Below are positions 1 to 64,000 of a DNA stretch of 64,000 nt, one piece after another; the stretch's first letter is position 1, and the number at the start of each line of letters is the position of its first letter. This DNA comes from a virus, in the IMG/VR virus record IMGVR_UViG_3300021962_000040, positions 1 through 64,000 of that record. One strand, given 5' to 3'. The position numbers were made by a program, and so were the translations under genes. The notes under the pieces were generated by a model. The model did no database searches and was not told where the DNA came from. It worked only from the letters and a program-made list of their open reading frames with translations.

Positions 1-612
1 CATTAATGTATCTACATTAATAACTCCTTGAAGAGTACCGCTCTCTAATGCATATGCAATATTAAGAGCCATACCTGTTATCATCCAGGAATCATATAGA
101 TTTGTTGTATTACAATTCCAAGCATTAACTTTTTTACTCCACTTGTCATCATAAATACATTCAAAGTTAGAGTTATCTACAGTAGGTATTCTACCAGATG
201 TGTCATCTATAACTTCATAATTCCAAAGTTTTGCTAAAAGAAGAGTAGATTTAATTGTTTCAGCATTATTAAGAGATTCATAAAAGTCTTCATGACTAAT
301 AATAAAATCTGCTTTTTCATAATCCCCAACAATTACAATGTCATGCTCTTTAGCAACAACTTTAATTCTATCTAGTGATACGGGACACTTAGGTAATACA
401 AAAGCCCTCTTAAAAGTTTTCCAACTAAATGTTGTTTCAGTTAAAAGTTTGTCTTTTATATACTCATACTTGTCCGGATCTTGAACACATAATACTGGAT
501 CAACAGTGTCAAGATTTGAAGAAGATAGCACCCCATATACAGGGGCACTATCTAATCCAAAGTGTTGTAATACTGTTTGATCTAAATCTTGATAAACAGA
601 TTTACTTGCCAT
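1..612 (-). CDS. hypothetical protein, partial (runs off window start); possible BRCT-like segment
   Basis: Manual translation from ATG 612 (TAATG overlap with the AAA gene stop): MASKSVYQDLDQTVLQHFG...RAFVLPKCPVSLDRIKVVAKEHDIVIVGDYEKADFIISH; frame appears open to position 1. Confidence 0.75.
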   Translation of the reverse strand, partial: MASKSVYQDLDQTVLQHFGLDSAPVYGVLSSSNLDTVDPVLCVQDPDKYEYIKDKLLTETTFSWKTFKRAFVLPKCPVSLDRIKVVAKEHDIVIVGDYEKADFIISHEDFYESLNNAETIKSTLLLAKLWNYEVIDDTSGRIPTVDNSNFECIYDDKWSKKVNAWNCNTTNLYDSWMITGMALNIAYALESGTLQGVINVDTLM

Positions 613-1883
613 TACTTCATTGTCATTTTGATGATATCTGGATTCATCATCATCTTGTTAAACTTCTGTTTGTTACCATTAAAGATTGTACGTACTACCA
701 AATACTTTAAGTCATTGGTGAAGTAATCCTTAGTAGAAAGAGAAATCAAACGGTCAGTTACTTTCTGACTAATTGTATTGTCTTTTGCATATACAACTGC
801 ATAGTTAGCCAAACGTGTTGCAAGAGTTGAAGCAATGTCCGCTCTGTAGTTATCACCACTACCAATACAAGACTTAAGTTCACCCAAGATGTATGACTCA
901 TTATCATGTGTCAACAAATCTTTAGGTGTAACCAGCTTGTCCAGTTTGTTATTAATAAATACAGTGAACATGCTTGCAAATGCATCTCCTACAGAACCTT
1001 CACCAATCATTTGGATCATACCTAAGTTATCCTCAAATGAATCAAAGCTAGAAATAGCATTGAAGAAAGTTGTAATAGATCTTGCATTAGTTTCAGTTGT
1101 AACTAATTCAGGATGCATCAACAAGAAGTTAATACAACGTGAGTCAATACCTGCTTCCTCTGCCCAACGTGCCCATACATTAATGTCAAACCTTAAGTTT
1201 GCAGTAATGTAACGTGTCTTTTGTGCAGCATCTACAGAATTAACCATGTAATCACCATTGTCCGGGTTTGATGTCAAGATGATGTGCCAATCTTTTGGAA
1301 GAGACCATGAGATATAAGTCTGACGGTCAATCAATTCCATAACCGCTTGAATAAATCTCACATCAGCACGGTTCCAGTCATCAAGTAATAGAATACCTCC
1401 TTCTTTTTTATCTGCAATCCATTCAGGAGCACAGTAAGACATTCTGTTCTTACCTGTCATCTTATATCCATTCTTTAGATATTCAGATACAGCAAGTTCA
1501 TCCACCCAAATTCCTACTTTCTTAACTACAGTTCCAGCCATGTTAGCTAGATCAGAAGAAGCTGCTGCTCTTTGAGCTGCTGTGTAATTTACTAAATCTG
1601 GAGAGTTTGTTGGCATAGCCTGTTCTTTGTACATCTGAAACTGACGTACAGGAAAACCTACTAAGTCACCAAGCTCCTCAATCTGTGCTAAGTTTAACTT
1701 TACAAAATTTAAATTGTGTTCTTGAGCAAGTTCAACAACTGTTGAAGTCTTACCAATACCTGATTCACCCATAACTTCAATAGCAACCGGTGGTTTGCCT
1801 TGAGCTTGCAAGAATCTGTTGTTGTTAATAATGTGGTTTACGAAACCTTTGAGATCATCAATGTTTAAATTTACTTGTGCCAT
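612..1883 (-). CDS. MoxR-like AAA+ ATPase
   Basis: Walker A GESGIGKT, Walker B LLLDDWNRA, sensor HIILTSNP, D.AQKTR arginine finger; adjacent to a vWA gene. Confidence 0.85.
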   Translation of the reverse strand: MAQVNLNIDDLKGFVNHIINNNRFLQAQGKPPVAIEVMGESGIGKTSTVVELAQEHNLNFVKLNLAQIEELGDLVGFPVRQFQMYKEQAMPTNSPDLVNYTAAQRAAASSDLANMAGTVVKKVGIWVDELAVSEYLKNGYKMTGKNRMSYCAPEWIADKKEGGILLLDDWNRADVRFIQAVMELIDRQTYISWSLPKDWHIILTSNPDNGDYMVNSVDAAQKTRYITANLRFDINVWARWAEEAGIDSRCINFLLMHPELVTTETNARSITTFFNAISSFDSFEDNLGMIQMIGEGSVGDAFASMFTVFINNKLDKLVTPKDLLTHDNESYILGELKSCIGSGDNYRADIASTLATRLANYAVVYAKDNTISQKVTDRLISLSTKDYFTNDLKYLVVRTIFNGNKQKFNKMMMNPDIIKMTMK

Positions 1884-1889
1884 AATTGA

Positions 1890-3050
1890 TTAGTTTAATT
1901 GAATTGTTTTACCAGGTAAATGTTCTGTCTTATGAGATCTGCTACTAAGAACCCATAAAGTATTCTTAGGACAGTTCTCAGGAGAACTACATTCACCATC
2001 TGTTAAATATATAAGAGCTGTATAACGCCCATGGTCATTAAAATGATTAATTACTGGTTGGAAATCAGTGCCTCCGCGGCCTTTGATGTTCCAATCTTTT
2101 TTAGGATTAAAGTCTTCAACAGAATTAATCTGAGTATCACACTGTGCAACTGTAATCTTGTGACCAGTCTTATGCATGTGATGTAACTCATTCATAAATT
2201 CTTTAAGTTCATCACTACTTACAGATCCAGATGTATCTACACCTACAAGTATGTGATTCTTATGTTTAATCTTCAATCCGGGATTCTCACTGTATCTTTT
2301 ATTATACTTTCTTCTGAGCTTCTTTGTAAAGACAATGGATGAATTCCCAACAAATCTTCTGAGATAAGCTTTCCAATCAAACTTTGGAGGTTCAATTGTA
2401 AAAAGTCTTCTAAATATCTCAGCTAACTCACCAGGTAAATGACCTTGTCTTTTCTCTGTTTGCTCAGCTGCCTCCTTAAGCTGATGATCAATCTGTTTTT
2501 CAATAAGCTTTTTTTCAGCTTCTGATAAATCATCAAACTCTTGCCAAGTCTTGTGATCATAAATACTTTCACCGTCCATTTGAGACATAATATTCTCAAG
2601 TGTTTCTGAAGTACCATTATCACGTGCTTGTTGAAGTAATTCATAATAAACTTTTGTACCGGCCTTAGCAGGAAGATTCAACTCTGGAAACTGGTCAAGA
2701 GTTAATCCACCTTCAGGTAAATATTTGCTATCAATATATTGATTGATCTCAAGATCAGCTGCAATATTAAATAGTCTGTGGTCCGGATACATATCCTTTA
2801 CAGTCAAGTGACCAAAAGCAATATGCAGAAGCTCATGCTTCAAAAGACCTGTTGTATGTTCTTCAGATAAGGGATCAACAAAATCTGGATTTATAGAAAG
2901 CTGTACACCAATACCGTGTTTACTAACACCTGCAGTAGGAATATCTTTTCTATATTTTTTGTTGAGACCAATCAAGAACAAACCATAAAAAGGTTCTGTG
3001 AATATCAATAGCTTAGAAGCCTTTGATATTTTGTCAATTACGTTTTGCAT
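1890..3050 (-). CDS. HExxH metallopeptidase-like plus vWA domain protein (DUF2201-like)
   Basis: LLKHELLH, NIAADLEINQ, MIDAS VGVDTSGS, GRGGTDFQP, LIYLTDGEC. Confidence 0.85.
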   Translation of the reverse strand: MQNVIDKISKASKLLIFTEPFYGLFLIGLNKKYRKDIPTAGVSKHGIGVQLSINPDFVDPLSEEHTTGLLKHELLHIAFGHLTVKDMYPDHRLFNIAADLEINQYIDSKYLPEGGLTLDQFPELNLPAKAGTKVYYELLQQARDNGTSETLENIMSQMDGESIYDHKTWQEFDDLSEAEKKLIEKQIDHQLKEAAEQTEKRQGHLPGELAEIFRRLFTIEPPKFDWKAYLRRFVGNSSIVFTKKLRRKYNKRYSENPGLKIKHKNHILVGVDTSGSVSSDELKEFMNELHHMHKTGHKITVAQCDTQINSVEDFNPKKDWNIKGRGGTDFQPVINHFNDHGRYTALIYLTDGECSSPENCPKNTLWVLSSRSHKTEHLPGKTIQLN

Positions 3051-3423
3051 TTTTAGGCCATTTAACTTTTACATGTACACCATCTATGGGTAGCCCAAGA
3101 CTATCCACTGAATTATAAACTAAATCTGTAACACAATTGAAGAAGTAAGTTTTCAATGTCTCATCTCCAATTAGTTCAGGATTAGTTTTAATTTCATCAT
3201 AGATGTTATCAAAACTCAATAAACTTAGATTATCAAATCCAAATTTGTTTAGGTAATCACGTCTCCTATGAGACTGGATACCTTTAGAAAGAAGTTTTAC
3301 ATACACTGAATCCAAGTTTAAGTTTATGATATTACTTACAGCAATCTCAAAATCTTCTTTCCCGGCATTAAGCATGCGTTGTAACTCCAACAATTCTGCT
3401 AGTTCTAATTTTGTATCAATCAT
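3034..3423 (-). CDS. hypothetical protein
   Basis: 129 aa ORF overlapping both neighbours in the operon. Confidence 0.7.
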   Translation of the reverse strand: MIDTKLELAELLELQRMLNAGKEDFEIAVSNIINLNLDSVYVKLLSKGIQSHRRRDYLNKFGFDNLSLLSFDNIYDEIKTNPELIGDETLKTYFFNCVTDLVYNSVDSLGLPIDGVHVKVKWPKNAKRN

Positions 3424-3763
3424 TTATTTCTAATGTTTTCTTCATCCAGTCTGGACGAACCTTGGAATTTAACTGAACTATCCATTCTTTTGCAGAAGGA
3501 ATGTAATTGTTACAATCCTCCTTAACATGTTGTTCTCCAACATATCTTGTGTATACTGTTTTACCATCTGAGTTGATAAAACTTTTTCCAAATAATTTTT
3601 CTGCTTCAAAGATCCCTTCAGAATGGTGACGGAAAAGCCTATGATTTGAATGACCAAGCCAAGACTTGGTTTCATCAAACCACTCATGAATATGTAAATA
3701 ATCTTCAGGTTTTCCTCCCCATTTCCTTGCAGAGCTTTTAGCGTGCAAGTTTGGATGGGCCAT
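3416..3763 (-). CDS. His-rich conserved protein (DUF6915-like)
   Basis: MAHP..HAKSSARKWGG..DY..IH.WFD.TK...HR.FRHH.EGIF..E..FG...VGEQHVKED pattern. Confidence 0.7.
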   Translation of the reverse strand: MAHPNLHAKSSARKWGGKPEDYLHIHEWFDETKSWLGHSNHRLFRHHSEGIFEAEKLFGKSFINSDGKTVYTRYVGEQHVKEDCNNYIPSAKEWIVQLNSKVRPDWMKKTLEIND

Positions 3764-4143
3764 TAAATATCAAATATAGATAGATCTTCCCAAGAGTATT
3801 CTTCTACAGTTCTCTGACTATACTCTACATTAGCAGTCATAGTATCAAGATCAATAGTAATATTACCAAAACCACCCTCATTGTTATACCAATCAGCACC
3901 TTCAATGGCGTCATCAATAAACTCATAGCAGTCATTTTGTAATAAGTTATACTCATGATCAGTCATGTATGAATTACTAACCATATCTCTTGAGTAATGA
4001 TATTTTCCTGTGACATCATAATATAGTAAGTCATCAATATCACCACTATCTCCTGATCCAGAGAAAGTAATCTCTATTTTATTTATTCCTTTGTCTTTTA
4101 GCTTTACCAGAATTGGTAGGATTTGTTGTGATAGTTTTGCCAT
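3763..4143 (-). CDS. conserved protein (DUF6878-like)
   Basis: ITFSGSGDSGDI and WYNNEGGFG motifs; translationally coupled to the DUF6915-like gene. Confidence 0.65.
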   Translation of the reverse strand: MAKLSQQILPILVKLKDKGINKIEITFSGSGDSGDIDDLLYYDVTGKYHYSRDMVSNSYMTDHEYNLLQNDCYEFIDDAIEGADWYNNEGGFGNITIDLDTMTANVEYSQRTVEEYSWEDLSIFDI

Positions 4144-4507
4144 TAGGATTTATTTCAATTATTACTCCTGGATTTACCTTGTCATATTGATAATCAAAAA
4201 ACACAGGTTTAATGAAATCAACATTGTCATCTTCTATCCAACCAAATGTGACCATGTCATCTTGAACGGTCTGGGCTGGATTAATATAGTCAAACTTATG
4301 TTTGGTACCTCTAATAAATGTAAGGCCTATTTCCACAGGAAGTGTGTGTTTAGCTAATTCAGCTTTGAATGCATCAGCATATTGTACATAATAATTCTTT
4401 GCAGTCTTTCTGTAATTAACTACTGTTTTACTGGCAATAAAATATTTGCCGGTCCAACGTCTACCATTCTTTGATGATGGTACGTTTCCTGGTATAAAAA
4501 ACTTCAT
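4079..4507 (-). CDS. rusA: RusA-like Holliday junction resolvase
   Basis: PGNVPSSKN, FDYINPAQTVQDDM...WIEDDN acidic catalytic pattern. Confidence 0.7.
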   Translation of the reverse strand: MKFFIPGNVPSSKNGRRWTGKYFIASKTVVNYRKTAKNYYVQYADAFKAELAKHTLPVEIGLTFIRGTKHKFDYINPAQTVQDDMVTFGWIEDDNVDFIKPVFFDYQYDKVNPGVIIEINPNGKTITTNPTNSGKAKRQRNK

Positions 4508-5484
4508 ACTTTATATAATGCTTCCTTTAAAAGCGGTTTTAAATGTTGATGTGTTTGTTCAAAGCCATGTTCTTTAACGGCATCTGATATGTCTTTGCAT
4601 ATAGTTAGGGCTGTTCCATTGATATTATATGCTTTTGCATATCTTTCAATAGCCTTATGTCCTGCATCATCATTATCAAATAAAGTTATTATCTTCTTGT
4701 ACTTTGTCTTAAGATTCTCAATGATATAAGCTTTAATAACTGTATTCTCACTGTCCGGTGCTATAACCTCTATGTTATAACCAAATCCTTTTAAGCACAT
4801 TGCATCTTTCAATGAAGAGCAAATAACTAAATAGGGTTGGTCATACTTAAGTTGATCAAGACCTTGAATGTGTGATTTAAGCTTATGGAACTTGTGCTTC
4901 TTCTTAAATGGTTGATAGATCTTATATGGGTTACCGTCTTTATCACAGTAAGCATAGATGTGCTCACCTTCAATTTTTAATTTACTGACAGTACCATCTT
5001 CTTCCTTAATCATATTATAATACTCAACAGGCTTGACATTAAATTCTTCAAGCATTGTCTTTCCTATTCTATAACTTAACCAATAAGCAGAGTCTAAAGT
5101 ATTCCATTCTCTTGGATTAACATAATCCAGTTCCCACTTAGTGTGTGGGTTAAGCTCAACAGATTCTTGACCTTGATTCTTTATAAAGACATTATAATCA
5201 TGGACAAGTTTATCACATGCTGTGGCATAATCAATGCCAAATAGCTCCATGACAATGGTAATCTTGTTACCAAACTTACCAGTTGAGAAATCTTTAAATA
5301 AATACTGCCTCTGTACTTTATCTACATAAATGCAGAAACTAGGAGTCCTTTCTGAAGGATTCCATGCAGATTTAATTTTGATATCCTGACCTGTAAGTTT
5401 TTCATTAAGACCTAAGTAATACTGAAAAGCCCAATAGCTTGGAACCTGGTTTACTTCAACAATAACGTTTTTTGTACTGAACAT
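4504..5484 (-). CDS. dnaG: DNA primase (crAss type, TOPRIM)
   Basis: Degenerate Zn-ribbon N-terminus (SERTPSF...FKDFSTG), SSLKDAMCL, TOPRIM LFDNDDAG, KDISD. Confidence 0.85.
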   Translation of the reverse strand: MFSTKNVIVEVNQVPSYWAFQYYLGLNEKLTGQDIKIKSAWNPSERTPSFCIYVDKVQRQYLFKDFSTGKFGNKITIVMELFGIDYATACDKLVHDYNVFIKNQGQESVELNPHTKWELDYVNPREWNTLDSAYWLSYRIGKTMLEEFNVKPVEYYNMIKEEDGTVSKLKIEGEHIYAYCDKDGNPYKIYQPFKKKHKFHKLKSHIQGLDQLKYDQPYLVICSSLKDAMCLKGFGYNIEVIAPDSENTVIKAYIIENLKTKYKKIITLFDNDDAGHKAIERYAKAYNINGTALTICKDISDAVKEHGFEQTHQHLKPLLKEALYKV

Positions 5485-5518
5485 AAATTAAAGAGGGAAG
5501 GCCCGGAGGCCCTCCCTT
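5485..5518 (-). terminator. intrinsic terminator-like hairpin between SSB-like gene and primase
   Basis: Minus strand AGGGAGGGCC-TCCG-GGCCTTCCCT followed by CTTTAATTT. Confidence 0.65.
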
Positions 5519-5535
5519 ATTTAACTGATTACTAA

Positions 5536-6201
5536 TTATAGATCAAAATCATCTCCTGAGTTACCTGAAGTAGGCTCAAACCCAGAAGTTGCTGCTGCTT
5601 CTTTTTTAACAAGCTTTCTTACATGCTCATCATAATTGAAGGTCAACAATCTACCTGCAGTAGAACCAACTGCTTCAAGTGGTAAACCTGTCTTAGATAA
5701 ACGTGGCAAATGTAAATCTACATTTACATAACCATCATTATTTTCCCACTCACGGCCACCAATACAAGCATTAATGTACTCAGTATTTTTGAAGATTTGC
5801 TTACATGCATTTGAAAACTGCTCAAGTGAGTTAGCTTCAATCATATCTACTTCATCTCTCTTACCGGTAACATCTGCTAAGAAAGCAATTGCTTTTACCA
5901 TCTCATCTGCAGCTACAATCTTTCTACCTGTAGGAAGAGTTGTATCTTTATAAGGATAAGGAGACATTCTAACACGTCCAACCTGACCTTGATAACGTGG
6001 TCCATTCTGATTGTCTGCATCTACCAAGAAACCTTGGAATTCTCCACCAACTGGTTCTGTTTCTACATTTAAAATGATATTAAATGCTTGTGGATCATAA
6101 GGGGTAGCATCAAAGCTCAAACTGTTGATTTTTACTTTGTGATTACCTGGTCCAATTACTGGACTTACTCTGTTTGCTGAAACGTTTTTTGTACTAAACA
6201 T
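5536..6201 (-). CDS. putative single-stranded DNA-binding protein
   Basis: PG.H.VKI N-terminal motif, acidic/aromatic tail SGDDFDL, located between AAA_24 and primase. Confidence 0.55.
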   Translation of the reverse strand: MFSTKNVSANRVSPVIGPGNHKVKINSLSFDATPYDPQAFNIILNVETEPVGGEFQGFLVDADNQNGPRYQGQVGRVRMSPYPYKDTTLPTGRKIVAADEMVKAIAFLADVTGKRDEVDMIEANSLEQFSNACKQIFKNTEYINACIGGREWENNDGYVNVDLHLPRLSKTGLPLEAVGSTAGRLLTFNYDEHVRKLVKKEAAATSGFEPTSGNSGDDFDL

Positions 6202-6229
6202 GTGATTTGATTTTTAAAATTTAAAGTTA

Positions 6230-6916
6230 CTATTCATTTTCATACTTCTGGATACATTCTTTAACAAGTTGAAGATCATTTTCAATGAACTCCTCCTCAA
6301 ACATACCCATTGGGGATTTACAGGTATTCTCACCATCTGTTTGTGTTGCAAACACATAGTTAAGCTTACCATCATCTTCTTTAATTACTCTACCAAATAA
6401 AACAATTGAAAACAAACCTTCTAATGTAAGAGAGTTGTCAATCATTTTACCTACAGTTTTGGCTTTGATTCTACGTTTACCATTGATATCAGTGCTATCC
6501 TCTGAGTGTGTTAAAAAGAACACATAGAGATCATCTCTGAGATCTTTTGGTGCTTTAGCAACTGCTGCAAGATTTGCTGCAATAGAAGTAAATTTATCAT
6601 AACCCTTCTCAGCTGCTTTGTCAAAGTATTCAAAGCTTGACATATATTGCCAGTCATCAATAACTAAGTTCTTGATGTGTGGCATCTTCTCACTAACATG
6701 CAACATTGCTTTCAATACACCTGGACCAGAGGAAACACTCAATAGATTTCCTTTAGGATTTTCTTTATCCAAAGCTGTGTATTTGCTTTTCCAACCTTTA
6801 AAAGGTAAAGGTTTGTTAGCAATGTTAATGATTACCGTTTCACTAGGATTTAAGTTCCTAATGGATGTTGATTTACCTGAGCCTGACTCAGCAATTACTA
6901 ATACACTTTGTGCCAT
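6230..6916 (-). CDS. AAA_24 / Sak4-like ATPase
   Basis: AESGSGKSTS, LVIDDWQY, FFLTHSE, KTVGKMID, EGLFSIVL, CKSPMGMF. Confidence 0.8.
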   Translation of the reverse strand: MAQSVLVIAESGSGKSTSIRNLNPSETVIINIANKPLPFKGWKSKYTALDKENPKGNLLSVSSGPGVLKAMLHVSEKMPHIKNLVIDDWQYMSSFEYFDKAAEKGYDKFTSIAANLAAVAKAPKDLRDDLYVFFLTHSEDSTDINGKRRIKAKTVGKMIDNSLTLEGLFSIVLFGRVIKEDDGKLNYVFATQTDGENTCKSPMGMFEEEFIENDLQLVKECIQKYENE

Positions 6917-6934
6917 ATTTACTTGATTTACTGT

Positions 6935-7468
6935 TTACTTTTTCTTTTCTAGTCTGCTTTCAATTCTTTCTATTGCATTGGCAATTCTGTCTAAAGCATC
7001 AACTATACCTCTGTAAGAGAACTTCTCATCTGGATCAGGTAATTCTTGAAGATTCAAGATTTCCTTTACTTCAGAAGCATGTCTGTTAGAAGCATCATTA
7101 ATAACTTTCAATTCAGCTACAGGGATCAAGTATCTTTCAAAGCCTGCATTAGAAGTAGTAAGTTCATACTCTTCTTTCCAATATGGATTATTCTTTAGAA
7201 GATACAATGTTCTTTTTGGATCTTCAGAATCATAATCAATACTTACAAACTCAGTATAGATATCCTGACTTTTTTGTAATTCACTAGGAAAGAAACTGAT
7301 ATACAAATCATCTTTCCCTGGGGGTCTATAAGCCATCTTTGGAATAAACAAAGCATCTGGCATTCCTGAAGCATCAAAGTAATCTTGATGTTCAGATCTT
7401 AATAAATTGACTTTTGATTTTCTTTCTTCTGGAGTCATTTGTTTTTCTTGATTTTTAGTACTTATCAT
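6935..7468 (-). CDS. hypothetical replication-module protein
   Basis: 177 aa ORF with ATGA overlap with dnaB; starts MISTKN. Confidence 0.75.
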   Translation of the reverse strand: MISTKNQEKQMTPEERKSKVNLLRSEHQDYFDASGMPDALFIPKMAYRPPGKDDLYISFFPSELQKSQDIYTEFVSIDYDSEDPKRTLYLLKNNPYWKEEYELTTSNAGFERYLIPVAELKVINDASNRHASEVKEILNLQELPDPDEKFSYRGIVDALDRIANAIERIESRLEKKK

Positions 7469-8418
7469 CGGGTTTGTGTTGGAGGAGTTGGCATTTCCAT
7501 AATTTCCATTTGTGCAAATAAGCCTTTGAAAAAGCTCATTCTTGTATCACCATTACGTGCTTTTAAGAAATGTAGAACCAAAGTTGCATCATCTTCAATG
7601 ATATATCTATCAGGACCATAATATCTAATCTTTTGTTTAGCAGGTCTATTAATACCAATCAAAGTATCAGCATGCTGTAACATTGCATCTGAACCAAATA
7701 TATCTGATTCTAATATGTAGTTACCATACTTCCCATCTACAGCTCTATCTGGATTATCAATATTTCTATTAAGTTGTGAAAGCACAATAAATAGAACAGG
7801 GTAATCCCTCTTTGTTTGTGTAAAAAATTCTCCTAGCTCAAATAGCATATCTAAGCTATTGTTTTGATAAGGTGCTCTCTTTACCAACATTGTGTGGTCA
7901 AGAGTTATAATAGTCTTCTGTCCTTTATGAGCATCCATGTACATATCAATCTGCTCACGCATTTGATTGACAGTCATAGGTGTACTAATAATATCAACAG
8001 GATACTTAACTCTTCCTTTTGCATACTCATGACATTTGTTCAAGACATCATTAGTTAGTTTAGAACCGGCACTACATAATTCTTTGTATGTTTTACCAGT
8101 GATTGATGAGAACTCTCTTAAAGCAGATGTTCTACCAACCATCTCAAACTGAAATTCTAAAGCTCTGAAATCATCATTGGGATTCAGTGAAAATGATTCC
8201 CTGATAATCTGATCTTTAATTAGAGTTTTACCTGAACCAGGTCTTCCTCCTATTACAGTAAGTGTATTCCATTCTAAACCATCTGTTGTAGCATCATTGA
8301 ACTTGGGCCATGGTGTATATATAGACTTTTCAAGTCCAGCAGATCTTTTCTGCATATACTTAAGGGCTTCATTGAATGAAGCATATTGCCCGTTCCAGGC
8401 TTTTTCTGGTTTACTCAT
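7465..8418 (-). CDS. dnaB: DnaB-like replicative helicase (C-terminal RecA-fold domain only)
   Basis: GGRPGSGKT, FQFEM, TLDH, LSQLNR, SDIFGSD, FLKARNG. Confidence 0.9.
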   Translation of the reverse strand: MSKPEKAWNGQYASFNEALKYMQKRSAGLEKSIYTPWPKFNDATTDGLEWNTLTVIGGRPGSGKTLIKDQIIRESFSLNPNDDFRALEFQFEMVGRTSALREFSSITGKTYKELCSAGSKLTNDVLNKCHEYAKGRVKYPVDIISTPMTVNQMREQIDMYMDAHKGQKTIITLDHTMLVKRAPYQNNSLDMLFELGEFFTQTKRDYPVLFIVLSQLNRNIDNPDRAVDGKYGNYILESDIFGSDAMLQHADTLIGINRPAKQKIRYYGPDRYIIEDDATLVLHFLKARNGDTRMSFFKGLFAQMEIMEMPTPPTQTR

Positions 8419-9020
8419 ACTACTCTTTCTGTAAAATGCTGTGTATCAGTTTGAACTCCATCTCTTACCATATCACAATAGTCAGCTAGTGTAGACTTTT
8501 TGACTTTGTGTTTGTCTTGTTTTGCAATGAAGTATTGACTTGTTTGCATATAGAGATAATTATTTGCTCTGTATTCATCAACATACATCTTAGTTGCTTT
8601 GTGTACTTCCTCCCAAGTATAATCAAATGCTTCAAAGAACCATCTAAATGATTCTCCAAGAGCCTTTGTATTATTTCTTGCTGGCATACCGCTTGGTAAC
8701 TTACCTTTTGGAAAGGTGTCTCTGTACAACTCAATCTGTTGTACAAATTCTTTTCCCATCAGTTGGATGTTAGTTTTCTTTTTAGCCTTAACAAAATAAT
8801 TATCTAATAAATAAATGAATGCCATACCCTTTTCTGTGATAGTTATTACTCTACCAGTATCACTCAAATCATATGTAATAAACTCAGCATTAATGAGTTC
8901 ATGTATACAATCTTCATGCTTTACAAAAGGACATTGAACATTTTCTCTGACAGAATATAAGAACAAGCACGTGTTGGGTGTAATCTTATATTCTAGTATT
9001 TTCTGTAATAGTTCCCACAT
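8415..9020 (-). CDS. hypothetical protein (possible winged-helix replication/helicase-loading factor)
   Basis: Coupled upstream of dnaB; LINAEFI...ITITEKG wing-like motif. Confidence 0.6.
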   Translation of the reverse strand: MWELLQKILEYKITPNTCLFLYSVRENVQCPFVKHEDCIHELINAEFITYDLSDTGRVITITEKGMAFIYLLDNYFVKAKKKTNIQLMGKEFVQQIELYRDTFPKGKLPSGMPARNNTKALGESFRWFFEAFDYTWEEVHKATKMYVDEYRANNYLYMQTSQYFIAKQDKHKVKKSTLADYCDMVRDGVQTDTQHFTERVV

Positions 9021-9036
9021 TTTTTAGCTATCAAAT

Positions 9037-9735
9037 TTACCAAATTATACTCTCTTTTCCAAGCTTATTGAGCTTTTTGTTTATAGTGTTGAAAAGATCA
9101 TTGCTATCCCAATGACCTCCAGTGTATGCAGCTGATGCAGGATGGCTAACCCGGATAACATCCAGATTATTAAGGTATTGTGACCATTCTTCAGCTTTCT
9201 TACCGAGAAGAACGGCTATACAATCCTTATGACGTCTATTAACATAATCAAGGAAGAATGCAGTAAAGCCTTTCCATATATGATAATGAGAACCAATCTC
9301 TCCAACTCTACAAGTAAGTGCTGTATTCAGCATAATTATACCCTGTCGGGTCCATCTTTGCAGGTTTGGGTCTCTTTCATACCCTTCCGGGTATAATTTT
9401 TCCACCTCACTAAAGATATGTCTTAATGAGGGTTGTTCTTTCATTGTTTTACTACAACTAAATGATATTCCATCAGCAACTCCTGCTTGAGGATAAGGAT
9501 CTTGACCAATCATAATAACTTTCACATTATTAGAAGGACATGTAAGAATACCATTAAATGCTTCACTTATTTTTGGTGTGAATTTATGACCAAGTGTGTG
9601 TTCTTGAATTAATTCTTCCATCAAAATTTGAAACTCAAATTGATCCAGGAAGAACTCTAAAGCCTTCCAGTCATGAGCAATCATGATCTTTGAAAGTTTT
9701 TCTTTAATGTCTGTGATGTTTATTGTTTTTTCCAT
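9037..9735 (-). CDS. ung: uracil-DNA glycosylase, family 1
   Basis: VKVIMIGQDPY, ADGISFS, QPSL, QGIIMLN, SH, HPAS. Confidence 0.92.
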   Translation of the reverse strand: MEKTINITDIKEKLSKIMIAHDWKALEFFLDQFEFQILMEELIQEHTLGHKFTPKISEAFNGILTCPSNNVKVIMIGQDPYPQAGVADGISFSCSKTMKEQPSLRHIFSEVEKLYPEGYERDPNLQRWTRQGIIMLNTALTCRVGEIGSHYHIWKGFTAFFLDYVNRRHKDCIAVLLGKKAEEWSQYLNNLDVIRVSHPASAAYTGGHWDSNDLFNTINKKLNKLGKESIIW

Positions 9736-9742
9736 ATATTTG
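9735..9742 (+). promoter_or_regulatory. Bacteroidota sigma-A -7 element TATATTTG
   Basis: TAnnTTTG consensus ending 18 nt before ATG 9761; overlaps the ung start codon on the opposite strand. Confidence 0.55.
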
Positions 9743-9760
9743 CTTTTAAATCATACAATT

Positions 9761-10183
9761 ATGTCTGAAGAAAAATACTCTGCGGGAGAAGTTTATGACT
9801 TAACCCAAAATCTTAAGGGATTAGAAATTAATACAGGTTTTATCCTAGGTCTTGAAAGGATTCTAGTTTATTTCCTAACAAAAGTCATTGAGGATAAGTC
9901 TACTATACCTCCAATGTTTAAGAAGTTTGAGGAGTTATTATCTCCTAATACAGCGGGGAATCCACCTCAATTAACTGAGATGGAAGCCCACATCTATACT
10001 TTATTTGCTTTGCAACAACTACTTAGAGCTTCAGCTTATGATCAAAATCTAGTTAGAAAAGTAGAAAATGCTATCAAAGATGAAGATATCAAAGACTTCT
10101 TGAAAGCATACGTTGAAAACAATGCTGATGAAGCAAAGTCAATGTATGATAAAATGCAACAAGACTTATCATCTAAGGTTTAA
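9761..10183 (+). CDS. hypothetical protein on the opposite strand to its operon (likely start MSEEKY at 9761)
   Basis: Fills the gap between ung and the NinB-like gene; protein-like composition; own TATATTTG element. Confidence 0.75.
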   Translation: MSEEKYSAGEVYDLTQNLKGLEINTGFILGLERILVYFLTKVIEDKSTIPPMFKKFEELLSPNTAGNPPQLTEMEAHIYTLFALQQLLRASAYDQNLVRKVENAIKDEDIKDFLKAYVENNADEAKSMYDKMQQDLSSKV

Positions 10184-10552
10184 GTTGTTAAAGTCACCAA
10201 TTTCTATACAGGCTTGTATAGCAAGGTTTAATTCTGATTTGTCACAGTCTGCAAATGATTTGCAATACTCAGTGTTATTTCTTGTGAAGCACAAGCCTGA
10301 TTGACGTTTTACCATAAGTTTGATTTCTTCAAAAGTATAGCCAAGTTCATTGGCTATCTCTCTACACATGGCATGTATTCTAGCAAGCTGTGCATTACTA
10401 CCTTTATCTGTAGTAACCCCAATAAATAGATCTAAATGAGCACCATCTGGGATGGATTTCAAGAAGTTTTTAAACCTTGTTTCATTAGCCTTTAAGGGAA
10501 AATGTAATTCACCGTCCTTGACGGTTAGTTTCATGTAAATATTGTCTCTCAT
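10169..10552 (-). CDS. NinB/Orf-like recombination protein
   Basis: SNAQLARIHAMCREIANELG, KSFADCDKSELNLAI pattern. Confidence 0.55.
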   Translation of the reverse strand: MRDNIYMKLTVKDGELHFPLKANETRFKNFLKSIPDGAHLDLFIGVTTDKGSNAQLARIHAMCREIANELGYTFEEIKLMVKRQSGLCFTRNNTEYCKSFADCDKSELNLAIQACIEIGDFNNLNLR

Positions 10553-10623
10553 ATACTGATTGTGACATGAGTTCCCGGTTGTTCATCACCTGGATCAGAG
10601 ATAATTATGATGTAGTTTTCCAT
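10549..10623 (-). CDS. 24-aa micro-protein (MENYIIISDPGDEQPGTHVTISI)
   Basis: Manual translation; ATGA overlap with the NinB-like gene. Confidence 0.5.
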   Translation of the reverse strand: MENYIIIISDPGDEQPGTHVTISI

Positions 10624-10897
10624 TTTTAAAGTAGTTTGTTTTTTTCTTTTCAATCCTAGCATTAATATAGGTAGAATCATAGTAATTTACTAATTCAGTT
10701 ACCCACATCAGTACGTCAGCAATTTCATCTTCAATCTGTTGATCATTCATTGCACCTTTTTTATTGATATTTTGCATAAGTGCAGTAGCAAGTTCACAAC
10801 ATTCTTCAGCTGCTTTTCTTTTTGTGTACTCAGCATCAAAAAATGTTGCAGAAGGATTTAAGAAATTATCAATTGCACCTTTTACTTTTTCAATCAT
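10595..10897 (-). CDS. MazG-like nucleotide pyrophosphohydrolase
   Basis: KAAEECCEL...IEDEIADV (EExxE...ExxD) pattern. Confidence 0.7.
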   Translation of the reverse strand: MIEKVKGAIDNFLNPSATFFDAEYTKRKAAEECCELATALMQNINKKGAMNDQQIEDEIADVLMWVTELVNYYDSTYINARIEKKKTNYFKNGKLHHNYL

Positions 10898-10903
10898 AAT
10901 TTT

Positions 10904-11086
10904 TTAGTTTAATAGTAAATAACTAATAGTAATACCTGCTAAGAAATGCAGAATAGAATAATAAATTAATTGTTTTACTGTACTTTTAGTACACTCTAAT
11001 TCTCCAATATAACGAAGAACACTAATTGGTGTTTTAATGTAGTCTTCTTCAGCATTTTTTCTAAAATAATCTAAATCTTTTTTCAT
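10904..11086 (-). CDS. small membrane protein
   Basis: C-terminal hydrophobic helix; coupled ORF. Confidence 0.6.
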   Translation of the reverse strand: MKKDLDYFRKNAEEDYIKTPISVLRYIGELECTKSTVKQLIYYSILHFLAGITISYLLLN

Positions 11087-11484
11087 ACTTCTGGAACAAA
11101 TAATATTTTTTTAGTATTCCAAAGGACTCTTCCTTGAGAATCTTTCATATACTCTTTTTCATTGTGAGCTTGAATACGGTATTCTTGCTTACATCTTGAA
11201 CACTCCACGTAGTTATCTTCAACATCACCTCCATCTGGTTCATAATCTTCAAAGATCTCATCAAGATCTTCTATATTTTTATGACCACATGAACATGTGA
11301 ATTTAACAGATACACTATAAGTTGTTTGCTCTTCACAAGTAAAAGAACCTTCAATTGTTTTCTCAGCATTTTCTTCTCTTTGTTCAGCTTCTTTAATGAG
11401 TTTGATCATCTCTAGATTACCAAACTCAGGAGGGACAATTTCATTTCCCCTATAAAATTTACCATCTTTTAATATCAATCTCAT
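11083..11484 (-). CDS. Zn-ribbon hypothetical protein
   Basis: CSCGH...CSRC. Confidence 0.65.
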   Translation of the reverse strand: MRLILKDGKFYRGNEIVPPEFGNLEMIKLIKEAEQREENAEKTIEGSFTCEEQTTYSVSVKFTCSCGHKNIEDLDEIFEDYEPDGGDVEDNYVECSRCKQEYRIQAHNEKEYMKDSQGRVLWNTKKILFVPEV

Positions 11485-11496
11485 TATCGTTATTGT

Positions 11497-11625
11497 TTAT
11501 TGCTTAGGACCTTTTTGTGCTTTCTTAACAGCTTTATCTACATAGACACCTTTTGTATGGCATGATTTAGATGTGCTGCATGATACCAAAATGATACCTA
11601 TAATAATTGCAATTAGTTTTTTCAT
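11497..11625 (-). CDS. 42-aa lipoprotein
   Basis: Manual translation MKKLIAIIIGIILVSCSTSKSCHTKGVYVDKAVKKAQKGPKQ; signal peptide with lipobox LVS/C. Confidence 0.7.
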   Translation of the reverse strand: MKKLIAIIIGIILVSCSTSKSCHTKGVYVDKAVKKAQKGPKQ

Positions 11626-11637
11626 TGTTCTTGTTGT

Positions 11638-11796
11638 TTAGTTATAATATTCTACTACTTCATAGTGAGACATGTGCCCACAATTAATACACTCTAATTT
11701 GTCACAAGACTCATGGTGTACTGACAATGACTCATGCCCGCATAAGTCACACTTAATAAGAGCACTTACCCATCCTATTTCTTGTTCCTCACTCAT
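11638..11796 (-). CDS. 52-aa Zn-ribbon protein
   Basis: Manual translation ...IKCDLCGH...LECINCGH... Confidence 0.65.
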   Translation of the reverse strand: MSEEQEIGWVSALIKCDLCGHESLSVHHESCDKLECINCGHMSHYEVVEYYN

Positions 11797-11804
11797 TATT
11801 TTCT

Positions 11805-12011
11805 TTACTTAAATCTTATTGAGTTCTCTACTTTGATGAACTCTTGTCCACAACTTTCACAATACAAATCATGATGACTAAATTCAATTAGATTTGCTTT
11901 AAAACAATTAGGACACATTATACCGGAGTCAAATACTGAAGCCTGTTCAATTTGTTCTTGATCAGCTTCTTGCTCCCTTACTTCCATAAAAATTTCTTTC
12001 ATTTTACCCAT
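11805..12011 (-). CDS. Zn-ribbon protein
   Basis: CPNC...CESC. Confidence 0.65.
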   Translation of the reverse strand: MGKMKEIFMEVREQEADQEQIEQASVFDSGIMCPNCFKANLIEFSHHDLYCESCGQEFIKVENSIRFK

Positions 12012-12243
12012 AGTTAATACCTTTATGTTTGATTACATAGTGATACAACCATCCACAGTCATCATCTTCATGTTCCTCTTCATGAACAGCTAAATATTCA
12101 GGAAGGACCTGTTGGATTGCTTGCATGTCTGTACGTCTCCAATAGCCAAATCTAAGATTAAAAAAACCGGCAGAATCAGAATCAATCTGAAAACTGCCGG
12201 CTACATTATAGATTGCCTGGAATACCTCAAAGTCTAATCTCAT
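12004..12243 (-). CDS. hypothetical protein
   Basis: 79 aa coupled ORF. Confidence 0.6.
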   Translation of the reverse strand: MRLDFEVFQAIYNVAGSFQIDSDSAGFFNLRFGYWRRTDMQAIQQVLPEYLAVHEEEHEDDDCGWLYHYVIKHKGINYG

Positions 12244-13334
12244 ACTACCACAGTTGTTATTTTTTCTTGATCTAATCCTTCTAGTGCTTTATCTACCCAT
12301 TTCTCATCTATAGTATCTTTATAACACAGGATATGACAAGTAGCTACCTGAGTTGGATTAAGTCTTAATAGACGGCCAATTCTCTGAGCAGACTTTCTTT
12401 CATTGCCATAAGCATGCATTATGATACCAACTTTAAGATCTGGTACAGTAACACCTTCATTAAGCTGCATTACACAAGATAGTTTTTGTATTCTACCATC
12501 CTTAAACAACTGAAGATTCTCATCAGATTTAGGATTAGTAGAATGATAACTATGCTTACATATTCTATCAGCTTGTTCTTGAGTATTGGCAAATATGATA
12601 CACTTGCTACTCACCTGATCTAAAATACTTTTAAGATAAATCTCTTTGGTATTATAGTCCATCATTGCTCTCATTCTAAGAATAGAAAAGAACTGTAATT
12701 GTTTTGGTGTATTTGCTGTAGCCAATTGCTTGGTCAGATAATCATAGTCATTCTTTTCAGAAGTATACCATACACCACCATTTTTATTCTTCTTCTTGAA
12801 TGCTGGCAGTTTACTCAAACTAATTTTGTGAACATAAATTCTGTAATCATTTAGAATTTTTTGGTCTGTTGCTTGATCTACAGAAAACTTAAATACAATA
12901 GGACAGTATTTATAAACCATTCTATATTTCTCACTGGTTTTTCTAACAGGTGGTGTTCCTGTTAAACCTAGAATCTTACCTTGAAAGTTTTCAAGAAAAG
13001 TTTCATGAGTATCCAATAGACTGTGGCATTCATCTAAATAGACAATGTCATAATCAGTAGGATCCTGTTTGTTTATAGAAAGATATGTGCTAAATACTAT
13101 ATGCTTGCTTAACTTTTCTAGATTCATTTTCTTTAGTTCATCTTCCCAAGAGTCTTTAATAGACAATTTGGGTATTACAACTAATACCTTTATGAGAGGG
13201 TGGTAGTTTTTCATTAGATGTTTAATAGCAATTCTAGTCTTGCCAACACCCATAGAAATACCAACACCACATCTTTGATACTTTTCTATCTCTTTTAATG
13301 CTTGTTCTTGTACTGAATCTTTTTTAGTTACCAT
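12240..13334 (-). CDS. SF2 DExH helicase
   Basis: SMGVGKT, DECH, GLTGTP, LNEGV, QRIGRLLR. Confidence 0.88.
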   Translation of the reverse strand: MVTKKDSVQEQALKEIEKYQRCGVGISMGVGKTRIAIKHLMKNYHPLIKVLVVIPKLSIKDSWEDELKKMNLEKLSKHIVFSTYLSINKQDPTDYDIVYLDECHSLLDTHETFLENFQGKILGLTGTPPVRKTSEKYRMVYKYCPIVFKFSVDQATDQKILNDYRIYVHKISLSKLPAFKKKNKNGGVWYTSEKNDYDYLTKQLATANTPKQLQFFSILRMRAMMDYNTKEIYLKSILDQVSSKCIIFANTQEQADRICKHSYHSTNPKSDENLQLFKDGRIQKLSCVMQLNEGVTVPDLKVGIIMHAYGNERKSAQRIGRLLRLNPTQVATCHILCYKDTIDEKWVDKALEGLDQEKITTVVV

Positions 13335-13351
13335 TTGATAAATGTTTTAAA

Positions 13352-13559
13352 ATGAATAAGAAGATCTCTTCCAGGCTCACCCTGGTTGTGGATTTGATTG
13401 AACATAGTTTACTGTTCACCTGTTGTAAGTGCACTACAGAGCAGGGTCCATCACATTATACCTTGAGGCATTTAAAACTTATTGGGTAATTACTCCCATA
13501 AGTCAAGGTTTCTTTCAACGGTGCTAATCTGTCTTATGTAAGAGATCTTTCTTACTCAT
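13352..13559 (-). ncRNA. putative structured ncRNA (~210 nt multibranch) between tRNA-Leu and the helicase
   Basis: Ends pair over ~19 bp (13352-13370 with 13540-13559); internal helices ACCTTGA/TCAAGGT, CTTATGGG/CCCAATAAG, TGAACA/TGTTCA, CCAGG/CCTGG; no ORF in the track. Confidence 0.65.
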
Positions 13560-13561
13560 AG

Positions 13562-13644
13562 TAGCCGGGATGGGACTTGAACCCACACGAGCAAATGCTC
13601 AAGAGATTTTAAGTCTCTCATGTCTACCTTTTCATCACCCAGCT
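13562..13644 (-). tRNA. tRNA-Leu (anticodon UAA)
   Basis: Acceptor AGCTGGG/CCCGGCT, D-loop GGTAGAC, anticodon arm AGAGA-CTTAAAA-TCTCT, long variable arm, T arm GTGGG-TTCAAGT-CCCAT; CCA not encoded. Confidence 0.92.
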
Positions 13645-13647
13645 AGT

Positions 13648-13767
13648 GTGCTGTCTTTCCAGCAGTCATAGCTTTTCTTACAGCTAACCGTGTTCCCTTA
13701 TCTCCAGAGACCAATAGCACCCGTTTATACTTTGGGTACACCAAGTGCTTGTCTTTCCAAGCTGTCA
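13648..13767 (-). repeat. two copies of a TGAC[AT]-GC..GGAAAGAC..GCAC hairpin motif
   Basis: TGACTGCTGGAAAGACAGCAC (13668-13648) and TGACAGCTTGGAAAGACAAGCAC (13767-13745). Confidence 0.7.
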
Positions 13768-13812
13768 CGATTTTACTAGTGTCAGACAATTGTTTTGCCT
13801 CTCATTACCTCA

Positions 13813-14061
13813 CTAGTTTTGGGGAGCCTCTACCTGATTACTGGCATCCATTCCTCCGAGCAGGGGAAAATTTCTTTGTTTCATCTCTTCATCAAGAGCT
13901 TGATCTGGACTATAGATTTTGTTGCATTTACCACATATGTGTGCTTCACCATCTTCAGTCCAAGTATTAATATACTCACCTTCTTTTATATGAGGTGAAC
14001 ATGTTTCACAATTACAGGCATTCTGAGTTCCACAATGGGGACAATAAAAAGCTCCTAACAT
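13813..14061 (-). CDS. Cys-rich Zn-binding hypothetical protein
   Basis: CPHC...CNCETC...CGKC. Confidence 0.65.
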   Translation of the reverse strand: MLGAFYCPHCGTQNACNCETCSPHIKEGEYINTWTEDGEAHICGKCNKIYSPDQALDEEMKQRNFPLLGGMDASNQVEAPQN

Positions 14062-14074
14062 ATTAATAATTTTG

Positions 14075-14148
14075 TGATCCCATCTGGACTTGAACCAGAA
14101 ACCTACAGCTTAGAAGGCTGTTGCTCTATCCAATTGAGCTATAGGACC
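14075..14148 (-). tRNA. tRNA-Arg (anticodon UCU)
   Basis: GGTCCTATAGCTCAATTGGATAGAGC-ACAGC-CTTCTAA-GCTGT...GGTTCAAGTCC...TGGGATCA cloverleaf. Confidence 0.95.
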
Positions 14149-14154
14149 AAGTAT

Positions 14155-14445
14155 TTACTCTTTTTCTAGGTCTCTAAGAATCTTTTTAAGGATAGATGAA
14201 AGCATGTCTTTTCTTTGTGATTCAAAGTCATTGATTTTCTCTGCTAAATATTGTGTTGTTACAAATATAAGCTCTGAATAGCTAAGTTCTTCAGCTAATT
14301 TTTGAGCAATGTGACTTGGTTTCTTATTACCTGCTGTTACAACTTCTATTGCTATTTCAGATAACTTTCCACTTAGTTCAGCTAAATGGGATTCAGAGAT
14401 TCCTAGAGCTTCAGCAATATTTTTTGATTCATGATTAAATTCCAT
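14155..14445 (-). CDS. hypothetical protein
   Basis: 96 aa ORF in the operon. Confidence 0.65.
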   Translation of the reverse strand: MEFNHESKNIAEALGISESHLAELSGKLSEIAIEVVTAGNKKPSHIAQKLAEELSYSELIFVTTQYLAEKINDFESQRKDMLSSILKKILRDLEKE

Positions 14446-14447
14446 AG

Positions 14448-14717
14448 TTAATATCTTGATTGTGAATAACCTAATTCCTTTGCTTCCTCTGGATTTTTTT
14501 CTATCCAGTCATGACAATTTCTACATACTGAAAGCCAGGTAGAAGTATCCAAGTGATACTTCCCCCTACCTTTCATGTGGTGAATGTCCGTAGATCTAAG
14601 AGTACAGTTAAAGACTTTAGCTTGACACATGGGTAATTTGTCAAGATGAATTTTTCTCAACTTTGAATAATCAGAGTTGGTCTTTACCATTTTCTTAGAT
14701 ACTTTGTTTAGGGACAT
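14448..14717 (-). CDS. small HNH endonuclease-like protein
   Basis: CQ....C....TDIHHMKGRG...WLSVCRNCHDWIE. Confidence 0.75.
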   Translation of the reverse strand: MSLNKVSKKMVKTNSDYSKLRKIHLDKLPMCQAKVFNCTLRSTDIHHMKGRGKYHLDTSTWLSVCRNCHDWIEKNPEEAKELGYSQSRY

Positions 14718-15228
14718 TACCTTTGAGTGTTAAAAAGTTTTTTGGTAGCAAACCTTCAGACATAAATTTTAGTATTACATCTTCATAGGTTAAGCCTAGA
14801 TCTTTTAAAGAAAGTGTATTCTTATATTCCGGAATGTACTCTTCTGCCGGGATATCAATAATTGCTCTGACATTTTCTCCAAATAGTTTATAAAGATAAT
14901 CATTTATTCTCCTGTTAGAAACAGTTTGTTTCCAAATGTTGAGAACATCTTGGCCTCTTTGCCATACTTTTTTGATTCTTCTTTTCTTGTCCCAATGGAG
15001 TTTAGCTTGTTCTTCCAGAGTATAAACATTTAAACCATGTAACACACGTTTAAATAAAAAGTGTTGATGAGGATTAAGCTTAGTGTAATCTAATTTCATC
15101 AAATCTTCTTTGGTGTGTAGTTGATACTCTTGAAGTAAGCCATAATAAGCATACCTTTCTTCTCTTAACTGTAAATAGTTAATGTCTTGCTGAGTTTTCA
15201 GCTGTTGAATTTGTTCTGGATTTAGCAT
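14695..15228 (-). CDS. hypothetical protein
   Basis: 177 aa ORF with AAAACCAAAC leader. Confidence 0.75.
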   Translation of the reverse strand: MLNPEQIQQLKTQQDINYLQLREERYAYYGLLQEYQLHTKEDLMKLDYTKLNPHQHFLFKRVLHGLNVYTLEEQAKLHWDKKRRIKKVWQRGQDVLNIWKQTVSNRRINDYLYKLFGENVRAIIDIPAEEYIPEYKNTLSLKDLGLTYEDVILKFMSEGLLPKNFLTLKGNVPKQSI

Positions 15229-15258
15229 AAGTTTGGTTTTAAGTGTGTGTCTATAAAG

Positions 15259-15289
15259 AAAAAAAGGGCAGCATTACTGCCACCCTTTT
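15259..15289 (-). terminator. intrinsic terminator
   Basis: AAAAGGGTGGCAGTAATGCTGCCCTTTTTTT on the minus strand. Confidence 0.75.
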
Positions 15290-15310
15290 AATCAAATTGG
15301 TACTCTAAAA

Positions 15311-15901
15311 TTAAAGTTCAAATGTATCTTCTAGATCATCTACAATAACTTCTTCTACTGCATCATCAACTTCTTCAACGTCATTTGAATCATCTTTCAA
15401 ATCAAATGCTTCTTGAATAGTTGCTGTTGCTACTGCAGAAACTTTGTTGATATTAGAAGTAGCACCATTTGCACTACGGATTGCATCAACATTGTTATGT
15501 TGTACAAACTCATCTTGTTCACTTGGATCAGCTGTATAATAAGTGATTCTATAAATAGGCTCACCATAGATACAACATACAATTCCTGTGTCACCAGCAA
15601 TCTTTAAGTGCTGATCAGGATTTTCTTCACTGAATGGAGTGGTAGATTCTTTAACTACAATCTTACCTGGAAGTTCCATTCCCTTGGTAAAACCAAACAT
15701 TTTCAATTCTTCCATTTTACCTTTAAGAAGAGTTGTCATCTTTTGAGTTTTTAACCAACCTACATTCTTAAGATTAGCAGGATTAGATTGAATCATTGTG
15801 CGTGATTGTTGTAAGACTACAAAACCATACTCAGGATTGTTTTTGCTTTGGCGGATAACCATACCGTTATCATCAGCCAATACTGTTACTGGGCTGTACA
15901 T
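15311..15901 (-). CDS. hypothetical protein with acidic tail (possible ssDNA-binding/OB fold)
   Basis: Beta-rich core, acidic C-terminus ending DTFEL, followed by a terminator. Confidence 0.7.
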   Translation of the reverse strand: MYSPVTVLADDNGMVIRQSKNNPEYGFVVLQQSRTMIQSNPANLKNVGWLKTQKMTTLLKGKMEELKMFGFTKGMELPGKIVVKESTTPFSEENPDQHLKIAGDTGIVCCIYGEPIYRITYYTADPSEQDEFVQHNNVDAIRSANGATSNINKVSAVATATIQEAFDLKDDSNDVEEVDDAVEEVIVDDLEDTFEL

Positions 15902-15927
15902 GTTTTTTAAAATTTTAAGTGAATTGA

Positions 15928-16212
15928 TTAAATGAAATCCCCTTCATCTTCGGGGAAATAGTATGGGTCAACCCTATTACTTAGAAGATCTATATCATCT
16001 TCTGATAGAAAAACTTCTTCTTCTTCTTGACTTATATCTTCCAATGCTATTTCAACATTTTTAGAAGAGTACAGGTTGTAAAAGGGGTTAACACAATCTT
16101 TAGTATAGGCAATACCTAATGAATTCAAATCTTGAATGTCTTGGTCAGTCATATCAAGATATTGTTCAACTGAGAGCTCAATTATACGTCCATTAGGAAG
16201 CTGTAAAATCAT
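15928..16212 (-). CDS. acidic hypothetical protein
   Basis: MILQLPNGR..; upstream TATATTTG at 16242-16235. Confidence 0.7.
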   Translation of the reverse strand: MILQLPNGRIIELSVEQYLDMTDQDIQDLNSLGIAYTKDCVNPFYNLYSSKNVEIALEDISQEEEEVFLSEDDIDLLSNRVDPYYFPEDEGDFI

Positions 16213-16318
16213 TTTGACTAATGATAAATTAGATCAAATATATAATTTTACTAATTGAATTCAAGCTGTTACATTAAAATATTACATGAGACTTGTAAAA
16301 TAATTAGCATTAATATAG

Positions 16319-16582
16319 CTATCTCAATATTAATAATTTACCTTTTCTGGTTAAATAACCTTTAGTTTTTAGTTCTTTGATGTATGCAGATACTTGAGAT
16401 ACACTTTTATCACTTATATCCGCCAGTGTACTTAAAGACGGAAAGCATTCTCTTTGCTTGTTTGCATATGTACTAAGTATGGCATACAATCCTTTTGCTT
16501 GTAAACTAAGATCAGGGTCTGTCATTATATCTTTTGAAACTATACCAAAGCTATGGCTTTTTTTGAACATATTGTTCAGCAA
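16319..16582 (-). CDS. winged helix-turn-helix protein (HTH_36-like)
   Basis: LSLQAKGLYAIL...CFPSLSTLAD.....V..YIKELKTKGYL. Confidence 0.75.
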   Translation of the reverse strand: MLNNMFKKSHSFGIVSKDIMTDPDLSLQAKGLYAILSTYANKQRECFPSLSTLADISDKSVSQVSAYIKELKTKGYLTRKGKLLILR

Positions 16583-16790
16583 TTAAACTAAAGGCTTTGT
16601 TGAAGTCTTCTTCTGCAATTAGTTCCGGGTTATCCCAATTATACTTGGTAGACATCCATCTACCAAATGTGGGAATTAATACATCATTCACTGATGTCAT
16701 CTTCTTCAAGGTCAGATACTCTTTCAAGTGCTCTGTCAATAACTCTGGGGATATATGTGCCATTGTAATGAGGGATTTGAGATTTTTCAA
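16551..16790 (-). CDS. hypothetical protein (true start probably MAHISP at 16763)
   Basis: ORF in the operon. Confidence 0.55.
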   Translation of the reverse strand: MKNLKSLITMAHISPELLTEHLKEYLTLKKMTSVNDVLIPTFGRWMSTKYNWDNPELIAEEDFNKAFSLIAEQYVQKKP

Positions 16791-17190
16791 TTTTAATCAT
16801 CTCAAATATACTCAAACTATGCTCATATGGTGTTTCTTCCCCATAAAAAAGATTACATTTCATGCTATGATGGTAACAATCATGTTCATTATGCCAGTCA
16901 TTACTCTTTATGACTTGGCCAAAAACATAACCATCTTCAATAAGTCCAAGATCAATAAGCCTATCTTCAAAGAAGTGTTTGCTCTTATGACCATATGGGA
17001 CTTTCACTTTGAAATAATCATTAGGCTCAAAAATGGATATCCTATCCTCTGTAAGCAGCATGTTGATTATACCATTTAGAACATCTGATGTAGAATTACT
17101 GACAATGAGATTGGCAATTTGATCTGATACAGGAGATTTAAGATGTCTTTGAATGAACTTTGCTATCACTGGTTTACTAATCTGTACCAT
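16684..17190 (-). CDS. hypothetical protein
   Basis: 168 aa ORF. Confidence 0.65.
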   Translation of the reverse strand: MVQISKPVIAKFIQRHLKSPVSDQIANLIVSNSTSDVLNGIINMLLTEDRISIFEPNDYFKVKVPYGHKSKHFFEDRLIDLGLIEDGYVFGQVIKSNDWHNEHDCYHHSMKCNLFYGEETPYEHSLSIFEMIKIEKSQIPHYNGTYIPRVIDRALERVSDLEEDDISE

Positions 17191-17419
17191 TTAGTGTTTG
17201 TTTTAATAATTTCAACTTACGTTCAGCATTTTCTTTTGCTTCTTTGCTTATAGAGCTTGTTGTTAAGACAAAGCTTAAGTTCCATTCTTCTCTTGATAGC
17301 TCATTACGGGATAAACCCCTGAGCCATTGCATGTATTCTTGGTCTGTCATATAAAGATTTATGAATAGAGACGGGCTGGTTTCCCACTTACGCCATAAGG
17401 ACCCATCAGTATTCTCCAC
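17177..17419 (-). CDS. hypothetical protein (start uncertain)
   Basis: ORF overlapping the next gene. Confidence 0.5.
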   Translation of the reverse strand: MENTDGSLWRKWETSPSLFINLYMTDQEYMQWLRGLSRNELSREEWNLSFVLTTSSISKEAKENAERKLKLLKQTLNGTD

Positions 17420-17500
17420 TTACCAAACCATAGCTATATACTACTACTGTTATATAGTAATATATTCCTGGTACTGTTAGTATCCGGTATACCGGAAACT

Positions 17501-18097
17501 TCAGACATAGTTATTGATATTGATTAGCACAGATCCATCAATGGAAAAATCTAAATGTTCCTTGATAAGTACTTGTGAATCTTCATTTTTAACTTGTCTG
17601 ATAATACTTTTAATTTGCTCAGCATCCATCTTTTTAAAAGAATCCATGAATCTTTTATAAGGTTTCATTATCTCATGCTTTTGCTCAATCATGTGATATG
17701 TACTTAAAAAAGCTAGACCTTCTCTTTTTGTATTGACAGATACCGTGTACTCATAAGGATTGTAAAAACTTATTGAGAACAAATAATCCTTATCATATTC
17801 ATACATCAGGATATGATCATACTTATATGCATAAGAACTATGTACATAAGTCTTACTAACCATTTGAAGTTTATTCATTAACCACTTTGGTGTCTTGTAT
17901 GTTAATGTAAACTTTAGTTGTGTATGATTTTTGTCAATAAAATAAGACTGTGAGAGTGAATAATTAAAGAATTTTGTCCAAATACTTATAATATTATTCT
18001 CACGATCTGCTGAAATATTACTTTCATTCATACACCGTGGTCCATAATTCTTTATCCTTACAAGTGTTGCTTGCTTATTCCCCTCTTTTATCTTCAT
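17501..18097 (-). CDS. hypothetical protein
   Basis: 198 aa ORF with ATGA coupling. Confidence 0.65.
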   Translation of the reverse strand: MKIKEGNKQATLVRIKNYGPRCMNESNISADRENNIISIWTKFFNYSLSQSYFIDKNHTQLKFTLTYKTPKWLMNKLQMVSKTYVHSSYAYKYDHILMYEYDKDYLFSISFYNPYEYTVSVNTKREGLAFLSTYHMIEQKHEIMKPYKRFMDSFKKMDAEQIKSIIRQVKNEDSQVLIKEHLDFSIDGSVLININNYV

Positions 18098-18399
18098 TTC
18101 ATACCAATTTCAATGTGAAAACAAAGAATTAGTAATTGAACTGAGGGATCAACACGATTATATGCACCAAAGAATCCAAATGCTGGTACAATAGCACCTC
18201 TAAACTTTGGTTTAGGCATTCTAATCATCAATGCAACAATGGCTAACAACATAGCAACTAACAGGAATACTGCTAAACTTGGTGCAAACCAAATCTGTGC
18301 TTTAAATAGACTTACAATAAATGTACTGTAAAGTATGGGCAATGCTAATACTATGGCTGCTTTTGCTAAGAAGCCACAAAAAATTTTGTGTTTGTTCAT
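18094..18399 (-). CDS. membrane protein
   Basis: At least two hydrophobic helices. Confidence 0.65.
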   Translation of the reverse strand: MNKHKIFCGFLAKAAIVLALPILYSTFIVSLFKAQIWFAPSLAVFLLVAMLLAIVALMIRMPKPKFRGAIVPAFGFFGAYNRVDPSVQLLILCFHIEIGMK

Positions 18400-18400
18400 C

Positions 18401-18550
18401 TTATTCTAATTTAATGGGTTTTCTACCTGTTCCGTCATCAGCATAGATAACAGTGTTTTCATCTTTTCTAACAATTGCTACATTAAGAGAAGCGGTAATA
18501 AATTCTTTACCGCCTCTCATGTAGTAATAAACAAAAGTTTCTTCAATCAT
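18401..18550 (-). CDS. 49-aa hypothetical protein
   Basis: Manual translation MIEETFVYYYMRGGKEFITASLNVAIVRKDE...; fills the gap exactly. Confidence 0.6.
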   Translation of the reverse strand: MIEETFVYYYMRGGKEFITASLNVAIVRKDENTVIYADDGTGRKPIKLE

Positions 18551-18821
18551 AACTTGTGCAATAGTTTAAGTAATCATCATCATCTCTATCCTGAATTTCA
18601 GCTGCATCATGCATAACTGCTAATTCAAGTAGTTCATCATTCTCTTGTAACTCATCTTGTATTTCTTCATTAGATGGAAATGATACATCTTTAGTAAATA
18701 ATCTTAAAGGTACATCCTGTCCATCAAAGAACCAAGTATAAGTAGCATTTCTAAACAATGCTAGTCCTATCATGTTATCACATGACACGAACATATCTGG
18801 TTTTAGGATTAGAACTTTCAT
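18543..18821 (-). CDS. acidic hypothetical protein
   Basis: 92 aa coupled ORF. Confidence 0.6.
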   Translation of the reverse strand: MKVLILKPDMFVSCDNMIGLALFRNATYTWFFDGQDVPLRLFTKDVSFPSNEEIQDELQENDELLELAVMHDAAEIQDRDDDDYLNYCTSYD

Positions 18822-19045
18822 AGTCTGTTTTTTGTGTTAAGACCTTCTTCTAATTCTGATTCTTCTTGCCACCAGATGGCAATTCCAATTAGTGCTACCA
18901 TATAGGCAACTTGTGCAGCAATAGCCCATATGCTCCATTCAGAGATTGGGTGTGCAAATACACTTCCTAGGGTAATCATACCCTCCATGAATAGACCAAC
19001 TAACCATACTGTGGCTAGTTTAGTCATGAATTTAACTTTCTTCAT
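18818..19045 (-). CDS. two-TM membrane protein
   Basis: Two hydrophobic helices; AAAACCAAA leader. Confidence 0.65.
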   Translation of the reverse strand: MKKVKFMTKLATVWLVGLFMEGMITLGSVFAHPISEWSIWAIAAQVAYMVALIGIAIWWQEESELEEGLNTKNRL

Positions 19046-19172
19046 CTTGATTTGGTTTTAAGTGGGGTTTGTTTTTGGTTTTTCTTGTATACTTTTTTTT
19101 GTTTTTATACACGTTGGGCCGTGTTGCCATTCTGATTTCCTGAATTGTTAGTTCTATCTTTTTCATCTTCAT
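19032..19172 (-). CDS. 46-aa basic micro-protein (ArfA-like motif)
   Basis: Manual translation MKMKKIELTIQEIRMATRPNVYKNKKKYTRKTKNKPHLKPNQDEES. Confidence 0.55.
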   Translation of the reverse strand: MKMKKIELTIQEIRMATRPNVYKNKKKYTRKTKNKPHLKPNQDEES

Positions 19173-19269
19173 AACATTGTTGGCAGATGTGAACTTCATC
19201 ACAACTACAAGTTAATTCTGGGGATATGCTATAAAGCATAAACATATCCATTGCGTCTTCATACAGCAT
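19105..19269 (-). CDS. 54-aa Cys-containing micro-protein
   Basis: Manual translation MLYEDAMDMF...CSCDEVHICQQCYE... Confidence 0.5.
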   Translation of the reverse strand: MLYEDAMDMFMLYSISPELTCSCDEVHICQQCYEDEKDRTNNSGNQNGNTAQRV

Positions 19270-19271
19270 AA

Positions 19272-19502
19272 TTATCCATTTAAGATTTCAATTTCCTTTT
19301 TAACGAGTGCATCAGTAACTTCCTTCTGCATCTTACATGTGTATTCATAAAGCTCAACAAAGTAATAAACATCACATCCGGCTTCATCTATGCACACTTG
19401 ATTGATCTTGTCCATCACCGATTGTAATTCAGCTAGTCTCTTATCTTCACGATTCTTAATCATTTCAAGTGTCATAAAATTTAATTCATCTAATAGTTTC
19501 AT
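19272..19502 (-). CDS. hypothetical protein immediately downstream of the twister ribozyme
   Basis: 76 aa ORF. Confidence 0.6.
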   Translation of the reverse strand: MKLLDELNFMTLEMIKNREDKRLAELQSVMDKINQVCIDEAGCDVYYFVELYEYTCKMQKEVTDALVKKEIEILNG

Positions 19503-19523
19503 ATAAATAGATTTTAATTAATA

Positions 19524-19579
19524 CTGTACCACTCTGTATTTACACGGGCTTGTGACCGTCATTGGCTACATTAGTACAA
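19524..19579 (-). ncRNA. twister self-cleaving ribozyme (type P1)
   Basis: TGTAC-TAA-TGTA-GC-CAATG-ACGG-TCACAA-GC-CCGT-GTAAA-TACA-GAG-TG-GTACA aligns element by element with the O. sativa twister as recalled (CCGCC-UAA-CACU-GC-CAAUG-CCGG-UCCCAA-GC-CCGG-AUAAA-AGUG-GAG-GG-GGCGG), with compensatory P1, P2, P4 and T1 (CA/TG) pairs. Confidence 0.92.
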
Positions 19580-20532
19580 GGGCTGAGTGTTGACCCTTAT
19601 GGCAATAGTTTTAGAATGTTTCCATCCTTTACACACACCAACATTACTGCAGGTATATTGCACGTTCACAGATTTAGATGTCTGCCATCACTACCTTGAG
19701 AGTTATAGTTTCATTTTCACACCAACTTCCTTGCGGGATTCACAGGCTGCCACCTGTTAGATAGATACTACTCACTCTACTTACTATCTGTCTTGCGGAC
19801 GTCAAGTCTGTACATATTTCAGTACAATAAGAACATTGTGTTCCCAAGGTCCAAGAAGGATTTTGCTTTGTCATATTAGTTATGGGATACAACCCTAAGT
19901 TAATAAGAAAAGGATGGATGAAGGAAGTTCTCCTTGGTTGTATAACATGCTTGCTTTTGACAAGTTTAGTTACCAACTCCCTTCTACTTTCAGCGGCCAG
20001 GCTTACTCATTGATTACAATTACTCACGACACGGTATTTCTACCAGCATCTTCACTGTAAACTAATAACAGATCCCCAATTGGCGGTTGGTACTACTGTT
20101 ATCTAACCATACACTTATTACGCTTTCACGCTCAACACCATTTCCATCTGGTGTCTACAACTCTCTTACCCTGTAGGGCCATTCCAAGTTGCAGAAGTAT
20201 GATTACCTTTCAGTGGCATGCTAATGCATGGCCTGTTCTTTCTTAAGGAACAGACTTTATTCCATCACTGGATTATCCTTTGGTCACGAAGGCTGACCTG
20301 TTGTTTCAGTAACCTGACGAGCAGGCTTAACGTACACACCATGAGTATTTCAACTCTGAGGGTAACAACTTGTATACTTATACAGAGATACATGCTAACC
20401 CATTACGTCTAATGGAGCATATACTCTGGATATACATTTAGGTATATCAGCCTATTGGTCTTGTAACTATACTGGACCAACCCACGCCAGCAGCTTACTG
20501 GATATTTGCCTGGTTAAAGGAAAGGCAACAAT
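19573..20532 (-). ncRNA. putative large (~950 nt) highly structured ncRNA
   Basis: No credible CDS; more than 20 hairpins, GCAA/GAAA loops on the minus strand, long-range helices 19909-19918/19621-19630 and 19842-19850/19693-19701. Confidence 0.7.
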
Positions 20533-20536
20533 ACTA

Positions 20537-20806
20537 TTATCTGAAGTTATCATATGGACTATGATAAGTTATTTGGTCAGAGCCAGGGATGTACTTCTCA
20601 AAGGTTACATTAGGACCTTGCCAGTAAACCATCTTGCGGGTTATCTGACACCAAAGTCTTGCCATCCAAAGAGTGGGAAATACAAAGACCCGGTAACCTT
20701 TTCTCATATACTGAAGCTTAAGAAACAGTAGAGAGTAAGTATCCCTAGTAGTGATAGACTCATATGTATTATAAGTGGTCACTATGTATGTTTTTTTCTT
20801 GATCAT
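20537..20806 (-). CDS. hypothetical protein (likely start MIKKKTY at 20806)
   Basis: 3' part of ORF 20537..21025; the 5' extension overlaps structured non-coding sequence. Confidence 0.5.
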   Translation of the reverse strand: MIKKKTYIVTTYNTYESITTRDTYSLLFLKLQYMRKGYRVFVFPTLWMARLWCQITRKMVYWQGPNVTFEKYIPGSDQITYHSPYDNFR

Positions 20807-20917
20807 AGCTATATCTATTATTATGGTGAGACAAGTGGAATGATAGGTTTGATTGTGGTAATATGCGGGGTATTTGGCCACCCACTCAAACAGTAACACA
20901 CAAACAAATAAAAAATA

Positions 20918-20944
20918 AAGCAGTTTTAACTGGTGCTTAGCAGG
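20918..20944 (-). ncRNA. small H-type pseudoknot followed by a U-rich tract
   Basis: CCTG-CTAAGCAC-CAG-TTAAAAC-TGCTT: S1 CTG/CAG, S2 AAGCA/TGCTT. Confidence 0.45.
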
Positions 20945-21094
20945 TAAGTGGTCCTCTTGTACAGATTCATCCGCTATCAACTGGTGAATGTGTATGCAAG
21001 GTGTGTGCAAGGTGGAACAAAGCATAGTTAACTTATCTGCAAGTAACTATGCTCAGTTCCTTCTGGGTTCAACTGGGTTTCCCCAGTTCCTGCT

Positions 21095-21433
21095 TTAGGC
21101 AGGTTCTACCCAGAAGAGGCCTTCTAGTGCCTCCCCAGTTTCACGGTTGACAACAGGATTGTTGCTCAATTGGAAACCTGGGATTTCATCCCCTACATTA
21201 AGTTTGCTTTGCAAGCCTTTAATGGTGGGATGATTGGCTTTCATTGACTCACCGGTCTTTGGATCGGTTAAGGCAAGGATGCCAAAGCTGAGATTCTGTT
21301 GGTTGCGTGCACCAACTTGGAATCCAGCAATCTCAGCCTTTGCCTGTGTCAAAGGTGCTGAGGAGACAATGATGACAGCACTCTGTGTGTCAGCATTGAC
21401 TTTAATCTTACGGAAGAAAACTGATTTGCTCAT
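21095..21433 (-). CDS. hypothetical protein, first gene of the leftward arm
   Basis: 112 aa ORF; hairpin AACTGGGGAAACCCAGTT follows the stop. Confidence 0.75.
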   Translation of the reverse strand: MSKSVFFRKIKVNADTQSAVIIVSSAPLTQAKAEIAGFQVGARNQQNLSFGILALTDPKTGESMKANHPTIKGLQSKLNVGDEIPGFQLSNNPVVNRETGEALEGLFWVEPA

Positions 21434-21623
21434 GGTAAATTATTTTTTTAGGATTAAACTTATGGGGGCCACCCCCCTGTCAAAATTTAGCCGGGGAGCG
21501 GTTCCATAGCACCCCTCAAGAATGCAACACATAAATTGGTTGTAGGTACGGGGGGTATGTGCATCTCTGTAGAAAGATGGGGGGATGGTTGGACGGGGTT
21601 AAAAAATTTGGTATATTAGAAGT
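21434..21623. promoter_or_regulatory. divergent strand-switch region with G/C homopolymer runs
   Basis: Transcription polarity flips here; GGGGGCCACCCCCC, CCGGGGAG, TACGGGGGGTA, GGGGGGATGG in an otherwise AT-rich genome. Confidence 0.6.
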
Positions 21624-21884
21624 ATGGAGAACCGTATAGAAGAGTACATTGATATTGATAGAGCTTACTATAGTTCCTATAGGATAGTGACTAAGAAGAT
21701 TACCTTTGAGGATCTATTAGATGAGGATAGTGATAAAGGTTATTCCACTCTTCTTATACATGATCCTGAGAAGGAGATCACCCCGGATGTTGTGAATGAC
21801 CTTATAGATTATTTTGTGGGGCTGGAGGAATATGAACTCTGTGCTGAATTAAAAAATATCTTGGATAAAAAAATAATATCCTAA
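21624..21884 (+). CDS. hypothetical protein
   Basis: 86 aa; YF..LEEYELCAEL motif. Confidence 0.7.
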   Translation: MENRIEEYIDIDRAYYSSYRIVTKKITFEDLLDEDSDKGYSTLLIHDPEKEITPDVVNDLIDYFVGLEEYELCAELKNILDKKIIS

Positions 21885-21909
21885 ACCTTTTTTATTTAAC
21901 TTTTTTTGG

Positions 21910-21917
21910 TATATTTG
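21910..21917 (+). promoter_or_regulatory. Bacteroidota -7 element TATATTTG
   Basis: Consensus match upstream of 21944. Confidence 0.5.
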
Positions 21918-21943
21918 TTCTGAACAAATAAAAACCAAAAATC

Positions 21944-22243
21944 ATGGAACAGAATTTTTCTGAACAAGAAGTCCAATTATCTAAAGAACAATTGGCACAA
22001 CGTAGAAAAGAAATCACTGAATTCTACAAGAGTAACATCCAGCATTTGAAAGTACAGAAGGAGTATGAGCAACTCTTAACTGACATTGAAGAGCTCAGAG
22101 CAAAAAGAATGCAGGCTCAGATGTTCCTTGCTCAAGCCTTTGCTGCTGGTAAAGATGAAGAGGTTGAGAAAGCTGAAGCAGATTTTAACAAAGCTATGGC
22201 TGACGTAGAAGAGACTGATGGTCCAACATTAAAACCTATTTAA
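21944..22243 (+). CDS. coiled-coil hypothetical protein
   Basis: 99 aa; AAAACCAAAA leader. Confidence 0.75.
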   Translation: MEQNFSEQEVQLSKEQLAQRRKEITEFYKSNIQHLKVQKEYEQLLTDIEELRAKRMQAQMFLAQAFAAGKDEEVEKAEADFNKAMADVEETDGPTLKPI

Positions 22244-22244
22244 C

Positions 22245-23162
22245 ATGAGAATGCTAAAGAAAGGAGATACTGGTGAAGACGTAAGAAAGCTTCAGCAGAT
22301 TCTTGGTCTTAAGGCAGACGGAAGCTTTGGAGACAAAACACGTGCAGCCGTAATCAGATACCAGATGCATCATGAGCTTACTCCTGATGGCGTTGTTGGT
22401 AATGAGACATGGACGTTGTTATTATCTAAAGGAGGTTTTACAGAAGCCATTGATCAAGATACAGATTTGAGTAGTCAGTATTATACCACTAAGTATAATC
22501 AGACAATCCACAAGTACTTCTTACCTACAGATGAGTATGTGCATGAGAAGCTTGACAATGAGTATATCATGCTGCATCATACAGCCGGAGGAGCTAATCC
22601 TTATGCTTGTGTGGATATGTGGGGTAAAGATACAAGAGGTAGGATTGCTACTGAGTTTGTATTAGGTGGTCAAGATCACGCAACCGGAAAGTCTAAGCAT
22701 GATGGTGTCATGGTACAGGCTTTTCCTCAAGGTAATCTTGGCTGGCACATTGGTGATTCAGGTTCTGGGTACATGAACCGTAGAACCGTGGGCTTAGAGA
22801 TTTGCTCAATGGGTCATCTTAACAAGGATATGAAAACGTATGTGAATAGCAAAGTGGTTGATAGTCAAGTGATTACACTTGATGAAGCATTCAGAGGAGC
22901 TATCCACTGGCATAAATATTCTGACAAGCAGATTGAAGAGGTGGAAAAATGGTTGAGATTCATTGGAGAAAGAGATGGTGTAGATCTAAGAGTAGGTCTG
23001 CAACAGTGGATCAAAAAGCAAGGTGCCACTAAAGCATTTGATTTTCAGGAGGATGCCTATTACGGAAAAGTAAAAGGTTTATTATCTCATACTAATGTCA
23101 GACGTGATAAGATGGATGTTTATCCTGATCCAAGACTGATTGATGTTATCATGAGTTTGTAA
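22245..23162 (+). CDS. endolysin: peptidoglycan-binding domain plus N-acetylmuramoyl-L-alanine amidase
   Basis: LKKGDTGEDVRKLQ..L..DGSFG..T..AV..YQ...DGVVG..TW; LHHTAG, WH, VGLEIC, SHTNVR.DK.D. Confidence 0.88.
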   Translation: MRMLKKGDTGEDVRKLQQILGLKADGSFGDKTRAAVIRYQMHHELTPDGVVGNETWTLLLSKGGFTEAIDQDTDLSSQYYTTKYNQTIHKYFLPTDEYVHEKLDNEYIMLHHTAGGANPYACVDMWGKDTRGRIATEFVLGGQDHATGKSKHDGVMVQAFPQGNLGWHIGDSGSGYMNRRTVGLEICSMGHLNKDMKTYVNSKVVDSQVITLDEAFRGAIHWHKYSDKQIEEVEKWLRFIGERDGVDLRVGLQQWIKKQGATKAFDFQEDAYYGKVKGLLSHTNVRRDKMDVYPDPRLIDVIMSL

Positions 23163-23188
23163 GCTGTAACAGTAAACCAACAAAAAAA

Positions 23189-23551
23189 ATGGCATTAGTA
23201 AACAAAGTAGAGAAGAAGATTAAAACAACCAGGGAGAGTGTGATTAAGTATCAGATTCTTACCTACTGTTTTTTTAATGGAGTTCAGATCAGTCAGTCAG
23301 ATCTTGACTGTCTGACTGAGCTTGCATTGAACAAAGACATTGAGCTTACAAAGTTTTGTGACCTTATTACAGAGAAGGAGATTTTTAAAAGTGCACAGTC
23401 TGCAAGAAATGCAGTTACTAAAGCGGCTAAGAAACTCTTGATCTCTAAGACCGGCAAGAATAAAAAGACTATTAGGCTCAATGAGAAGATGGAAATCCAA
23501 GAAGACGGCACTATATTCTTAGACTTTAAAATATTAGGGAATGAATCCTAA
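23189..23551 (+). CDS. putative winged-helix protein
   Basis: KSAQSARNAVTKAAKKLLISK helix-wing pattern. Confidence 0.65.
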   Translation: MALVNKVEKKIKTTRESVIKYQILTYCFFNGVQISQSDLDCLTELALNKDIELTKFCDLITEKEIFKSAQSARNAVTKAAKKLLISKTGKNKKTIRLNEKMEIQEDGTIFLDFKILGNES

Positions 23552-23900
23552 GAACTATAAACAGTTTAAGGAAGGTATTGCTGAAGAAGTGGGCGTCCAC
23601 CAGAATGTAGTTGAGGACTTCATAACATTTTATTATGGACGCCTTAGAAAGAATCTGAGTGAATTAACTTATCCAAGAGTTTTTGTAGACGGTTTGGGTA
23701 CGTTTGTCTTAAGAAAGCAAAAGCTGGATAAGACTATCAAAAGAAACAAAGATATCTTGGGTAATCTGGGCAAGCAGACTTATGCCGGTTATGAGAAGAC
23801 AATTGGTGTCAAGGAGAAACTGGATAAGTTAGAGCAAGCACAGAAGATGTATGATGAAATGCTTGAAGCTAAGAAAGAATTTAAAAACCAAAAGAAATGA
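23541..23900 (+). CDS. HU/IHF-like DNA-binding protein
   Basis: IAEEVG....VEDFI...RVFVDGLGTF. Confidence 0.6.
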   Translation: MNPKNYKQFKEGIAEEVGVHQNVVEDFITFYYGRLRKNLSELTYPRVFVDGLGTFVLRKQKLDKTIKRNKDILGNLGKQTYAGYEKTIGVKEKLDKLEQAQKMYDEMLEAKKEFKNQKK

Positions 23901-24049
23901 AGATTGAAAAATATTCTATGGACTGTTGGTATTTGTTGCCAACAATTGCATACTACAATGATCTAATCTGGAATGGTTCCAGATCAATTGATTTGCGTTT
24001 CTTAAACTGGGGTATATCATTTATAATTCAAGAACAAAAATGGGACTAG
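23897..24049 (+). CDS. 50-aa hypothetical protein
   Basis: Manual translation MKIEKYSMDCWYLLPTIAY...; ATGA overlap. Confidence 0.55.
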   Translation: MKIEKYSMDCWYLLPTIAYYNDLIWNGSRSIDLRFLNWGISFIIQEQKWD

Positions 24050-24360
24050 AAAAATTTATAGGTGCATTTAAAAGCACACCGCAAATTCTTGAGGGAATCA
24101 AGAATAGTGTATTCAAGAAAGAGCATATTGAAGCTGAGGCTGCTTTGAGATGGGGTATTTGTAAATCTTGCCCGTCTCTTGATACAGCAGGAAGCAAATG
24201 TTTTGCTCCAGGTACTCAACCATGCTGTGGTGAATGTGGTTGTAGTCTGGGTTTCAAAACAAGATCTTTAGCATCATCTTGCCCATTGGGTAAGTGGAAT
24301 GCTATCATGGATGAGGAAACAGAACATAAACTTAAAACCAACATCAAATATGAAGATTGA
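24040..24360 (+). CDS. Cys-rich hypothetical protein
   Basis: ICKSCP...CCGECGC.L..K.R....SCPLGKW. Confidence 0.7.
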   Translation: MGLEKFIGAFKSTPQILEGIKNSVFKKEHIEAEAALRWGICKSCPSLDTAGSKCFAPGTQPCCGECGCSLGFKTRSLASSCPLGKWNAIMDEETEHKLKTNIKYED

Positions 24361-24544
24361 AATAGAAGAAAGAGAACTTGATGCATTACCTAATGATATG
24401 GAATTGGGTAAGTATGTAAGATTTAAAATGGCTGAAGCAAAGAAGGCTCAGTCAACTAGTATTTCTAACGGTATTCCTAAATGGACTACAACAGCAACAG
24501 CTGATGTAGAGATTGAATGGAATCCAGATTCAAATGTAATATGA
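24350..24544 (+). CDS. hypothetical protein (start MKIEIE at 24350)
   Basis: PNDMELGKYVR motif; AAAACCAAC leader. Confidence 0.6.
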   Translation: MKIEIEERELDALPNDMELGKYVRFKMAEAKKAQSTSISNGIPKWTTTATADVEIEWNPDSNVI

Positions 24545-25353
24545 GTATTTATTTTAAGGAGGATGGTCACTTATACAAGAGTTTAGGTGATGAAAACATA
24601 GATTGGCTGAGTGTCACGTCTTTTATCGGTATGTTTAAACCAAAATTTGATTCCAAGGATGCTGCTTTAAAAGCGTCTAGGAATAAGAAATCTAAATGGT
24701 ATGGTTTAACACCGGCTCAGATTACTGATGCGTGGGAATCAGAATCACAAAGAGCTATTAAATTAGGTAATTGGTATCATGGCCAAAGAGAAGCAGATTT
24801 GCTTGAGTGTGAGACAATTGAAAGAGATGGTTCACAACTACCTATTGTTAGACCCATTATTGATGGAGAACTTAAATTAGCACCAGATCAAAGGCTATCT
24901 GATGGGATTTACCCAGAGCATTTAGTGTATTTGAAGTCAGCAGGTCTCTGTGGCCAGGCAGATTTAGTTGAAGTTGTAAATAACACTTTAAACATTACAG
25001 ATTATAAGACTAATAAAGAGATCAAAGAAAAAGGTTTTACAAACTGGGAAGGTGTAACTCAGAAGATGTATCATCCAGTTTCGCATTTAGATGATTGTAA
25101 TTTAAACCATTATAATTTACAATTGAGTATTTATGCGTATATTATTAAGAAGCACAATCCTAGATTAAAGATTGGAAAGCTGGTTATTCAACATGTTAAG
25201 TTTGTTCAACTTGGGGTTGATGACAATGGTTATCCAATCAATGAGCATGTAAATGGTGAACCTGTGATTGAAGATATTACATTCTATGAATTACCATACT
25301 TACAAGATGAAGTGAATAGTATAATCATGTGGTTGAAGGATAATAGAAAGTAA
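24541..25353 (+). CDS. PD-(D/E)XK nuclease
   Basis: SVT, G..YH, PE..VY...GLCGQADL...ITDYKT, YNLQLSIY. Confidence 0.82.
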   Translation: MSIYFKEDGHLYKSLGDENIDWLSVTSFIGMFKPKFDSKDAALKASRNKKSKWYGLTPAQITDAWESESQRAIKLGNWYHGQREADLLECETIERDGSQLPIVRPIIDGELKLAPDQRLSDGIYPEHLVYLKSAGLCGQADLVEVVNNTLNITDYKTNKEIKEKGFTNWEGVTQKMYHPVSHLDDCNLNHYNLQLSIYAYIIKKHNPRLKIGKLVIQHVKFVQLGVDDNGYPINEHVNGEPVIEDITFYELPYLQDEVNSIIMWLKDNRK

Positions 25354-25354
25354 G

Positions 25355-25591
25355 ATGCTAGATGTAGTAAATGATCAAGTAAAGATTCAAGGGGTAACAC
25401 CTAGTGATATGTCTGAATTTTACAATCTTTATGATAGAACTTTAACTATAAGAAACGCTATTGATTACATGGATTGGCTAAACGCAAATCAAAGATTGCA
25501 AAATAATGAAATAGAATCACTAACTTTAATGTTGAATTCGGGTGATATTGAAGACTTCAATTTGGCATTAGTAATAATTAAAAATAAATGA
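25355..25591 (+). CDS. hypothetical protein
   Basis: 78 aa coupled ORF. Confidence 0.6.
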   Translation: MLDVVNDQVKIQGVTPSDMSEFYNLYDRTLTIRNAIDYMDWLNANQRLQNNEIESLTLMLNSGDIEDFNLALVIIKNK

Positions 25592-26106
25592 TAGTAAGAC
25601 TGTTTGACGTTCAGAATGGTAAAGTAATTCCCACTGAACATTGCTATACATTAGATTCTTTGAAGTCTATAATGGATAATTATCCAGATACATACATGTC
25701 TGTATATCAGTATCTGTTTTATATGACATGTCCTAATCCGGACATGAACCCTTTTTTCAATGTTCCGGAAGCAGAGAAAGAAGATTTGATTATGGAAGAA
25801 GTATTGATGCAAGAATCTCCAGAAGATGAAGTAATTTTGAGAGCAATTGCAACATGCAACAAATTATATGAAACACCAACGTATAGAGCTTACAAGGGTA
25901 TTAAATCAATGCTTGATAGATTAGCAAAGTATATGGAAACAACATCAATTGAACATGGCAGAGATGGTAACATTAACTCATTGGTTAATGCTGCTGCAAA
26001 GTTTGAACAAATTAGATCCTCATACAAAGGAGCTTTCAGTGACATGAAACAGGAACAGGAAAGTCATGTAAGAGGAGGGCAAGGTTTAGCTTATGATCAG
26101 TTATGA
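25588..26106 (+). CDS. putative terminase small subunit
   Basis: Helical 172 aa protein just upstream of terL, ending VRGGQGLAYDQL. Confidence 0.45.
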   Translation: MIVRLFDVQNGKVIPTEHCYTLDSLKSIMDNYPDTYMSVYQYLFYMTCPNPDMNPFFNVPEAEKEDLIMEEVLMQESPEDEVILRAIATCNKLYETPTYRAYKGIKSMLDRLAKYMETTSIEHGRDGNINSLVNAAAKFEQIRSSYKGAFSDMKQEQESHVRGGQGLAYDQL

Positions 26107-26184
26107 TACACGAAAAAAAAGAAGAGTGGGTATTTTGTTATTGGGATGACTGCCTTTTTATTAACACATTAAACAAAGAAAAAT

Positions 26185-26460
26185 ATGGAAAACCAGAAAA
26201 TTGTGCCAGTGGGCAAGAGAGTATTGATCAAGGAGAAGAAACCGGGGGAGTTCTTTCCGGGGACCAAGATAATGATTCCTGATGCAGCTAGAGAAAAGAC
26301 ATTTCAAGGCTACATTGTGGGCATTGGTAAAGAAGTAACTGAAGTAAATGTAGGTGATCTTATTCAGTATGTAGATTACGCAACACCCGTTGAGATGAAG
26401 CATAATGGTGAGAAGCATTTACTTATTGCTCAAGGTGATATTCTTGCTGTGATTGAATGA
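26185..26460 (+). CDS. groES: GroES-like co-chaperonin
   Basis: IVPVGKRVLIK, IMIPDAAREK..QG.IVGIG, V.VGD, GEKHLLI..GDILAVIE. Confidence 0.85.
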   Translation: MENQKIVPVGKRVLIKEKKPGEFFPGTKIMIPDAAREKTFQGYIVGIGKEVTEVNVGDLIQYVDYATPVEMKHNGEKHLLIAQGDILAVIE

Positions 26461-28643
26461 ACAGAATAGTTCCAACATATGAAAATGGTCAGTGGACTAC
26501 TACGGAGTTTTATACTACGCAGGAGTTCATTGACTTTTTACTGAGCATCTTCAAAGAACCTGGTCAGTATGAGTATGATGAAACATCATTCTTGTTTAAC
26601 AAAGAAGCACAAAACTTCAACAAGAATGGTTTTTATTGCTCAGCTCCTTTTAGATCAAAAGACTTTAACGTTTATTGGGAAGCAGAAAAGGAGAAGTGCC
26701 GTAATGGTGCAATCTACAGGAATGCTGGAAAGACCTGGTATCTTACAAGAGACTACTACATGTGGTTAAACTTTCTTCCAATCTATGATAAAGAAGAGAA
26801 GAAATATGGGTTTGCCAAAGTCAGAGATGCACAGTATCATATGGCTATCTATGAACTGTTGGCTGAGTTAAGTAATAAACACTCAGCTATTTTAAAGAAA
26901 CGTCAGATTGCTTCTTCTTACTTCCACATGGGTAAGCTTATAAACACCTACTGGTTTGAAGAAGGTAGTGTATGTAAGATTGGTGCTTCACTAAAAGACT
27001 ACATCAATGATAAAGGTTCTTGGAAATTCTTGGATGAGTACAAAGATTTCTTGAATGAACATACTGCTTGGTATAGACCAAGTAATCCTGAAAAGGTTCT
27101 TTTATGGCAACAACAGATTGAAGTAAGAGTTGGTAACAGAAAGACTACCAAAGGTTTAAAATCTAAGATACAAGGTGCCTCTTTTGAGAAGAGTGCAACA
27201 ACAGGTGTCGGTGGTCCTACTACATACTTTTTCCATGAGGAAGCTGGTATTGCTCCAAAGATGATGGAGACTTATGAATACTTAAGACCTGCAATGTCTT
27301 CCGGTATGGTTACTACAGGTATGTTTATTGCTGCAGGATCTGTGGGTGATTTGGAACAATGTAATCCTTTGAAGGACATGGTTCTTAATCCAACAAACAA
27401 TGACATCTATGCTGTAGAAACAAACCTGCTTGATGCAGATGGAACCATTGGCTTAGCCGGCTTATTTATTCCTGAGCAATGGTCAATGCCCCCATACATT
27501 GATGAGTATGGTAACTCATTAGTTGAAGAGGCTTTGAAGGCAATTCATGCTGAAAGAGAAAAGTGGAAGTCTGAACTAAACCCAGAGCAGTATCAGTTAC
27601 GTATATCTCAGAAACCAACCAATATAGCTGAAGCATTTGCTTATAGAAAGGAGTCTATCTTTCCACAGGGTATTATTTCTAAGCAACTTAAAAGGATTGA
27701 AGACAAAGAATATTCTTTTGAGCATATTGAATTGGAAAGAACTGTAGAAGGTATTGAAGCTAAAAGAAGTAACAAACTTCCTATATCACAGTTTCCGGTA
27801 GATAAGAAGATGCAAGATAAATCTGGTGTCCTTGTTGTATGGGAAAGACCTGTTAAAAATCCTTCATTTGGGATGTACTATGCATCTGTTGACCCCGTGT
27901 CAGAAGGTAAAACAACTACTTCAGATTCACTCTGTAGTATCTTTGTTTACAAGAGTGCTGTAGAGGTTACAAGAGAAACTCCTGATGGATATGAATCCTT
28001 TATTGAGAAAGATAAAATTGTAGCAGCTTGGTGTGGTAGATATGATGATGTTAACAAGACTCATGAGCAATTGGAAAAGATCATTGAATGGTACAATGCT
28101 TGGACTGTTGTGGAGAACAACATCTCTTTGTTTATCCAGTACATGATCTCTAGAAGAAAGCAGAGATACTTGGTACCAAAGCAACAAATTCTATTCTTAA
28201 AAGATCTTGGTTCAAATGCAACAGTATACCAAGAGTATGGATGGAAGAACACCGGTATTCTATTTAAGAGTCACCTCATCTCTTATGCAATTGAGTTCTT
28301 AAGAGAAGAGACTGATACTGAGTTAGATAACCATGGAAATATTCTCAGTACTACATTGGGTATTGAAAGGATTCCAGATCCTATGTTGTTGAAAGAGATG
28401 CTTGCTTACCAACCTGGTGTCAACGTTGACCGTTTGGTAGCTTTCTCTGCATTGGTTGCATTTGCCAAAATTCAACAGTCAAACAGAGGATTTACTAAAA
28501 GAAAAGAAGAAGATGCAACAAAGAATTTGCAAAATCAAAATAATTTGTATAAATTAAAGTATAGTCCGTTTAAAAACTTGGAACGTAATAAAACTATGAC
28601 TTCAGGTAGACCAGGGAGATCTGCTTTTAAAAACTTTAGATAA
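26457..28643 (+). CDS. terL: terminase large subunit
   Basis: LKKRQIASSY, FFHEEAG Walker B, nuclease ASVDPV...SDSL, VENN, NVDRLVA. Confidence 0.9.
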   Translation: MNRIVPTYENGQWTTTEFYTTQEFIDFLLSIFKEPGQYEYDETSFLFNKEAQNFNKNGFYCSAPFRSKDFNVYWEAEKEKCRNGAIYRNAGKTWYLTRDYYMWLNFLPIYDKEEKKYGFAKVRDAQYHMAIYELLAELSNKHSAILKKRQIASSYFHMGKLINTYWFEEGSVCKIGASLKDYINDKGSWKFLDEYKDFLNEHTAWYRPSNPEKVLLWQQQIEVRVGNRKTTKGLKSKIQGASFEKSATTGVGGPTTYFFHEEAGIAPKMMETYEYLRPAMSSGMVTTGMFIAAGSVGDLEQCNPLKDMVLNPTNNDIYAVETNLLDADGTIGLAGLFIPEQWSMPPYIDEYGNSLVEEALKAIHAEREKWKSELNPEQYQLRISQKPTNIAEAFAYRKESIFPQGIISKQLKRIEDKEYSFEHIELERTVEGIEAKRSNKLPISQFPVDKKMQDKSGVLVVWERPVKNPSFGMYYASVDPVSEGKTTTSDSLCSIFVYKSAVEVTRETPDGYESFIEKDKIVAAWCGRYDDVNKTHEQLEKIIEWYNAWTVVENNISLFIQYMISRRKQRYLVPKQQILFLKDLGSNATVYQEYGWKNTGILFKSHLISYAIEFLREETDTELDNHGNILSTTLGIERIPDPMLLKEMLAYQPGVNVDRLVAFSALVAFAKIQQSNRGFTKRKEEDATKNLQNQNNLYKLKYSPFKNLERNKTMTSGRPGRSAFKNFR

Positions 28644-31399
28644 TGAAGGTATATAACGCATTGGATTTAAAGAAAGGTGCAAAGGGAGAGGGGTATCCAA
28701 CTACCACTAGTCTCACTCAGCCTATTCAATTCCTACCTGCAAAGGAGAAGGATGATGATTGGGCAGCCTGGAACATTGATTGGTTAGAGCTTCAGGGGAT
28801 GGAGTTTTTAAGATTGAATGCAAGAAAGTTGTTGAAAAACTACAAGCTTGCAAAAGGTATCATTGATAAAACAGACTACATTGTAGCAGAAGATAATGAC
28901 TATGCTCAGATGATTGATGTCTTAACCAAAGAAGATCACTCAGCATTAGAGCTTAAGTTCTACCCTATTATTCCCAACGTGGTTAATGTACTATGTGGGG
29001 AATTCTCTAAAAGATACAACAAGATTCAGTTTAGAGCGGTAGATGATCTATCCTATAATGAAATGCTTGAGCAAAAAAGAATCCAAGTAGAGCAAAATCT
29101 ACTTGCTGATGCTGAAGCAAAGTTAATTGCTAGAATGATTGAGATGGGAATGGACCCAGATAGTCCAGAAGCTCAACAGCAATTAGCTCCTGAAAATATT
29201 AAATCACTGCCTGAGATTGAAGACTTCTTTAGAAAGGATTATAGATCTATAATTGAGGAGTGGGCAGGACATCAATACAATGTTGATGAAGAAAGATTCA
29301 AGATGGCAGAACTAGAAGAACGTGGTTTCCGTGATATGTTAATCACAGACCGTGAGTTCTGGCATTTCAGAATGTTAGAAGATGATTATGAGGTTGAACT
29401 TTGGAACCCTGTTCTAACTTTCTACCACAAGTCTCCAGATTCAAGATATATTTCTGAAGGTAACTTTGTTGGAAAACTTGATTTAATGACTGTATCAGAT
29501 GTAATTGATAAGTATGGTTATTTGATGACAGAAGAACAATTACATTCATTACAGAATATTTACCCTGCAAAATCAGCACTATATCAAGTTAATGGTTACC
29601 AGAATGATGGAGCTTATTATGATCCAAGTAGATCACATGAGTGGAATACAAATTCTCCTGGTTTAGCTTATAGACAATTTACTAGCAACTGGTCTAATGA
29701 TCCAGCTAGAGGTGGTGATATTGTAAGTGCAATCTTAAGTGAAAGTGATGATGTACTAAATTGGGGTCAAGGTTATTTGATGAGAGTTTGTACAGTCTAT
29801 TGGAAAACTCAAAGAAAAGTTGGTCACTTGACTAGGATTACTGAAGATGGAGAAATCATTCAAGAAATTATTGATGAAACATTCAAAGTAACTGAAAAAC
29901 CAATTTATGATACATCAGTATTTAAAAACAAGACAAAGGAGAATCTTCTCCAAGGTGAACACGTTGATTGGATCTGGATTAATGAAGTATGGGGCGGAGT
30001 TAAGATTGGTCCAAACTTGCCTGCTTTCTGGAGATCAAACATTAGTAATAATATTAATCCCATTTACGTAGGAGTTAATAGAACTAAGCCTGGAAGAATT
30101 CCATTCCAATTTAAAGGATCACAAACATTATATGGCTGCAAGCTACCTGTAGAAGGTAGAGTATTCTCTGATAGAAATACTAAATCAACTTCTTTGGTAG
30201 ATTTGATGAAAGCTTACCAGGTTGGCTATAACATGGTAAATAATCAGATTGCAGACATCTTAGTAGATGAGTTGGGTACTGTTATCATGTTTGATCAGAA
30301 CGCATTACCTAGACACTCTATGGGTGAAGATTGGGGTAAAGGAAACTATGCTAAAGCATATGTTGCAATGAAGGATTTCCAAATGCTTCCTTTAGACACA
30401 TCTATTACCAATACGGAGAATGCTACTAATTTTAATCATTACCAGGTTCTGAACATGGAACAAAGTAATAGATTGATGGGTAGAATTAATCTGGCTAATT
30501 ACTTTAAGCAACAGTGTTTTGATGCAATTGGTGTTAATCCTCAGAGACTTGGTGCCCCAATGGGTCAAGAAACTGCAACAGGAGTTACACAAGCATTGAA
30601 TCAATCTTATGCTCAAACAGAGATTTACTTTAATCAGCACTCTGATTATTTAATGCCAAGAGTGCATCAGATGAGAACTGACTTGGCTCAGTACTATCAA
30701 AGTAGAAATCCAAGTGTAAGATTAAGCTACATTACAACTGAAGCTGAAAAGGTTAACTTTACTATTAACGGTACTGATCTCTTATTAAGAGACTTTAATA
30801 TTTTTGCTACAACTAAAACTAACCATAGAGCTATTCTTGATCAATTGAAGCAATTAGCTCTTACAAATAATACTACTGGTGCAACAATCTTTGATCTTGG
30901 TAATATTGTCAAAGCTGATTCAATTGCTGAAGTCACCGATATCCTCAAGGGTGCGGAGCAGAAGCAAATGGCTATGAGAGAGCAAGAAATGCAGAACCAA
31001 AGACAAATGCAGGAACAAGCTCTTCAAGCAAGAACTCAAGAAGAACAAATGAAACTTCAGTTTGAATCTGATCAAAATGATAAGAACAGACAGAATGAGA
31101 TTCTTGTTGCAGAGATTAGAGCTGCCGGCTATGGTTCTGGAGTTGATATCAATCAAAACATGATGTCTGATTACAGAGATGCCATGAGTGATATTAAAAA
31201 GACTACAGAATATCAAGAGCAGATGAATCTAAAACGTGAGCAAAATGCTATGACAAATAGCATGACTCAGAAGAAACTTGATGTGGAGAGAGATAGACTA
31301 GCAACTCAAAGAGATATTGCAAATACTCAACTTGAAATTGCTAGAGAGAATAAGAATAAGTATGATTCAAAAGGCAAACCTAATAGCAAAGAAAAATAA
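28643..31399 (+). CDS. portal protein
   Basis: 918 aa after terL; YPIIPN.VNVL.GE, SLVDLMK.YQ, G...QRLG, coiled-coil C-terminus typical of crAss portals. Confidence 0.85.
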   Translation: MKVYNALDLKKGAKGEGYPTTTSLTQPIQFLPAKEKDDDWAAWNIDWLELQGMEFLRLNARKLLKNYKLAKGIIDKTDYIVAEDNDYAQMIDVLTKEDHSALELKFYPIIPNVVNVLCGEFSKRYNKIQFRAVDDLSYNEMLEQKRIQVEQNLLADAEAKLIARMIEMGMDPDSPEAQQQLAPENIKSLPEIEDFFRKDYRSIIEEWAGHQYNVDEERFKMAELEERGFRDMLITDREFWHFRMLEDDYEVELWNPVLTFYHKSPDSRYISEGNFVGKLDLMTVSDVIDKYGYLMTEEQLHSLQNIYPAKSALYQVNGYQNDGAYYDPSRSHEWNTNSPGLAYRQFTSNWSNDPARGGDIVSAILSESDDVLNWGQGYLMRVCTVYWKTQRKVGHLTRITEDGEIIQEIIDETFKVTEKPIYDTSVFKNKTKENLLQGEHVDWIWINEVWGGVKIGPNLPAFWRSNISNNINPIYVGVNRTKPGRIPFQFKGSQTLYGCKLPVEGRVFSDRNTKSTSLVDLMKAYQVGYNMVNNQIADILVDELGTVIMFDQNALPRHSMGEDWGKGNYAKAYVAMKDFQMLPLDTSITNTENATNFNHYQVLNMEQSNRLMGRINLANYFKQQCFDAIGVNPQRLGAPMGQETATGVTQALNQSYAQTEIYFNQHSDYLMPRVHQMRTDLAQYYQSRNPSVRLSYITTEAEKVNFTINGTDLLLRDFNIFATTKTNHRAILDQLKQLALTNNTTGATIFDLGNIVKADSIAEVTDILKGAEQKQMAMREQEMQNQRQMQEQALQARTQEEQMKLQFESDQNDKNRQNEILVAEIRAAGYGSGVDINQNMMSDYRDAMSDIKKTTEYQEQMNLKREQNAMTNSMTQKKLDVERDRLATQRDIANTQLEIARENKNKYDSKGKPNSKEK

Positions 31400-31533
31400 T
31401 TTGAAACCTATGTGAAAATATATTTTGGTGATAGCTATATACTGCAGAAAATGTGGAGCTATCCCAAAATATTATAGGTTTAACTCAAATATTCTTTCTA
31501 TATTGTATATGTAAAACCAACAAAACAAATAGT

Positions 31534-32814
31534 ATGAATACACAGTCAGTAGAAACTAAAGTGGAAAAGGTAGACATTAACCTTGATGAACTGTTTGAAG
31601 GAGCAGCTTCAGCAACTAGTGTTACTATTCCATCTGAGGGTGACAAGAAAAAATCTGAGCCTAAGATGGTGAATATTTTTTCAAAAGAAAAACCAGTAGA
31701 TTTTTCTTTCACTGAGCCAGGTGCAAGTGATGATGAAGAAGATGATACTGATGAAGAAGAAACAGGTGCTGCATCAAAACAACCAACAGCCGCTTCAAAA
31801 AAAGAATCTTCTGATCTTTTAGACTCTTTTATGGATGAGGAAGATGAAGAAGAGAAAGTAGAAACTAGAGGAAGAAAAAAGATTGAAGGAATTGCGGATG
31901 TATTCCAAAAGCTTATTAAAGAGGACAAGATTGTTCCTTTTGAAGATGATAAGAATTTAGAAGAATACAGTTTAAAAGATTGGGAAGAGTTGATTGAAGC
32001 TAACTTAGAAGAAAGAGCTAATCAAGTAAGAAGAGAAACTCCTAAACAATTTTTTGATGCATTACCTCAAGAACTTCAGATTGCAGCACGTTATGTAGCT
32101 AACGGAGGAACTGATCTAAAAAGCCTTTTTGCAACTTTAGCACAAGCTGAAGAAACAAGAGACTTGGATATCAAAAGTGAGAGAGATCAGGAATTAATTA
32201 TCCGTGATTATTTAAAAGCTACAGGCTACGGATCAACTGAAGAAATTGAAGAGGAAATTGAAATTTGGAAAGATCTTGGTAAACTAGAGGCACAAGCATC
32301 TAAGTTCAAACCAAAATTGGATAAGATGCAAGAACAAGTTGTTGCAAGAAAACTTGAAGAACAAGAAATGAGAAGAAAGCAACAAGAGCAAGCATCTCAA
32401 CAATATATGCAGAATGTGTATGAAACACTTAAAGATGGTACTGTAGGTGATGTTAAGATTGATAGAAAGACTCAGAATATGTTATATAACGGTCTTGTTC
32501 AACCTAACTATCCTTCTGTAAGTGGAAGAAATACAAACTTACTTGGTCACTTGTTAGAGAAGTATCAGTTTGTAGAACCTAATTACACATTGATTTCTGA
32601 AGCTCTGTGGCTGCTTTCTGATCCTGATGGATACAAAGCACGTATCATGGAAAAAGGTTCTCAGAAAGCTGTAGAATCTACAGTAAGAAAACTAAAAACT
32701 GAACAAGCTAACAGTGGTGGAAGTTCTCTTGGTGTAGATAAGGTTGAAGAATCTGAAAGACCAATTAGTAAAAGAAAAATACAAAGACCTAATAATATTT
32801 TTAAACGCTTTTAA
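31534..32814 (+). CDS. acidic putative capsid scaffolding protein (start MNTQ at 31534)
   Basis: Acidic, coiled-coil, between portal and MCP; AAAACCAACAAA leader. Confidence 0.65.
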   Translation: MNTQSVETKVEKVDINLDELFEGAASATSVTIPSEGDKKKSEPKMVNIFSKEKPVDFSFTEPGASDDEEDDTDEEETGAASKQPTAASKKESSDLLDSFMDEEDEEEKVETRGRKKIEGIADVFQKLIKEDKIVPFEDDKNLEEYSLKDWEELIEANLEERANQVRRETPKQFFDALPQELQIAARYVANGGTDLKSLFATLAQAEETRDLDIKSERDQELIIRDYLKATGYGSTEEIEEEIEIWKDLGKLEAQASKFKPKLDKMQEQVVARKLEEQEMRRKQQEQASQQYMQNVYETLKDGTVGDVKIDRKTQNMLYNGLVQPNYPSVSGRNTNLLGHLLEKYQFVEPNYTLISEALWLLSDPDGYKARIMEKGSQKAVESTVRKLKTEQANSGGSSLGVDKVEESERPISKRKIQRPNNIFKRF

Positions 32815-32854
32815 CAACAACAATTAATAATTAACAACAAAAACACAATCAATT

Positions 32855-34474
32855 ATGGCAACTCCTGTTTTAAACAATGGAATTTTCCTGAGAGACACTA
32901 GCTACAAAGCCAGTTCTCACGTAGATTCTTACCACTTAACTCAAATGTTAGGTAGTGCTGAACCCATGGATATGGGTCCAGTGGACTTATGGGCTATGAC
33001 TCAAAAAGTTGAAATGCCCCTTTATCAAATGGCTTCTTTTGGTGGTAAAAATACCATCATGGTTGACAATGCACGTGGAGAGTACAAGTGGCAAACGCCA
33101 ATTGCTCAAGACCTTCCTTTTGTAGTTGTGGATCTTGATCCTCAAAATGCAAGCAAAGGTATTGACGGTACTACTTTCACTATCAAATTGTCTAAGAGAT
33201 CATTTGGTCATGGTGATATCATCACTTATGACAAGTACAACGGTTTAGAATTGTACATTACAGCTTCTGATATCATCCCTGCTGGTGATGGTTTCATCTA
33301 CACTGTACAATTGGTGAACAACAACAACGCTGCAAGTCTTGATAACAAGTATCTTGCTCCTGGAACTAAGTTCTTCCGTAAAGGTTCTGCCCGTGGTGAG
33401 TACGGTGAAAGATTCTCTGACATTGAAACTGGTTCTGGTTTCCGTGAGTTCTACAACTACGTAGGTGGTGCTGAAGCTCACGTTCACTATTCTATTTCTA
33501 GCCGTGCTGACTTAATGATCAAAGGTGGTCTTAATGCTGACGGTACTGTACCTGTAACTGAAATCTGGAGAAACTTTAACCAGGATCAAACTAATCCTTC
33601 TGTTTCTTCTATTGAAGAGCTTGTAGCTTCTATGGGTAAAGCTGGTGCACGTGATGCTTTTGAAAGCGGTAAATTGTCACGCACATTTGTTACCAATATG
33701 GAAGCAGCTCACTTAACCAAAATTGCTAATGACATTGAGACTTACTTGATGTGGGGTAAAGGTGGTAGAATTAAGCAAGATGGTCCGGATGATATCAGAT
33801 TGTCTGTAGGTTTGTGGTCTCAATTGGATAACTCATTCAAGAGAGTATACAACAAATCTTCTTTCTCTCTTGATATGTTCAAGTCTGAGCTTTACAACTT
33901 CTACCAAGGTAAAGTTGAGTTCAAAGGTCCAGATCCACAACGTAAGCTTGTTGTACAAACTGGTATCGGTGGTATGCAGTTGATCAACAAAGCTATTGCT
34001 GATGAAGTATACGGATCTGGTTTAGTTCAAAATGCTTCTGAAATTGGTGCTGTTACCGGTAAAGGTATGGATCTTGATTTTGGATTTGCATACACTAGCT
34101 TCACTATTCCTTTCTTGGCTAACGTGAAGTTTGTATTGAACCCTGCATTTGATAACTTGCACACCAATGATATTGAGAATCCTTTGATTGATGGCCGTCC
34201 ATTAAGTTCTTACAGCTTTATTATCTTTGACGTTACTGATAACGGAAATGATAACATCTACTTGTTGAAACTTAACTGGGATAACCAATTGAAGTGGTTC
34301 TACCAAAACGGTACTATGGACTACATGGGACGTACTCAAGGGTTTGCATCTTCTGGTAACTTCAATGGATACCGTGTATACATGAGCCAGACTATGCCTG
34401 CCATCTGGGTAAAAGACCCAACTAAGGTTCTTAAGATTGTTATGAGAAACCCAGTTACTGGCGGATCATTCTAA
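32855..34474 (+). CDS. major capsid protein
   Basis: 539 aa, high-expression codon bias, crAss gene order terL-portal-scaffold-MCP, strong terminator downstream. Confidence 0.85.
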   Translation: MATPVLNNGIFLRDTSYKASSHVDSYHLTQMLGSAEPMDMGPVDLWAMTQKVEMPLYQMASFGGKNTIMVDNARGEYKWQTPIAQDLPFVVVDLDPQNASKGIDGTTFTIKLSKRSFGHGDIITYDKYNGLELYITASDIIPAGDGFIYTVQLVNNNNAASLDNKYLAPGTKFFRKGSARGEYGERFSDIETGSGFREFYNYVGGAEAHVHYSISSRADLMIKGGLNADGTVPVTEIWRNFNQDQTNPSVSSIEELVASMGKAGARDAFESGKLSRTFVTNMEAAHLTKIANDIETYLMWGKGGRIKQDGPDDIRLSVGLWSQLDNSFKRVYNKSSFSLDMFKSELYNFYQGKVEFKGPDPQRKLVVQTGIGGMQLINKAIADEVYGSGLVQNASEIGAVTGKGMDLDFGFAYTSFTIPFLANVKFVLNPAFDNLHTNDIENPLIDGRPLSSYSFIIFDVTDNGNDNIYLLKLNWDNQLKWFYQNGTMDYMGRTQGFASSGNFNGYRVYMSQTMPAIWVKDPTKVLKIVMRNPVTGGSF

Positions 34475-34490
34475 TCTAATTGATGAATTC

Positions 34491-34529
34491 AAAAAAGGGG
34501 GGATGGGTCAAACCTCCTCCCTTTTTTTA
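34491..34529 (+). terminator. intrinsic terminator
   Basis: AAAAAAGGGGGGATGGGTCAAACCTCCTCCCTTTTTTT. Confidence 0.8.
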
Positions 34530-34555
34530 TCTTAAATTAAACAAAAGAAAAAATT

Positions 34556-34810
34556 ATGTCAATTTATAAAAAAGCTCCGTTTGATCATGTTAGTGAGTTC
34601 TCTAACAAAACAACCAAAGAGTTATTTGCTACTCCAGAGTTTGATGCTTCAGTAGAAGCTTTGTTTGGAAATGCTGCATGCATTGCAGCTATAGAACAAG
34701 TTTTGGTAAGCAGAGCTTATGCAAATAATGCTGCCGCAATTACTGGTGGATTGGTTGCAGGTCAATTATACAACAACACAACTACTAAAGCAATTACTGT
34801 GGTAGTTTAA
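34556..34810 (+). CDS. small putative structural protein
   Basis: YANNAAAITGGLVAGQLY motif resembling phage fibre/decoration proteins. Confidence 0.6.
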   Translation: MSIYKKAPFDHVSEFSNKTTKELFATPEFDASVEALFGNAACIAAIEQVLVSRAYANNAAAITGGLVAGQLYNNTTTKAITVVV

Positions 34811-34905
34811 AAACTCAAAAAACTTTTGCCGGGAAACCGGCATTAGATTATAAAAAATGTACATAATTATGTACTTTTGAGTTATAATTTAAAAACCAAA
34901 TAATT

Positions 34906-35922
34906 ATGAATGATTACACAATTGTAGAAAAGTATCAGCAAAACAAGAGCAGGACTATTGCTGTACGTCCATTCTTTGATCCCAACAAACAAAACATGGG
35001 ATTGGAAAACTATGGTATGTCCCTTTATGATGGGGTGTGGCATGAAGAATCTTTAGCATGTCTTGAACTCAATGGAGTCAAAAGATATGTAACTGGTTTG
35101 AATGAATTTGCACCAGAAGTAAAAAAACTTGCTCCTGGAGAAAGAGAGATTAAGATTAAAGAAATTAGAAGAGTTGTTTCACAACTTGAGGCTGAACTTG
35201 CAGCAAATGTTATTGACGTTGAAGATAAAGATTTCTGGAACAAAGTAACTTTATTAAAACCTGACAATGACAAATTCTGGTCAAGAATTAGTTTAAGATG
35301 TGGTAATGACCCTGTTTACTTAGATCCAGACACTGATCCTTATGATCTTATTAAACTTTACGCAATTAATGCTGGTGGTTTTAGCATTGTTGCTAAATCT
35401 TTGAAAGATGCTAAGAAATCTATCAACTCTCCTAAGTTCTACTTAGATCAGTTGCAAGAGACTGTAAATACTAGAACTGAGTTTACTAAACTTAGAAACA
35501 AAGCTATTTCTGAATTGGAAAAACTATTCACTAAAAACACAAATAAGCTTATGTATGTAGCTAAAGTTGTTGATGGTGATAGCACACAATATACTAAGTC
35601 CACTCCAAATGATATCTTGTATGAAAACATGGATATCTTTATTAACGGTGAGGGTACTGAATCTAACAAAACAAGAGCTGCAGAATCATTCATTGAAGCT
35701 GCCAATGCAACCATGGAAGATTTGAAAATCAGAGCATTGGTTAAAGATTGTATGTTCTACAGATTCATTATACCAAAATCAAATGGTTGGATTGAAACAT
35801 TAGATGGTCATGCTAGATTGGGTAAGAGACCTTCAGAAGTTGTTGAATTTTTGAAAGATCCTATCAATGAAGAAGTATTGACATCCCTATTAAGTAAAGT
35901 AGAACCATATTGGACAATTTAA
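34906..35922 (+). CDS. conserved capsid-module protein
   Basis: 338 aa, located downstream of MCP. Confidence 0.7.
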   Translation: MNDYTIVEKYQQNKSRTIAVRPFFDPNKQNMGLENYGMSLYDGVWHEESLACLELNGVKRYVTGLNEFAPEVKKLAPGEREIKIKEIRRVVSQLEAELAANVIDVEDKDFWNKVTLLKPDNDKFWSRISLRCGNDPVYLDPDTDPYDLIKLYAINAGGFSIVAKSLKDAKKSINSPKFYLDQLQETVNTRTEFTKLRNKAISELEKLFTKNTNKLMYVAKVVDGDSTQYTKSTPNDILYENMDIFINGEGTESNKTRAAESFIEAANATMEDLKIRALVKDCMFYRFIIPKSNGWIETLDGHARLGKRPSEVVEFLKDPINEEVLTSLLSKVEPYWTI

Positions 35923-35928
35923 TAAGTC

Positions 35929-36633
35929 ATGAATAATCAAATCCTTCGGTTAAAGTTAAAGCAAAGATTGAACAAGCTTTCTAGTAATGATTATGATAAT
36001 CTAGAAAACTGGCAAATCATTGAAGCATTCAATAAAGCTCAGGTAGAATGGGTTAGAAGAATGCTGCATGGCAATAATCTTTATAAAGAAGGAGATGAGC
36101 TTTCTAAGAGAAGGATTGATGACTTACAAATACTGTTAACAGAACTACCGTTAGTTGGTACTTCTAATGATCAGTATTTCCAAACAACAAATTTTCCACC
36201 GGCTAATTACTTAGAATACAAAAGAGTTAGTACAAATGCTGTTACAGAATGTTGTCCTGATCCCCGTTCAATGACAGTTTATTTAGGTGAGGTTGCTAAT
36301 GTAGACTTATACCTTAGAGATCCACTTAAGAGACCTGATTTTGAATGGGGTGAAACATTCCTTACAATGATTAATAATACAATCAGAATTTATTTAAGGG
36401 AATTTACTCTTGCTAATCCAGTGCTTACTTATTACAGACAACCCAGAGGAATTGAATTTACGGGTGTTTTAAATCCATATACTGGAATTATTTCTACAGC
36501 AGATGTTACCTCAGAATTTAAAGATGACATTGTAGAATTAATGCTAGATGATGCTGCCGCACTAATTGCTGGAGATATTGAAAACTTTAATCAAATGCAG
36601 AGAGAACAACAAGCTGCAGAAAGAAATAACTAA
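35929..36633 (+). CDS. head-tail connector/ring protein
   Basis: LNK.SS.DY...I..AFNKAQ...RRIDDLQ.L...Y.RQP pattern of crAss ring proteins. Confidence 0.6.
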   Translation: MNNQILRLKLKQRLNKLSSNDYDNLENWQIIEAFNKAQVEWVRRMLHGNNLYKEGDELSKRRIDDLQILLTELPLVGTSNDQYFQTTNFPPANYLEYKRVSTNAVTECCPDPRSMTVYLGEVANVDLYLRDPLKRPDFEWGETFLTMINNTIRIYLREFTLANPVLTYYRQPRGIEFTGVLNPYTGIISTADVTSEFKDDIVELMLDDAAALIAGDIENFNQMQREQQAAERNN

Positions 36634-36635
36634 TT

Positions 36636-37127
36636 ATGGACTACACTAAAAGACCTTTAAAAAGAAAATCAGAGTCTGCTTCAGAAGAAGCAATGGAAAA
36701 ACCAATGTTGAAAAGAACAGCATCTGGCAGATCTCCTGAAATGCAGAAAGTAGATACTATGACTGGTAACTTAGTAGAGGAACTTATGAATGCTTCAACT
36801 AGTTTTCATAAGCTTCATTTGAAGGTTACTGGACCTGGATCTTTTGCTGCTCATAAAGCATTGAATGAATTATATGATGCTTTACCGGGATTAGCAGATT
36901 CTATAGCTGAAGGATATCAAGGTGCATGTGAAATGATTTTAAAATGCAGCGGAGAAGGACCAATGTATTTAGAATCTGTTGAAGATGCTGTTGAATACTT
37001 ACGTCAAATGAAAACACAAGTTGATGAATTGCAAGCTGTAATGCATCATACTGAGATTGTAAATTTGTTAGATACAGTCAAAGATGCAATTAACAGTGCA
37101 AAATACAAATTAATTTTCTTGGCATAA
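36636..37127 (+). CDS. ferritin/Dps-like four-helix-bundle protein
   Basis: HKLHL.VTG..SFAAHKALNELYD....LAD.IAE.YQG; KYKL.FL. Confidence 0.7.
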   Translation: MDYTKRPLKRKSESASEEAMEKPMLKRTASGRSPEMQKVDTMTGNLVEELMNASTSFHKLHLKVTGPGSFAAHKALNELYDALPGLADSIAEGYQGACEMILKCSGEGPMYLESVEDAVEYLRQMKTQVDELQAVMHHTEIVNLLDTVKDAINSAKYKLIFLA

Positions 37128-37146
37128 GTTGTAAATTGTAAAACTT

Positions 37147-37178
37147 TTTGTATATTATATATGTGCACGGTGCACATA
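37147..37178 (+). promoter_or_regulatory. putative late promoter (TTTTGTATATTATATAT) with adjacent inverted repeat
   Basis: Motif recurs before several structural genes; IR TATGTGCAC-G-GTGCACATA. Confidence 0.5.
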
Positions 37179-37210
37179 ATATTTATTTGTAAACTTAAAA
37201 CTGAAAAAAA

Positions 37211-38449
37211 ATGGCTTATTTTAATCATGCGTTTGGCAAAGCATTTGTTGTAGATGGTTTTGCTGCTGCAGGAGTCAAGACTTCTGCTTTCACACCTGGT
37301 TTGTTTGAAGTTGTAAACAGCTCATGGGCTTCTGTAGAAGCTTCTGCAGGTAACAACATCACAGCAGGTCAATTATTTTACCTTGTACAAGGTAGCTTTC
37401 AAACTGAAGACAACATTGGTAACAACCCAGGTCACGGGGGTTACAAAGAGTCTGTAAAATCTAAAGGCATTAATGCTAGATTTATCAGCAGATTATGGTC
37501 TTCTGAGTGTCAATCTTCTACAGCTGCAACTGTAAAAATTTGTGTAGGTTCTACTTGTGCTCCTTGTGGATCTAACCTTTTCTTACGTTTAGATGTTAAA
37601 GGTTCTCCTGCTTTACGTTTCTTGAACCACAATGCTTATGCAATTGGTGATAGTTCAGGAAGTGCTTATCAAAACAATGTACCTGGTAACTGCTGTGCAT
37701 TGGATCAAACTTACCTTGACCCTGCTGTTGCTTTAGCTAAAGCTGCTGCTATGTTGTTGGAAGATCCAATCATCAAGCCTTTTGCTAAGGAAAAAACTGG
37801 CGGTGGAATGCAAGTAACTGTAGGTGCTACTACAACTACTTACACTATTGCTCAAGTATTAGGTTTAGCTCCTTCTGGAAACTATACTCCTTCTGTTGAT
37901 CCTGTTGCTGATCAAGTATCTGCTTGTGTATCTTTCCAAGGTGCTTATGTAGACACTAAATTTGGTAGCTGCTCATTTGATACACGTGATCATTATGAGA
38001 AAGAGCCAGTACAATTGATCGGTTCAGTATTGAATGAGACTGGTGATCCTTGTAATGACTGTGGTGTTGTAACTACTACTCCTGGTACCATGCAACAAAC
38101 TTCTGGTGAAACTGTATTGAGAGATGTATTGTTAACTGAGGCTTACAGACAATCTCCTTACAACCAAGGAAATCCTGATTCTGCACGTATCCGTCAAATT
38201 GAAGGATCTGACAAAATCTTGTCTGCTATTGACCGTGAGGCTTTGTACAAAACGTACTACATCCAACATAGCATTCCAAGATTGAACAATCCTTCTGGAA
38301 CGTTTGATAATGATCAATATGTTTATACCATCTATGTTAAGTGTACTGCTACTGCATTGATCACTAAAATGGATACGTTGATGGCTAAAATTGTTCAAGT
38401 GGCTGGTGCTTCTGGTAATCCAATCACTTTTGAATCAAATATTGACTAA
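37211..38449 (+). CDS. abundant virion protein (auxiliary capsid protein-like)
   Basis: MAYFNHAF start, MCP-like codon bias, own promoter and terminator. Confidence 0.6.
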   Translation: MAYFNHAFGKAFVVDGFAAAGVKTSAFTPGLFEVVNSSWASVEASAGNNITAGQLFYLVQGSFQTEDNIGNNPGHGGYKESVKSKGINARFISRLWSSECQSSTAATVKICVGSTCAPCGSNLFLRLDVKGSPALRFLNHNAYAIGDSSGSAYQNNVPGNCCALDQTYLDPAVALAKAAAMLLEDPIIKPFAKEKTGGGMQVTVGATTTTYTIAQVLGLAPSGNYTPSVDPVADQVSACVSFQGAYVDTKFGSCSFDTRDHYEKEPVQLIGSVLNETGDPCNDCGVVTTTPGTMQQTSGETVLRDVLLTEAYRQSPYNQGNPDSARIRQIEGSDKILSAIDREALYKTYYIQHSIPRLNNPSGTFDNDQYVYTIYVKCTATALITKMDTLMAKIVQVAGASGNPITFESNID

Positions 38450-38466
38450 TCACTATAGATCAATAT

Positions 38467-38505
38467 AAAAGAAGGTGGGGTAGAAATATCCCACCTTTCT
38501 TTTTT
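38467..38505 (+). terminator. intrinsic terminator
   Basis: AAGAAGGTGGGGTAGAAATATCCCACCTTTCTTTTTT. Confidence 0.75.
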
Positions 38506-38563
38506 ATCTATATTTTTTTTAGTATATTATGTATATAGAATGCATTAAGTAAACTCAATCCTT

Positions 38564-39118
38564 ATGGCCAGTAAGCATATTTTAAGTCTAGAAGTTCCAA
38601 CTGTATCAAATTGTGAGATTTTATCCATACGGGATACCAGTGAATATTCTGAATTAATTCCTATTGATTGTCCGGAATTGCTCATTACTGTTCCAGGATT
38701 CAATTCATCTGTTATTGTTAAAACAACTCCAGAATTTTTTGTAAATTTAAATGGATGTGATTTGGCATTACAGAAAACAGATTGTAATGAGAGTAGAATT
38801 GGTCTTCCTGATGGTGTATATGTCATCAAGTATAGCGTTGCACCAAATGATAAAGTTTATGTAGAGTACAATCATTTAAGAATTACTAATATCTTAAATG
38901 CTTATTATAAAGTATTGTGTTGCATTGACTTAGAAAATTGTGAACCTTTTAGTGAAAAAAAGGAACTTATTGAAGAAATGCAATACATTAGAACTTTAAT
39001 TGATGGAGCAGTTGCTAAAGTAGAATACTGTAGTAGCCCATCATTAGGTATGGATATGTATAACTATGCATTGAAAAGACTTGACAAAATTCTGTGCAAA
39101 AGTTGCGGATGTAATTAA
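38564..39118 (+). CDS. structural-module protein (tail hub-like), Cys-rich
   Basis: LPDGVY.IKYSV motif; ends CKSCGCN. Confidence 0.6.
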   Translation: MASKHILSLEVPTVSNCEILSIRDTSEYSELIPIDCPELLITVPGFNSSVIVKTTPEFFVNLNGCDLALQKTDCNESRIGLPDGVYVIKYSVAPNDKVYVEYNHLRITNILNAYYKVLCCIDLENCEPFSEKKELIEEMQYIRTLIDGAVAKVEYCSSPSLGMDMYNYALKRLDKILCKSCGCN

Positions 39119-39141
39119 TAATTTTTAAAACCAATAAATAT

Positions 39142-39306
39142 ATGAATTGCAAACAATGTAACAAAGGATTTAGCTGCGGGTGTCAAAAAACAACAGCCCC
39201 AGATGGATCAGTAGTCCACAAAACTTGTTTAACGGATTACATTAACAGTAAAAAATTAAATAACACAAGTACACCAACAGTACAACCTACTATAAATACA
39301 AACTAA
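39142..39306 (+). CDS. 54-aa Cys-rich micro-protein
   Basis: Manual translation MNCKQCNKGFSCGCQKTTAPDGSVVHKTCL...; AAAACCAATAAA leader. Confidence 0.65.
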   Translation: MNCKQCNKGFSCGCQKTTAPDGSVVHKTCLTDYINSKKLNNTSTPTVQPTINTN

Positions 39307-39313
39307 GTACATA

Positions 39314-39880
39314 ATGATGTTTGAACTTGTTAAAAAGATAGAAGTAGAGCAAAAGTTTGCTGAAGCTGTTTATAGAGATTTCCGTTCTAAAAGATATGGA
39401 ATAGCTTCATGTTGTTATATAGATCTTGAAAAACTTAAGATTAAAAAACAACTATGTGATTGGCAAGATCACTCTGCTTGTGAAACAAGTTGTTCAGCAG
39501 GTTGTACAGCAGCTCCTGTAGTAAGTGTAGGTTTAATGGGTACTACTGTTTATACACCACCAACCGCATCATGTGATACAGGTCATGGTTCATGTCCTCA
39601 AGTTACTGTATGTCCTGACAACAGTGTATTAGAAAACATTCTTAAACAGTTACAATTAATTCAAAGTGAGATTATAAATCAAAAGCCTGATTCATTTGTA
39701 TATCACCAATCAACTCCAGCTACTGTTTGGCATATTGTTCACAATCTTGAAAAATATCCAAACTTAAATGTTGAAGATCTTGCGGGTGATGATATAGTAG
39801 GTCAAGTGAGTTATATTAATTTAAATGAATTAGAAATAACTTTTATAATCCCTGTAGAAGGAACAGCATATTTATCTTAA
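39314..39880 (+). CDS. Cys-rich structural protein with C-terminal fibre-type HNL domain
   Basis: RYGIASCC; FVYHQSTPATVWHIVHNLEKYP. Confidence 0.65.
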   Translation: MMFELVKKIEVEQKFAEAVYRDFRSKRYGIASCCYIDLEKLKIKKQLCDWQDHSACETSCSAGCTAAPVVSVGLMGTTVYTPPTASCDTGHGSCPQVTVCPDNSVLENILKQLQLIQSEIINQKPDSFVYHQSTPATVWHIVHNLEKYPNLNVEDLAGDDIVGQVSYINLNELEITFIIPVEGTAYLS

Positions 39881-39910
39881 AACAAAAAATAACAATTAAA
39901 ACAATCAATT

Positions 39911-42139
39911 ATGGCAATTAAGTATTTATCCGATTTAGTCACCTATGCAATTGACATGCAGAAAAAAGTGCTGTCAAATGCCGTGATTCATCCAACGGGT
40001 ACAGCTCCAAGTGCTCCGGTTACTGGTCAAGTATATTTTGATACAGCAACAAGTGAGTTAAAAGTTTGGAATGGTACAATTTGGGTTTCAGCTTCTGGTG
40101 ACATTACAGCAGTAACTGCTGGCACTGGTTTAACTGGTGGTGGTTCATCAGGTGCTGTTACATTAAGTGTAGCAACTGGTGGTATTACAACTTCTCTGAT
40201 TGCAGATAGCAACGTAACACTTGCTAAAATTGCAAACATTGGTGCAAGCACAATCCTTGGTAACAACACAGGATCTGCTGCAGCTCCTATTGCACTGACA
40301 AGTGCTCAAGTGCAAACTATGTTAGGTTACATCACAGGTAACCAGACTATTACATTAAGTGGTGATGCTACTGGTAGTGGAAGCACGGCTATTACAGTTA
40401 CCCTTGCAAACTCAGGTGTTACAGCTGGTACATACAGATCTGTAACTGTAGATGCAAAAGGTAGAGTGACTGCTGGTACTAACCCAACTACAATTGCAGG
40501 TTATGGCATTACTGACTTCTACGCTCAAGTAATTTCTGGCTTTGTTACTGGTGCAAACTCAACAGTATTAAGTACAGATACACTTGAAGTAGCAATTGAA
40601 AAACTACAAGGTCAAGTTAATGCTAGACTTACAGGTAACCAAACCATCACTCTTTCCGGTGATGTAACTGGTTCTGGTGCTACAGCAATTACTGCAACCT
40701 TAGCAAACTCCGGTGTAACTGCAGGAACTTATAATAGTTCAGCAACAACTAATACTCCTCTTACAGTTGATGCAAAAGGTAGAATTACTGCTACTGGTAC
40801 CGAAGTAACAATTACTCCAGCATGGTCTAGCATTACAAGTAAGCCTACAACTCTTTCTGGTTTTGGTATTACAGATGCTGTAAACAAAGGTGGAGATACA
40901 ATGACAGGTCTACTTATTCTAAGCGGAGATCCTGTTGCAAACTTAGGTGCAGCTACTAAACAATATGTTGATAGCGTTGCTCAAGGTTTAGATCCTAAAG
41001 CTTCTGTTAAAGCTGCAACTACCGCAAATATTACTTTATCAGGTCCTCAAACAATTGATGCTGTTGCTCTTGTAGCTGGTGATAGAGTTCTTGTTAAAAA
41101 TCAAACTACTCAAGCTGACAATGGTATTTATATTGTACAAGCTGCTGGTTGGACACGTTCAGCTGATATGGATGCTTGGACTGAAGTTCCAGGTGCATTC
41201 TGTTTTGTTGAGCAAGGCACTGTTAACGGTGATACTGGTTGGGTTTGTACAAGTAATCAAGGTGGTACTTTAGGTTCAACTGCAATTACTTTTGTACAGT
41301 TTACTGGTGCTGGTACTTATACCGCAGGTACAGGTCTTACTTTAACAGGTACTCAATTTAGCATTGCTAATACTGGTGTTACTGCTGCTTCTTATGGTAG
41401 TGCAAGTGCTGTATCAACATTTACAGTAAATGCTCAAGGTCAGTTGACTGCTGCTAGTTCAACATCTATTCAAATTGCTCAATCACAAGTTACTAACTTA
41501 ACTACAGATTTAGGAAACAAGCAACCTTTAGATGCTACTCTTACCGCATTGGCTGCTTATAATACTAATGGGTTCCTTGTACAAACTGCTGCTGATACAT
41601 TTGCTGGTAGAACATTAACTGCTGGTGCTGGTATTATTATTAGTAATGGTAGTGGTGTAGCTGGTAACCCAACAATTAGTATTGCTTCAACTGGTGTTAC
41701 AAATGGTTCTTATGGTTCTGCTACTCAGGTTGCTACATTTACTGTAGATGGAGATGGTAGATTAAGTGCTGCTGCTAACGTTGCTATTCAAACTGCTAGT
41801 ACAACTGCAGCTGGTCTTGTTGAACTTGCAACCAGTGCTGAAACAATAGCAGGTGCAAGTACCACATTGGCTGTAACTCCTGCAGGATTGGCCGCAACTA
41901 TTCCTGGTGTAATTGCTGCTGATAAATTTAGAGCAGATATTGGTGATGGTTCTAGCACTATAATTCCAGTTGCTCACAACCTTAATGCTCTTTATATCAT
42001 GGTACAAACTTGGGAAACTTCTACGGGTGCTCAAGTTTATGTGGATACTACAATTGTAGATCCTAATAATATTGTACTTAGATTTGCAGCTCCTCCAGCA
42101 CCAAATGATATTAAAGTAAATATTATTAGGATTGGATAA
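39911..42139 (+). CDS. tail fibre protein
   Basis: G/T/A/S-rich; repeated LANSGVTAGTY..VTVDAKGR; GLDPKASVKAATTANITLSG...GDRVLVKNQT; GLVELAT. Confidence 0.8.
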   Translation: MAIKYLSDLVTYAIDMQKKVLSNAVIHPTGTAPSAPVTGQVYFDTATSELKVWNGTIWVSASGDITAVTAGTGLTGGGSSGAVTLSVATGGITTSLIADSNVTLAKIANIGASTILGNNTGSAAAPIALTSAQVQTMLGYITGNQTITLSGDATGSGSTAITVTLANSGVTAGTYRSVTVDAKGRVTAGTNPTTIAGYGITDFYAQVISGFVTGANSTVLSTDTLEVAIEKLQGQVNARLTGNQTITLSGDVTGSGATAITATLANSGVTAGTYNSSATTNTPLTVDAKGRITATGTEVTITPAWSSITSKPTTLSGFGITDAVNKGGDTMTGLLILSGDPVANLGAATKQYVDSVAQGLDPKASVKAATTANITLSGPQTIDAVALVAGDRVLVKNQTTQADNGIYIVQAAGWTRSADMDAWTEVPGAFCFVEQGTVNGDTGWVCTSNQGGTLGSTAITFVQFTGAGTYTAGTGLTLTGTQFSIANTGVTAASYGSASAVSTFTVNAQGQLTAASSTSIQIAQSQVTNLTTDLGNKQPLDATLTALAAYNTNGFLVQTAADTFAGRTLTAGAGIIISNGSGVAGNPTISIASTGVTNGSYGSATQVATFTVDGDGRLSAAANVAIQTASTTAAGLVELATSAETIAGASTTLAVTPAGLAATIPGVIAADKFRADIGDGSSTIIPVAHNLNALYIMVQTWETSTGAQVYVDTTIVDPNNIVLRFAAPPAPNDIKVNIIRIG

Positions 42140-42172
42140 ATCAGTAAATTTGTAATTATATAGAAATCAACT

Positions 42173-45100
42173 ATGGCTATTAAATTATTATCTTCTACCA
42201 AAATAGGCAACTTCACTTTACCCCATACAGATGGGGTAAGTGGACAAGCCTTAGTTACTGACGGTAATGGAAATATATCTTTTGCTCACACAGGAGGTAT
42301 GTCCGGTTTGTCTTTTTCAAATGGTGTTTTAACTGCCACCACAGCATCCGGTAACATTACTGTCAATTTGGATGGAAGATATGCTTTAAGCAGTCATACA
42401 CATGCCTATGATAATTATCAGTCTTGGAATCTAAAAACAAATGGGGTTCAAAGGACAACCGTACAGTCTGGGGGTACATTAGATCTTGTAGCGGGATCTA
42501 ATGTTACTCTCAGCTACGGAGCTGGTGGTGTGGTAACAATTGCTGCTGGATCATCATCTGGAACAGTGACTTCTGTTTCTGGTACAGGAACTGTTTCTGG
42601 TTTAACTTTATCAGGTACTGTAACATCATCTGGTTCATTAACTCTTGGAGGTACTTTAACTTTAACAAGTGCACAGGTTACTTCAGCATTAGGATTTACA
42701 CCATACAATTCAACTAACCCTAGTGGTTACATTACAAGTAGTGGTTCTATTTCAGGAAATGCTGCAACTGCAAATACATTACAAACAGCTAGAACTATAA
42801 CTATTGGCAGTACTGGCAAAACATTTAATGGTTCTGCAAACGTTTCTTGGACATTAGCTGAAATAGGAGCTCAGGCATCTGGTTCATATGCTGCATCTGT
42901 TCACACGCATGATGACAGATATTATACAGAAACAGAGTCAGATGGTAGGTTTATTAGAAAGAATACCTGGGAAGGTAGTGCATATGTAGGCACAGGTGGT
43001 GATTTTTATGGTACTATATTTTATGATAGTAATAATAGTGGTTACTATATGGATCCTGCAAGTACATCTAATTTAAATGGTGTATCTGCTAGACAATACT
43101 ATCAATCATTACACGGTGAGCCTAGAAATAACCTTGGTGATCCTACAGTCACTGATATGGCTTTATTTGATGCACAGTTTAATAACAAAACTGAATTTTA
43201 TCCAGCATCAAAAGTAAAGTTTTTTACATCTAGTGATGGTACAAACTTTACAGAATATACAGGATTTTCTGATGTACAAAAGCAGAAATTTATGGGAGGT
43301 GATGAAGACTCTGGTGTCTTTATTCCTAACCTTACAAATAGATTTAGAATTGAATTAGATGCATCAGGTTATGTATTTGTAAGCATGCTTTACATGTACT
43401 GGTCATCAAACTCACATTCTACAAAGATGCATATATGGGCACGTAGATGTGATAATCAACAATGGTATCAGATTACATCTAGTGACACATATATTAGCTC
43501 ATGGCCCGGTCATGCAACATTACCTTTTCCAAGTATTGCTTGGTTAGAAGGTAATACTACATCTTCCGGTCATCATGATAAAATTAGAATTGAATTCATT
43601 CCTTCTTGGAGTGGACATGCTACATATGGAGGTAATGTAATTTCTCTAAATAGATTGCAGATGTGGGGTGGTTACCCTGCTGGTAAAAGAAATGTATTTA
43701 CTACTTACTATGATAGAAGTATTGCATATCCAGGAACTGTATCAGCACCTACATTTAGTGGAGCATTATCAGGTAATGCAAGTACAGCTACATCAGCAGC
43801 AACTTGGACAATAGGACGTACAATAACTATTGGAAATACTGGTAAAACAGTTAACGGTTCAGGTGATGTAAGTTGGACTTTAGCAGAGATTGGTGCACAA
43901 GCTGCAGGATCTTATGCAGCAGCTAGCCATACTCATGATGATAGATACTACACTGAAACAGAAACTAATAATTTCTTTAGTGGTACAACAGCTATATCAG
44001 GTTACAATAAAGGAAACTGGGATACAGCTTTTGGATGGGGTAATCACGCTTCTGCTGGTTATTTAACATCAGCAAGTCTTTCAGGATATGCTACTCAAAC
44101 TTATGTAAATACAGCTGTTGCAAATGTTATTAACTCTGCACCGGCTGCTTTAGATACTTTAAATGAATTAGCTGCAGCTTTAGGCAATGATGCTAGTTTT
44201 TCTACAACAGTAAGTACATCTCTTGGTAATAGACTTAGAGTTGATACTGCATCACAAGGATTAACAGGAACTCAGCAATCAAATGCAAGAACTAATCTTG
44301 GATTAGGTACAGCAGCAACTTCAAATACTGGAGATTTTGCTACATCTGGTCATAGTCACTCTAATGCTACAACTGGAGCTGCTGGATTTATGTCTGCAGC
44401 TGACAAGAGTAAATTAGATGGAATTGCTTCAGGTGCTACAGCTAATTCTGGTACAGTAACTAGTGTATCTGGAACAGGTAGTTATGGAGGTTTGACTTTA
44501 AGTGGTACAGTAACTAGTTCAGGTTCTTTAACATTAGGCGGAACACCTAGCGGGACTTGGCCAATTTCTGTTTCAGGTAATGCAGCTACAGCAACTTCTG
44601 CAACATCAGCAAGTTTAATGAGTTCTTCAGGAGCTTTAACAACACAACATGGTGATGGTAGAATTGGATATACATATGCACTTACAAATCCTCAAACAGG
44701 ATTATTTGCGGCAACAGATAATGCTAATGCAATTCTCACTGTAAACAGACATCCTGGAGATTACTATAGTCAATTAGGTTTTAGTTCTAATGGTAATCTT
44801 TATTATAGAAACTTTGTAAACACAGCAATTAATACATCTCAAGGATGGCAAACTATATGGACAAGTAGTAGTTTGACTAACTTGAATCAGCTTTCTAATG
44901 GTCCAGGTTATACATCAAATACAGGTACAGTTACAAGTGTATCAGGTACAGGAACTGTAAGTGGATTAACACTTTCAGGAACGGTAACAACTTCTGGTAA
45001 TTTAACATTAGGTGGTACACTTACATTAACAAGTGCTCAAGTTACAACAGCTCTTGGGTTTACTCCTTATAACTCTACTAATCCAAATGGATATATAACT

Positions 45101-47056
45101 TCAAGTGGATCTATTAGTGGTAATGCTGCTACAGCAACTTATGCAACAAGTGCAGGTACTGCAGATCAAATTGATAGTGTAGGATTTAGAAATACAGGTA
45201 GTAATGCTCCTGTTAATGCGGACACATTAGACAGTAATGGTATTACTTATTACACTGGCGGTGTAACAAACTTTTCTGGAAATGCTTCAGATGGAGCTTT
45301 ATATTCTCAAGTTTATAGTTCATCTTGGCAGCATCAAATAGCAGGTGATTACCGTTCTGGTATGATTGCTGTTAGAGGTAAAAATAATGGTAGTTGGACA
45401 GGTTGGAGAACAATTATTGATTCTTCTACTATTGGTTCACAATCTGTAAACTATGCTACAACAGCAGGATCCGCAAACTCTGTAGCATGGGGTAATGTCA
45501 GTGGTAGACCTACTGCAGTTAGTTCATTTACAAATGACTCAGGTTATATTACATCTGGTAGTTCAATTAGTGGTTCTTCTAGATTATTAGCTCATGTTGA
45601 TGGTCCAAGAGATCTATCTGACCGTAGACCAAATTGGAATGCTAGAACTGCAACATTTGATTTTGTTGGAGCTGGTACTGGAAATGGCTCAGGCAATTAT
45701 GCTGGAATATTAACATTTGTTCCATGGGATGGTACATCTGCAAGTACAGGTGATTCATCTTATCAATTGTCTTTTGCAAACCAAAGTGGTGTTAATGCAT
45801 CAGGTCCTGCACGTCTTAGTATAAGAAATGGTATAAATTCAACATGGAACTCTTGGCAAGAAATTTTAACTTCCAGCAATTATAATAGTTATTCTCCAAC
45901 ATTAACTGGTGGCAATGCTAGTGGAACATGGGGTATTAGTATTAGTGGTAATGCTGCAAGTGCAAGTTCAGTAGCATGGGGTAATGTTTCAGGAAAACCA
46001 AGTGTTGCTACACATAGAGGTGAAGGAAGTAATTATATTGACTATGCACGTTATGTTTATAATAACGGTGCTTATTCTGGATCAGGTTGGATTGAACCTT
46101 CTGATCTTGGTGTAAGATATGCGGCTAGTTCAAACTATGCTACATCTTCTGGAAGTTGTACTGGTAGAGCAGAACTTTTAAACGGTTGGGGTGGGTGTTA
46201 TAATAATAGTCATCCTGGATATGGTTTAAGAGCTTGGTATGATTGGTCTAACTGTGAAGGTTATAAGAATGGTATTACAATAGGTTCAAATCCTGGTGAC
46301 ACAGCATATGGTTTTATGCTTTGGCAAAACATGTGGGATGATAGAACTTATACTAAGAGGTGGAATGGTGGATGGCAAAGTGTTAGAACTTTGATGAATC
46401 ATCAAGATGATCCTTATGCTGCAAATATGAATCAGTATGTAAGGACATCAGATTCTCCAACATTTGCTCAAGTATATTCAAATGGTTGGTTTAGAAACTA
46501 TGGCCGTCAAGGTATGTATAACCAAGATTATGGTAACCATTTTTATGCTCATTCAGATGCGTATTGGACTGTGGCTGGTAATAACGGTTCTGCTGCAGGA
46601 ATTATGTTTAGAACCGGTGGACATGAAGGTGTCTTAAGAGGCTATGTTTATGTTGATTCTTCTAATAATATTGGTTTCTTAAACTCTGGTGGTTCTTGGT
46701 CATTGCGTTGTGATAACTCAGGTAATGTTGTTGCTACTGGTGATGTTACTGCTTATTCTGATGCACGTATAAAGACTGAGGTCAAGACTGTAGAGGATGC
46801 ATTAGATAAAGTATTAGCACTACGTGGTGTAACATATAAGAGAACGGATATTGAAGATAAGTCTACTAAGTTGGGTGTAATTGCTCAAGAAGTAAAAGAA
46901 GTTCTTCCAGAGGTTGTTTCTGAAAATGAAGACGGAATGCTTACTGTATCTTATGGTAATATGGTGGGTGTACTTATTGAAGCAATGAAAGAACAGCAAT
47001 CAATGATTGAAACACTTGAAGCTAAAATTGAATTGTTAACTAGATACTTAAAGTAA
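42173..47056 (+). CDS. long tail fibre with C-terminal peptidase S74 intramolecular chaperone
   Basis: HTHDDRYYTE repeats, APAALDTLNELAAALG, AYSDARIK...GVIAQEV...YGNMVGVLIEAMKE. Confidence 0.88.
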   Translation: MAIKLLSSTKIGNFTLPHTDGVSGQALVTDGNGNISFAHTGGMSGLSFSNGVLTATTASGNITVNLDGRYALSSHTHAYDNYQSWNLKTNGVQRTTVQSGGTLDLVAGSNVTLSYGAGGVVTIAAGSSSGTVTSVSGTGTVSGLTLSGTVTSSGSLTLGGTLTLTSAQVTSALGFTPYNSTNPSGYITSSGSISGNAATANTLQTARTITIGSTGKTFNGSANVSWTLAEIGAQASGSYAASVHTHDDRYYTETESDGRFIRKNTWEGSAYVGTGGDFYGTIFYDSNNSGYYMDPASTSNLNGVSARQYYQSLHGEPRNNLGDPTVTDMALFDAQFNNKTEFYPASKVKFFTSSDGTNFTEYTGFSDVQKQKFMGGDEDSGVFIPNLTNRFRIELDASGYVFVSMLYMYWSSNSHSTKMHIWARRCDNQQWYQITSSDTYISSWPGHATLPFPSIAWLEGNTTSSGHHDKIRIEFIPSWSGHATYGGNVISLNRLQMWGGYPAGKRNVFTTYYDRSIAYPGTVSAPTFSGALSGNASTATSAATWTIGRTITIGNTGKTVNGSGDVSWTLAEIGAQAAGSYAAASHTHDDRYYTETETNNFFSGTTAISGYNKGNWDTAFGWGNHASAGYLTSASLSGYATQTYVNTAVANVINSAPAALDTLNELAAALGNDASFSTTVSTSLGNRLRVDTASQGLTGTQQSNARTNLGLGTAATSNTGDFATSGHSHSNATTGAAGFMSAADKSKLDGIASGATANSGTVTSVSGTGSYGGLTLSGTVTSSGSLTLGGTPSGTWPISVSGNAATATSATSASLMSSSGALTTQHGDGRIGYTYALTNPQTGLFAATDNANAILTVNRHPGDYYSQLGFSSNGNLYYRNFVNTAINTSQGWQTIWTSSSLTNLNQLSNGPGYTSNTGTVTSVSGTGTVSGLTLSGTVTTSGNLTLGGTLTLTSAQVTTALGFTPYNSTNPNGYITSSGSISGNAATATYATSAGTADQIDSVGFRNTGSNAPVNADTLDSNGITYYTGGVTNFSGNASDGALYSQVYSSSWQHQIAGDYRSGMIAVRGKNNGSWTGWRTIIDSSTIGSQSVNYATTAGSANSVAWGNVSGRPTAVSSFTNDSGYITSGSSISGSSRLLAHVDGPRDLSDRRPNWNARTATFDFVGAGTGNGSGNYAGILTFVPWDGTSASTGDSSYQLSFANQSGVNASGPARLSIRNGINSTWNSWQEILTSSNYNSYSPTLTGGNASGTWGISISGNAASASSVAWGNVSGKPSVATHRGEGSNYIDYARYVYNNGAYSGSGWIEPSDLGVRYAASSNYATSSGSCTGRAELLNGWGGCYNNSHPGYGLRAWYDWSNCEGYKNGITIGSNPGDTAYGFMLWQNMWDDRTYTKRWNGGWQSVRTLMNHQDDPYAANMNQYVRTSDSPTFAQVYSNGWFRNYGRQGMYNQDYGNHFYAHSDAYWTVAGNNGSAAGIMFRTGGHEGVLRGYVYVDSSNNIGFLNSGGSWSLRCDNSGNVVATGDVTAYSDARIKTEVKTVEDALDKVLALRGVTYKRTDIEDKSTKLGVIAQEVKEVLPEVVSENEDGMLTVSYGNMVGVLIEAMKEQQSMIETLEAKIELLTRYLK

Positions 47057-47970
47057 TGCCAATAGGTTCAGGAAGTATATCAGCAACAGGTATTAACTTG
47101 GAATTAGGTAGATCCTCTAATGCAGCTTTATCAATAGATACTGCTGAGAATGGGGGTTATGTTGCTATAAACTCCTGTAGTCCTTTTAGACCTAGTTCTT
47201 CAAATCCTGCTTCATATAGTGAATGGAGGAGATATGATCATGCATATGCTTGTTGCAATGCTCCTACAATTACATCTGTTACTGCAGGAACAAGTTCACT
47301 TACAGTAAACTTTTCTACAAGCAACTGTACAGCTGTTCATTTGGAATATAGCACCAATGGTTCTAGTTGGAGTACAACTACTGTAGGATGTTCATCACCA
47401 CAAACCATAGGAGGACTTGCTTCTGGTACAAGTTATATAGTTAGAATGAGAATTACCTGTACATCAACAGGTGGATATTCTTCTTATTCTAACGCAACAA
47501 CAATGTCTACAAGTGCATCATATCCTGCATATGGTACGTATCTTTCAAGTTATTGTTCAGGTTGTACTTTGTATTATAGATATGCTAATGGATCTGGTGG
47601 ATCTTATGATGTAAGTCAAGGATGTTCTACAAGTTGTGGAGGATGTTGTTGTGCAAGTGCAGCTGGTACATATCTTTATCAGAATTGCTCCGGTTGTGAT
47701 TTATATAACTATTATGCAGATGGTTGTTATGGAACTTATTCTAGTTTTGTAGAATCTAATTCACCAACTTGTGGTTGTGGAGGAGGAGGTACATCATGGT
47801 GTCAATTTGGACAAACAGAAGGTACAGGGTATTATAATTATGTAAATTGTCAAGGACAGATGATTGAGGGAGAGGCTTATTGGGCTTATGATTTATTAGA
47901 TTGTATAGATATTTTTCAACCATTCAGAGGTGTAAGACCTTTAGGAACTGATTGCTCATTCATGCTTTAA
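47056..47970 (+). CDS. Cys-rich FN3-containing fibre-associated protein
   Basis: SGSIS...INLELGR N-terminus, FN3-like GLASGTSYIVRMR, two YGTYL..YCSGC.LY..YA.G repeats. Confidence 0.65.
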   Translation: MPIGSGSISATGINLELGRSSNAALSIDTAENGGYVAINSCSPFRPSSSNPASYSEWRRYDHAYACCNAPTITSVTAGTSSLTVNFSTSNCTAVHLEYSTNGSSWSTTTVGCSSPQTIGGLASGTSYIVRMRITCTSTGGYSSYSNATTMSTSASYPAYGTYLSSYCSGCTLYYRYANGSGGSYDVSQGCSTSCGGCCCASAAGTYLYQNCSGCDLYNYYADGCYGTYSSFVESNSPTCGCGGGGTSWCQFGQTEGTGYYNYVNCQGQMIEGEAYWAYDLLDCIDIFQPFRGVRPLGTDCSFML

Positions 47971-47980
47971 AAAATAAATT

Positions 47981-48238
47981 ATGACAAATTTAAATTCATA
48001 TACTGTTGATAATCATGTTTATAGTTTAAATCAAAACTATCAACTTGGTAAAGATTTGGTTAAACTTGTAATGATAACCAATATAAATGATACTATATTT
48101 TTCTTTTGTGAGAAACAAGATGGAGTATATCTTGGACATATAGATCAAACAACTTCTATTGAAATGAAAACAATTCCTGTGAATGCTTTAGTTTTTCACA
48201 GAAGTATACTAAAATCTCTTTTGAATAATAATAATTAA
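47981..48238 (+). CDS. hypothetical protein
   Basis: 85 aa ORF. Confidence 0.5.
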   Translation: MTNLNSYTVDNHVYSLNQNYQLGKDLVKLVMITNINDTIFFFCEKQDGVYLGHIDQTTSIEMKTIPVNALVFHRSILKSLLNNNN

Positions 48239-48277
48239 TTTACTAAGTTTGTTAAACCAAAAATTAAATTTAAAAAA

Positions 48278-48781
48278 ATGGCACTAAAGATCACAAAAAA
48301 AATTGGCACAGATCAGGGTATTACTTCTGAAGCCTATGTCCGTATTGTTAATTATAATATCAACAAAAACGGAATTGCAAACTTTGCACTTCAAACTTTT
48401 TTAAGTCAGAATGATGTTCCCTCTTTAATTTCAAATACACCTGGTGCCCCAGGTAGTGTGAGAAATAATGCAATTGGGGATACTTTCCAAACCTTTTTAC
48501 AAAAAGAAGTAGAGGAGAAATTCATGATTACAAAACCAGTAACTAAAGAAGTAGATGTTGAACAAACACTTACTACTACAGATGCTGATGGTAATCCTGT
48601 AACCGAAACTGTTATTCAGAAAGCTATCCAAACTGTGTTGGAAGAGGTTGAAGAAACCCGTGTTGCACTTGTTCCAGATCTTTCTCTTTTAGCAGGTCAA
48701 GATATTTTTCAGTATGCTTATGGTAAGCTTAAAGAGAAATTAGTTGCTGAGTTTGGAGCAAGTTATGTGAAAGATTGTTAG
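48278..48781 (+). CDS. hypothetical tail-module protein
   Basis: 167 aa; TAAGTTTG promoter-like element and AAACCAAAA leader upstream. Confidence 0.65.
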   Translation: MALKITKKIGTDQGITSEAYVRIVNYNINKNGIANFALQTFLSQNDVPSLISNTPGAPGSVRNNAIGDTFQTFLQKEVEEKFMITKPVTKEVDVEQTLTTTDADGNPVTETVIQKAIQTVLEEVEETRVALVPDLSLLAGQDIFQYAYGKLKEKLVAEFGASYVKDC

Positions 48782-48838
48782 AATGTTTTGAAATAAAGAA
48801 ACATTTTATATATTTGTAAAACATTAATAATTGATACC

Positions 48839-49132
48839 ATGGCAAAAAAATCAACAAAAGAGGAAGTTAAGAAACTAACTGGAGAAGAGTTAGAGCAACT
48901 TCAGAGTTTAAATTCTACTTATCAAAACATTGTAGGTAACCTTGGAAACATTGAGATTGCCAAGTTTGACCTATTAAATGAGTTAACTTCTGTTAAACTC
49001 AAAATGAATGAGTTTACTTCTACCTTACAAGAAAAGTACGGAGATGTGACTATTTCAATTTTTGATGGTACAATCACTGACCCTGAAGCAGTTACTGAAG
49101 GACCTCAAATGCAAGTGGTAAGACCTGAATAA
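48839..49132 (+). CDS. coiled-coil hypothetical protein
   Basis: LQEKYGDVTISIFDG motif; TATATTTG at 48809. Confidence 0.65.
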   Translation: MAKKSTKEEVKKLTGEELEQLQSLNSTYQNIVGNLGNIEIAKFDLLNELTSVKLKMNEFTSTLQEKYGDVTISIFDGTITDPEAVTEGPQMQVVRPE

Positions 49133-49268
49133 ATTTCAGGTTTTACCTTCTGGTATTAGATTTTTTTTGTTTTACAACTTAATAATGATCAAACTTATTG
49201 TTTGGTTATTAAACTTTTTGTATATTATAGTATGTACCGGATGTTTGTACGTTGTAAAATAAAACCTT

Positions 49269-51686
49269 ATGATACCAGTAAATAATAAGCACATTGCACC
49301 TTGTTCACCAATTTCTTCAAATTGTGTTATCTGGCAGGGTCCAGATATTCCTTGTATCGGCATTTGTAATGGTGATACGGTAAGTGATGTAGTTGGTAAA
49401 TTGGGAGATGAGTTATGCTCCATTATAGATGCAACTTGTCAATGTAATCCTGACCTATCTGGTTTGGATTTAAGCTGTTTACCAGTAAATACCCCGTTAA
49501 ATTTAGAAGCTGTTCTTCAAGCAATTATAGACTATGTATGTAGTCTTAACCCTGGTGGAGGTGGTTCTTTACCTAATATTACTTTACCTACTTGTTTAAG
49601 ATACAATGATCCTTTAGGAAATCCTGTTACTCAGTTACCTTTGGATCAATTTGCAATATTGCTTGGTAATAAGATCTGTCTTATTTTATCTGACATTACT
49701 AACTTACAAGTAGCTGTTGCAAGTTTGCAAGCTAGAGTTACAATCTTAGAGAACTGTGTACTTCCTTGTACACCTTCTACTCCTGGAGGAGATATTGATA
49801 TTTTATCTGATTGTTTATTTCCTGGTACCTTAGTACCCATCTCTCAATTAGTATCTGCTCTTGAAGATGGTTTTTGTGCATTTAGAGATGCTGTAGGTTC
49901 AATAACTCTTATTAACTCTGCTATTTCTTCACAATGTTTATTTGGTAGTACTCCAAAATTAAGTGGTAATGGAAACTATGGTAGTACGGCTGGTTGGGTA
50001 AATACACCAACTACATTAGCAGAATCTAACATCAACCAATGGTTGGTGATTTGTGATTTATATGCTGCTATAAAAAGCATACAAGACAACTGTTGTGTTA
50101 CAGGATGTAATGGTGTTACATTTGATGTAACTTACACAACCATTGATCAAAACAATGACGGTGTTGTAGAAGCATTAGCTCTTGATTTCTCAGGTTCAAA
50201 CATTCCTTCAGGATTTACTGATTGCAATGGTGTAACTATCATGACTATCACTGATTCTATAGGTACATCAATTACAGTACCTGTAAACGTTACTTCTGCC
50301 TCAATGGGTTCTACCATCAATGTAAGCTTATCAGGTTTGAATACCTTGGCCGCTATCACATTGTCTATACCATTCTGTGTTACAGATAATACAAGTCAGT
50401 GTTCTGATAAACAAACCGTAATTATACCTTTAAATATTCCTTGTCCAGCAGTTACAGCAACTTCCGCATTAAATGACATTACTGTATCTTTCCCTAACAC
50501 TTTAGGAACAAGTGCAATATACTCAGTTGTAGCAATTGATACTACTACAGGAGCTACTTTAGGTCAAACTATTATAACTAACCCTGCAGCACTTGTTACT
50601 CATACATTTGGTGGAGCAATTGCTGGTAGAACTTATAACATTATTGTTACAGTAACTCAAGGTTCTTCTACTAAAACTTGTCCTGCTACAAGCGTTGTAG
50701 CTCAAGGTGGAACAACTGGTTATATAATTACTTTCTGTAAAGATAATACCACTGCTAATGTAACATGGACTGGTACGCCTCCTATAGTTGGAACTGTTTA
50801 CAAGTGGACTGATGGTGTACAATTTACAGATGAATGTATTACAGTATCAGCAGGACCTTTAAATTTACAAACAACTGCTTATAACGTAACTACATTAGAT
50901 ATTGTTTCTCAAACAAATTGTACAGTTTGTCAAGCAATTACACCTTCTTTTAACTGTGTCTCAGGTAACTGTGTAGATCCGGGAGATGGAACAGGTGCTT
51001 ATGCTACTTTATTAGACTGTCAACTTAATTGTATTTCACCAGCACCTATATCATATAATTGTCAATCAGGAAACTGCGTAGATCCTGGAGATGGTTCTGG
51101 TACATACTCAACTTTAGCTGCATGTCAAGCCGTATGTTCAGTACCTCCGGTTACTACATATAACTGTGTTTCAGGCAACTGTGTTTCTGTATCTGGTAGC
51201 AGTGGAACTTATACTACATTAGCAGCTTGTCAATTAAACTGTGCTCCTCCTGTTCCTCAAACTTATAACTGTATTTCAGGAAACTGCGTAGATCCGCTTG
51301 ATGGAACCGGTACATATAGTTCTCTTGTAGCTTGTCAAGCAGCATGTGCTTCTCCTAAACCTGAAGTATCTGGTGTAACAGGTTACATGGAACCATGTAT
51401 TGGTGGTACCATTGATGATCACATGGGAGCTTCTGTAACCTTAAGTCAAACTGTTGCTGTAGATACTCAGTTTGATGTAGTAATTGGATATACAGATTTA
51501 AATGGAAGTTGTAATAATCCTTTATATCTTCAAAATATTGTTGTTGAAATATTGGCTGGACAATCTACTTCAAACTTTATTGCATGTAACAATGGGGTTT
51601 ATATTCCTAGTGGTGCTTTAATTTGTACTGCATGTATTACTGCTTGTAATAATCCTGATGTTGATATTGCTTCTTTTTCATGTTAA
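49269..51686 (+). CDS. large Cys-rich structural protein with four tandem Cys repeats
   Basis: CSPISSNCVIWQGPDIPC N-terminus; [YF]NC.SGNCV....G.G.Y.TL..CQ..C x4. Confidence 0.75.
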   Translation: MIPVNNKHIAPCSPISSNCVIWQGPDIPCIGICNGDTVSDVVGKLGDELCSIIDATCQCNPDLSGLDLSCLPVNTPLNLEAVLQAIIDYVCSLNPGGGGSLPNITLPTCLRYNDPLGNPVTQLPLDQFAILLGNKICLILSDITNLQVAVASLQARVTILENCVLPCTPSTPGGDIDILSDCLFPGTLVPISQLVSALEDGFCAFRDAVGSITLINSAISSQCLFGSTPKLSGNGNYGSTAGWVNTPTTLAESNINQWLVICDLYAAIKSIQDNCCVTGCNGVTFDVTYTTIDQNNDGVVEALALDFSGSNIPSGFTDCNGVTIMTITDSIGTSITVPVNVTSASMGSTINVSLSGLNTLAAITLSIPFCVTDNTSQCSDKQTVIIPLNIPCPAVTATSALNDITVSFPNTLGTSAIYSVVAIDTTTGATLGQTIITNPAALVTHTFGGAIAGRTYNIIVTVTQGSSTKTCPATSVVAQGGTTGYIITFCKDNTTANVTWTGTPPIVGTVYKWTDGVQFTDECITVSAGPLNLQTTAYNVTTLDIVSQTNCTVCQAITPSFNCVSGNCVDPGDGTGAYATLLDCQLNCISPAPISYNCQSGNCVDPGDGSGTYSTLAACQAVCSVPPVTTYNCVSGNCVSVSGSSGTYTTLAACQLNCAPPVPQTYNCISGNCVDPLDGTGTYSSLVACQAACASPKPEVSGVTGYMEPCIGGTIDDHMGASVTLSQTVAVDTQFDVVIGYTDLNGSCNNPLYLQNIVVEILAGQSTSNFIACNNGVYIPSGALICTACITACNNPDVDIASFSC

Positions 51687-51703
51687 AATAAATATTTATA
51701 AAT

Positions 51704-52267
51704 ATGGCTTGTAATTGTAATAAATGTAATCCTAATAAACCTTGTGGCTGTAATGATTCTGCTTTACATGCCCCATGTTCTTACACTGATTGCAGTGTAG
51801 GAAGTGAAAGGTGTGAGGATGTTCAGTGTGCAGAATGTGTAAGTTACTGCGGCACTAGCTTTAGAATTGTAGATGGAACTAATATCTTTCAGATTAGTGA
51901 AGGAGATAGACTTGATATGATTCTTCAAAAGCTTTCATTAATTCTTATAAACGGATTTGGACCTTGCAATGCTGATAATGTTCATCATGCTCCATATAAT
52001 GTCTATGCCACTAATATTACAAATACTGGTGTTACCATCTTATGGAATAATGAATCATCATTAACAACAGGTATAAGTGTATACTATGATACAGTAACAT
52101 CACCATCTGGTTGGGTATTGGCAAACTCTATTCCTGTGGCTCCTACAGTTCTTACATATCAATTAGCTAACCTTACTCCGTCTACCCAATATAAAATCAA
52201 ATTAGTATCTAATGATGGGACTACACTTTGCAATAGTGTTGAAATTTTAATCACAACACTTGCTTAA
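51704..52267 (+). CDS. Cys-rich FN3-domain protein
   Basis: MACNCNKC..; AP.NV..TNIT..GVTILW...NLTPSTQY.IKL. Confidence 0.7.
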   Translation: MACNCNKCNPNKPCGCNDSALHAPCSYTDCSVGSERCEDVQCAECVSYCGTSFRIVDGTNIFQISEGDRLDMILQKLSLILINGFGPCNADNVHHAPYNVYATNITNTGVTILWNNESSLTTGISVYYDTVTSPSGWVLANSIPVAPTVLTYQLANLTPSTQYKIKLVSNDGTTLCNSVEILITTLA

Positions 52268-52273
52268 GATAAA

Positions 52274-52344
52274 CAACAAGTGATAGTTTGTTGGTTTTCT
52301 GTCACACCTGTTGGAGAGGTCCTGGTAACAGGGCCTCTTTTTTT
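52274..52344 (+). ncRNA. putative small RNA: hairpin with UUUGUUGGUUUU loop plus intrinsic terminator
   Basis: CAACA..GTGATAG-[TTTGTTGGTTTT]-CTGTCAC..TGTTG, then GAGAGGTCCTG-GTAA-CAGGGCCTCTTTTTTTT. Confidence 0.55.
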
Positions 52345-52389
52345 ATAAAAAAAATAGTATATTTACATCAGAATCTTTAACAAAATCCT

Positions 52390-53568
52390 ATGAATAATAT
52401 AGAAAAAAAGGTTATAGAATCCTTAAAATGGAAAAAACATCCTAGCTATTGTGCACACAGACTGGGATTATCTGAGTCTGAATATTGTCAGATCAGAGAT
52501 AAAGTTAGAAAAAATCATATTAAAGGTCAAGCTTCCAGACAATATAATTTGGACAAAGGGGAAGCAAAATTAGAAGCCTTAGTAACTTTTGAACCAAAAA
52601 ACCCTGATGAAATTATTAAGCTTTTAAACATTAATCCAAAAGAATGGAAGCTTTCTTCATATTGGAATAAACAAGTTCAAGAAGGTTGGAGAATTTCAGC
52701 TCTTGTTACAAAGATTAAAGAAAGTGATGAGGGTAAACTCTTTGAACAACTTTTAAGTAAATGGAATCCTAAAAAACATTACATTGATTCTAAACCAAAA
52801 GTAAATAAAAATTTACCAGATGTATGTGGAGTTATTTCAATGCAAGATATTCATTTTGGTAAGGAAGGTAATACTTTTATTGATCTAGATTTTGAATTAG
52901 CAATAGAAGATTTAATGCAACGGGGTAGTCTATCCCACAATATAAAGGTTCTTTACTTTGTCATAGGAGGTGATCTTATTAATATGGATACCTTTGCCGG
53001 TACAACAACGTCAGGAACACCTTTAGATAACTCTATGAAAGCAACAGATGCTTATGTACAAGCATTTGATTCTATGCACTGGGCTGTTGAATATATGGCC
53101 GGTTATTGTGAGAAACTAGTCATTGTTTATTTGCCAGGTAATCATGATAGATTATCATCATTCCATTTAGCACATGCTTTATCTAAATCAATCCAAGGTC
53201 CCAATATTGAATGGGATGTTGATTATGCTGAAAGAAAGGTGCATGTATGGGGTGAAAACTTTAATGCCTTTGAGCATGGTGATGTTAAGTCAAAAAGCAC
53301 GCCTTTAGTTTATGCTACAGAGTTTCCGTTTCACTGGGGTAGTACAAAGTTCAGAACCTTATTTACAGGCCACTACCATCAAAACAAGAAGGTGGAATAC
53401 TTAACAACAAGTGAGGAAGTAGGGTTTGTTCAAAAAACTCTACCTAGTCTTTGTAAGACGGACTACTACCATTATCATAACAAATATGTAGGTAATAGGA
53501 GATCAGCTGTGCTTGAGCTTCAATCATATACAAAAGGAACTGTCTGTGAATTGGTTTATTCTGCATAA
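52390..53568 (+). CDS. calcineurin-like metallophosphoesterase
   Basis: DIHFG, GGD, PGNHD, HGD, GHYH. Confidence 0.85.
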   Translation: MNNIEKKVIESLKWKKHPSYCAHRLGLSESEYCQIRDKVRKNHIKGQASRQYNLDKGEAKLEALVTFEPKNPDEIIKLLNINPKEWKLSSYWNKQVQEGWRISALVTKIKESDEGKLFEQLLSKWNPKKHYIDSKPKVNKNLPDVCGVISMQDIHFGKEGNTFIDLDFELAIEDLMQRGSLSHNIKVLYFVIGGDLINMDTFAGTTTSGTPLDNSMKATDAYVQAFDSMHWAVEYMAGYCEKLVIVYLPGNHDRLSSFHLAHALSKSIQGPNIEWDVDYAERKVHVWGENFNAFEHGDVKSKSTPLVYATEFPFHWGSTKFRTLFTGHYHQNKKVEYLTTSEEVGFVQKTLPSLCKTDYYHYHNKYVGNRRSAVLELQSYTKGTVCELVYSA

Positions 53569-53616
53569 AGTCTTTTTTAAGTGCTTAATTTTTTGTAAAT
53601 TATAAATGTCAACTAT

Positions 53617-54150
53617 ATGATAAATAACTTTAAAGGACCGGATCTAAATGCTCCCCGCTACAGGGAGAAAAGGTTGGGTCTACTAAATAGCAAAACAATA
53701 AGAGAGTTCAAGGATAAGTACCCTATTTATGAAAATGTTGACAATGAGAAACTAAAAAGTATAATAAGGATATTTAACAGACAAGTGTGGGAAGCTGTAA
53801 TTAAATATAGAGATGGAGTAGAATTACCAGATTCACTTGGTTATTTGTTCATAGGAACATGTGCACCAAGCAAGTCTGTGAATACTAATTATGCTTTATC
53901 AAAGCAGTATGGAAAAGTACTGCAGAATAAGAACTGGGAAACTGATGGTAATTTGGGTAAAATCTTTTATACCAATTGGTCCACCAAGTATAAGTTTAAG
54001 AACCGTGAGTTGTGGAGATTTGAAGCAGTTAGAGACTTTAAAAGAACTGTTGCTAAAGAATATCCTGAGAACTGGACTAAGTATGTGTTTATGAAAAACA
54101 AATACAGAGTAGCTCACTTATACTCCGCCAAAACTGCTGAAAAAGTATAG
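53617..54150 (+). CDS. HU/IHF-like protein of the crAss tail module
   Basis: DGVELPDSLGYLFI motif; located before the ring genes. Confidence 0.5.
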   Translation: MINNFKGPDLNAPRYREKRLGLLNSKTIREFKDKYPIYENVDNEKLKSIIRIFNRQVWEAVIKYRDGVELPDSLGYLFIGTCAPSKSVNTNYALSKQYGKVLQNKNWETDGNLGKIFYTNWSTKYKFKNRELWRFEAVRDFKRTVAKEYPENWTKYVFMKNKYRVAHLYSAKTAEKV

Positions 54151-54177
54151 TTTTGGCTAACTATAAAAATTAAAAAC

Positions 54178-54843
54178 ATGGCAACAATTGCAGACGTAGT
54201 ATCAAGAATAAGGGGTCAAATAAAGGCAGAAAGTCAAGATGCTTTTACTACTGACCGATACATATATAGCCTTATCCAGAAGTTTTCTCAAGTATTAATG
54301 AGAAGACAAGACTTTGCTAATAAGTTAATGAAGTTTAACTCAATATGGAAAACTCTTCCTTATGTAGAACTTATTGAAGTAGATAAAGTAGAAGCTCATT
54401 GTTCAGGCATTCAAAGTGGCTGTACAATTATGAGAACAAAGAATCCATTGCCTGATATGATTGAAGGTTACTGGGGCCCATTGATTAGAAGTATTACTTC
54501 AATTGACGGTTCTCAAGAATTACAACCTACTCAACCAGCTACCTATCTGTCAATGACAAAGACAACATCTTTTAGATATAATACAACCAAGTACTTTTGG
54601 TTTATTGATCATCACATTTACTTTCCAGATTTGGAATGGGATGCTGTTAAGATAGAAGCTGTTTTTGATTCAGACATTTCAGCTTGGCAATGTGATGATA
54701 AGTGCGTTCCAATATATGAGCAAGACATCAATATTCCAGAATCTTTATTTGCTGAGGTTGAATCTCAAGTTTTAACTGTGATGAGTAATACTTTGAGAAT
54801 TCCTTCAGAAGATTCTGATAACAAAATAAATCCCCATAGATAA
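54178..54843 (+). CDS. tail ring protein
   Basis: 221 aa, crAss tail-module position; ends P.ED.DN. Confidence 0.55.
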   Translation: MATIADVVSRIRGQIKAESQDAFTTDRYIYSLIQKFSQVLMRRQDFANKLMKFNSIWKTLPYVELIEVDKVEAHCSGIQSGCTIMRTKNPLPDMIEGYWGPLIRSITSIDGSQELQPTQPATYLSMTKTTSFRYNTTKYFWFIDHHIYFPDLEWDAVKIEAVFDSDISAWQCDDKCVPIYEQDINIPESLFAEVESQVLTVMSNTLRIPSEDSDNKINPHR

Positions 54844-55730
54844 TGGCAATCTCTCATAAATATAGAACCTTTGATCAACTGTACAATGATGTTACAGTTG
54901 ATTTTGCTGCATATGCTCTAGAGGGTTTTATAGACCCTCAGCAATTGATTAAAGTAGCTACTAGAGTTAATTATGATTTGGGTCTAAGAATTCATAGAAC
55001 TAAAGAAGTAGTGTTAGATGTTGAGCATGGTAAGGCTAGATTGCCTTATGACTTTGCCTATTTAAACTATGCATTTAGATGTGGCAGCTATACAGTTGCT
55101 GACAGACAACCAAGTGGTACTCACATTGAAACATTTAATGATGTTCCTTATGTACCAGCTCCAGGAGAATCTGGTCCATGTAAAGACCCTACCTGCAAAG
55201 ATGTATGTGTTATAAAGACTTGTGATAATAAGAATGAATATCAGATTGTTCAAAAAGTAGGTGGTGCAAATCAGTATAGAGTATTTACTGCTTTTGTTCC
55301 ATTGAGAATGAACACTGTTAATAAGTTTACTTGTGACTGTCCTAATATTAATGAGCAGGCGGCAGATGTTGCTGAAATCAAGGATGGTTTTATTCTAACC
55401 TCTTTTACTACAGGTAAGGTTTATTTAAACTATCAAGGGGCAATGGAAGATACTGATGGAAATTTGCTTGTCTTAGATCATCCTTATTGTAATGAATACT
55501 ATGAATACGCATTAAAGCAAAGAGTCATAGAAAATATGATTTTTGCTGGTGAAAATCTAGGCAGTCAGTTGACATTGATTGAGCAGAGATTAAGAGCTGC
55601 TAGAAACAATGCATTGAGTTTTGTTAATACCCCAGACTTTAGAGAACTATATGAAGTATGGTGGAATAACAGAAGAGCTCAATATCATAATTATTATAAC
55701 ATGTTTAAAAGTCATCCAGTGATTGGATAA
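54843..55730 (+). CDS. tail tubular/ring protein
   Basis: GKARLP.DF, GKVYLNY; directly before the stabilisation protein. Confidence 0.55.
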   Translation: MAISHKYRTFDQLYNDVTVDFAAYALEGFIDPQQLIKVATRVNYDLGLRIHRTKEVVLDVEHGKARLPYDFAYLNYAFRCGSYTVADRQPSGTHIETFNDVPYVPAPGESGPCKDPTCKDVCVIKTCDNKNEYQIVQKVGGANQYRVFTAFVPLRMNTVNKFTCDCPNINEQAADVAEIKDGFILTSFTTGKVYLNYQGAMEDTDGNLLVLDHPYCNEYYEYALKQRVIENMIFAGENLGSQLTLIEQRLRAARNNALSFVNTPDFRELYEVWWNNRRAQYHNYYNMFKSHPVIG

Positions 55731-55739
55731 TAATTTATT

Positions 55740-58700
55740 ATGGCACAACAACAGTATTCAAACTCCTCTTCTATAGAGACCAATACTTTTGCAAAAGGTA
55801 TGGTGAAGGATTTATATGCTTCATTACAACCTAAAGAAAACTGGTCTCATGCTAGAAATGCATATAATAACTCAGTAGATGGGGATGCTGGTGTCATTGG
55901 TAATGAGCCGGCAAACTTGCAATGTGGAATTGTTCCATATACAATTATTGGATTTATACATAAAAGAGCAGATCAATGGTATGTATTTTCAACAGATGAC
56001 ATCAATTCAGAAATTGGATTTTATGATGAAAGTACCTGTAGTTATACAACTATTGTAAATGATCCTTGCTTAAACTTTAATAGAAAGTTCTTAATTACAG
56101 GTGCTTCAAAAGAGAACTATGATTGCACTTGGCAGATTTACTGGGATGATTCTAACAATCCGTCAAGAACTTTGAATGTTGATGAAATTCCTTGGGTACA
56201 AACCATAGTAAGTGCACCCGGCTCTGATTGTATTATTTATCAAGATACAGCAGTACTTGATTGTGAAAAACTAAGATTAGCTCCACTAGTTAATACACCT
56301 TGTTTAAACTTAACAAAAGCTCTTGATGGTGGTTTGTTAAGAAATGGTACATATCAAGCATTTATTGCTTATATGGAAAATGATGTTGTTGTTACAGACT
56401 ATATTGGTATTTCTAATCTTCAGAGCTTATTCAATCATGATAACAATGCTGGATCTTTAAACATAGAAATAACTAATCTTGATAAAGACTATGAGTTCTT
56501 CCAACTTGTTATTCTTAGTAACAATCAACAAAACATTGTTGCAAAGATAATTGGAAGCTATAGCACAGAGCAATCTAATATTAGCATTGATTATATTGAT
56601 CCGGCAACATTAAGTCTTGACTTTACAGTTTTATTTGCTAGAAAGCCTGCCTATGAAAAATCAGATGCAATGTATGTTGTAAATGATTATTTGATTAGAC
56701 AGGGTCCTACAGAACAATTTGATTTTAATTATCAACCAATTGCAAATCAGATTAAAACTAACTGGGTTGTTGCTGAATATCCATCTACATACTATTATAA
56801 AGGTGGTAATAAAACAGGTTTCTTAAGAGATGAGGTTTACTCATTCTTTATTAGATGGATCTATAATACAGGTGAAAGAAGTAAATCATATCACATTCCC
56901 GGTAGACCTCCTAAACTTGCAGGTGAAAACCAGTATGGTGAAGTAGTAAATGAAACAGCTCAATCAAACGGTATTAACTCCCTTAATGGGCCAAACTATA
57001 ACTTTGAGGTATTTGATACGTCAACTGTTACATCATTAGCACCTTTACCGTTAACTGATGGTGGTGTTATTTTAGGTAGGGGTGAGATGGGTTATTGGCA
57101 GTCTACTGAACAATACCCTGCTACTAAACCAGAAATATGGAATGCAACTTATGTAGATCCTACAAATGGCGTGAACATTGGTGCTACGTCAAATCAACAG
57201 TTTGATCTTTGTGGTAAAAAGATTAGACATCATAAGATGCCTACAGAAGAAAAAAATTCAATTCTTCAGATCTATAGTACTACATCAGATGCTGTTAGAA
57301 TCTTAGGAGTTGAGTTTACAAATATTGGCAAACCTAAATTTAATGATGGAACATATATTCCTAACATTGTAGGTTATGAAATTTTAAGAGGATCAAGAGA
57401 AGGTGCTAAATCTGTTTTAGCAAAAGGTATATTTAGGAACATGCGTAAGTATACAATTCCAAATAATACCACCACTCTTCAAGGTCTTTATCCAAACTAC
57501 CCATATAATGACTTAACACCTGACATCTATTTTCATGATGGTGCAAATGGTAGTGGTCCTGGTAAAATGACAGATGGTTGTGATAACTTAACAGATTCAA
57601 TAAACAATCATGCTCCATTAACCGGATATGCTCAGAATGTATTTACATTTCACTCTCCTGAGTTGATGTTTAAAAGACCATATCTTAACTCTTATGAAGC
57701 AAGATTATATGGTGAACTTAATGGCACATCTATTGGATACTTTATCAAATCAGAACAACACCCTCAGTATAAATTATTGAGAAACGTTGCTGCATTACTA
57801 TCAGGTATTATAGGTGTTGGTTATGCTATTAATGCTATTCAGGGTATTAGAAAGAATAAAATTAATTATGCTATACCAACTTGGGAAGCTGGTAATGCTG
57901 ATAGCTGGTTTGTAGCTGGATTTACTAATGGTACTACATCAGTTAACCAAGGTATAAACGTTGGTATAGCGGCTGCAGCACTTGCCGGAACTAGTGGTAA
58001 TGCTCTTGCTGAAATTTTATCAGATGATGGTTATGCTGTAGGTTCTTTATTTGGAGGAACAGGTGTTAGACAACTTGCAAATATTCAACAAGGTGTTGTT
58101 CAATCAGCATTTGGTTTAACTCCATTAATTAGAGGTGGTTCTGCGGAAAAGGAATTTGAACTTAGAGATGAAGCTGGTGGAATGCCTTCTGTTCTTCAAG
58201 TATTTATCAGCTGGTTAACTGCTAGACAAAAAATTGCAGAAGGTGCTCAAAAGATTATTGATGTAATTTACAATTTTGTTCAGCCTTCTGATTTTGCTTT
58301 GAAGCATAATTCACATGCTGATATATTTAATTACTCTCCAACTATTAATGGAAATAGATATAGATCAATAGTTAGAGAACAGAATTATATTGGATCCGCT
58401 TTTCAAGTGTTTGATGGTCAATATAAAATTAACAACTTATTTAGACCAAGAACTGCAGCTATTGCAATTACAGATACATTTAATGATCCTCAAGTAAAAG
58501 ATACCTCAAGATATGTTGTAGGTGGTGGTTACAATAGTGCTGGTACTGGTATTAATACAAGTTACAACTATTTAGAATCCCCTGGTGTACCTAGAGCAAG
58601 GAGTGTATCAATGCATTACGGTGCTTTGAAGTTTAATTTTCAAAATCAATATGGACAAATAGACGGTATCAAGCAAGTGGTGATGAGAGGTTGTGTTAAC

Positions 58701-61700
58701 TTTGTTGATCCAAAAAAACCAGATGCCTTTAAATATTCCAGTGATTCTTTATTTGCCGGAGATACATACATTGGTAGATATACTGAAAAAGTTATCATGC
58801 CAATCTTTAGTGATTTCTTATATGGTCAACCTGATGGATATACTTATGACTATTTAAAAAGGGTTAATATCCCTTATCCAAGATTCTGGATGAATACTCA
58901 AAAGTATGATACTACAGATTTGGCCAATGAGATTATGACATTAGGTTTAGCAAATACACAACAAGCTTTACCTAATGACCTTTACTATTTAGACAGAGGT
59001 GATAGTTGTAGCACATTTGCTACAATGTTTGGAGCTTCAGATCCTAACCCAGCATTTGCAATGAGATATGCATACATGTATACTCATTGTAATGGTGTTT
59101 TGGATTTCTTTGTAGAATCAGAATTGAATATTGTACAAAGAGACTGGGAAGATAGAAGAAAGGATAGACATTATGATGCCTATGAATACAATGATGTAGA
59201 TGAGTTATTCCATGCAGATATTATCAAAGAAGATAACTTCTACAAATATGATTACTCTTTAAGTGCTAGTAGATTTATCACTAACCTAACATCATACGGT
59301 GAAGTACAAACAAGAGATTATGATCCTCATGAAGCAGAGACTTGTTTTGATTACTATCCAAATAGATTAATCTATTCTTTACAATCTCAAGAAGAAGCCA
59401 AGAAAGATTTCTGGAGAGTATTCTTACCAAACAACTACAAGGAGTTTAAGGATAAGGTGAGCGTAATTAAACCAATGAGTAAAAATGGTGCAATCATATT
59501 CTTCCCTTATATGTCACCACAATTGTTCCAAGGTGTAGATACACTTGAAACAGATCTTGGTACTAAGCTTACAATTGGAGACGGTGGTTTATTTAGCCAA
59601 CCATTCCAGAATGTTGCAAATTCTGATTTACCAAATGAATATGGATCTTGTGAAAGTGCAAGAACTGTTGTTAATACTCCTCTTGGTTTATTCTATTTAT
59701 CACAAGCTCAAGGTAAGGTTTTCCAATTTACAGGTAGCTTAGAGAACATTGCAAACCGTGGAATGAAGTGGTGGTTTAATAAGTATTTACCATCTGTTTT
59801 AATTAGAGAGTTTCCTGAATTAGAAGGTACTCCTTTAGCAGATAATCCTGTTATTGGTGTTGGTTGTCAAGCTGTATATGATATCAATGATGACATTGTA
59901 TACTTCTGTAAAAAGGACTTTAGTGTTAAACCACAATACAAAGCTGGTATGACATTTAATCCTGTGACTAATACTTTCACTTATGTGTATCCATCAGGAC
60001 TTCAAATTCCAGTTACACTTGGAGATAAGTTTTTCTTTGATGATGCTTGCTGGACTGTATCATATGATCCAAAAGCAAAAGCTTGGATATCTTTTCATGA
60101 CTGGTGTCCTGAATTAACTATACCAAGTATAAATCACTTCTTAACAACTAAGACAGTTGATCTTGAAGAACCTTATTGTCCTCCTGGATATAGTTATAAT
60201 CCAAACACTCAACAGTGTGAAAGAGCTTTTAGTGAATCTGCACCAGCTGTTGTTACCGTTCAGGAATTAGAAGCAATCATAACAGGCGGTCCTCAAAACT
60301 GTTTGTTTGACGTAATACTTGCAGTTGATACATCCGGAAGTACGGGTGGATCTTCTGGATCAATTGGTCAGGCTGAAAGAACTTTTGTTACTGAGTTTAT
60401 CAATAATCCAAATATTCAAAGTGGTTTAGCTTTAGGAAATATTCAAATCGGCATTACTTCATGGGCCAGTACTAATCAAAATATTAGTATGTCACCAAAT
60501 GGATTCTCAATGAGCAATACTTTAACAGCTGCTCAAGTTGATGCGTGGTATGTAGCTAACTGGTACAATGGTGGTACTTCTGTTGCATCTGCAATGGTAT
60601 TTGCTCAGAATATTTTGAATAACAAGGTTGGTTCACAACTTGGTGATAGAACAGCTCTTGCAAACTTTAAACAGTATCTTGTAATTATTACAGATACTAC
60701 AGCACCACCTCCAGCAAATACAGGATGTGCATATCAATCTAATACATTAGGTGGATCCAGTACAGGTCCTGCTAATCAGTTTGTAATGGCTGTGTTTGCC
60801 GGAGCTACAAGCCCTACTCCACCAAACCCTGGTACATTAAGTAATATTAGCTGTAACCAACCTTCTTATGAGTTTGGTGTAGCTGGTAATGATTTGCCTG
60901 GTATTGCAGCTGTTGTTGATAGTGTATTTGCACAAGCTTGTGGTGGCGGTTATCAATGTAATTGTCCAACAGGATATACTTTAGTTTATCCAAATACTAC
61001 AACTACTCCAATACACTGGACTCAATCAACAGGTACATGTGCACCAAATGGTGGTGATAGTTATGCTCCTATTTGTAGAAGGGTAACTTGTGCATGTCCT
61101 CCACCTCCTGCAGTTTGGGCTACAACAACTCAAACAGGTCAGTGTGATAACTTGTATTTAGCTGGACCAAATGGCGATCCTAATTATGTTAACCAGACTC
61201 CATTGACATGTAATTATATTGGTTTAGAAACTACACCAGCAAGTAATAAGTCTGGTAGTATCTGGAGACATAATTACCGTTGTGATTTGTACTCTAACTA
61301 TTATGGTCAAGATTACCCATGGGAAGTTGAATTAATTGAGAATACAGGTCAAATTGTAAATACAATTAGAAGTGTTGAGTATCAATTAGAATCCTATGTT
61401 TACAAAGGAGATCTTTATCATGGTTGTGGAGATGATAGATGGCATGATCTAGACTTTAACTTTGATGAGGCTATTCTTTACAATACTGAACAAGTGTCTG
61501 GATTACTTACATTAGAACTTAATCCAAAGGAAAACCCTTATAATATTCTTCAGTATCCTATTGTAGGAGCTAATGATATCAAAATACTTTATTCAAAAGA
61601 AGAACAGAAGTATAGATTTAATCAGTTCTGGGATGTCACAAAAGATAGAGGAGAGTTTTCAAATGCTGAGCAAGAAATCTTTATAACAAGATTGAATGGT

Positions 61701-61868
61701 TATATCAGAGATCTGAATGCAGCTAACCTTAACTACCAGAAAGCTGAAGACCAAAGAAAGAAGTTTAGACACTATTACAATAAACTTATCTTAAGAAGAA
61801 AAGTATCTGGTGATAGAAAAATGCTTCTCAAACTTAATAATACTAAATTAGTTTTATCTCTTAGATAA
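55740..61868 (+). CDS. tail stabilisation (muzzle) protein with vWA/Cys-rich insertion
   Basis: 2042 aa; GFLRDEVYSF.I, HIPGR, IRHHKMP, GDTYIGRY, WTVSYDP....WISFHDW.P typical of crAss muzzle proteins. Confidence 0.8.
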   Translation: MAQQQYSNSSSIETNTFAKGMVKDLYASLQPKENWSHARNAYNNSVDGDAGVIGNEPANLQCGIVPYTIIGFIHKRADQWYVFSTDDINSEIGFYDESTCSYTTIVNDPCLNFNRKFLITGASKENYDCTWQIYWDDSNNPSRTLNVDEIPWVQTIVSAPGSDCIIYQDTAVLDCEKLRLAPLVNTPCLNLTKALDGGLLRNGTYQAFIAYMENDVVVTDYIGISNLQSLFNHDNNAGSLNIEITNLDKDYEFFQLVILSNNQQNIVAKIIGSYSTEQSNISIDYIDPATLSLDFTVLFARKPAYEKSDAMYVVNDYLIRQGPTEQFDFNYQPIANQIKTNWVVAEYPSTYYYKGGNKTGFLRDEVYSFFIRWIYNTGERSKSYHIPGRPPKLAGENQYGEVVNETAQSNGINSLNGPNYNFEVFDTSTVTSLAPLPLTDGGVILGRGEMGYWQSTEQYPATKPEIWNATYVDPTNGVNIGATSNQQFDLCGKKIRHHKMPTEEKNSILQIYSTTSDAVRILGVEFTNIGKPKFNDGTYIPNIVGYEILRGSREGAKSVLAKGIFRNMRKYTIPNNTTTLQGLYPNYPYNDLTPDIYFHDGANGSGPGKMTDGCDNLTDSINNHAPLTGYAQNVFTFHSPELMFKRPYLNSYEARLYGELNGTSIGYFIKSEQHPQYKLLRNVAALLSGIIGVGYAINAIQGIRKNKINYAIPTWEAGNADSWFVAGFTNGTTSVNQGINVGIAAAALAGTSGNALAEILSDDGYAVGSLFGGTGVRQLANIQQGVVQSAFGLTPLIRGGSAEKEFELRDEAGGMPSVLQVFISWLTARQKIAEGAQKIIDVIYNFVQPSDFALKHNSHADIFNYSPTINGNRYRSIVREQNYIGSAFQVFDGQYKINNLFRPRTAAIAITDTFNDPQVKDTSRYVVGGGYNSAGTGINTSYNYLESPGVPRARSVSMHYGALKFNFQNQYGQIDGIKQVVMRGCVNFVDPKKPDAFKYSSDSLFAGDTYIGRYTEKVIMPIFSDFLYGQPDGYTYDYLKRVNIPYPRFWMNTQKYDTTDLANEIMTLGLANTQQALPNDLYYLDRGDSCSTFATMFGASDPNPAFAMRYAYMYTHCNGVLDFFVESELNIVQRDWEDRRKDRHYDAYEYNDVDELFHADIIKEDNFYKYDYSLSASRFITNLTSYGEVQTRDYDPHEAETCFDYYPNRLIYSLQSQEEAKKDFWRVFLPNNYKEFKDKVSVIKPMSKNGAIIFFPYMSPQLFQGVDTLETDLGTKLTIGDGGLFSQPFQNVANSDLPNEYGSCESARTVVNTPLGLFYLSQAQGKVFQFTGSLENIANRGMKWWFNKYLPSVLIREFPELEGTPLADNPVIGVGCQAVYDINDDIVYFCKKDFSVKPQYKAGMTFNPVTNTFTYVYPSGLQIPVTLGDKFFFDDACWTVSYDPKAKAWISFHDWCPELTIPSINHFLTTKTVDLEEPYCPPGYSYNPNTQQCERAFSESAPAVVTVQELEAIITGGPQNCLFDVILAVDTSGSTGGSSGSIGQAERTFVTEFINNPNIQSGLALGNIQIGITSWASTNQNISMSPNGFSMSNTLTAAQVDAWYVANWYNGGTSVASAMVFAQNILNNKVGSQLGDRTALANFKQYLVIITDTTAPPPANTGCAYQSNTLGGSSTGPANQFVMAVFAGATSPTPPNPGTLSNISCNQPSYEFGVAGNDLPGIAAVVDSVFAQACGGGYQCNCPTGYTLVYPNTTTTPIHWTQSTGTCAPNGGDSYAPICRRVTCACPPPPAVWATTTQTGQCDNLYLAGPNGDPNYVNQTPLTCNYIGLETTPASNKSGSIWRHNYRCDLYSNYYGQDYPWEVELIENTGQIVNTIRSVEYQLESYVYKGDLYHGCGDDRWHDLDFNFDEAILYNTEQVSGLLTLELNPKENPYNILQYPIVGANDIKILYSKEEQKYRFNQFWDVTKDRGEFSNAEQEIFITRLNGYIRDLNAANLNYQKAEDQRKKFRHYYNKLILRRKVSGDRKMLLKLNNTKLVLSLR

Positions 61869-63508
61869 TGAAAGGCAAACTTGATTACATACATAGAAGA
61901 GGCTTACCCGGAGGACCTAATGAACAGTTTACTTATGTAACTGGAGTGTTCTCTGTGGATGGCTATAGAAATGATTCTCCAGATGTAAATAATTCTTTTA
62001 ATGTTATTCCTTCAGGTAGAATTACTATGAAAGAAAAGGATGGGCAACCTTTGAAAAAAGGACCCATTCTTGGTATTGATAATCTAGGTAATCAACAAAT
62101 GATGATGCCTGGAGGAGAATATCAGTTTCCTGGTAATCAGGTATTTGAACTACCTCTTAAAAAAGAAGGTGGTGCATTACTAGACAAAACTATTAAATGT
62201 TCTGGTTGTGGTTGGGAATGGAAAGCTGTTGATGGTGGTTCTGATATTATGGACTGTCATAAGTGTGGTGGTGAAGGATTGGTTAAAGCACAAGACGGTA
62301 TTGAAGTAGATGAAGAAGATGATGATAGAGAAATGGTTGAAGGTATTGCTAATATCTTAAGACAAGTAAAAAGTGTTAAGAATAGAAAGCAGATTGCTGA
62401 CAATATGGTTGAAGACTTTGAAGAAGAAGATGTAGATTATAATCTTCAAGAGTTTTTAAAAATGTCTAGAGTAATGAAAGAGGGAGGGGATCTAAGAAAA
62501 GCTCAGATGGGTTATATGATGCCTCCTATAGGTTTTGGTATGATGAATACCGTTTCAAATTTATATGATTATTTTTTTGGTAATGATCCAAAAGCCAATA
62601 CTTCATCTGGTAAAACACCTGTAACAGAAAAAGAAAAATTAGAGTATAAGCAATTATTTGCTGATTATAATGCTAAGAAAAAAGAGTTTGATGTTCAGAG
62701 AAGAACTAATGATAATATTTTAGGTATTGATAATTCAAAAAATATTTCTTTATCATCTGGTAGATTTCAAGGAGCCAGTGTTTCTCCTCAAGTTGTAAAT
62801 GAAGCTGTAAGTGCCGCTAAGTCACAAGGTGTTGATCCATGGTTAATGCTATCTGTAATAGGTAGAGAATCTACATTTGGTAGTGGAGCGGCTGGTAATT
62901 TAAAACGTGCTGGTGACAAAAGCAGATTAGTTTCTGGTTGGGATGTTGCTGAAAACTATCAACCTTATGAACCTTTGAGATACCTTGCCGATAAAAAGGT
63001 TCCTGGAATTGAAGTTAAAAAAGATAACCATGGTTGGCATTATGATATAGAAGATAGACAAGCTCTAAACAACTATATTAAACAACACCCGGAATTAGTA
63101 GAACAATATAGAGAAAAGATTGAGGCTACTCCTGAACTAGGTAAATTAGATAGTTTTGATTTAGCTGCAAAGTTTCTCAAAGAAAAAGGTCTTGCAAGAT
63201 ATAATCCGGGAGATCCAGATTATTCTTCAATGGTTAGGCAAGATATGAAAACCTTAAAGTCTGACCCAAAGTTAAGATCATATATGAGAACACTTGGATA
63301 TGAAGAAGGTGGTGAACTTGACAAATATCCAGATGGTGGTGAATTAGAACAATATAAAAAATATATTAATGGTGAGTATGAAAATACACCTGAAGAATTA
63401 GAGGCTGAAAAGATATATGATAAACTAAATAGAGTTTATTATAAGGCGGCTAAAGATGCAGGAATGAGTGCACCTAATTATATTATGAGCACACTACTTA
63501 CACTTTAA
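61868..63508 (+). CDS. putative ejected (cargo) protein with Zn ribbon and lytic transglycosylase-like segment
   Basis: ITM....GIDNLG..QMM.PG.EY.FPG N-terminus, CSGC...CHKC, GVDPWLMLSVIGRES, repeated xxGG motifs. Confidence 0.65.
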   Translation: MKGKLDYIHRRGLPGGPNEQFTYVTGVFSVDGYRNDSPDVNNSFNVIPSGRITMKEKDGQPLKKGPILGIDNLGNQQMMMPGGEYQFPGNQVFELPLKKEGGALLDKTIKCSGCGWEWKAVDGGSDIMDCHKCGGEGLVKAQDGIEVDEEDDDREMVEGIANILRQVKSVKNRKQIADNMVEDFEEEDVDYNLQEFLKMSRVMKEGGDLRKAQMGYMMPPIGFGMMNTVSNLYDYFFGNDPKANTSSGKTPVTEKEKLEYKQLFADYNAKKKEFDVQRRTNDNILGIDNSKNISLSSGRFQGASVSPQVVNEAVSAAKSQGVDPWLMLSVIGRESTFGSGAAGNLKRAGDKSRLVSGWDVAENYQPYEPLRYLADKKVPGIEVKKDNHGWHYDIEDRQALNNYIKQHPELVEQYREKIEATPELGKLDSFDLAAKFLKEKGLARYNPGDPDYSSMVRQDMKTLKSDPKLRSYMRTLGYEEGGELDKYPDGGELEQYKKYINGEYENTPEELEAEKIYDKLNRVYYKAAKDAGMSAPNYIMSTLLTL

Positions 63509-63554
63509 TAATTAGTAAAAGTGGTTATTTATTTGTATATTAATAGTATATAAT

Positions 63555-64000
63555 ATGGGAATGAGATATTTAAATCAAAAAAGTTTAAAGTATATGCAAG
63601 ATGGTGGAGCTGCTGCACCAGCACAAGAGGTATCTCTTTCCCAGCAAGTTGCATCTATGTTGCAATCTGGTGCAGATCCTAGAAGTGTTGCTCAACAACT
63701 ATTGTCAAGTGGTGTAGATGAAGCGGACATTAAAGAGATCTTTATGGATCTTGGAATGGCTCCTAGTGATGTTGATGCTTTATTTCAATCAGAAGAAGAA
63801 GTTCAACAAGAGTTAGATCAAGCATTGGCTGAAGCTCAAGCTGAAGAATCAGCAGCAGAACCAGCTGATCAACCTGAACCTGCAGATACTGAAGTGGAAT
63901 TTGGTGCATTTGGTAATTCAATGCCAGAGGCTCAGTTTGGTTTAGAGACACCGTTGGCACCAACAATAAATCAATACTTTGGTGGTATTGCTAGACAAAA
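63555..64000 (+). CDS. putative cargo protein, partial
   Basis: Manual translation MGMRYLNQKSLKYMQDGGAAAP...; appears open to the window end; promoter-like motif at 63532. Confidence 0.7.
   Translation, partial: MGMRYLNQKSLKYMQDGGAAAPAQEVSLSQQVASMLQSGADPRSVAQQLLSSGVDEADIKEIFMDLGMAPSDVDALFQSEEEVQQELDQALAEAQAEESAAEPADQPEPADTEVEFGAFGNSMPEAQFGLETPLAPTINQYFGGIARQ

Follow-up and report, generated by a model that had tools for sequence, protein, structure and literature searches.

A GOLLD RNA of an aquatic phage adjoined by a twister ribozyme predicted to release its 3' end

Introduction

GOLLD RNAs are among the largest non-coding RNAs of bacteria and phages, and their cage structure has been solved. 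The family was reportedly first described by Weinberg et al. in 2009. We know of no established function or biogenesis route for GOLLD, nor of a natural role for most twister ribozymes of bacteria and phages. The 5' ends of tRNAs are processed by RNase P.

In the sections consulted of a cryo-EM preprint (bioRxiv 10.1101/2024.12.08.627333) and of a review (PMC12990946), GOLLD is described as assembling into RNA-only cages, and the former names env-38 and S. agalactiae GOLLD as RNAs for which cage assembly is known. According to the same part of the preprint, the 3' domain of GOLLDs is conserved and the 5' domain varies, and both sources, to the same extent, state that the genes are often flanked by tRNAs within tRNA arrays. 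Twister ribozymes, as presented in a review (PMC5408937), require stems P1, P2, and P4, whereas P3 and P5 are optional and P3 occurs in 78% of twisters. Here, we describe a phage locus at which these two kinds of RNA adjoin. The giant RNA itself is already known; what is set out here is its pairing with an adjoining twister. The accessible portions of the literature on GOLLD with twister or self-cleaving RNA contain no mention of this pairing; supplementary locus lists may show it.

Results

Gene content of the locus

The window analyzed here is a 64,000-nucleotide stretch of a virus record of 117,753 bases (IMG/VR IMGVR_UViG_3300021962_000040). The host virus is an aquatic phage whose terminase shows 27% identity to those of crAss-like and Flavobacterium phages; this single protein, only distantly like its crAss-like counterparts, is the basis of the crAss-like label. 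Two minus-strand ORFs border the region of interest, one of 162 aa upstream (20537–21025), whose stop is separated by about 5 nt from the conserved non-coding stretch, and one of 76 aa downstream (19272–19502, ATG at 19502). Neither matched a PHROG family, and synteny was anchored on relatives of the 162-aa ORF in six viral contigs. Based on the ORF list, the gap between them contains short ORFs only, the longest of which (78 aa, TTG start, 19740–19976) lies within the covarying RNA and the GOLLD model match described below, confirming the claim of an earlier sequence-only reading that 19524–20532 holds no credible gene. The region had zero matches among 50,697 phage records using blastn in distant mode. 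The tRNAs nearest to the window GOLLD (13562–14148) are 5.4 kb away, with none adjacent, and relatives in larger phages carry GOLLD with flanking tRNAs.

On the minus strand of 19200–20800, a scan found no sigma-70 promoter-like or terminator-like sites, with promoter counts that did not clearly exceed those of shuffles. The Bacteroidota-type -7 box (TANNTTTG) had no minus-strand sites in 16810–22189 and occurred at chance frequency overall (96 found vs. 89.7 expected). Neither scan identified a promoter for the RNA.

The minus strand encodes a GOLLD RNA

The sequence-only reading had described, on the minus strand within the leftward gene block, a large non-coding RNA of ornate structure, had cited GOLLD as an analogy for an RNA that it did not recognize, and had proposed an Rfam scan, covariation among homologs, and folding energy relative to shuffles as checks. 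The ornate RNA is supported and all of the listed hairpins are present on the minus strand, but the minus strand of 19524–20532 encodes a real structured RNA of no new family: it is GOLLD. The Rfam scan matched both GOLLD and twister, each under its gathering score. The conserved half of the RNA, the 3' domain (19580–19984), which is the region of the Rfam model, matched RF02032 from model position 1 to 416 of 416 (88.8 bits, E 2.4e-23). When the whole 117,753-base record was scanned, E was 4.5e-25. The aligned sequence retains the conserved blocks UCAAAAG, AAAGCAAAA, and CGCAAG. This full-length match largely removes the novelty claimed for the RNA, even though 88.8 bits does not reach the curated gathering score of 150 bits. 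Each of the 13 related GOLLD loci given a score also fell below it (72.6–104 bits), and the phage clade as a group sits under the curated RF02032 cut-off. Because scans of pooled sequences ranked by Rfam E-value missed GOLLD in L002 (found when scanned alone) and in L057, a blank in such a scan does not equate to absence.

Covariation in the 3' domain was assessed for 66 pairs in nine related phage loci, in which 93.6% of the cells were paired. Compensatory changes on both sides were found in 42 of these pairs, a count that none of 500 shuffles equaled, whereas slid controls gave only 9–13 such pairs. When compared by eye to the Rfam GOLLD structure line, the covarying helices coincide with those of the RF02032 model. 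The single-sequence fold of 19573–20378 (-223.9 kcal/mol, z -2.39 from 20 shuffles) is better than shuffles, although only modestly, and is weak evidence alone; the case for a real structured RNA comes from covariation rather than folding energy.

Two long-range helices had been proposed to close large domains, and they fared differently. The helix between ACCUUGGGA (19842–19850) and UCUCAAGGU (19693–19701), which spans 19693–19850 on the minus strand, is drawn with square (pseudoknot) brackets in the Rfam GOLLD consensus, and all 8 aligned pairs of ACCTTGGGA/TCTCAAGGT are compensatory, with 100% of cells paired. The second, a 10-bp helix (19909–19918 with 19621–19630), is present in the window but not conserved: it is fully paired (10/10) only in the window and L002, has 8 of 10 pairs in L004, and is mostly broken in the other six sequences. 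What is conserved in its place is a local GNRA hairpin (GGAUG-GAAA-CAUUC).

The domain ends with a hairpin at 19580–19596 (minus strand; GGGU, loop CAACACUCA, GCCC) that is invariant in all nine aligned relatives, and a search using its 17-mer recovered 10 viral and 96 metagenome stretches. Based on its position as the last hairpin in the Rfam model, it would correspond to P27/L27 of the cryo-EM study, in which L27 is given a role in the GOLLD fold (section 5 of bioRxiv 10.1101/2024.12.08.627333, the part of that source drawn on here). Another large, phage-borne, cage-forming RNA that is often near tRNAs, ROOL, had no match over the window at gathering scores or over 19300–20800 at E<=10, and the sequence and fold in the window are those of GOLLD. 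The window RNA resembles other GOLLDs in its full-length 3'-domain match, shared helices, variable 5' domain of several hundred nt, phage location, and total size (ca. 800–960 nt). It differs in its score below the cut-off, lack of an adjacent tRNA, the distantly crAss-like terminase of its phage, a self-cleaving ribozyme motif directly 3', and an extra conserved leader (20380–20532).

A minimal twister motif directly follows the last GOLLD hairpin

Two bases after the GOLLD match, a type-P1 twister ribozyme of minimal form, lacking both P3 and P5, begins (19526–19577, minus strand), at the place where the sequence-only reading had put a twister with a predicted cut after U19573. It matched RF03160 over the entire model (1–68 of 68; 56.8 bits, E 9.8e-12), and did not reach the gathering score of 67.2; the whole P3 stem is deleted, which lowers the score. 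All five pairings are intact: P1 (19574–19577 with 19526–19529), P2 (19567–19570 with 19535–19538), and P4 (19556–19559 with 19544–19547), each of 4 bp with standard pairs, and the pseudoknots T1 (CAC 19552–19554 with GUG 19530–19532) and T2 (GC 19565–19566 with GC 19548–19549). The predicted cut lies in the loop UAA (19571–19573), between U19573 and A19572. The segments UAA, GC, CGGUC-CAAGCCCG, UAAA, and GAG-G align with the capital letters of RF03160 with one difference, and this sole departure from the L4 consensus (C to A) is matched by a G to U change in its T1 partner. A generic twister descriptor run on both strands of the window hit only this site.

In comparison to the type-P1 twister (RF03160; PMC5408937), the motif has the same P1, P2, P4, T1, and T2, the U-A cleavage dinucleotide, and the L1 and L4 letters; it differs in the missing P3, the one L4 letter that is compensated in T1, and in having a definite genomic partner. 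Between the end of the ribozyme and the ATG at 19502 lie 23 nt.

Sequences downstream of GOLLD in related phages

The census of what follows the last GOLLD hairpin in this clade comprised 35 distinct sequence contexts from 61 loci carrying the exact 17-mer. A twister of one of two structural forms follows GOLLD in at least 9 of the 35, and elsewhere GOLLD is followed by a terminator, a tRNA, or a candidate HDV-like ribozyme; the tRNA lies 23–37 nt past GOLLD in four contexts, and a tRNA-Asp lies at 93–252 nt in 11. Four distinct twisters detectable by Rfam (window, L120, L054, and L078; 56.4–58.6 bits) differ by compensatory changes in P1 (GUAC/GUAC to GUAU/AUAC) and P2 (UGUA/UACA to UGCA/UGCA). 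Sister phages (L002/L119, L079, L070, L088, and L057) carry at this site a form whose branched P5 arm spans 54–98 nt; the Rfam twister models do not recognize this form, and it was parsed with a pattern written around these very sequences. This long-arm form has a different P4 and keeps P2, T1, and T2 through paired changes (T1 CCC/GGG and T2 CC/GG vs. CAC/GUG and GC/GC in the window), with the changes in T1 and T2 carrying small statistical weight because there are just two independent forms. P1 is broken in L070 and L088, the latter also having a P2 mismatch, and L057 is without the 3' half; some twister copies may thus be decaying. In phages whose flanks are ca. 98.5% identical, this one site is taken by either of the two twister structures.

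In 1.85 Mb of loci, the twister descriptor gave six distinct hits, five of them directly after the GOLLD end. Sequence past the twister varies among loci and the upstream GOLLD is constant; in L120 and L019 this same twister is not followed by the 76-aa ORF, so it travels with GOLLD rather than with that gene. No ribozyme or tRNA was found after GOLLD in L003, L040/L041, and the L034 group, showing that the twister is not obligatory. A combined pattern of GOLLD end and twister core found 14 stretches in viral contigs other than the record of the window, which were rejected as GOLLD-twister pairs because the 70 nt upstream are not GOLLD-like by eye. Two of the 14 (L021 and L029) may hold unrelated twister-like cores.

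An HDV-like fit starts 4–6 nt past the last GOLLD hairpin in L047 (= L038/L009/L128) and its variant L153, the only places where a likeness to HDV-like/CPEB3-type ribozymes was seen, outside the window. The candidate has a 7-bp P1 with G.U at +1, a 7-bp P2, a P3, and L3 UUCACGU as in the CPEB3 model, and L047 scored 20.6 bits (cut-off 35, E 0.03). Because the fold descriptor is unspecific (191 distinct hits in 1.87 Mb), this reading rests mainly on the weak Rfam match and on position, and the two copies are too nearly identical to provide covariation. Possibly, this candidate would again cut just after GOLLD.

5' domain, leader, and RNA-library contigs

The variable half of the RNA, the 5' domain (19985–20378, minus strand), was delimited using identity to L038 and covariation. 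About 394 nt (19985–20378) are common to the window and L038, with 81.6% identity from ca. 20368, and the first helix common to all relatives is GUAUACA (20371–20377) with UGUGUAC (20331–20337). Of 148 RNAalifold pairs over 19985–20545, 66 are compensatory in seven sequences; the middle of the domain diverges in L003, and no covariance model covers the 5' half. Upstream, alignments revealed a conserved structured leader of three or four small hairpins (20380–20532, minus strand), which is absent from L038. Its ca. 110 nt at 20425–20532 are near-invariant in the window, L002, L003, and L004, and compensatory changes occur in the hairpin GAYAUAC/GUAURUC and in a long covarying hairpin at ca. 20382–20427. 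The leader had no Rfam match at E<=10, and a 22-mer from it recovered five viral stretches, each next to a GOLLD. This segment would be a 5' extension of the GOLLD RNA specific to the clade, or else a processing/regulatory leader; candidate 5' ends of the RNA lie at ca. 20378 and ca. 20532. The length of ca. 950 nt given in the sequence-only reading is accordingly uncertain, with the part shared with L038 starting near 20378 and the RNA-library contigs reaching only ca. 20360.

These contigs came from four runs and covered 19600–20046 (X15), 19603–20346 (X16), 19624–20310 (X17), and 19608–20360 (X18), with the 5' domain represented up to 20310–20360 in three of them. Among the contigs listed, none covers 19557–19599 in any run, 20047–20422 in X15, or most of 20361–20532 in X16–X18. 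They stop 27–51 nt before the predicted cut and not at it, sequencing-adapter letters abut 19600, 19608, and 20360, and RNA ends cannot be read from these runs because all four are contigs. The GOLLD contig of X15 has a depth of 1443.8 vs. 6.2, 13.4, and 157.8 for its neighbors, depths that cannot rank the parts, and RNA libraries may contain DNA. The gaps and depths give no more than a weak hint of an abundant RNA from ca. 20360–20378 to just beyond 19600 and were not counted as evidence.

Discussion

The reading that we consider probable is that the GOLLD RNA is transcribed leftward with its neighbors and that the adjoining, predicted twister releases its 3' end. Polymerase would read through the end of GOLLD, the twister would fold, and the transcript would be cut between U19573 and A19572. 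The released GOLLD RNA would have a 7-nt tail (UUGUACU) with a terminal 2',3'-cyclic phosphate, and the downstream mRNA of the 76-aa ORF would begin with a 5'-OH at A19572 and have the ribozyme as its leader. The data themselves show the GOLLD identity of the RNA (by model match and covariation), the complete twister architecture, the recurrence of the pair, and RNA-library contigs over the GOLLD body; activity of the ribozyme, its setting of the mature 3' end in vivo, and the importance of a defined end for the RNA are inferred. Judged from sequence, the twister probably makes the end of the GOLLD tail, and would take over a role that at other GOLLD genes appears to fall to a terminator or to an adjacent tRNA cleaved by RNase P. 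The tRNA-flanked GOLLDs likewise have a processable element directly 3' of the last GOLLD hairpin, but the end there would be made by host RNase P, whereas here the RNA itself is proposed to make it.

A twister that is real but inactive or slow in vivo, with the GOLLD end made by unrecognized termination or by 3' exonuclease trimming to the last hairpin, appears unlikely, even though several observations fit it. The loci without a recognizable downstream ribozyme or tRNA (L003, L040/L041, and the L034 group) have GOLLD all the same, P1 or P2 is broken in some long-arm copies, and the RNA-library contigs end at 19600–19624 instead of 19573. These points are opposed by the repeated occurrence of twisters with compensatory changes in P1, P2, T1, and T2 directly after GOLLD (at least 9 of the 35 contexts), the presence of two different twisters at one site between flanks of ca. 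98.5% identity, and the absence of a terminator-like site on the minus strand of 19200–20800. We regard it as somewhat less likely still that the twister mainly serves the 76-aa ORF, through a ribozyme-capped 5'-OH leader or by uncoupling it from an abundant RNA, with GOLLD trimming as a by-product. The 23-nt distance from the ribozyme to the ATG at 19502 would suit this role, which is compatible with release of the GOLLD 3' end because one cut yields both ends; however, the 76-aa ORF is absent past the same twister in L120 and L019, and other sequences follow the twister in L079, L119, L054, and L078, all with GOLLD upstream.

The identity of the RNA leaves less room for doubt. Given that the match spans positions 1–416, including the pseudoknot-bracket helix, the terminal hairpin, and the conserved blocks, and that the covarying helices are those of the model, a separate RNA family that merely resembles GOLLD is very improbable, despite the score of 88.8 vs. 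150 bits, the similarly low scores of 13 of 13 relatives, and a 5' half that lies outside any model; published GOLLDs likewise combine a conserved 3' domain with a variable 5' domain. A protein-coding region, or a spacer whose hairpins arose by chance, could find support in the 78-aa TTG ORF at 19740–19976 and in a single-sequence energy only modestly better than shuffles, but substitutions among relatives track base-pair covariation throughout and the ORF is contained in the part matched by the GOLLD model, making this explanation scarcely credible.

With release of the 3' end by the adjoining twister as the preferred reading, the recurrent GOLLD-twister junction links the biogenesis of a giant RNA to a role for twister, and it predicts the exact 3' end of the natural GOLLD RNA, namely U19573 with a cyclic phosphate. 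It also shows that the Rfam cut-offs miss an entire clade of aquatic phage GOLLDs, together with the long-P5-arm form of twister. More tentatively, and with slightly less than even confidence, we suggest that the GOLLD 3' end in this clade is made by interchangeable cassettes placed past the last hairpin: a twister in its minimal or its long-P5-arm form, a tRNA, a terminator, and perhaps an HDV-like ribozyme. If this is true, such exchange would mean that a short and exact 3' tail is under selection, for instance if extra nucleotides interfere with the fold around the terminal loop or with cage assembly. Phage twisters would then gain a concrete natural job, and the ends of native GOLLD RNAs would be predictable to the nucleotide.

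Genomic setting and identity of the large RNA

The virus record comprises 117,753 bases, is rated complete and contributes its first 64 kb as the window, in which nearly all genes from ~12.0 to 21.4 kb lie on the minus strand. Here, ~1 kb separates two minus-strand ORFs (upstream: 20537-21025, 162 aa; downstream: 19272-19502, 76 aa), neither of which matched a PHROG family. The ORFs in this interval are all short, none exceeding 78 aa (the longest begins with TTG), in agreement with the sequence-only reading, which had seen no credible gene in it. The large terminase (26457-28643) shows 27% identity to crAss-like and Flavobacterium phage terminases, therefore 'distantly crAss-like, aquatic' is a fair label for this phage. 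The only gathering-level Rfam matches in the window, at ~13.4-14.1 kb, are a freshwater-1 RNA (RF02979; 75.9 bits, above cut-off) and two tRNAs, which together span 13393-14148 (minus strand), located 5.4 kb beyond GOLLD in the same transcription direction.

In a permissive Rfam scan of 19300-20800, positions 19580-19984 (minus strand) matched the GOLLD model RF02032 from end to end (model 1-416 of 416; 88.8 bits, E 2.4e-23), below the gathering score of 150 bits; the match was also recovered when the whole record was scanned. Of the GOLLD RNA, the Rfam model describes the conserved 3' half alone. All 13 scored relatives match GOLLD at full length (72.6-104 bits) and under the cut-off, i.e., the whole phage clade is missed by the curated threshold. 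Rfam E-value scans pooling several loci left GOLLD undetected in L002 and L057, which clearly carry it, showing that pooled scans lose weak long matches. Score cut-offs are the sole tested GOLLD or twister features that the window RNA fails, and we assign the giant RNA to GOLLD based on covariation and the model match, with an unimpressive folding energy (z -2.39 for the single sequence against 20 shuffles). The ornate RNA described earlier is thus real and structured, but it is not new.

Covariation among relatives

Three probes retrieved relatives: the upstream ORF gave 6 viral loci, a leader 22-mer gave 5 viral stretches, and the invariant terminal hairpin GGGTCAACACTCAGCCC gave 10 stretches from viruses and 96 from metagenomes. 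Nine aligned 3' domains, in which the terminal hairpin is invariant, yielded 60 RNAalifold pairs, of which 37 showed compensatory changes. When a local GNRA hairpin was added (66 pairs), 93.6% of cells were paired and 42 pairs changed on both sides. None of 500 shuffles reached any of these measures, and shifting the partners by 1-3 columns left only 9-13 both-side pairs. For the 5' part (7 sequences), 66 of 148 predicted pairs showed compensatory changes.

All hairpins listed from the sequence are present on the minus strand. Of the two proposed long-range helices, one is conserved by covariation and the other is not. Helix ACCTTGGGA/TCTCAAGGT (19842-19850 with 19693-19701), which Rfam draws in pseudoknot brackets, is compensatory in 8/8 aligned pairs. 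The 10-bp helix 19909-19918/19621-19630 pairs completely in just two sequences, those of the window and L002 (a sister with 98.5% identity), keeps 8/10 pairs in L004 and is largely broken in the remaining six; substitutions preserve the pairing of a local hairpin that competes with it (GGAUG-GAAA-CAUUC).

A twister ribozyme directly behind GOLLD

Two bases past the GOLLD match, positions 19526-19577 (minus strand) match the whole type-P1 twister model (RF03160; 56.8 bits, E 9.8e-12), where the sequence-only reading had placed such a ribozyme. The score is below the gathering score of 67.2 bits because the P3 stem is missing in the alignment. According to a review (PMC5408937), P1, P2 and P4 are essential, P0, P3 and P5 are optional (P3 occurs in 78%), and the fold has two pseudoknots and is cut at a U-A step whose A is conserved. 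Every essential feature is found in the window, with intact pairing in P1 (GUAC/GUAC), P2 (UGUA/UACA), P4 (ACGG/CCGU) and pseudoknots T1 (CAC/GUG) and T2 (GC/GC), and with a UAA loop predicting cleavage between U19573 and A19572. In the conserved loop letters, the sole deviation (CCC to CAC) is compensated in its pseudoknot partner (GGG to GUG). A generic twister descriptor, run over both strands of the window, hit this site alone, and gave six distinct hits in 1.85 Mb of stored loci, five of them directly past a GOLLD end. By every sequence test, the window twister is real. A 345-nt RNA-library contig (run X17, record 13) has in common with the window only the 32-nt twister core (19529-19560) and is otherwise unlike it, so that the core occurs in another sequence context in that sample.

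Elements following GOLLD in related phages

Among 125 stored loci containing the 17-mer of the last hairpin (19580-19596), 61 scored at least 90 bits against a profile from the nine 3' domains; downstream of these lie 35 different 60-mers (one contig is counted twice). A minimal twister lies 2 nt past the GOLLD match in two contexts (the window group with L095, L103 and L112; and L120), and contig G001 has the conserved flanks around an element that reads N. Two further contexts (L054, L078) carry a minimal twister 60 nt downstream (Rfam 56.4-58.6 bits), whose P1 and P2 differ from those of the window by compensatory changes. In these (L054 231-290; L078 271-330), the GOLLD end and the twister are separated by a 14-bp hairpin that has an internal stem, and the released RNA would have a ~65-nt tail.

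A second twister form, not detected by the Rfam scans, was found in five contexts (L002/L119, L079, L070, L088, L057): P2 UGCA/UGCA, T1 CCC/GGG, T2 CC/GG, P4 CUCAC/GUGAG and, at the P5 position, a branched arm of 54-98 nt with a closing helix of 7-14 bp. This parse was fitted by hand and carries less weight; the paired differences between the two forms in P2, T1 and T2 are as the twister fold predicts. Some copies are possibly inactive, since P1 is broken in L070 and L088 and the 3' half is absent in L057. Both flanks of the ribozyme in L002 are 98.5% identical to those in the window, yet the other twister form lies between them, which resembles the exchange of a cassette at a fixed position. 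Sequence downstream of the twister varies by locus and GOLLD is always upstream, which argues that the ribozyme belongs with GOLLD and not with the downstream gene. The sixth descriptor hit (L007 2735-2886) is a long-arm twister-like element ~275 nt past the upstream-ORF homologue, with a further compensated pair in P4 (CUCAU/AUGAG); an Rfam scan of this locus found no GOLLD, the position of which may hold a smaller RNA there.

The other contexts comprise a tRNA at 23-37 nt (four), a tRNA-Asp at 93-96 nt (four) or 228-252 nt (seven), the intervening element of the tRNA-Asp contexts with no tRNA within the sequence present (three), a terminator-like hairpin (two; clear in L075, weak in L003), an ambiguous fragment (L060), a possible HDV-like ribozyme (one) and nothing recognised (two). 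The HDV-like (CPEB3-type) candidate lies 4-6 nt past the last GOLLD hairpin (L047 16-91, identical in L038, L009 and L128), with a nearly identical variant copy in L153 from ~9510. It scores 20.6 bits (E 0.03) in L047 and by eye has a 7-bp P1 with G.U at +1, a 7-bp P2, P3 GCC/GGC and L3 UUCACGU; the fold descriptor by itself lacks specificity. In larger phages, GOLLD and tRNA-Asp are separated by a conserved element of ~90 nt, directly past the GOLLD end in L035, L036 and L037 and also present in L058, L061, L067, L071, L091, L101, L108, L117 and others. It is closed by the helix UUAUUCAG/CUGGAUAA, contains a variable hairpin and the hairpin GGAAG-AGCGAGA-CUUCC, is followed in some loci by a further ~135 nt, and gave no Rfam match at E<=5 (three segments scanned).

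Extent of the RNA

The stretch shared with the distant L038 begins at ~20368-20378 and includes a covarying helix (20371-20377/20331-20337). Further upstream, a conserved leader of ~150 nt (20380-20532, minus strand; no Rfam match) is found in L040 and L041 and absent in L038. Four phages with only 55-97% identity in the neighbouring protein share ~110 nt of this leader almost unchanged, and it shows some covariation, with three small hairpins and a long covarying hairpin. The leader may extend the 5' domain in this clade, giving an RNA of ~960 nt, the length originally proposed, or alternatively a processing or regulatory leader, giving ~805 nt. We slightly prefer the latter, from a weak hint in the RNA libraries, i.e., contig gaps and depth contrasts.

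About half of the sampled words from 19300-20700 were found in six metatranscriptome runs. In four runs, contigs cover 19600-20046 (X15), 19603-20346 (X16, tiled), 19624-20310 (X17) and 19608-20360 (X18), and sequencing-adapter letters abut 19600, 19608 and 20360. RNA libraries of at least three studies thus contain the GOLLD body, in contigs that carry no information on ends, strand or level and from libraries in which DNA may be present. The contigs end 27-51 nt short of the predicted cut, as would be expected if random primers bound upstream of a terminal hairpin with a tight fold, and this stop is not proof of cleavage.

A proposed 3'-end module

Searches around the locus on the minus strand found no promoter and no terminator. 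The RNA probably comes from a longer leftward transcript, from which its ends need to be cut, and the twister would cut directly behind the last hairpin, leaving a 7-nt tail and a predicted 3' end at U19573. By its position, this hairpin would be P27; in the solved env-38 structure, loop L27 ties seven regions together (bioRxiv 10.1101/2024.12.08.627333).

The observation made from sequence alone is thus confirmed and its interpretation partly right. A literature search found no arrangement of GOLLD with a twister or other self-cleaving ribozyme, the founding papers and supplements being outside its scope. The components belong to known families; what appears new is their arrangement, with a self-cleaving ribozyme as a probable GOLLD 3'-end module. 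In other phages, a tRNA occupies the place of the ribozyme behind the last hairpin. RNase P cuts at the 5' end of tRNAs, and in tRNA-flanked GOLLDs this cut would do the same job as the twister, which is likely the maker of the GOLLD 3' end.

Follow-up and report, generated by a model that had tools for sequence, protein, structure and literature searches.

A twister ribozyme placed to cut a GOLLD RNA free of its downstream genes in a freshwater crAss-like phage

Introduction

What does a self-cleaving ribozyme do within a phage transcript when the unit in front of it is a giant structured RNA? The question is raised by a locus in a window of 64,000 nt (positions 1 to 64,000 of IMG/VR record IMGVR_UViG_3300021962_000040, a phage record of 117,753 b in all), where a sequence-only reading had placed a twister ribozyme about 20 nt upstream of a phage gene. 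It was proposed there that cleavage trims a giant RNA and also gives the downstream message a structured 5'-OH end, which could set the stability of this message.

In the parts of two reviews available to us, what twister ribozymes do biologically is said to be largely a matter of speculation (PMC5408937, PMC6765202), and ribozymes are suggested to split polycistronic transcripts into parts of differing stability (PMC6765202). The fold is described in more definite terms: P1, P2 (with four Watson-Crick pairs) and P4 are the essential stems, P0, P3 and P5 are optional, P3 being dispensable and missing in about 20% of twisters, and the bond that is cut lies between a less conserved U and a conserved A next to P1 (PMC5408937, available part). 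GOLLD RNAs, many of which are longer than 800 nt, form a 14-mer cage visualised by cryo-EM, and the function of this cage is given as unknown (PMC12286853, available part).

By examining the ribozyme and its neighbours in the window, related phage contigs, river RNA data and larger samples of twister and GOLLD loci, we find that the twister directly abuts the last hairpin of a GOLLD RNA. We consider it likely that the ribozyme, a self-cleaving type-P1 twister in a long minus-strand phage transcript, is the 3'-end-forming device of the GOLLD RNA. Such a placement, in which the twister of this freshwater crAss-like phage would cut GOLLD free of the genes downstream, would supply phage twisters with a definite task.

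Results

A complete type-P1 twister without P3

Judged from its sequence, the stretch at 19524..19579 (minus strand) is confirmed as a complete type-P1 twister, lacking the optional P3 and also P5, whose cleavage is a prediction; it is recognised by the Rfam model RF03160 and by a covariance model of our own (R1, described below). Each element named in the sequence-only reading is present on the minus strand. P1 has five base pairs (U19578-C19574 with G19529-A19525), the cleavage motif UAA follows at U19573 A19572 A19571, P2 has four pairs (UGUA at 19570-19567 with UACA at 19538-19535), P4 has three to four (A19559-G19557, plus G19556, with C19546-U19544, plus C19547), and the GAG lies at 19534-19532, while the two pseudoknots are assigned purely by complementarity: T1 joins C19554 A19553 in L4 with U19531 G19530 in L1, and T2 joins G19566 C19565 in L2 with G19549 C19548 in L4. 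The predicted scissile bond, U19573/A19572, is the one proposed earlier, and it is also the position indicated by the UAA beside P1 in the Rfam alignment and by the rule stated in the available part of PMC5408937.

Comparison with the Rfam twister-P1 model had been suggested as a check, and its outcome is divided. The model aligns end to end (model positions 1-68) over 19577..19526 with 56.8 bits, this being the sole RF03160 match in the whole 117,753-b record (E 1.8e-13; 3.3e-12 when 501 nt are searched and 1.5e-11 in 2.3 kb), and every upper-case consensus base is matched, bar one T1 position that is itself compensated. The score, by contrast, falls below the curated cut-off of 67.2 bits, a value that is a database convention and not a structural feature. 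The twister is absent from a gathering-threshold Rfam scan of the window because of this cut-off and because the alignment skips the 16 model positions of the optional P3, in whose place the window has a 4-nt junction.

A loose descriptor (UAA, 4 nt, SC, 4-45 nt, TYNCAAGSS) has a single match on the two strands of the 64-kb window, at 19579..19524, and neither a second intact twister nor any other ribozyme was found in the window by the Rfam scans, this descriptor or R1. The minimum-energy fold of a 61-nt stretch recovers P1, P2 and P4. Its folding energy is ordinary (z -0.82), which is expected because the ribozyme is a small pseudoknotted RNA.

A common phage-borne subclass

When viral contigs were scanned for the twister core, at least 112 loci (L001-L112) were obtained, and a descriptor of P3-less type-P1 twisters found 39 instances, 35 of them unique, among the matches listed for these loci. 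The 35 unique phage twisters and the window's own sequence form an alignment of 36 rows (A1), from which R1 was built. Since the core, T2 and the four P2 pairs were prescribed by the descriptor, they are uninformative in A1; variation was possible in P1, in the outer P4 pair and in one T1 pair. Pairing is found in 93.4% of cells against 76.6% in shuffled alignments (none of 500 shuffles reaches 93.4%) and in at most 46.5% when the partners are slid. All five P1 pairs show double changes, on both sides, and the outer P4 pair occurs as five pair types. At the free T1 pair, all 36 rows are complementary (AU 33, CG 1, GC 1, UA 1), the window having the common A-U. By stem, 80% of cells pair in P1, 100% in P2 and 98% in P4.

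The window twister has all 24 invariant columns of A1 and is scored by R1 at 76.5 bits (E 4.2e-20), a value reached partly by construction, as A1 includes the window row. Searches with R1 left out loci L214, L215 and L315-L319, and loci L164-L212 were searched with R1 and not with RF03160. Together, the covariation in A1, the invariant columns and the R1 score mark the window twister as an ordinary member of a common phage-borne subclass, and thus, on sequence evidence, as a new member of a known ribozyme family.

The members of this subclass also have a characteristic setting. Among the matches listed, a hairpin of at least 5 bp ends 0-10 nt before the UAA in 28 of 36 P3-less phage twisters, against 20 of 175 control windows; this hairpin may be the optional P0 stem of the twister review (PMC5408937, available part). 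Within the same matches, an ORF of at least 60 aa ends a median of 26 nt upstream of the other P3-less phage twisters (within 100 nt in 25 of 34), the next ORF starts a median of 74 nt downstream, and no tRNA was called in the 400 nt upstream of any of the 39. These hairpin and ORF-distance counts indicate that P3-less phage twisters are generally placed just after a hairpin, between two units. The window is a special case of this placement, in that its upstream unit is GOLLD. In the window, the place of the preceding hairpin is occupied by the GOLLD terminal hairpin.

The giant RNA upstream is probably a GOLLD RNA

The giant RNA of the sequence-only reading can now be given a probable name, since the Rfam GOLLD model RF02032 matches full length on 19984..19580 with 88.8 bits (cut-off 150; E 3.7e-23). 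The match, model positions 1-416, places the putative conserved 3' domain at 19580..19984 (minus strand). A variable 5' domain at 19985..20384 (minus strand) is assigned by nhmmer homology and by RNA contigs reaching 20283-20360, and its 5' boundary is uncertain. The score is that of a divergent lake-phage GOLLD clade, which has 55.7-117.8 bits on RF02032, as against 155-332 bits for typical GOLLDs of the same pattern. Relatives of the window GOLLD were found by nhmmer among GOLLD-pattern loci, with a best E of 1.5e-118 among the matches listed; blastn of 19200-20600 against the phage collection gave no match.

An alignment of the clade (11 rows: the window and 10 relatives) shows the conserved 3' domain and, at its end, a terminal hairpin, which is the last helix of the Rfam GOLLD alignment. 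In the window this hairpin lies at 19578..19598 (minus strand) and consists of AAGGG, an 11-nt loop with CUCA, and CCCUU; it is conserved in all 11 rows of the alignment and also in a census of GOLLD loci. The stretch covered by RNA is about 700-780 nt long and the conserved stretch up to 969 nt, and the twister ends a stretch of roughly 1 kb without a credible gene, with genes in the same direction on both sides. GOLLD RNAs come from phages or prophages and are often neighbours of tRNA genes. That the window belongs to a phage record is confirmed, and the nearest tRNAs, at 14148-13562, lie about 5.4 kb downstream. The same region, at 13393-14148 on the minus strand and 5.4 kb downstream of GOLLD, carries a freshwater-1 RNA (75.9 bits, above its cut-off) along with two tRNA genes.

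Between GOLLD and ribozyme there is practically no space: the Rfam alignment to GOLLD runs as far as 19580 and that to the twister begins at 19577, the GOLLD hairpin directly abuts P1, and U19578, the last base of the hairpin, can also form the outermost P1 pair. The predicted cut between U19573 and A19572 would leave a tail of 5 nt on GOLLD. No T-run follows the terminal hairpin in the window, and no terminator-like site was found on the minus strand in 18500-21800.

River RNA covers the GOLLD body

When words sampled from 19300-20560 were looked up in sequencing runs, DNA runs held 0.72-1.00 of them and six river metatranscriptome runs held 0.50-0.55. Four RNA runs (X15-X18), which carry four study codes, are all riverine and date from 2018, so that they may represent one campaign, were mapped as contigs on 19000-20900. 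In all four, the contigs cover the GOLLD body only, at depths of 13-96, with upper ends at 20283-20360 and lower ends at 19580, 19595, 19603 and 19608. These lower ends are 7-35 nt short of the predicted 19573, one contig starting exactly at 19580 (7 nt); the X15 contig ends in adapter sequence. No RNA contig of the four runs lies over the ribozyme, the downstream ORF, 19000-19575 or 20360-20540, an absence of contigs that by itself proves nothing, and over the upstream ORF there is a single divergent contig, at depth 3.

That the flanks are empty speaks against carry-over of DNA. Assembled contigs show neither RNA ends nor strand, and as a weak hint their limits suggest a stable RNA that ends at the ribozyme or shortly before it. 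The downstream stretch is either far scarcer in RNA than GOLLD or unassembled, which fits an uncoupling of the two without bearing on the mechanism.

Another build of twister after the same hairpin

In six related contigs (L183, L184, L189, L200, L259 and L267), which have five distinct sequences, as L183 and L184 are identical in the GOLLD-twister stretch, a complete twister follows 6-8 nt after the same GOLLD hairpin. With the direct abutment in the window and the RNA contigs that end just short of the ribozyme, these relatives uphold the earlier proposal that the twister is placed to trim the giant RNA. Their build differs from that of the window: they have a P5 stem with an insert of 31-129 nt and a T2 of CC/GG, and in the five distinct sequences 5, 5, 4, 1 and 4 of the 5 P1 pairs are formed.

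This P5-type build is widespread. A scan for its 5' half gave at least 118 loci with 111 unique instances; among the matches listed, 97 unique instances have a perfect 4-bp P4, with many pair combinations that covary strongly. The 3' strand of P2 and then GAGNG follow within 400 nt (median 90 nt) in 89 of the 97, and T1 is complementary in 89 of these 89, again among the matches listed; two of the eight instances that lack a 3' half are cut by the end of the locus. The stretch between the halves folds as a long P5 stem. Rfam, at E<=1, detects none of the five P5-type twisters of the relatives, and R1 with filters off detects none of six. The assignment is made by our own descriptor and pair counts and not by a calibrated model; judged by these, the P5-type with a CC/GG T2 is a real twister subclass that Rfam misses. 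A reading of the elements in L183, L184, L189 and L200 as doubtful look-alikes was dropped when matching 3' halves were found far downstream.

Several further relatives vary the arrangement. In L167 a P5-type 5' half stands after GOLLD and the L4 motif is missing; this element is a candidate twister. In L269, the closest relative, a twister (R1 29.4 bits, E 2.8e-5, among the matches listed) closes a longer non-coding island and lies 440 nt beyond GOLLD; the extra stretch of about 440 nt between GOLLD hairpin and twister, L269:1826-1382 on the minus strand, is gene-free and apparently structured. In L163 (= L213) a twister at 6138-6200 (plus strand) lies 2.3 kb downstream of GOLLD, with T1 GA/UC and T2 AC/GU, which are non-consensus yet complementary. 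L200 contains a Pistol ribozyme at 1434-1498 (plus strand; 42.1 bits against a cut-off of 34.5), about 400 nt after its GOLLD-twister pair, and from this match several ribozyme classes may punctuate these phage transcripts.

What follows GOLLD in other phages

All scans of the collection give samples, and the counts that follow refer to the matches listed. Among 74 assessable GOLLD flanks, eight have a tRNA within 40 nt as called by ARAGORN, and six of the eight tRNAs start 9-10 nt after the hairpin; in 30 a T-run comes directly after the hairpin; five, L167 included, have a P5-type 5' half; and 31 were classed as other, many of them tRNA-like by eye. The tRNAs are likely to act as RNase P sites. 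It follows from these flank counts that the last GOLLD hairpin is usually succeeded, within a few bases, by an element that makes an RNA end, and in the phage clade of the window that element appears to be a twister in two interchangeable builds.

The link between twister and GOLLD is not general, whether across GOLLDs or across twisters. Among the matches listed, a canonical twister was found in none of the 74 other GOLLD flanks; twister-P1 was found in one of 50 GOLLD-pattern records, and there 2.3 kb from its GOLLD; GOLLD was found in none of 47 twister-bearing viral records, nor by nhmmer in the remaining loci of the 112; and two scans of viral contigs for the GOLLD hairpin followed by a canonical twister gave 0 and 0. 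Two metagenome contigs matched the latter pattern and were set aside as chance matches, with neither GOLLD nor twister in either.

The region 5' of GOLLD

On the other side of GOLLD, an upstream module at 20390..20539 (minus strand), delimited by nhmmer alignments to L371, L328, L420 and L399, is of uncertain membership in the system. Its first part, 20539-20440 (minus strand), is a conserved element of about 100 nt with three hairpins, which in L328, L371, L399 and L420 is directly followed by an intact P5-type twister. In the window, 20425-20390 (minus strand) matches, in alignment, the 5' half of such a twister, has UAU for UAA and no L4 loop motif, its core being lost, and so may be a decayed 5' twister. 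The RNA contigs begin just downstream of the three-hairpin module, at 20283-20360.

An ORF of 162 aa at 20537-21025 (minus strand) was rejected as a gene: it has no PHROG match, no tblastn match, no nucleotide conservation across 21040-20546 and an odd composition, and the stretch may be non-coding. The ORF of 112 aa that precedes it is conserved in L183 and L167.

The downstream open reading frame

An A/U-rich spacer at 19503..19523 (minus strand) separates the ribozyme from the start codon, and 22 nt (19524-19503) are counted from the last P1 pair to the ATG at 19502, in agreement with the earlier estimate of about 20 nt. The ORF that starts there, of 76 aa at 19272..19502 (minus strand, from the ORF list), is an orphan: it has no PHROG match, no tblastn match in L001-L215 and, among 5.8 billion proteins, no relative beyond its own 99%-identical cluster. 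The next ORF, of 54 aa, is conserved in L189 and L167, and a PHROG scan of ten neighbouring ORFs gave three weak matches, none of them informative.

The ribozyme and the start codon may also interact. In the minimum-energy fold of a 146-nt context (19640-19495), the ribozyme's 3' half pairs with the start-codon region instead of forming the twister fold, 19546-19537 pairing with 19509-19500, AUG included; the P4/J4-2 strand of the ribozyme and the start-codon region could thus form a helix of 10 bp. This helix is A/U-rich, and the fold that contains it is a minor structure (ensemble frequency 0.012, z -0.46).

Discussion

How the 3' end of GOLLD may be made

The preferred reading, in which the twister forms the 3' end of GOLLD, builds on the twister motif itself, the covariation of its subclass, its abutment on GOLLD, the twisters that relatives carry in this position, the missing terminator-like site and a step in RNA abundance near the site. 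From these we infer that the ribozyme cleaves, where exactly it does so, and that GOLLD benefits. While the polymerase moves on, the 56-nt ribozyme would fold co-transcriptionally, forming P1, P2, P4 and the pseudoknots T1 and T2, and would cut at U19573/A19572. Upstream, this would yield the GOLLD RNA, reaching five bases past its terminal hairpin and ending at U19573 with a 2',3'-cyclic phosphate; it would be freed from the message and protected by the terminal hairpin. A 5'-OH on A19572 would mark the start of the downstream product, made up of the ribozyme body, 22 A/U-rich bases and then the 76-aa ORF.

A stronger form of this reading, which we put forward tentatively, would make the twister a dedicated and exchangeable module for 3'-end maturation of the GOLLD cage RNA in this lake crAss-like phage clade. 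Two unrelated-looking builds follow one terminal hairpin at a distance of 4-8 nt, a hairpin that also takes the part of the one usually found before a phage twister, and an exact end, consisting of the hairpin and a short tail with a cyclic phosphate, would let GOLLD accumulate or assemble.

The same cut could serve other purposes. Phage twisters may be generic punctuation, cutting after a hairpin where units meet, with GOLLD an incidental neighbour whose exact end is unselected; this shares its mechanism with the preferred reading and differs only in what is selected for. It draws on the setting of the other twisters of the same build, with their hairpins (28 of 36 against 20 of 175 controls), their close upstream ORFs (25 of 34 within 100 nt) and no tRNA called upstream of the 39, and on the lack of GOLLD in 47 twister-bearing records, all among the matches listed. 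We nevertheless regard it as unlikely, since the finding, across the window and six relatives, of two twister builds in one narrow position behind the shared GOLLD hairpin, together with the tRNA or T-run that other GOLLDs have at this spot, points to a constraint on where GOLLD ends. Alternatively, the downstream message might be the main target, its 5'-OH, ribozyme-capped leader setting stability or translation, perhaps with a switch between the twister fold and the helix that hides the start codon. The mere 22 nt from ribozyme to ATG, the minimum-energy fold that pairs the AUG, and the suggestion in the available part of PMC6765202 that ribozymes create transcripts of different stability are in its favour, but the alternative helix is A/U-rich and minor, the 76-aa ORF is an orphan with no RNA contig over it, and the relatives keep the twister beside GOLLD though the sequence downstream differs; we hold this to be rather improbable.

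Two other readings take the ribozyme out of the making of the end. The GOLLD 3' end could be made by host RNases, or by pausing or termination at the terminal hairpin, with the twister redundant or active on read-through transcripts only. The RNA contigs do stop at 19580-19608, upstream of the predicted cut, and 30 other GOLLDs among the matches listed end in a hairpin and T-run, but the window hairpin has no T-run after it, the minus strand has no terminator-like site, and the ribozyme is intact down to every conserved base, which speaks for its use, so that we consider this very improbable. Least credible to us is a chance look-alike or inactive relic. The score below the Rfam cut-off and the ordinary folding energy would suit it, as would the likely decayed twister at about 20425-20390, from which decay does occur in the locus; against it are an E of 1.8e-13 in the genome, all 24 invariant subclass columns, complementary T1 and T2, and intact P1, P2 and P4.

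Implications

A twister that abuts the last GOLLD hairpin predicts an exact 3' end for GOLLD and offers a one-mutation handle on whether that end matters. The pairing links two RNA classes so far studied apart. If the twister is indeed a dedicated 3'-end module, bacterial or phage twisters would have a first defined biological role, and the true ends of native GOLLD would follow from it. For searches, the Rfam cut-off hides P3-less phage twisters, and the large P5-type subclass with CC/GG is missed altogether.

Comparison with known systems

As a ribozyme, the window twister differs in nothing structural from known type-P1 twisters (RF03160; PMC5408937, available part): it shares P1, P2 and P4, both complementary pseudoknots, the U-A site beside P1 and the conserved bases of L1 and L4, its score lying under the cut-off of a model that expects P3. 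What sets it apart is its neighbour, which is a GOLLD RNA and not a protein gene. As a GOLLD RNA, the upstream unit shares with the known family (RF02032; PMC12286853, available part) a full-length match of the 3' domain, a variable 5' domain, phage origin and abundance in RNA data; it differs in its score (88.8 bits against the cut-off of 150), in its membership of a divergent lake-phage clade and in having its nearest tRNA 5.4 kb away. Other GOLLDs are followed by a tRNA or a T-run, whereas the window GOLLD is followed by a ribozyme.

The placement resembles that of the intercistronic twister and hammerhead ribozymes of bacteria and phages (PMC6765202, available part), as the window twister lies in a co-oriented string of genes, right after a hairpin and shortly before an ORF; the difference is that a giant non-coding RNA stands before the predicted cut, which offers a purpose open to testing. 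The available part of that review calls the purpose of such ribozymes undefined. A literature search found no published link between GOLLD and twister, and the context tables of the primary papers (twister 2014, GOLLD 2009) could already list the pairing; the available text of the GOLLD cryo-EM paper (PMC12286853) has no mention of twister, and that of the theta ribozyme paper (PMC10879173) none of twister or of GOLLD.

The nearest analogue of the arrangement is provided by these theta ribozymes, which are HDV-like, adjoin tRNA genes in gut phages and are proposed to trim tRNA trailers (PMC10879173, available part). In both systems a small cis ribozyme stands beside a structured phage non-coding RNA and is proposed to make its 3' end without host nucleases. 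The ribozyme class is another one, and the cargo, by the available text of the same paper, is a tRNA there, compared with an RNA of roughly 800 nt or more in the window. The products would differ as well: HDV-type ribozymes, whose cut lies right at their 5' edge, add no tail to the cargo, whereas the window twister is predicted to leave five P1 bases on its cargo.

Follow-up and report, generated by a model that had tools for sequence, protein, structure and literature searches.

What is the role of an RNA hairpin whose loop is complementary to the leader of a gene lying elsewhere in the same phage genome? The question is raised by a locus at 52.3 kb of the window, by which we mean the whole stretch of 64,000 nucleotides analysed here, the initial 64 kb of a virus record that spans 117,753 bp and is rated 100% complete (35% G+C in the window). 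A preliminary description of this DNA had proposed a small RNA whose loop is the exact antisense of a leader motif used by many phage genes, and which would act on the translation initiation regions of the phage itself. Judged from sequence comparison, the case for the structure and its conservation is strong and the case for its target is moderate; the hairpin probably tunes translation of the gene upstream of the capsid gene by RNA–RNA pairing.

The window belongs to a freshwater crAss-like phage. No DNA match to it was found in the phage collection, and no close cultured relative was found, the best match of the capsid protein being a Leptolyngbya phage at 27.9% identity. The genes and the promoter-like element on which the argument draws are as follows.

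26457–28643: large terminase gene.
28643–31399: portal gene.
31534–32814, plus strand: gene of 426 aa between the portal and capsid genes, the proposed main target; 'scaffold' by position only.
32855–34474: major capsid protein, Crassvirus type (Pfam Crass_capsid, E = 1.1e-32).
51704–52267, plus strand: upstream gene of 187 aa with an fn3 domain (Pfam fn3, E = 1.1e-05), with the hairpin in its 3′UTR.
52358–52365, plus strand: promoter-like box TATATTTA ahead of the exonuclease-like gene, read from the sequence.
52390–53568: downstream exonuclease-like gene (phrog_704, E = 5.3e-46).

The 426-aa protein has no Pfam or PHROG match, and its nearest named Atlas cluster, 'scaffolding' at only 0.82, is a mere lead. 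For the protein encoded at 52390–53568, the matches among cultured phages were distant exonuclease-like genes only. Gene calling was crude (ATG only, at least 150 nt or about 49 codons, greedy by length) and missed the start at 24350. SD-like words at −20 to −4 are rare, in keeping with the remark in the preliminary description that Bacteroidota mostly do without Shine–Dalgarno (SD) pairing, occurring at 7 of the 129 crude gene starts; this scarcity fits a Bacteroidota-type host without proving such a host.

The hairpin, its 12-nt loop and the terminator behind it were confirmed at every coordinate given in the preliminary description, and resolve into a two-tier fold.

52274–52278, plus strand: 5′ arm of the outer stem, CAACA, pairing with 52309–52313 in the MFE fold.
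52280–52286, plus strand: 5′ arm of the inner stem, 7 bp with 52299–52305, one G·U included.
52287–52298, plus strand: 12-nt loop TTTGTTGGTTTT, the proposed seed.
52299–52305, plus strand: 3′ arm of the inner stem, from the MFE fold and covariation.
52309–52313, plus strand: 3′ arm of the outer stem, TGTTG, from the MFE fold.
52313–52347, plus strand: intrinsic terminator, a 12-pair stem-loop at 52313–52340 and then a T-run.

The MFE of 52266–52350 is −31.8 kcal/mol (z = −4.9), and none of 200 shuffles was as stable. With 12 pairs (6 of them G–C), a 4-nt loop and a T-run, the structure that follows the hairpin is an intrinsic, Rho-independent terminator. A covariance model of the hairpin, described below, finds one strong match in the whole 117,753-bp genome. 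No family of Rfam release 15 reaches its gathering cut-off at 52.3 kb; the best scores below the cut-off are those of PyrR (27.9 of 54), BTnc201 (20.1 of 105) and FopS (15.2 of 56).

Relatives of the locus were gathered from viral contigs by a protein search with the downstream gene 52390–53568, which yielded 80 loci at 38–72% identity. TTGGTTT lies within 700 nt upstream of the downstream gene in 78 of these, in 61 distinct 89-nt versions; the 17 loci with duplicate 89-nt segments were left out of the alignment and the model search. In a plain MAFFT alignment, which is not fitted to any model, all seven inner-stem pairs have changed on both sides, and their covariation scores 0.480 where shuffles give 0.231, none of 500 coming as high. 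The covariance model built from this alignment has exactly one match, always on the gene strand, in 60 of the 63 related loci and in the window, and finds no hairpin in L071, L072 and L073. Across the 61 sequences of the model alignment all seven inner-stem pairs again vary on both sides, with a score of 0.570; shuffles give 0.234, none of 500 reaching the observed value, and sliding the partners gives 0.116–0.278.

The loop behaves quite differently from its stem. Its core, UUGGUUU, is invariant in 61 of 61 aligned sequences, so that relatives do show the conserved loop on a covarying stem for which the preliminary description had proposed to check, and variation falls at loop position 4 (G in 50, A in 10, U in 1) and at the last loop base (U in 56, C in 5). 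Single-sequence MFE folds leave the core unpaired within the hairpin loop in 56 of 62 cases, with loops of 10–18 nt (median 12); 54 of 62 relatives have a T-run downstream of the hairpin, and the outer arms, read by eye, differ in sequence among relatives yet still pair. Each of ten whole genomes holds a single hairpin, the nine others scoring 37.7–70.4 bits. Taken together, these results mark the hairpin as a conserved RNA structure that presents a fixed loop in single-stranded form. An exact 16-mer scan of IMG/VR returned 93 stretches, and among the 80 listed 36 combine at least 5 of 7 stem pairs with a T-run by a crude test. The other matches listed are mostly chance matches within coding sequence.

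Stem cells in the alignment hold 53 G·U against 18 A·C combinations, an excess which indicates that the folding strand is the plus strand, as RNA; its binomial p of 4e-5 is overstated because the rows are related. This excess and a terminator that reads on the plus strand disfavour the other possibility raised in the preliminary description, that an opposite-strand transcript carries the motif as a decoy for a binding protein.

The position of the hairpin is regular too. In 59 of 61 loci the loop core lies no more than 60 nt (median 23 nt) from the end of a same-strand frame of at least 80 codons, and in the window the stop codon at 52265–52267 ends 6 nt ahead of the outer stem at 52274; the median gap from the hairpin to the start of the downstream gene is 45 nt across loci. 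Since the hairpin begins only a few nucleotides past the upstream stop codon, it is a 3′UTR element and not the free-standing sRNA gene that had been envisaged. Over so short a distance a promoter could not fit without reaching into coding sequence, and a conserved promoter within the upstream genes is unlikely because these genes differ among relatives. Ahead of the hairpin there is no TAnnTTTG-like box, and a sigma-70 scan gave no excess, with 18 sites against 19.8 expected. The downstream gene is preceded by the box at 52358–52365, where relatives show TATATTTG or TACATTTG; its promoter-like reading leans on TAnnTTTG, which we take to be the Bacteroidota −7 consensus. Ten metatranscriptome runs hold parts of 50500–53500, and the contigs of the four that were examined cover structural genes; among the pieces listed none spans the hairpin and one ends at 52213, in data from which strand, ends and level cannot be read.

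Given a fixed loop at the end of a transcript, we asked where in the genome its complement lies. The 12-nt complement AAAACCAACAAA occurs exactly twice in the window, once as the complement of the loop itself and once on the plus strand just before the gene upstream of the capsid gene. The leader sites are these.

31513–31524, plus strand: 12-nt exact loop complement in the leader of gene 31534–32814, 9 nt ahead of its ATG.
23174–23184, plus strand: 11-nt complement, 4 nt ahead of ATG 23189 (120-aa gene); duplex energy −12.6, rank 2 of 129.
24334–24343, plus strand: 10-nt complement, 6 nt ahead of ATG 24350.
34892–34899, plus strand: 8-nt complement ahead of ATG 34906 (338-aa gene past the capsid gene).
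21931–21938, plus strand: 8-nt complement ahead of ATG 21944, where the second ORF listed for the plus-strand late block starts.

The exact complement at 31513–31524 stands as the preliminary description had it; the name 'scaffold' which it gave to the gene behind it reflects position only. Allowing at most one mismatch, AAAACCAACAAA has 5 matches against 1.49 expected, a number reached by 3 of 100 shuffles. By duplex energy with the loop, this leader is the best of 129, at −13.2 kcal/mol.

The complement is conserved as a short box. Orthologous leaders were gathered through relatives of the capsid protein at 80–100% identity, with L155, L121 and L150 left out, and among the 61 distinct ones ACCAAC lies in the last 30 nt ahead of the ATG in 57, ACCAAT in 2 and neither in 2, with varying flanks around the conserved ACCAAC. 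The distance from box to ATG is SD-like, with modes at 4–8 nt. When all leaders of a genome (90–134) are ranked by duplex energy with that genome's own loop, the leader before the pre-capsid gene comes first in G000 (the genome of the window), G016, G020 and G008, third or fourth in G002, G004, G010 and G001, and outside the best five in G005 and G018. G018 and a further genome, G017, retain the hairpin without a box in this leader. We also entertained a kissing loop, as the covariance model matched the antisense of the 31.5-kb leader at 23.1 bits, suggesting a leader hairpin. Such a hairpin was ruled out: an unpaired box is enclosed by a helix in only 13 of 59 distinct leaders, and the MFE values run from about −0.1 to −2.5 kcal/mol. 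With its leader box so rarely in a hairpin loop, the pair falls outside the kissing-loop antisense type of CopA/CopT and RNA I/RNA II.

We next consider how many genes share the box. The AAACCAA sites of the preliminary description do precede ATGs at 21944, 23189, 23897, 24350, 34906, 39142 and 48278 and, on the minus strand, at 15228 and 19045. The enrichment at starts that it proposed to test was borne out in part: 11 of 61 genomic copies of AAACCAA fall within 30 nt ahead of the 129 crude starts, a space that makes up 1.6% of the sequence, and AAACCAA is the commonest of 21 words of the same composition there, but other A-rich words are enriched about equally, 11- to 17-fold. Conservation differs from site to site. 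The ATG at 24350 is internal to a listed ORF (24299–24544), and the sites at 23189 and 24350 have no counterpart in the closest full relative (95% capsid identity). The orthologous leader of gene 21944 keeps AAAACCA in four of four relatives examined, and the leader of the post-capsid gene of about 340 aa is among the best five by duplex energy in 5 of 10 genomes. The leader of the capsid gene itself lacks a full box.

As a control for a regulon, leaders with at least 8 nt of complementarity were counted in ten genomes and set against 1000 permutations of the loop complement. G000 has 12 such leaders out of 129 where permuted loops average 5.5 (40 of 1000 reach 12), and G020 has 10 where they average 3.4 (15 of 1000 reach 10); the complementarity of the remaining eight genomes is unremarkable, the observed count being reached by 168–988 of 1000 permutations. 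Regulon-wide enrichment, which beats permuted loops in G000 and G020 only, was dropped as a claim. Among sites of at least 10 nt outside the hairpin itself, G000 has six, three of which lie 4–9 nt ahead of the ATGs 23189, 24350 and 31534, and across the ten genomes 20 of 47 fall within 25 nt of an ATG opening at least 40 codons, a raw count uncorrected for composition. That many phage genes use the motif was thus an overstatement, given three leader sites of this length in the window, a permutation excess in two of ten genomes, and two of the three sites unconserved. Our claim is limited to a narrow regulon and to a covariation of loop and leader that stems from two events.

Those two events concern the variable loop positions. 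Nine genomes have A in place of G at loop position 4, and the boxes read in their pre- and post-capsid leaders never carry C opposite this A, having U or A instead. In genomes with G in the loop, C is the commonest base at the opposite position of the leader; U is also present and would give a G·U wobble. One loop-A genome (L023) has a 13-nt perfect leader match to its own lengthened loop. The other variant is found in three genomes with a loop ending in ...GGUUUCU, whose leader reads AGAAACCAACA and pairs at −15.0 kcal/mol with its own loop against −11.8 with the standard loop; leaders with the G of the AGAAACCAACA type also occur alongside the standard loop, there as G·U. Duplex energies follow the loop type on one side only, leaders of 14 loop-G genomes averaging −10.0 with their own type against −6.9 with the A type, whereas loop-A leaders do no better with their own loop (−8.3) than with the G loop (−8.4). 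Over all leaders, AACCAAC and AACCAAT number 18 and 17 in loop-G genomes and 3 and 12 in loop-A genomes (Fisher p = 0.06), with no difference by loop type in the background (p = 0.77), a split that is suggestive only.

On the capsid tree each variant arose once: a single clade, with support 98, unites the loop-A rows, and a second one the three ...GGUUUCU rows, whereas a quick tree of the downstream gene mixes the loop types. Because loop type tracks the capsid tree and not that of its immediate neighbour, we regard the hairpin as part of the structural module. Both variant paths look like compensatory change by way of a wobble step, although with single origins co-inheritance within one module could account for them too. 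The covariation of loop and leader that the preliminary description had suggested looking for in related phages is therefore present as two variants with matching leader changes, and is tempered by their single origins and by the equal energies of the loop-A leaders.

We propose, with slightly better than even confidence, that the hairpin belongs to an anti-leader RNA which acts in trans to control how head genes are translated. The hairpin would be transcribed as the 3′ end of the tail-gene operon ending at 52267, the terminator directly behind it would form the 3′ end of the RNA, and the hairpin would act either within the tail-operon mRNA or after trimming to a short 3′-derived RNA. Its 12-nt U/G-rich loop would pair in trans with the A/C-rich box AAAACCAAC(AAA) 4–9 nt ahead of the start codon of the gene flanked by those for portal and capsid and, in some genomes, also with the box before the post-capsid gene of about 340 aa and with a few other leaders. 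A 12-bp duplex within a closed 12-nt loop is sterically unlikely, so the actual contact would be shorter. The box lies within the 30S footprint, and leaders in this type of host lack SD pairing and seemingly depend on unpaired A-rich stretches. A duplex over the box would therefore in all likelihood keep the 30S subunit off and reduce the translational output of these head genes while late tail transcripts build up. From the pattern as a whole we infer that the RNA accumulates, that loop and leader pair, and that the outcome is repression rather than activation. A precedent is offered by the Bacteroides sRNAs GibS and FopS, which, in the passages of the source considered here, repress by pairing at translation initiation regions (PMC11697453). 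Of the original idea, an RNA acting in trans on the initiation regions of its own phage, the conserved hairpin, the complement in 57 of 61 leaders and the agreement of the variants speak in favour, and the weak permutation excess speaks against.

Some explanations do without any RNA that acts on leaders. It is extremely improbable, and already hard to hold, that the hairpin merely adds an ordinary second terminator, that its sequence has no specific role and that the 12-mer match is due to chance; the 12-mer is indeed low in complexity, and its matches with at most one mismatch are equalled in 3 of 100 shuffles, but the core is invariant over 61 distinct sequences with differing stems, in relatives whose flanking protein goes down to 38% identity, and its complement is conserved in orthologous leaders. 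An element acting at the level of DNA, either as one duplex word bound by a protein or as a single-stranded hairpin in replication, in packaging or as an N4-type promoter, we hold to be quite improbable. On double-stranded DNA a word and its reverse complement cannot be told apart, and a protein whose specificity changed would thus also leave shared variants; a duplex site, however, has no need of a covarying stem, and the 53 to 18 excess of G·U fits a plus-strand RNA. Moreover, the box stands on the sense strand in leaders, the loop-sense 8-mer being found in 0–1 leader per genome (a count biased by A-richness), and the hairpin lies within a transcript end, between stop codon and terminator. 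N4 promoters have 3-nt loops and lie ahead of early genes; this hairpin, with a loop of 10–18 nt (median 12) at the 3′ end of a late operon, is not of that type.

Other explanations keep the RNA and change what reads it or what follows. A phage or host RNA-binding protein might recognise the loop, for stabilisation of late mRNA or for nut/boxB-like control of termination and read-through, with the leader complementarity incidental. We consider this unlikely, even though a fixed loop on a variable stem directly ahead of a terminator suits recognition by a protein equally well, the enrichment of complementary leaders is weak in eight of ten genomes, and two genomes retain the hairpin without a leader box. 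Such a protein would leave unexplained why the exact complement should be a conserved box in 57 of 61 orthologous leaders, and why leaders should lack C opposite a loop A and carry G opposite a loop C; control of read-through is not needed, as the downstream gene has its own promoter-like box, and the alignment, inspected by eye, holds no conserved linear box beside the hairpin. Pairing might, on the other hand, activate or guide, recruiting or positioning ribosomes as a substitute for SD:anti-SD contact or shielding the 5′ end of the mRNA. The SD-like placing of the box, with modes 4–8 nt ahead of the ATG, its presence on the first gene of the head operon and the rarity of SD-like words are all compatible with this. 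We nevertheless judge it improbable: nothing ties the hairpin to the ribosome, the capsid gene lacks the full box in its own leader, and known sRNA pairing at such a distance from the start usually represses, as it does in the GibS and FopS passages of the source (PMC11697453). A version in which the hairpin RNA rides on or near the host ribosome as a phage stand-in for SD:anti-SD contact, selecting mRNAs with the AAAACCAAC box, is highly improbable; if true, it would provide the phage with a channel of its own for initiating head-gene translation in a host without SD pairing.

If the pairing of loop and leader is real, the crAss-like phages of a large, uncultured freshwater and marine clade would carry, family-wide, an RNA that regulates translation of their virion genes. 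This RNA would act where translation starts without SD pairing, a setting in which riboregulation is barely explored, and would imply that phages of lytic type can balance head and tail output through a 3′UTR-borne RNA. Annotation pipelines, which now leave this spacer blank, would gain a structured RNA family. The 12-nt loop and the 9–12-nt box make a compact, testable pair. In the literature on small RNAs of crAss-like phages and on phage sRNAs, no paper on this hairpin was apparent from the titles and abstract openings of the matches listed, and a 2025 review (PMC12197685) has no occurrence of crAss, Bacteroid or capsid.

The hairpin has the marks of a 3′UTR-derived sRNA, namely a location in a 3′UTR whose terminator it shares with the gene and a conserved, accessible seed (61 of 61 sequences; 56 of 62 folds). 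Base-pairing sRNAs that derive from a 3′UTR and share the terminator of the parental mRNA include CpxQ, SroC, DapZ and MicL of enterobacteria. Like these, it lies between a stop codon and an operon terminator and combines a conserved single-stranded seed with proposed targets in initiation regions elsewhere in the genome; unlike them, it is encoded by a phage and would be directed at head genes of that same phage, has its seed in a hairpin loop instead of a linear stretch, and is a prediction. The type of host differs as well, in that it lacks SD pairing and is not known to have Hfq. In Staphylococcus, RNAIII and RsaE/RoxS pair C-rich hairpin loops with SD sequences. The likeness is that of a conserved, stem-borne loop motif complementary to a shared signal just upstream of several starts, and the difference is that the signal here is an A/C-rich box, that one or a few leaders are well matched and that there is a single hairpin.

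Within Bacteroidota, GibS and FopS are regulators that also end in a Rho-independent terminator, but, in the passages considered, their seed lies in a single-stranded 5′ stretch and they have their own promoters on the chromosome (PMC11697453). Our hairpin is not a member of FopS or BTnc201, scoring 15.2 bits against 56 and 20.1 against 105 in Rfam. Among phages, c4 of P1/P7, CI of P4, sar of P22 and OOP of lambda are antisense RNAs, of which c4 and CI are cut from longer transcripts. The hairpin shares with them the plan of a small, structured, phage-made RNA directed, by the pairing proposed here, against the ribosome-loading region of the phage's own genes; theirs is a part in immunity or in the lysis–lysogeny decision of temperate phages, played on nearby genes, whereas the hairpin lies in the virion module of a crAss-like phage, 21 kb from the head genes on which it would act. 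In lambda nut/boxB, too, a small hairpin upstream of a terminator combines a loop that is fixed with a stem that varies. The boxB loop has 5 nt and boxA alongside, while the loop here has 12 nt, no boxA-like conserved linear element was seen near it by eye in the alignment, and its complement is conserved elsewhere in the genome. Set beside these systems, the hairpin, which has no family in Rfam, represents a new RNA family that would work in a way already known.

The types of hairpin, defined by their loop variants, are intermixed on a quick tree of the downstream exonuclease-like gene (52390-53568 in the window) and separate on the capsid tree. This suggests, as judged from gene trees, that modules have been exchanged, with a breakpoint at or near the spacer between the hairpin's terminator and the next gene (window 52347-52390).

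A 10-nt A/C-rich leader box complementary to the loop sits 6 nt before ATG 24350, and this internal codon is probably the true start of the listed ORF 24299-24544. In genome G018, a 12-nt perfect complement of that genome's own loop (G018 43611-43622) falls within the last codons of the portal gene, outside any leader, and the leader of the gene between the portal and capsid genes carries no box.

The window's spacer from the portal gene to the next gene (31400-31533) has the look of a late promoter or regulatory region, a reading drawn from sequence conservation. Several boxes are kept across relatives in the same spacer (L081-L160), namely TAGCTATATACTGCA, AAGTTTA and TTATATT(G/A)TATATGTA, the last of these lying ~25-35 nt upstream of the ATG of the gene after the portal. 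In relatives further removed, this spacer carries GTAGATTATATATGAAGA.

Within the 805-aa tail-region gene at 49269-51686, 105 nt of window 51114-51329 are skipped or repeated in metatranscriptome contigs of two runs, which suggests that this 105-nt repeat varies in copy number among strains.

Among the matches listed for the loop 16-mer, eight loci (L262, L298, L300, L306, L310, L313, L322 and L329) belong to an unrelated, SD-using lineage of ~44-46% G+C. There the 16-mer forms the loop of a hairpin that has a G+C-rich stem of 11 bp and is located in a spacer, with no terminator hairpin behind it; its presence in this lineage may reflect chance or a shared loop motif.

Elsewhere in the window, two tRNA genes adjoin a match to a known RNA family:

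13562-13644, minus strand, tRNA gene
14075-14148, minus strand, tRNA gene

The match, at 13393-13455 on the minus strand, is to the Rfam freshwater-1 RNA (RF02979); its score of 75.9 bits exceeds the family's cut-off, which is 72.
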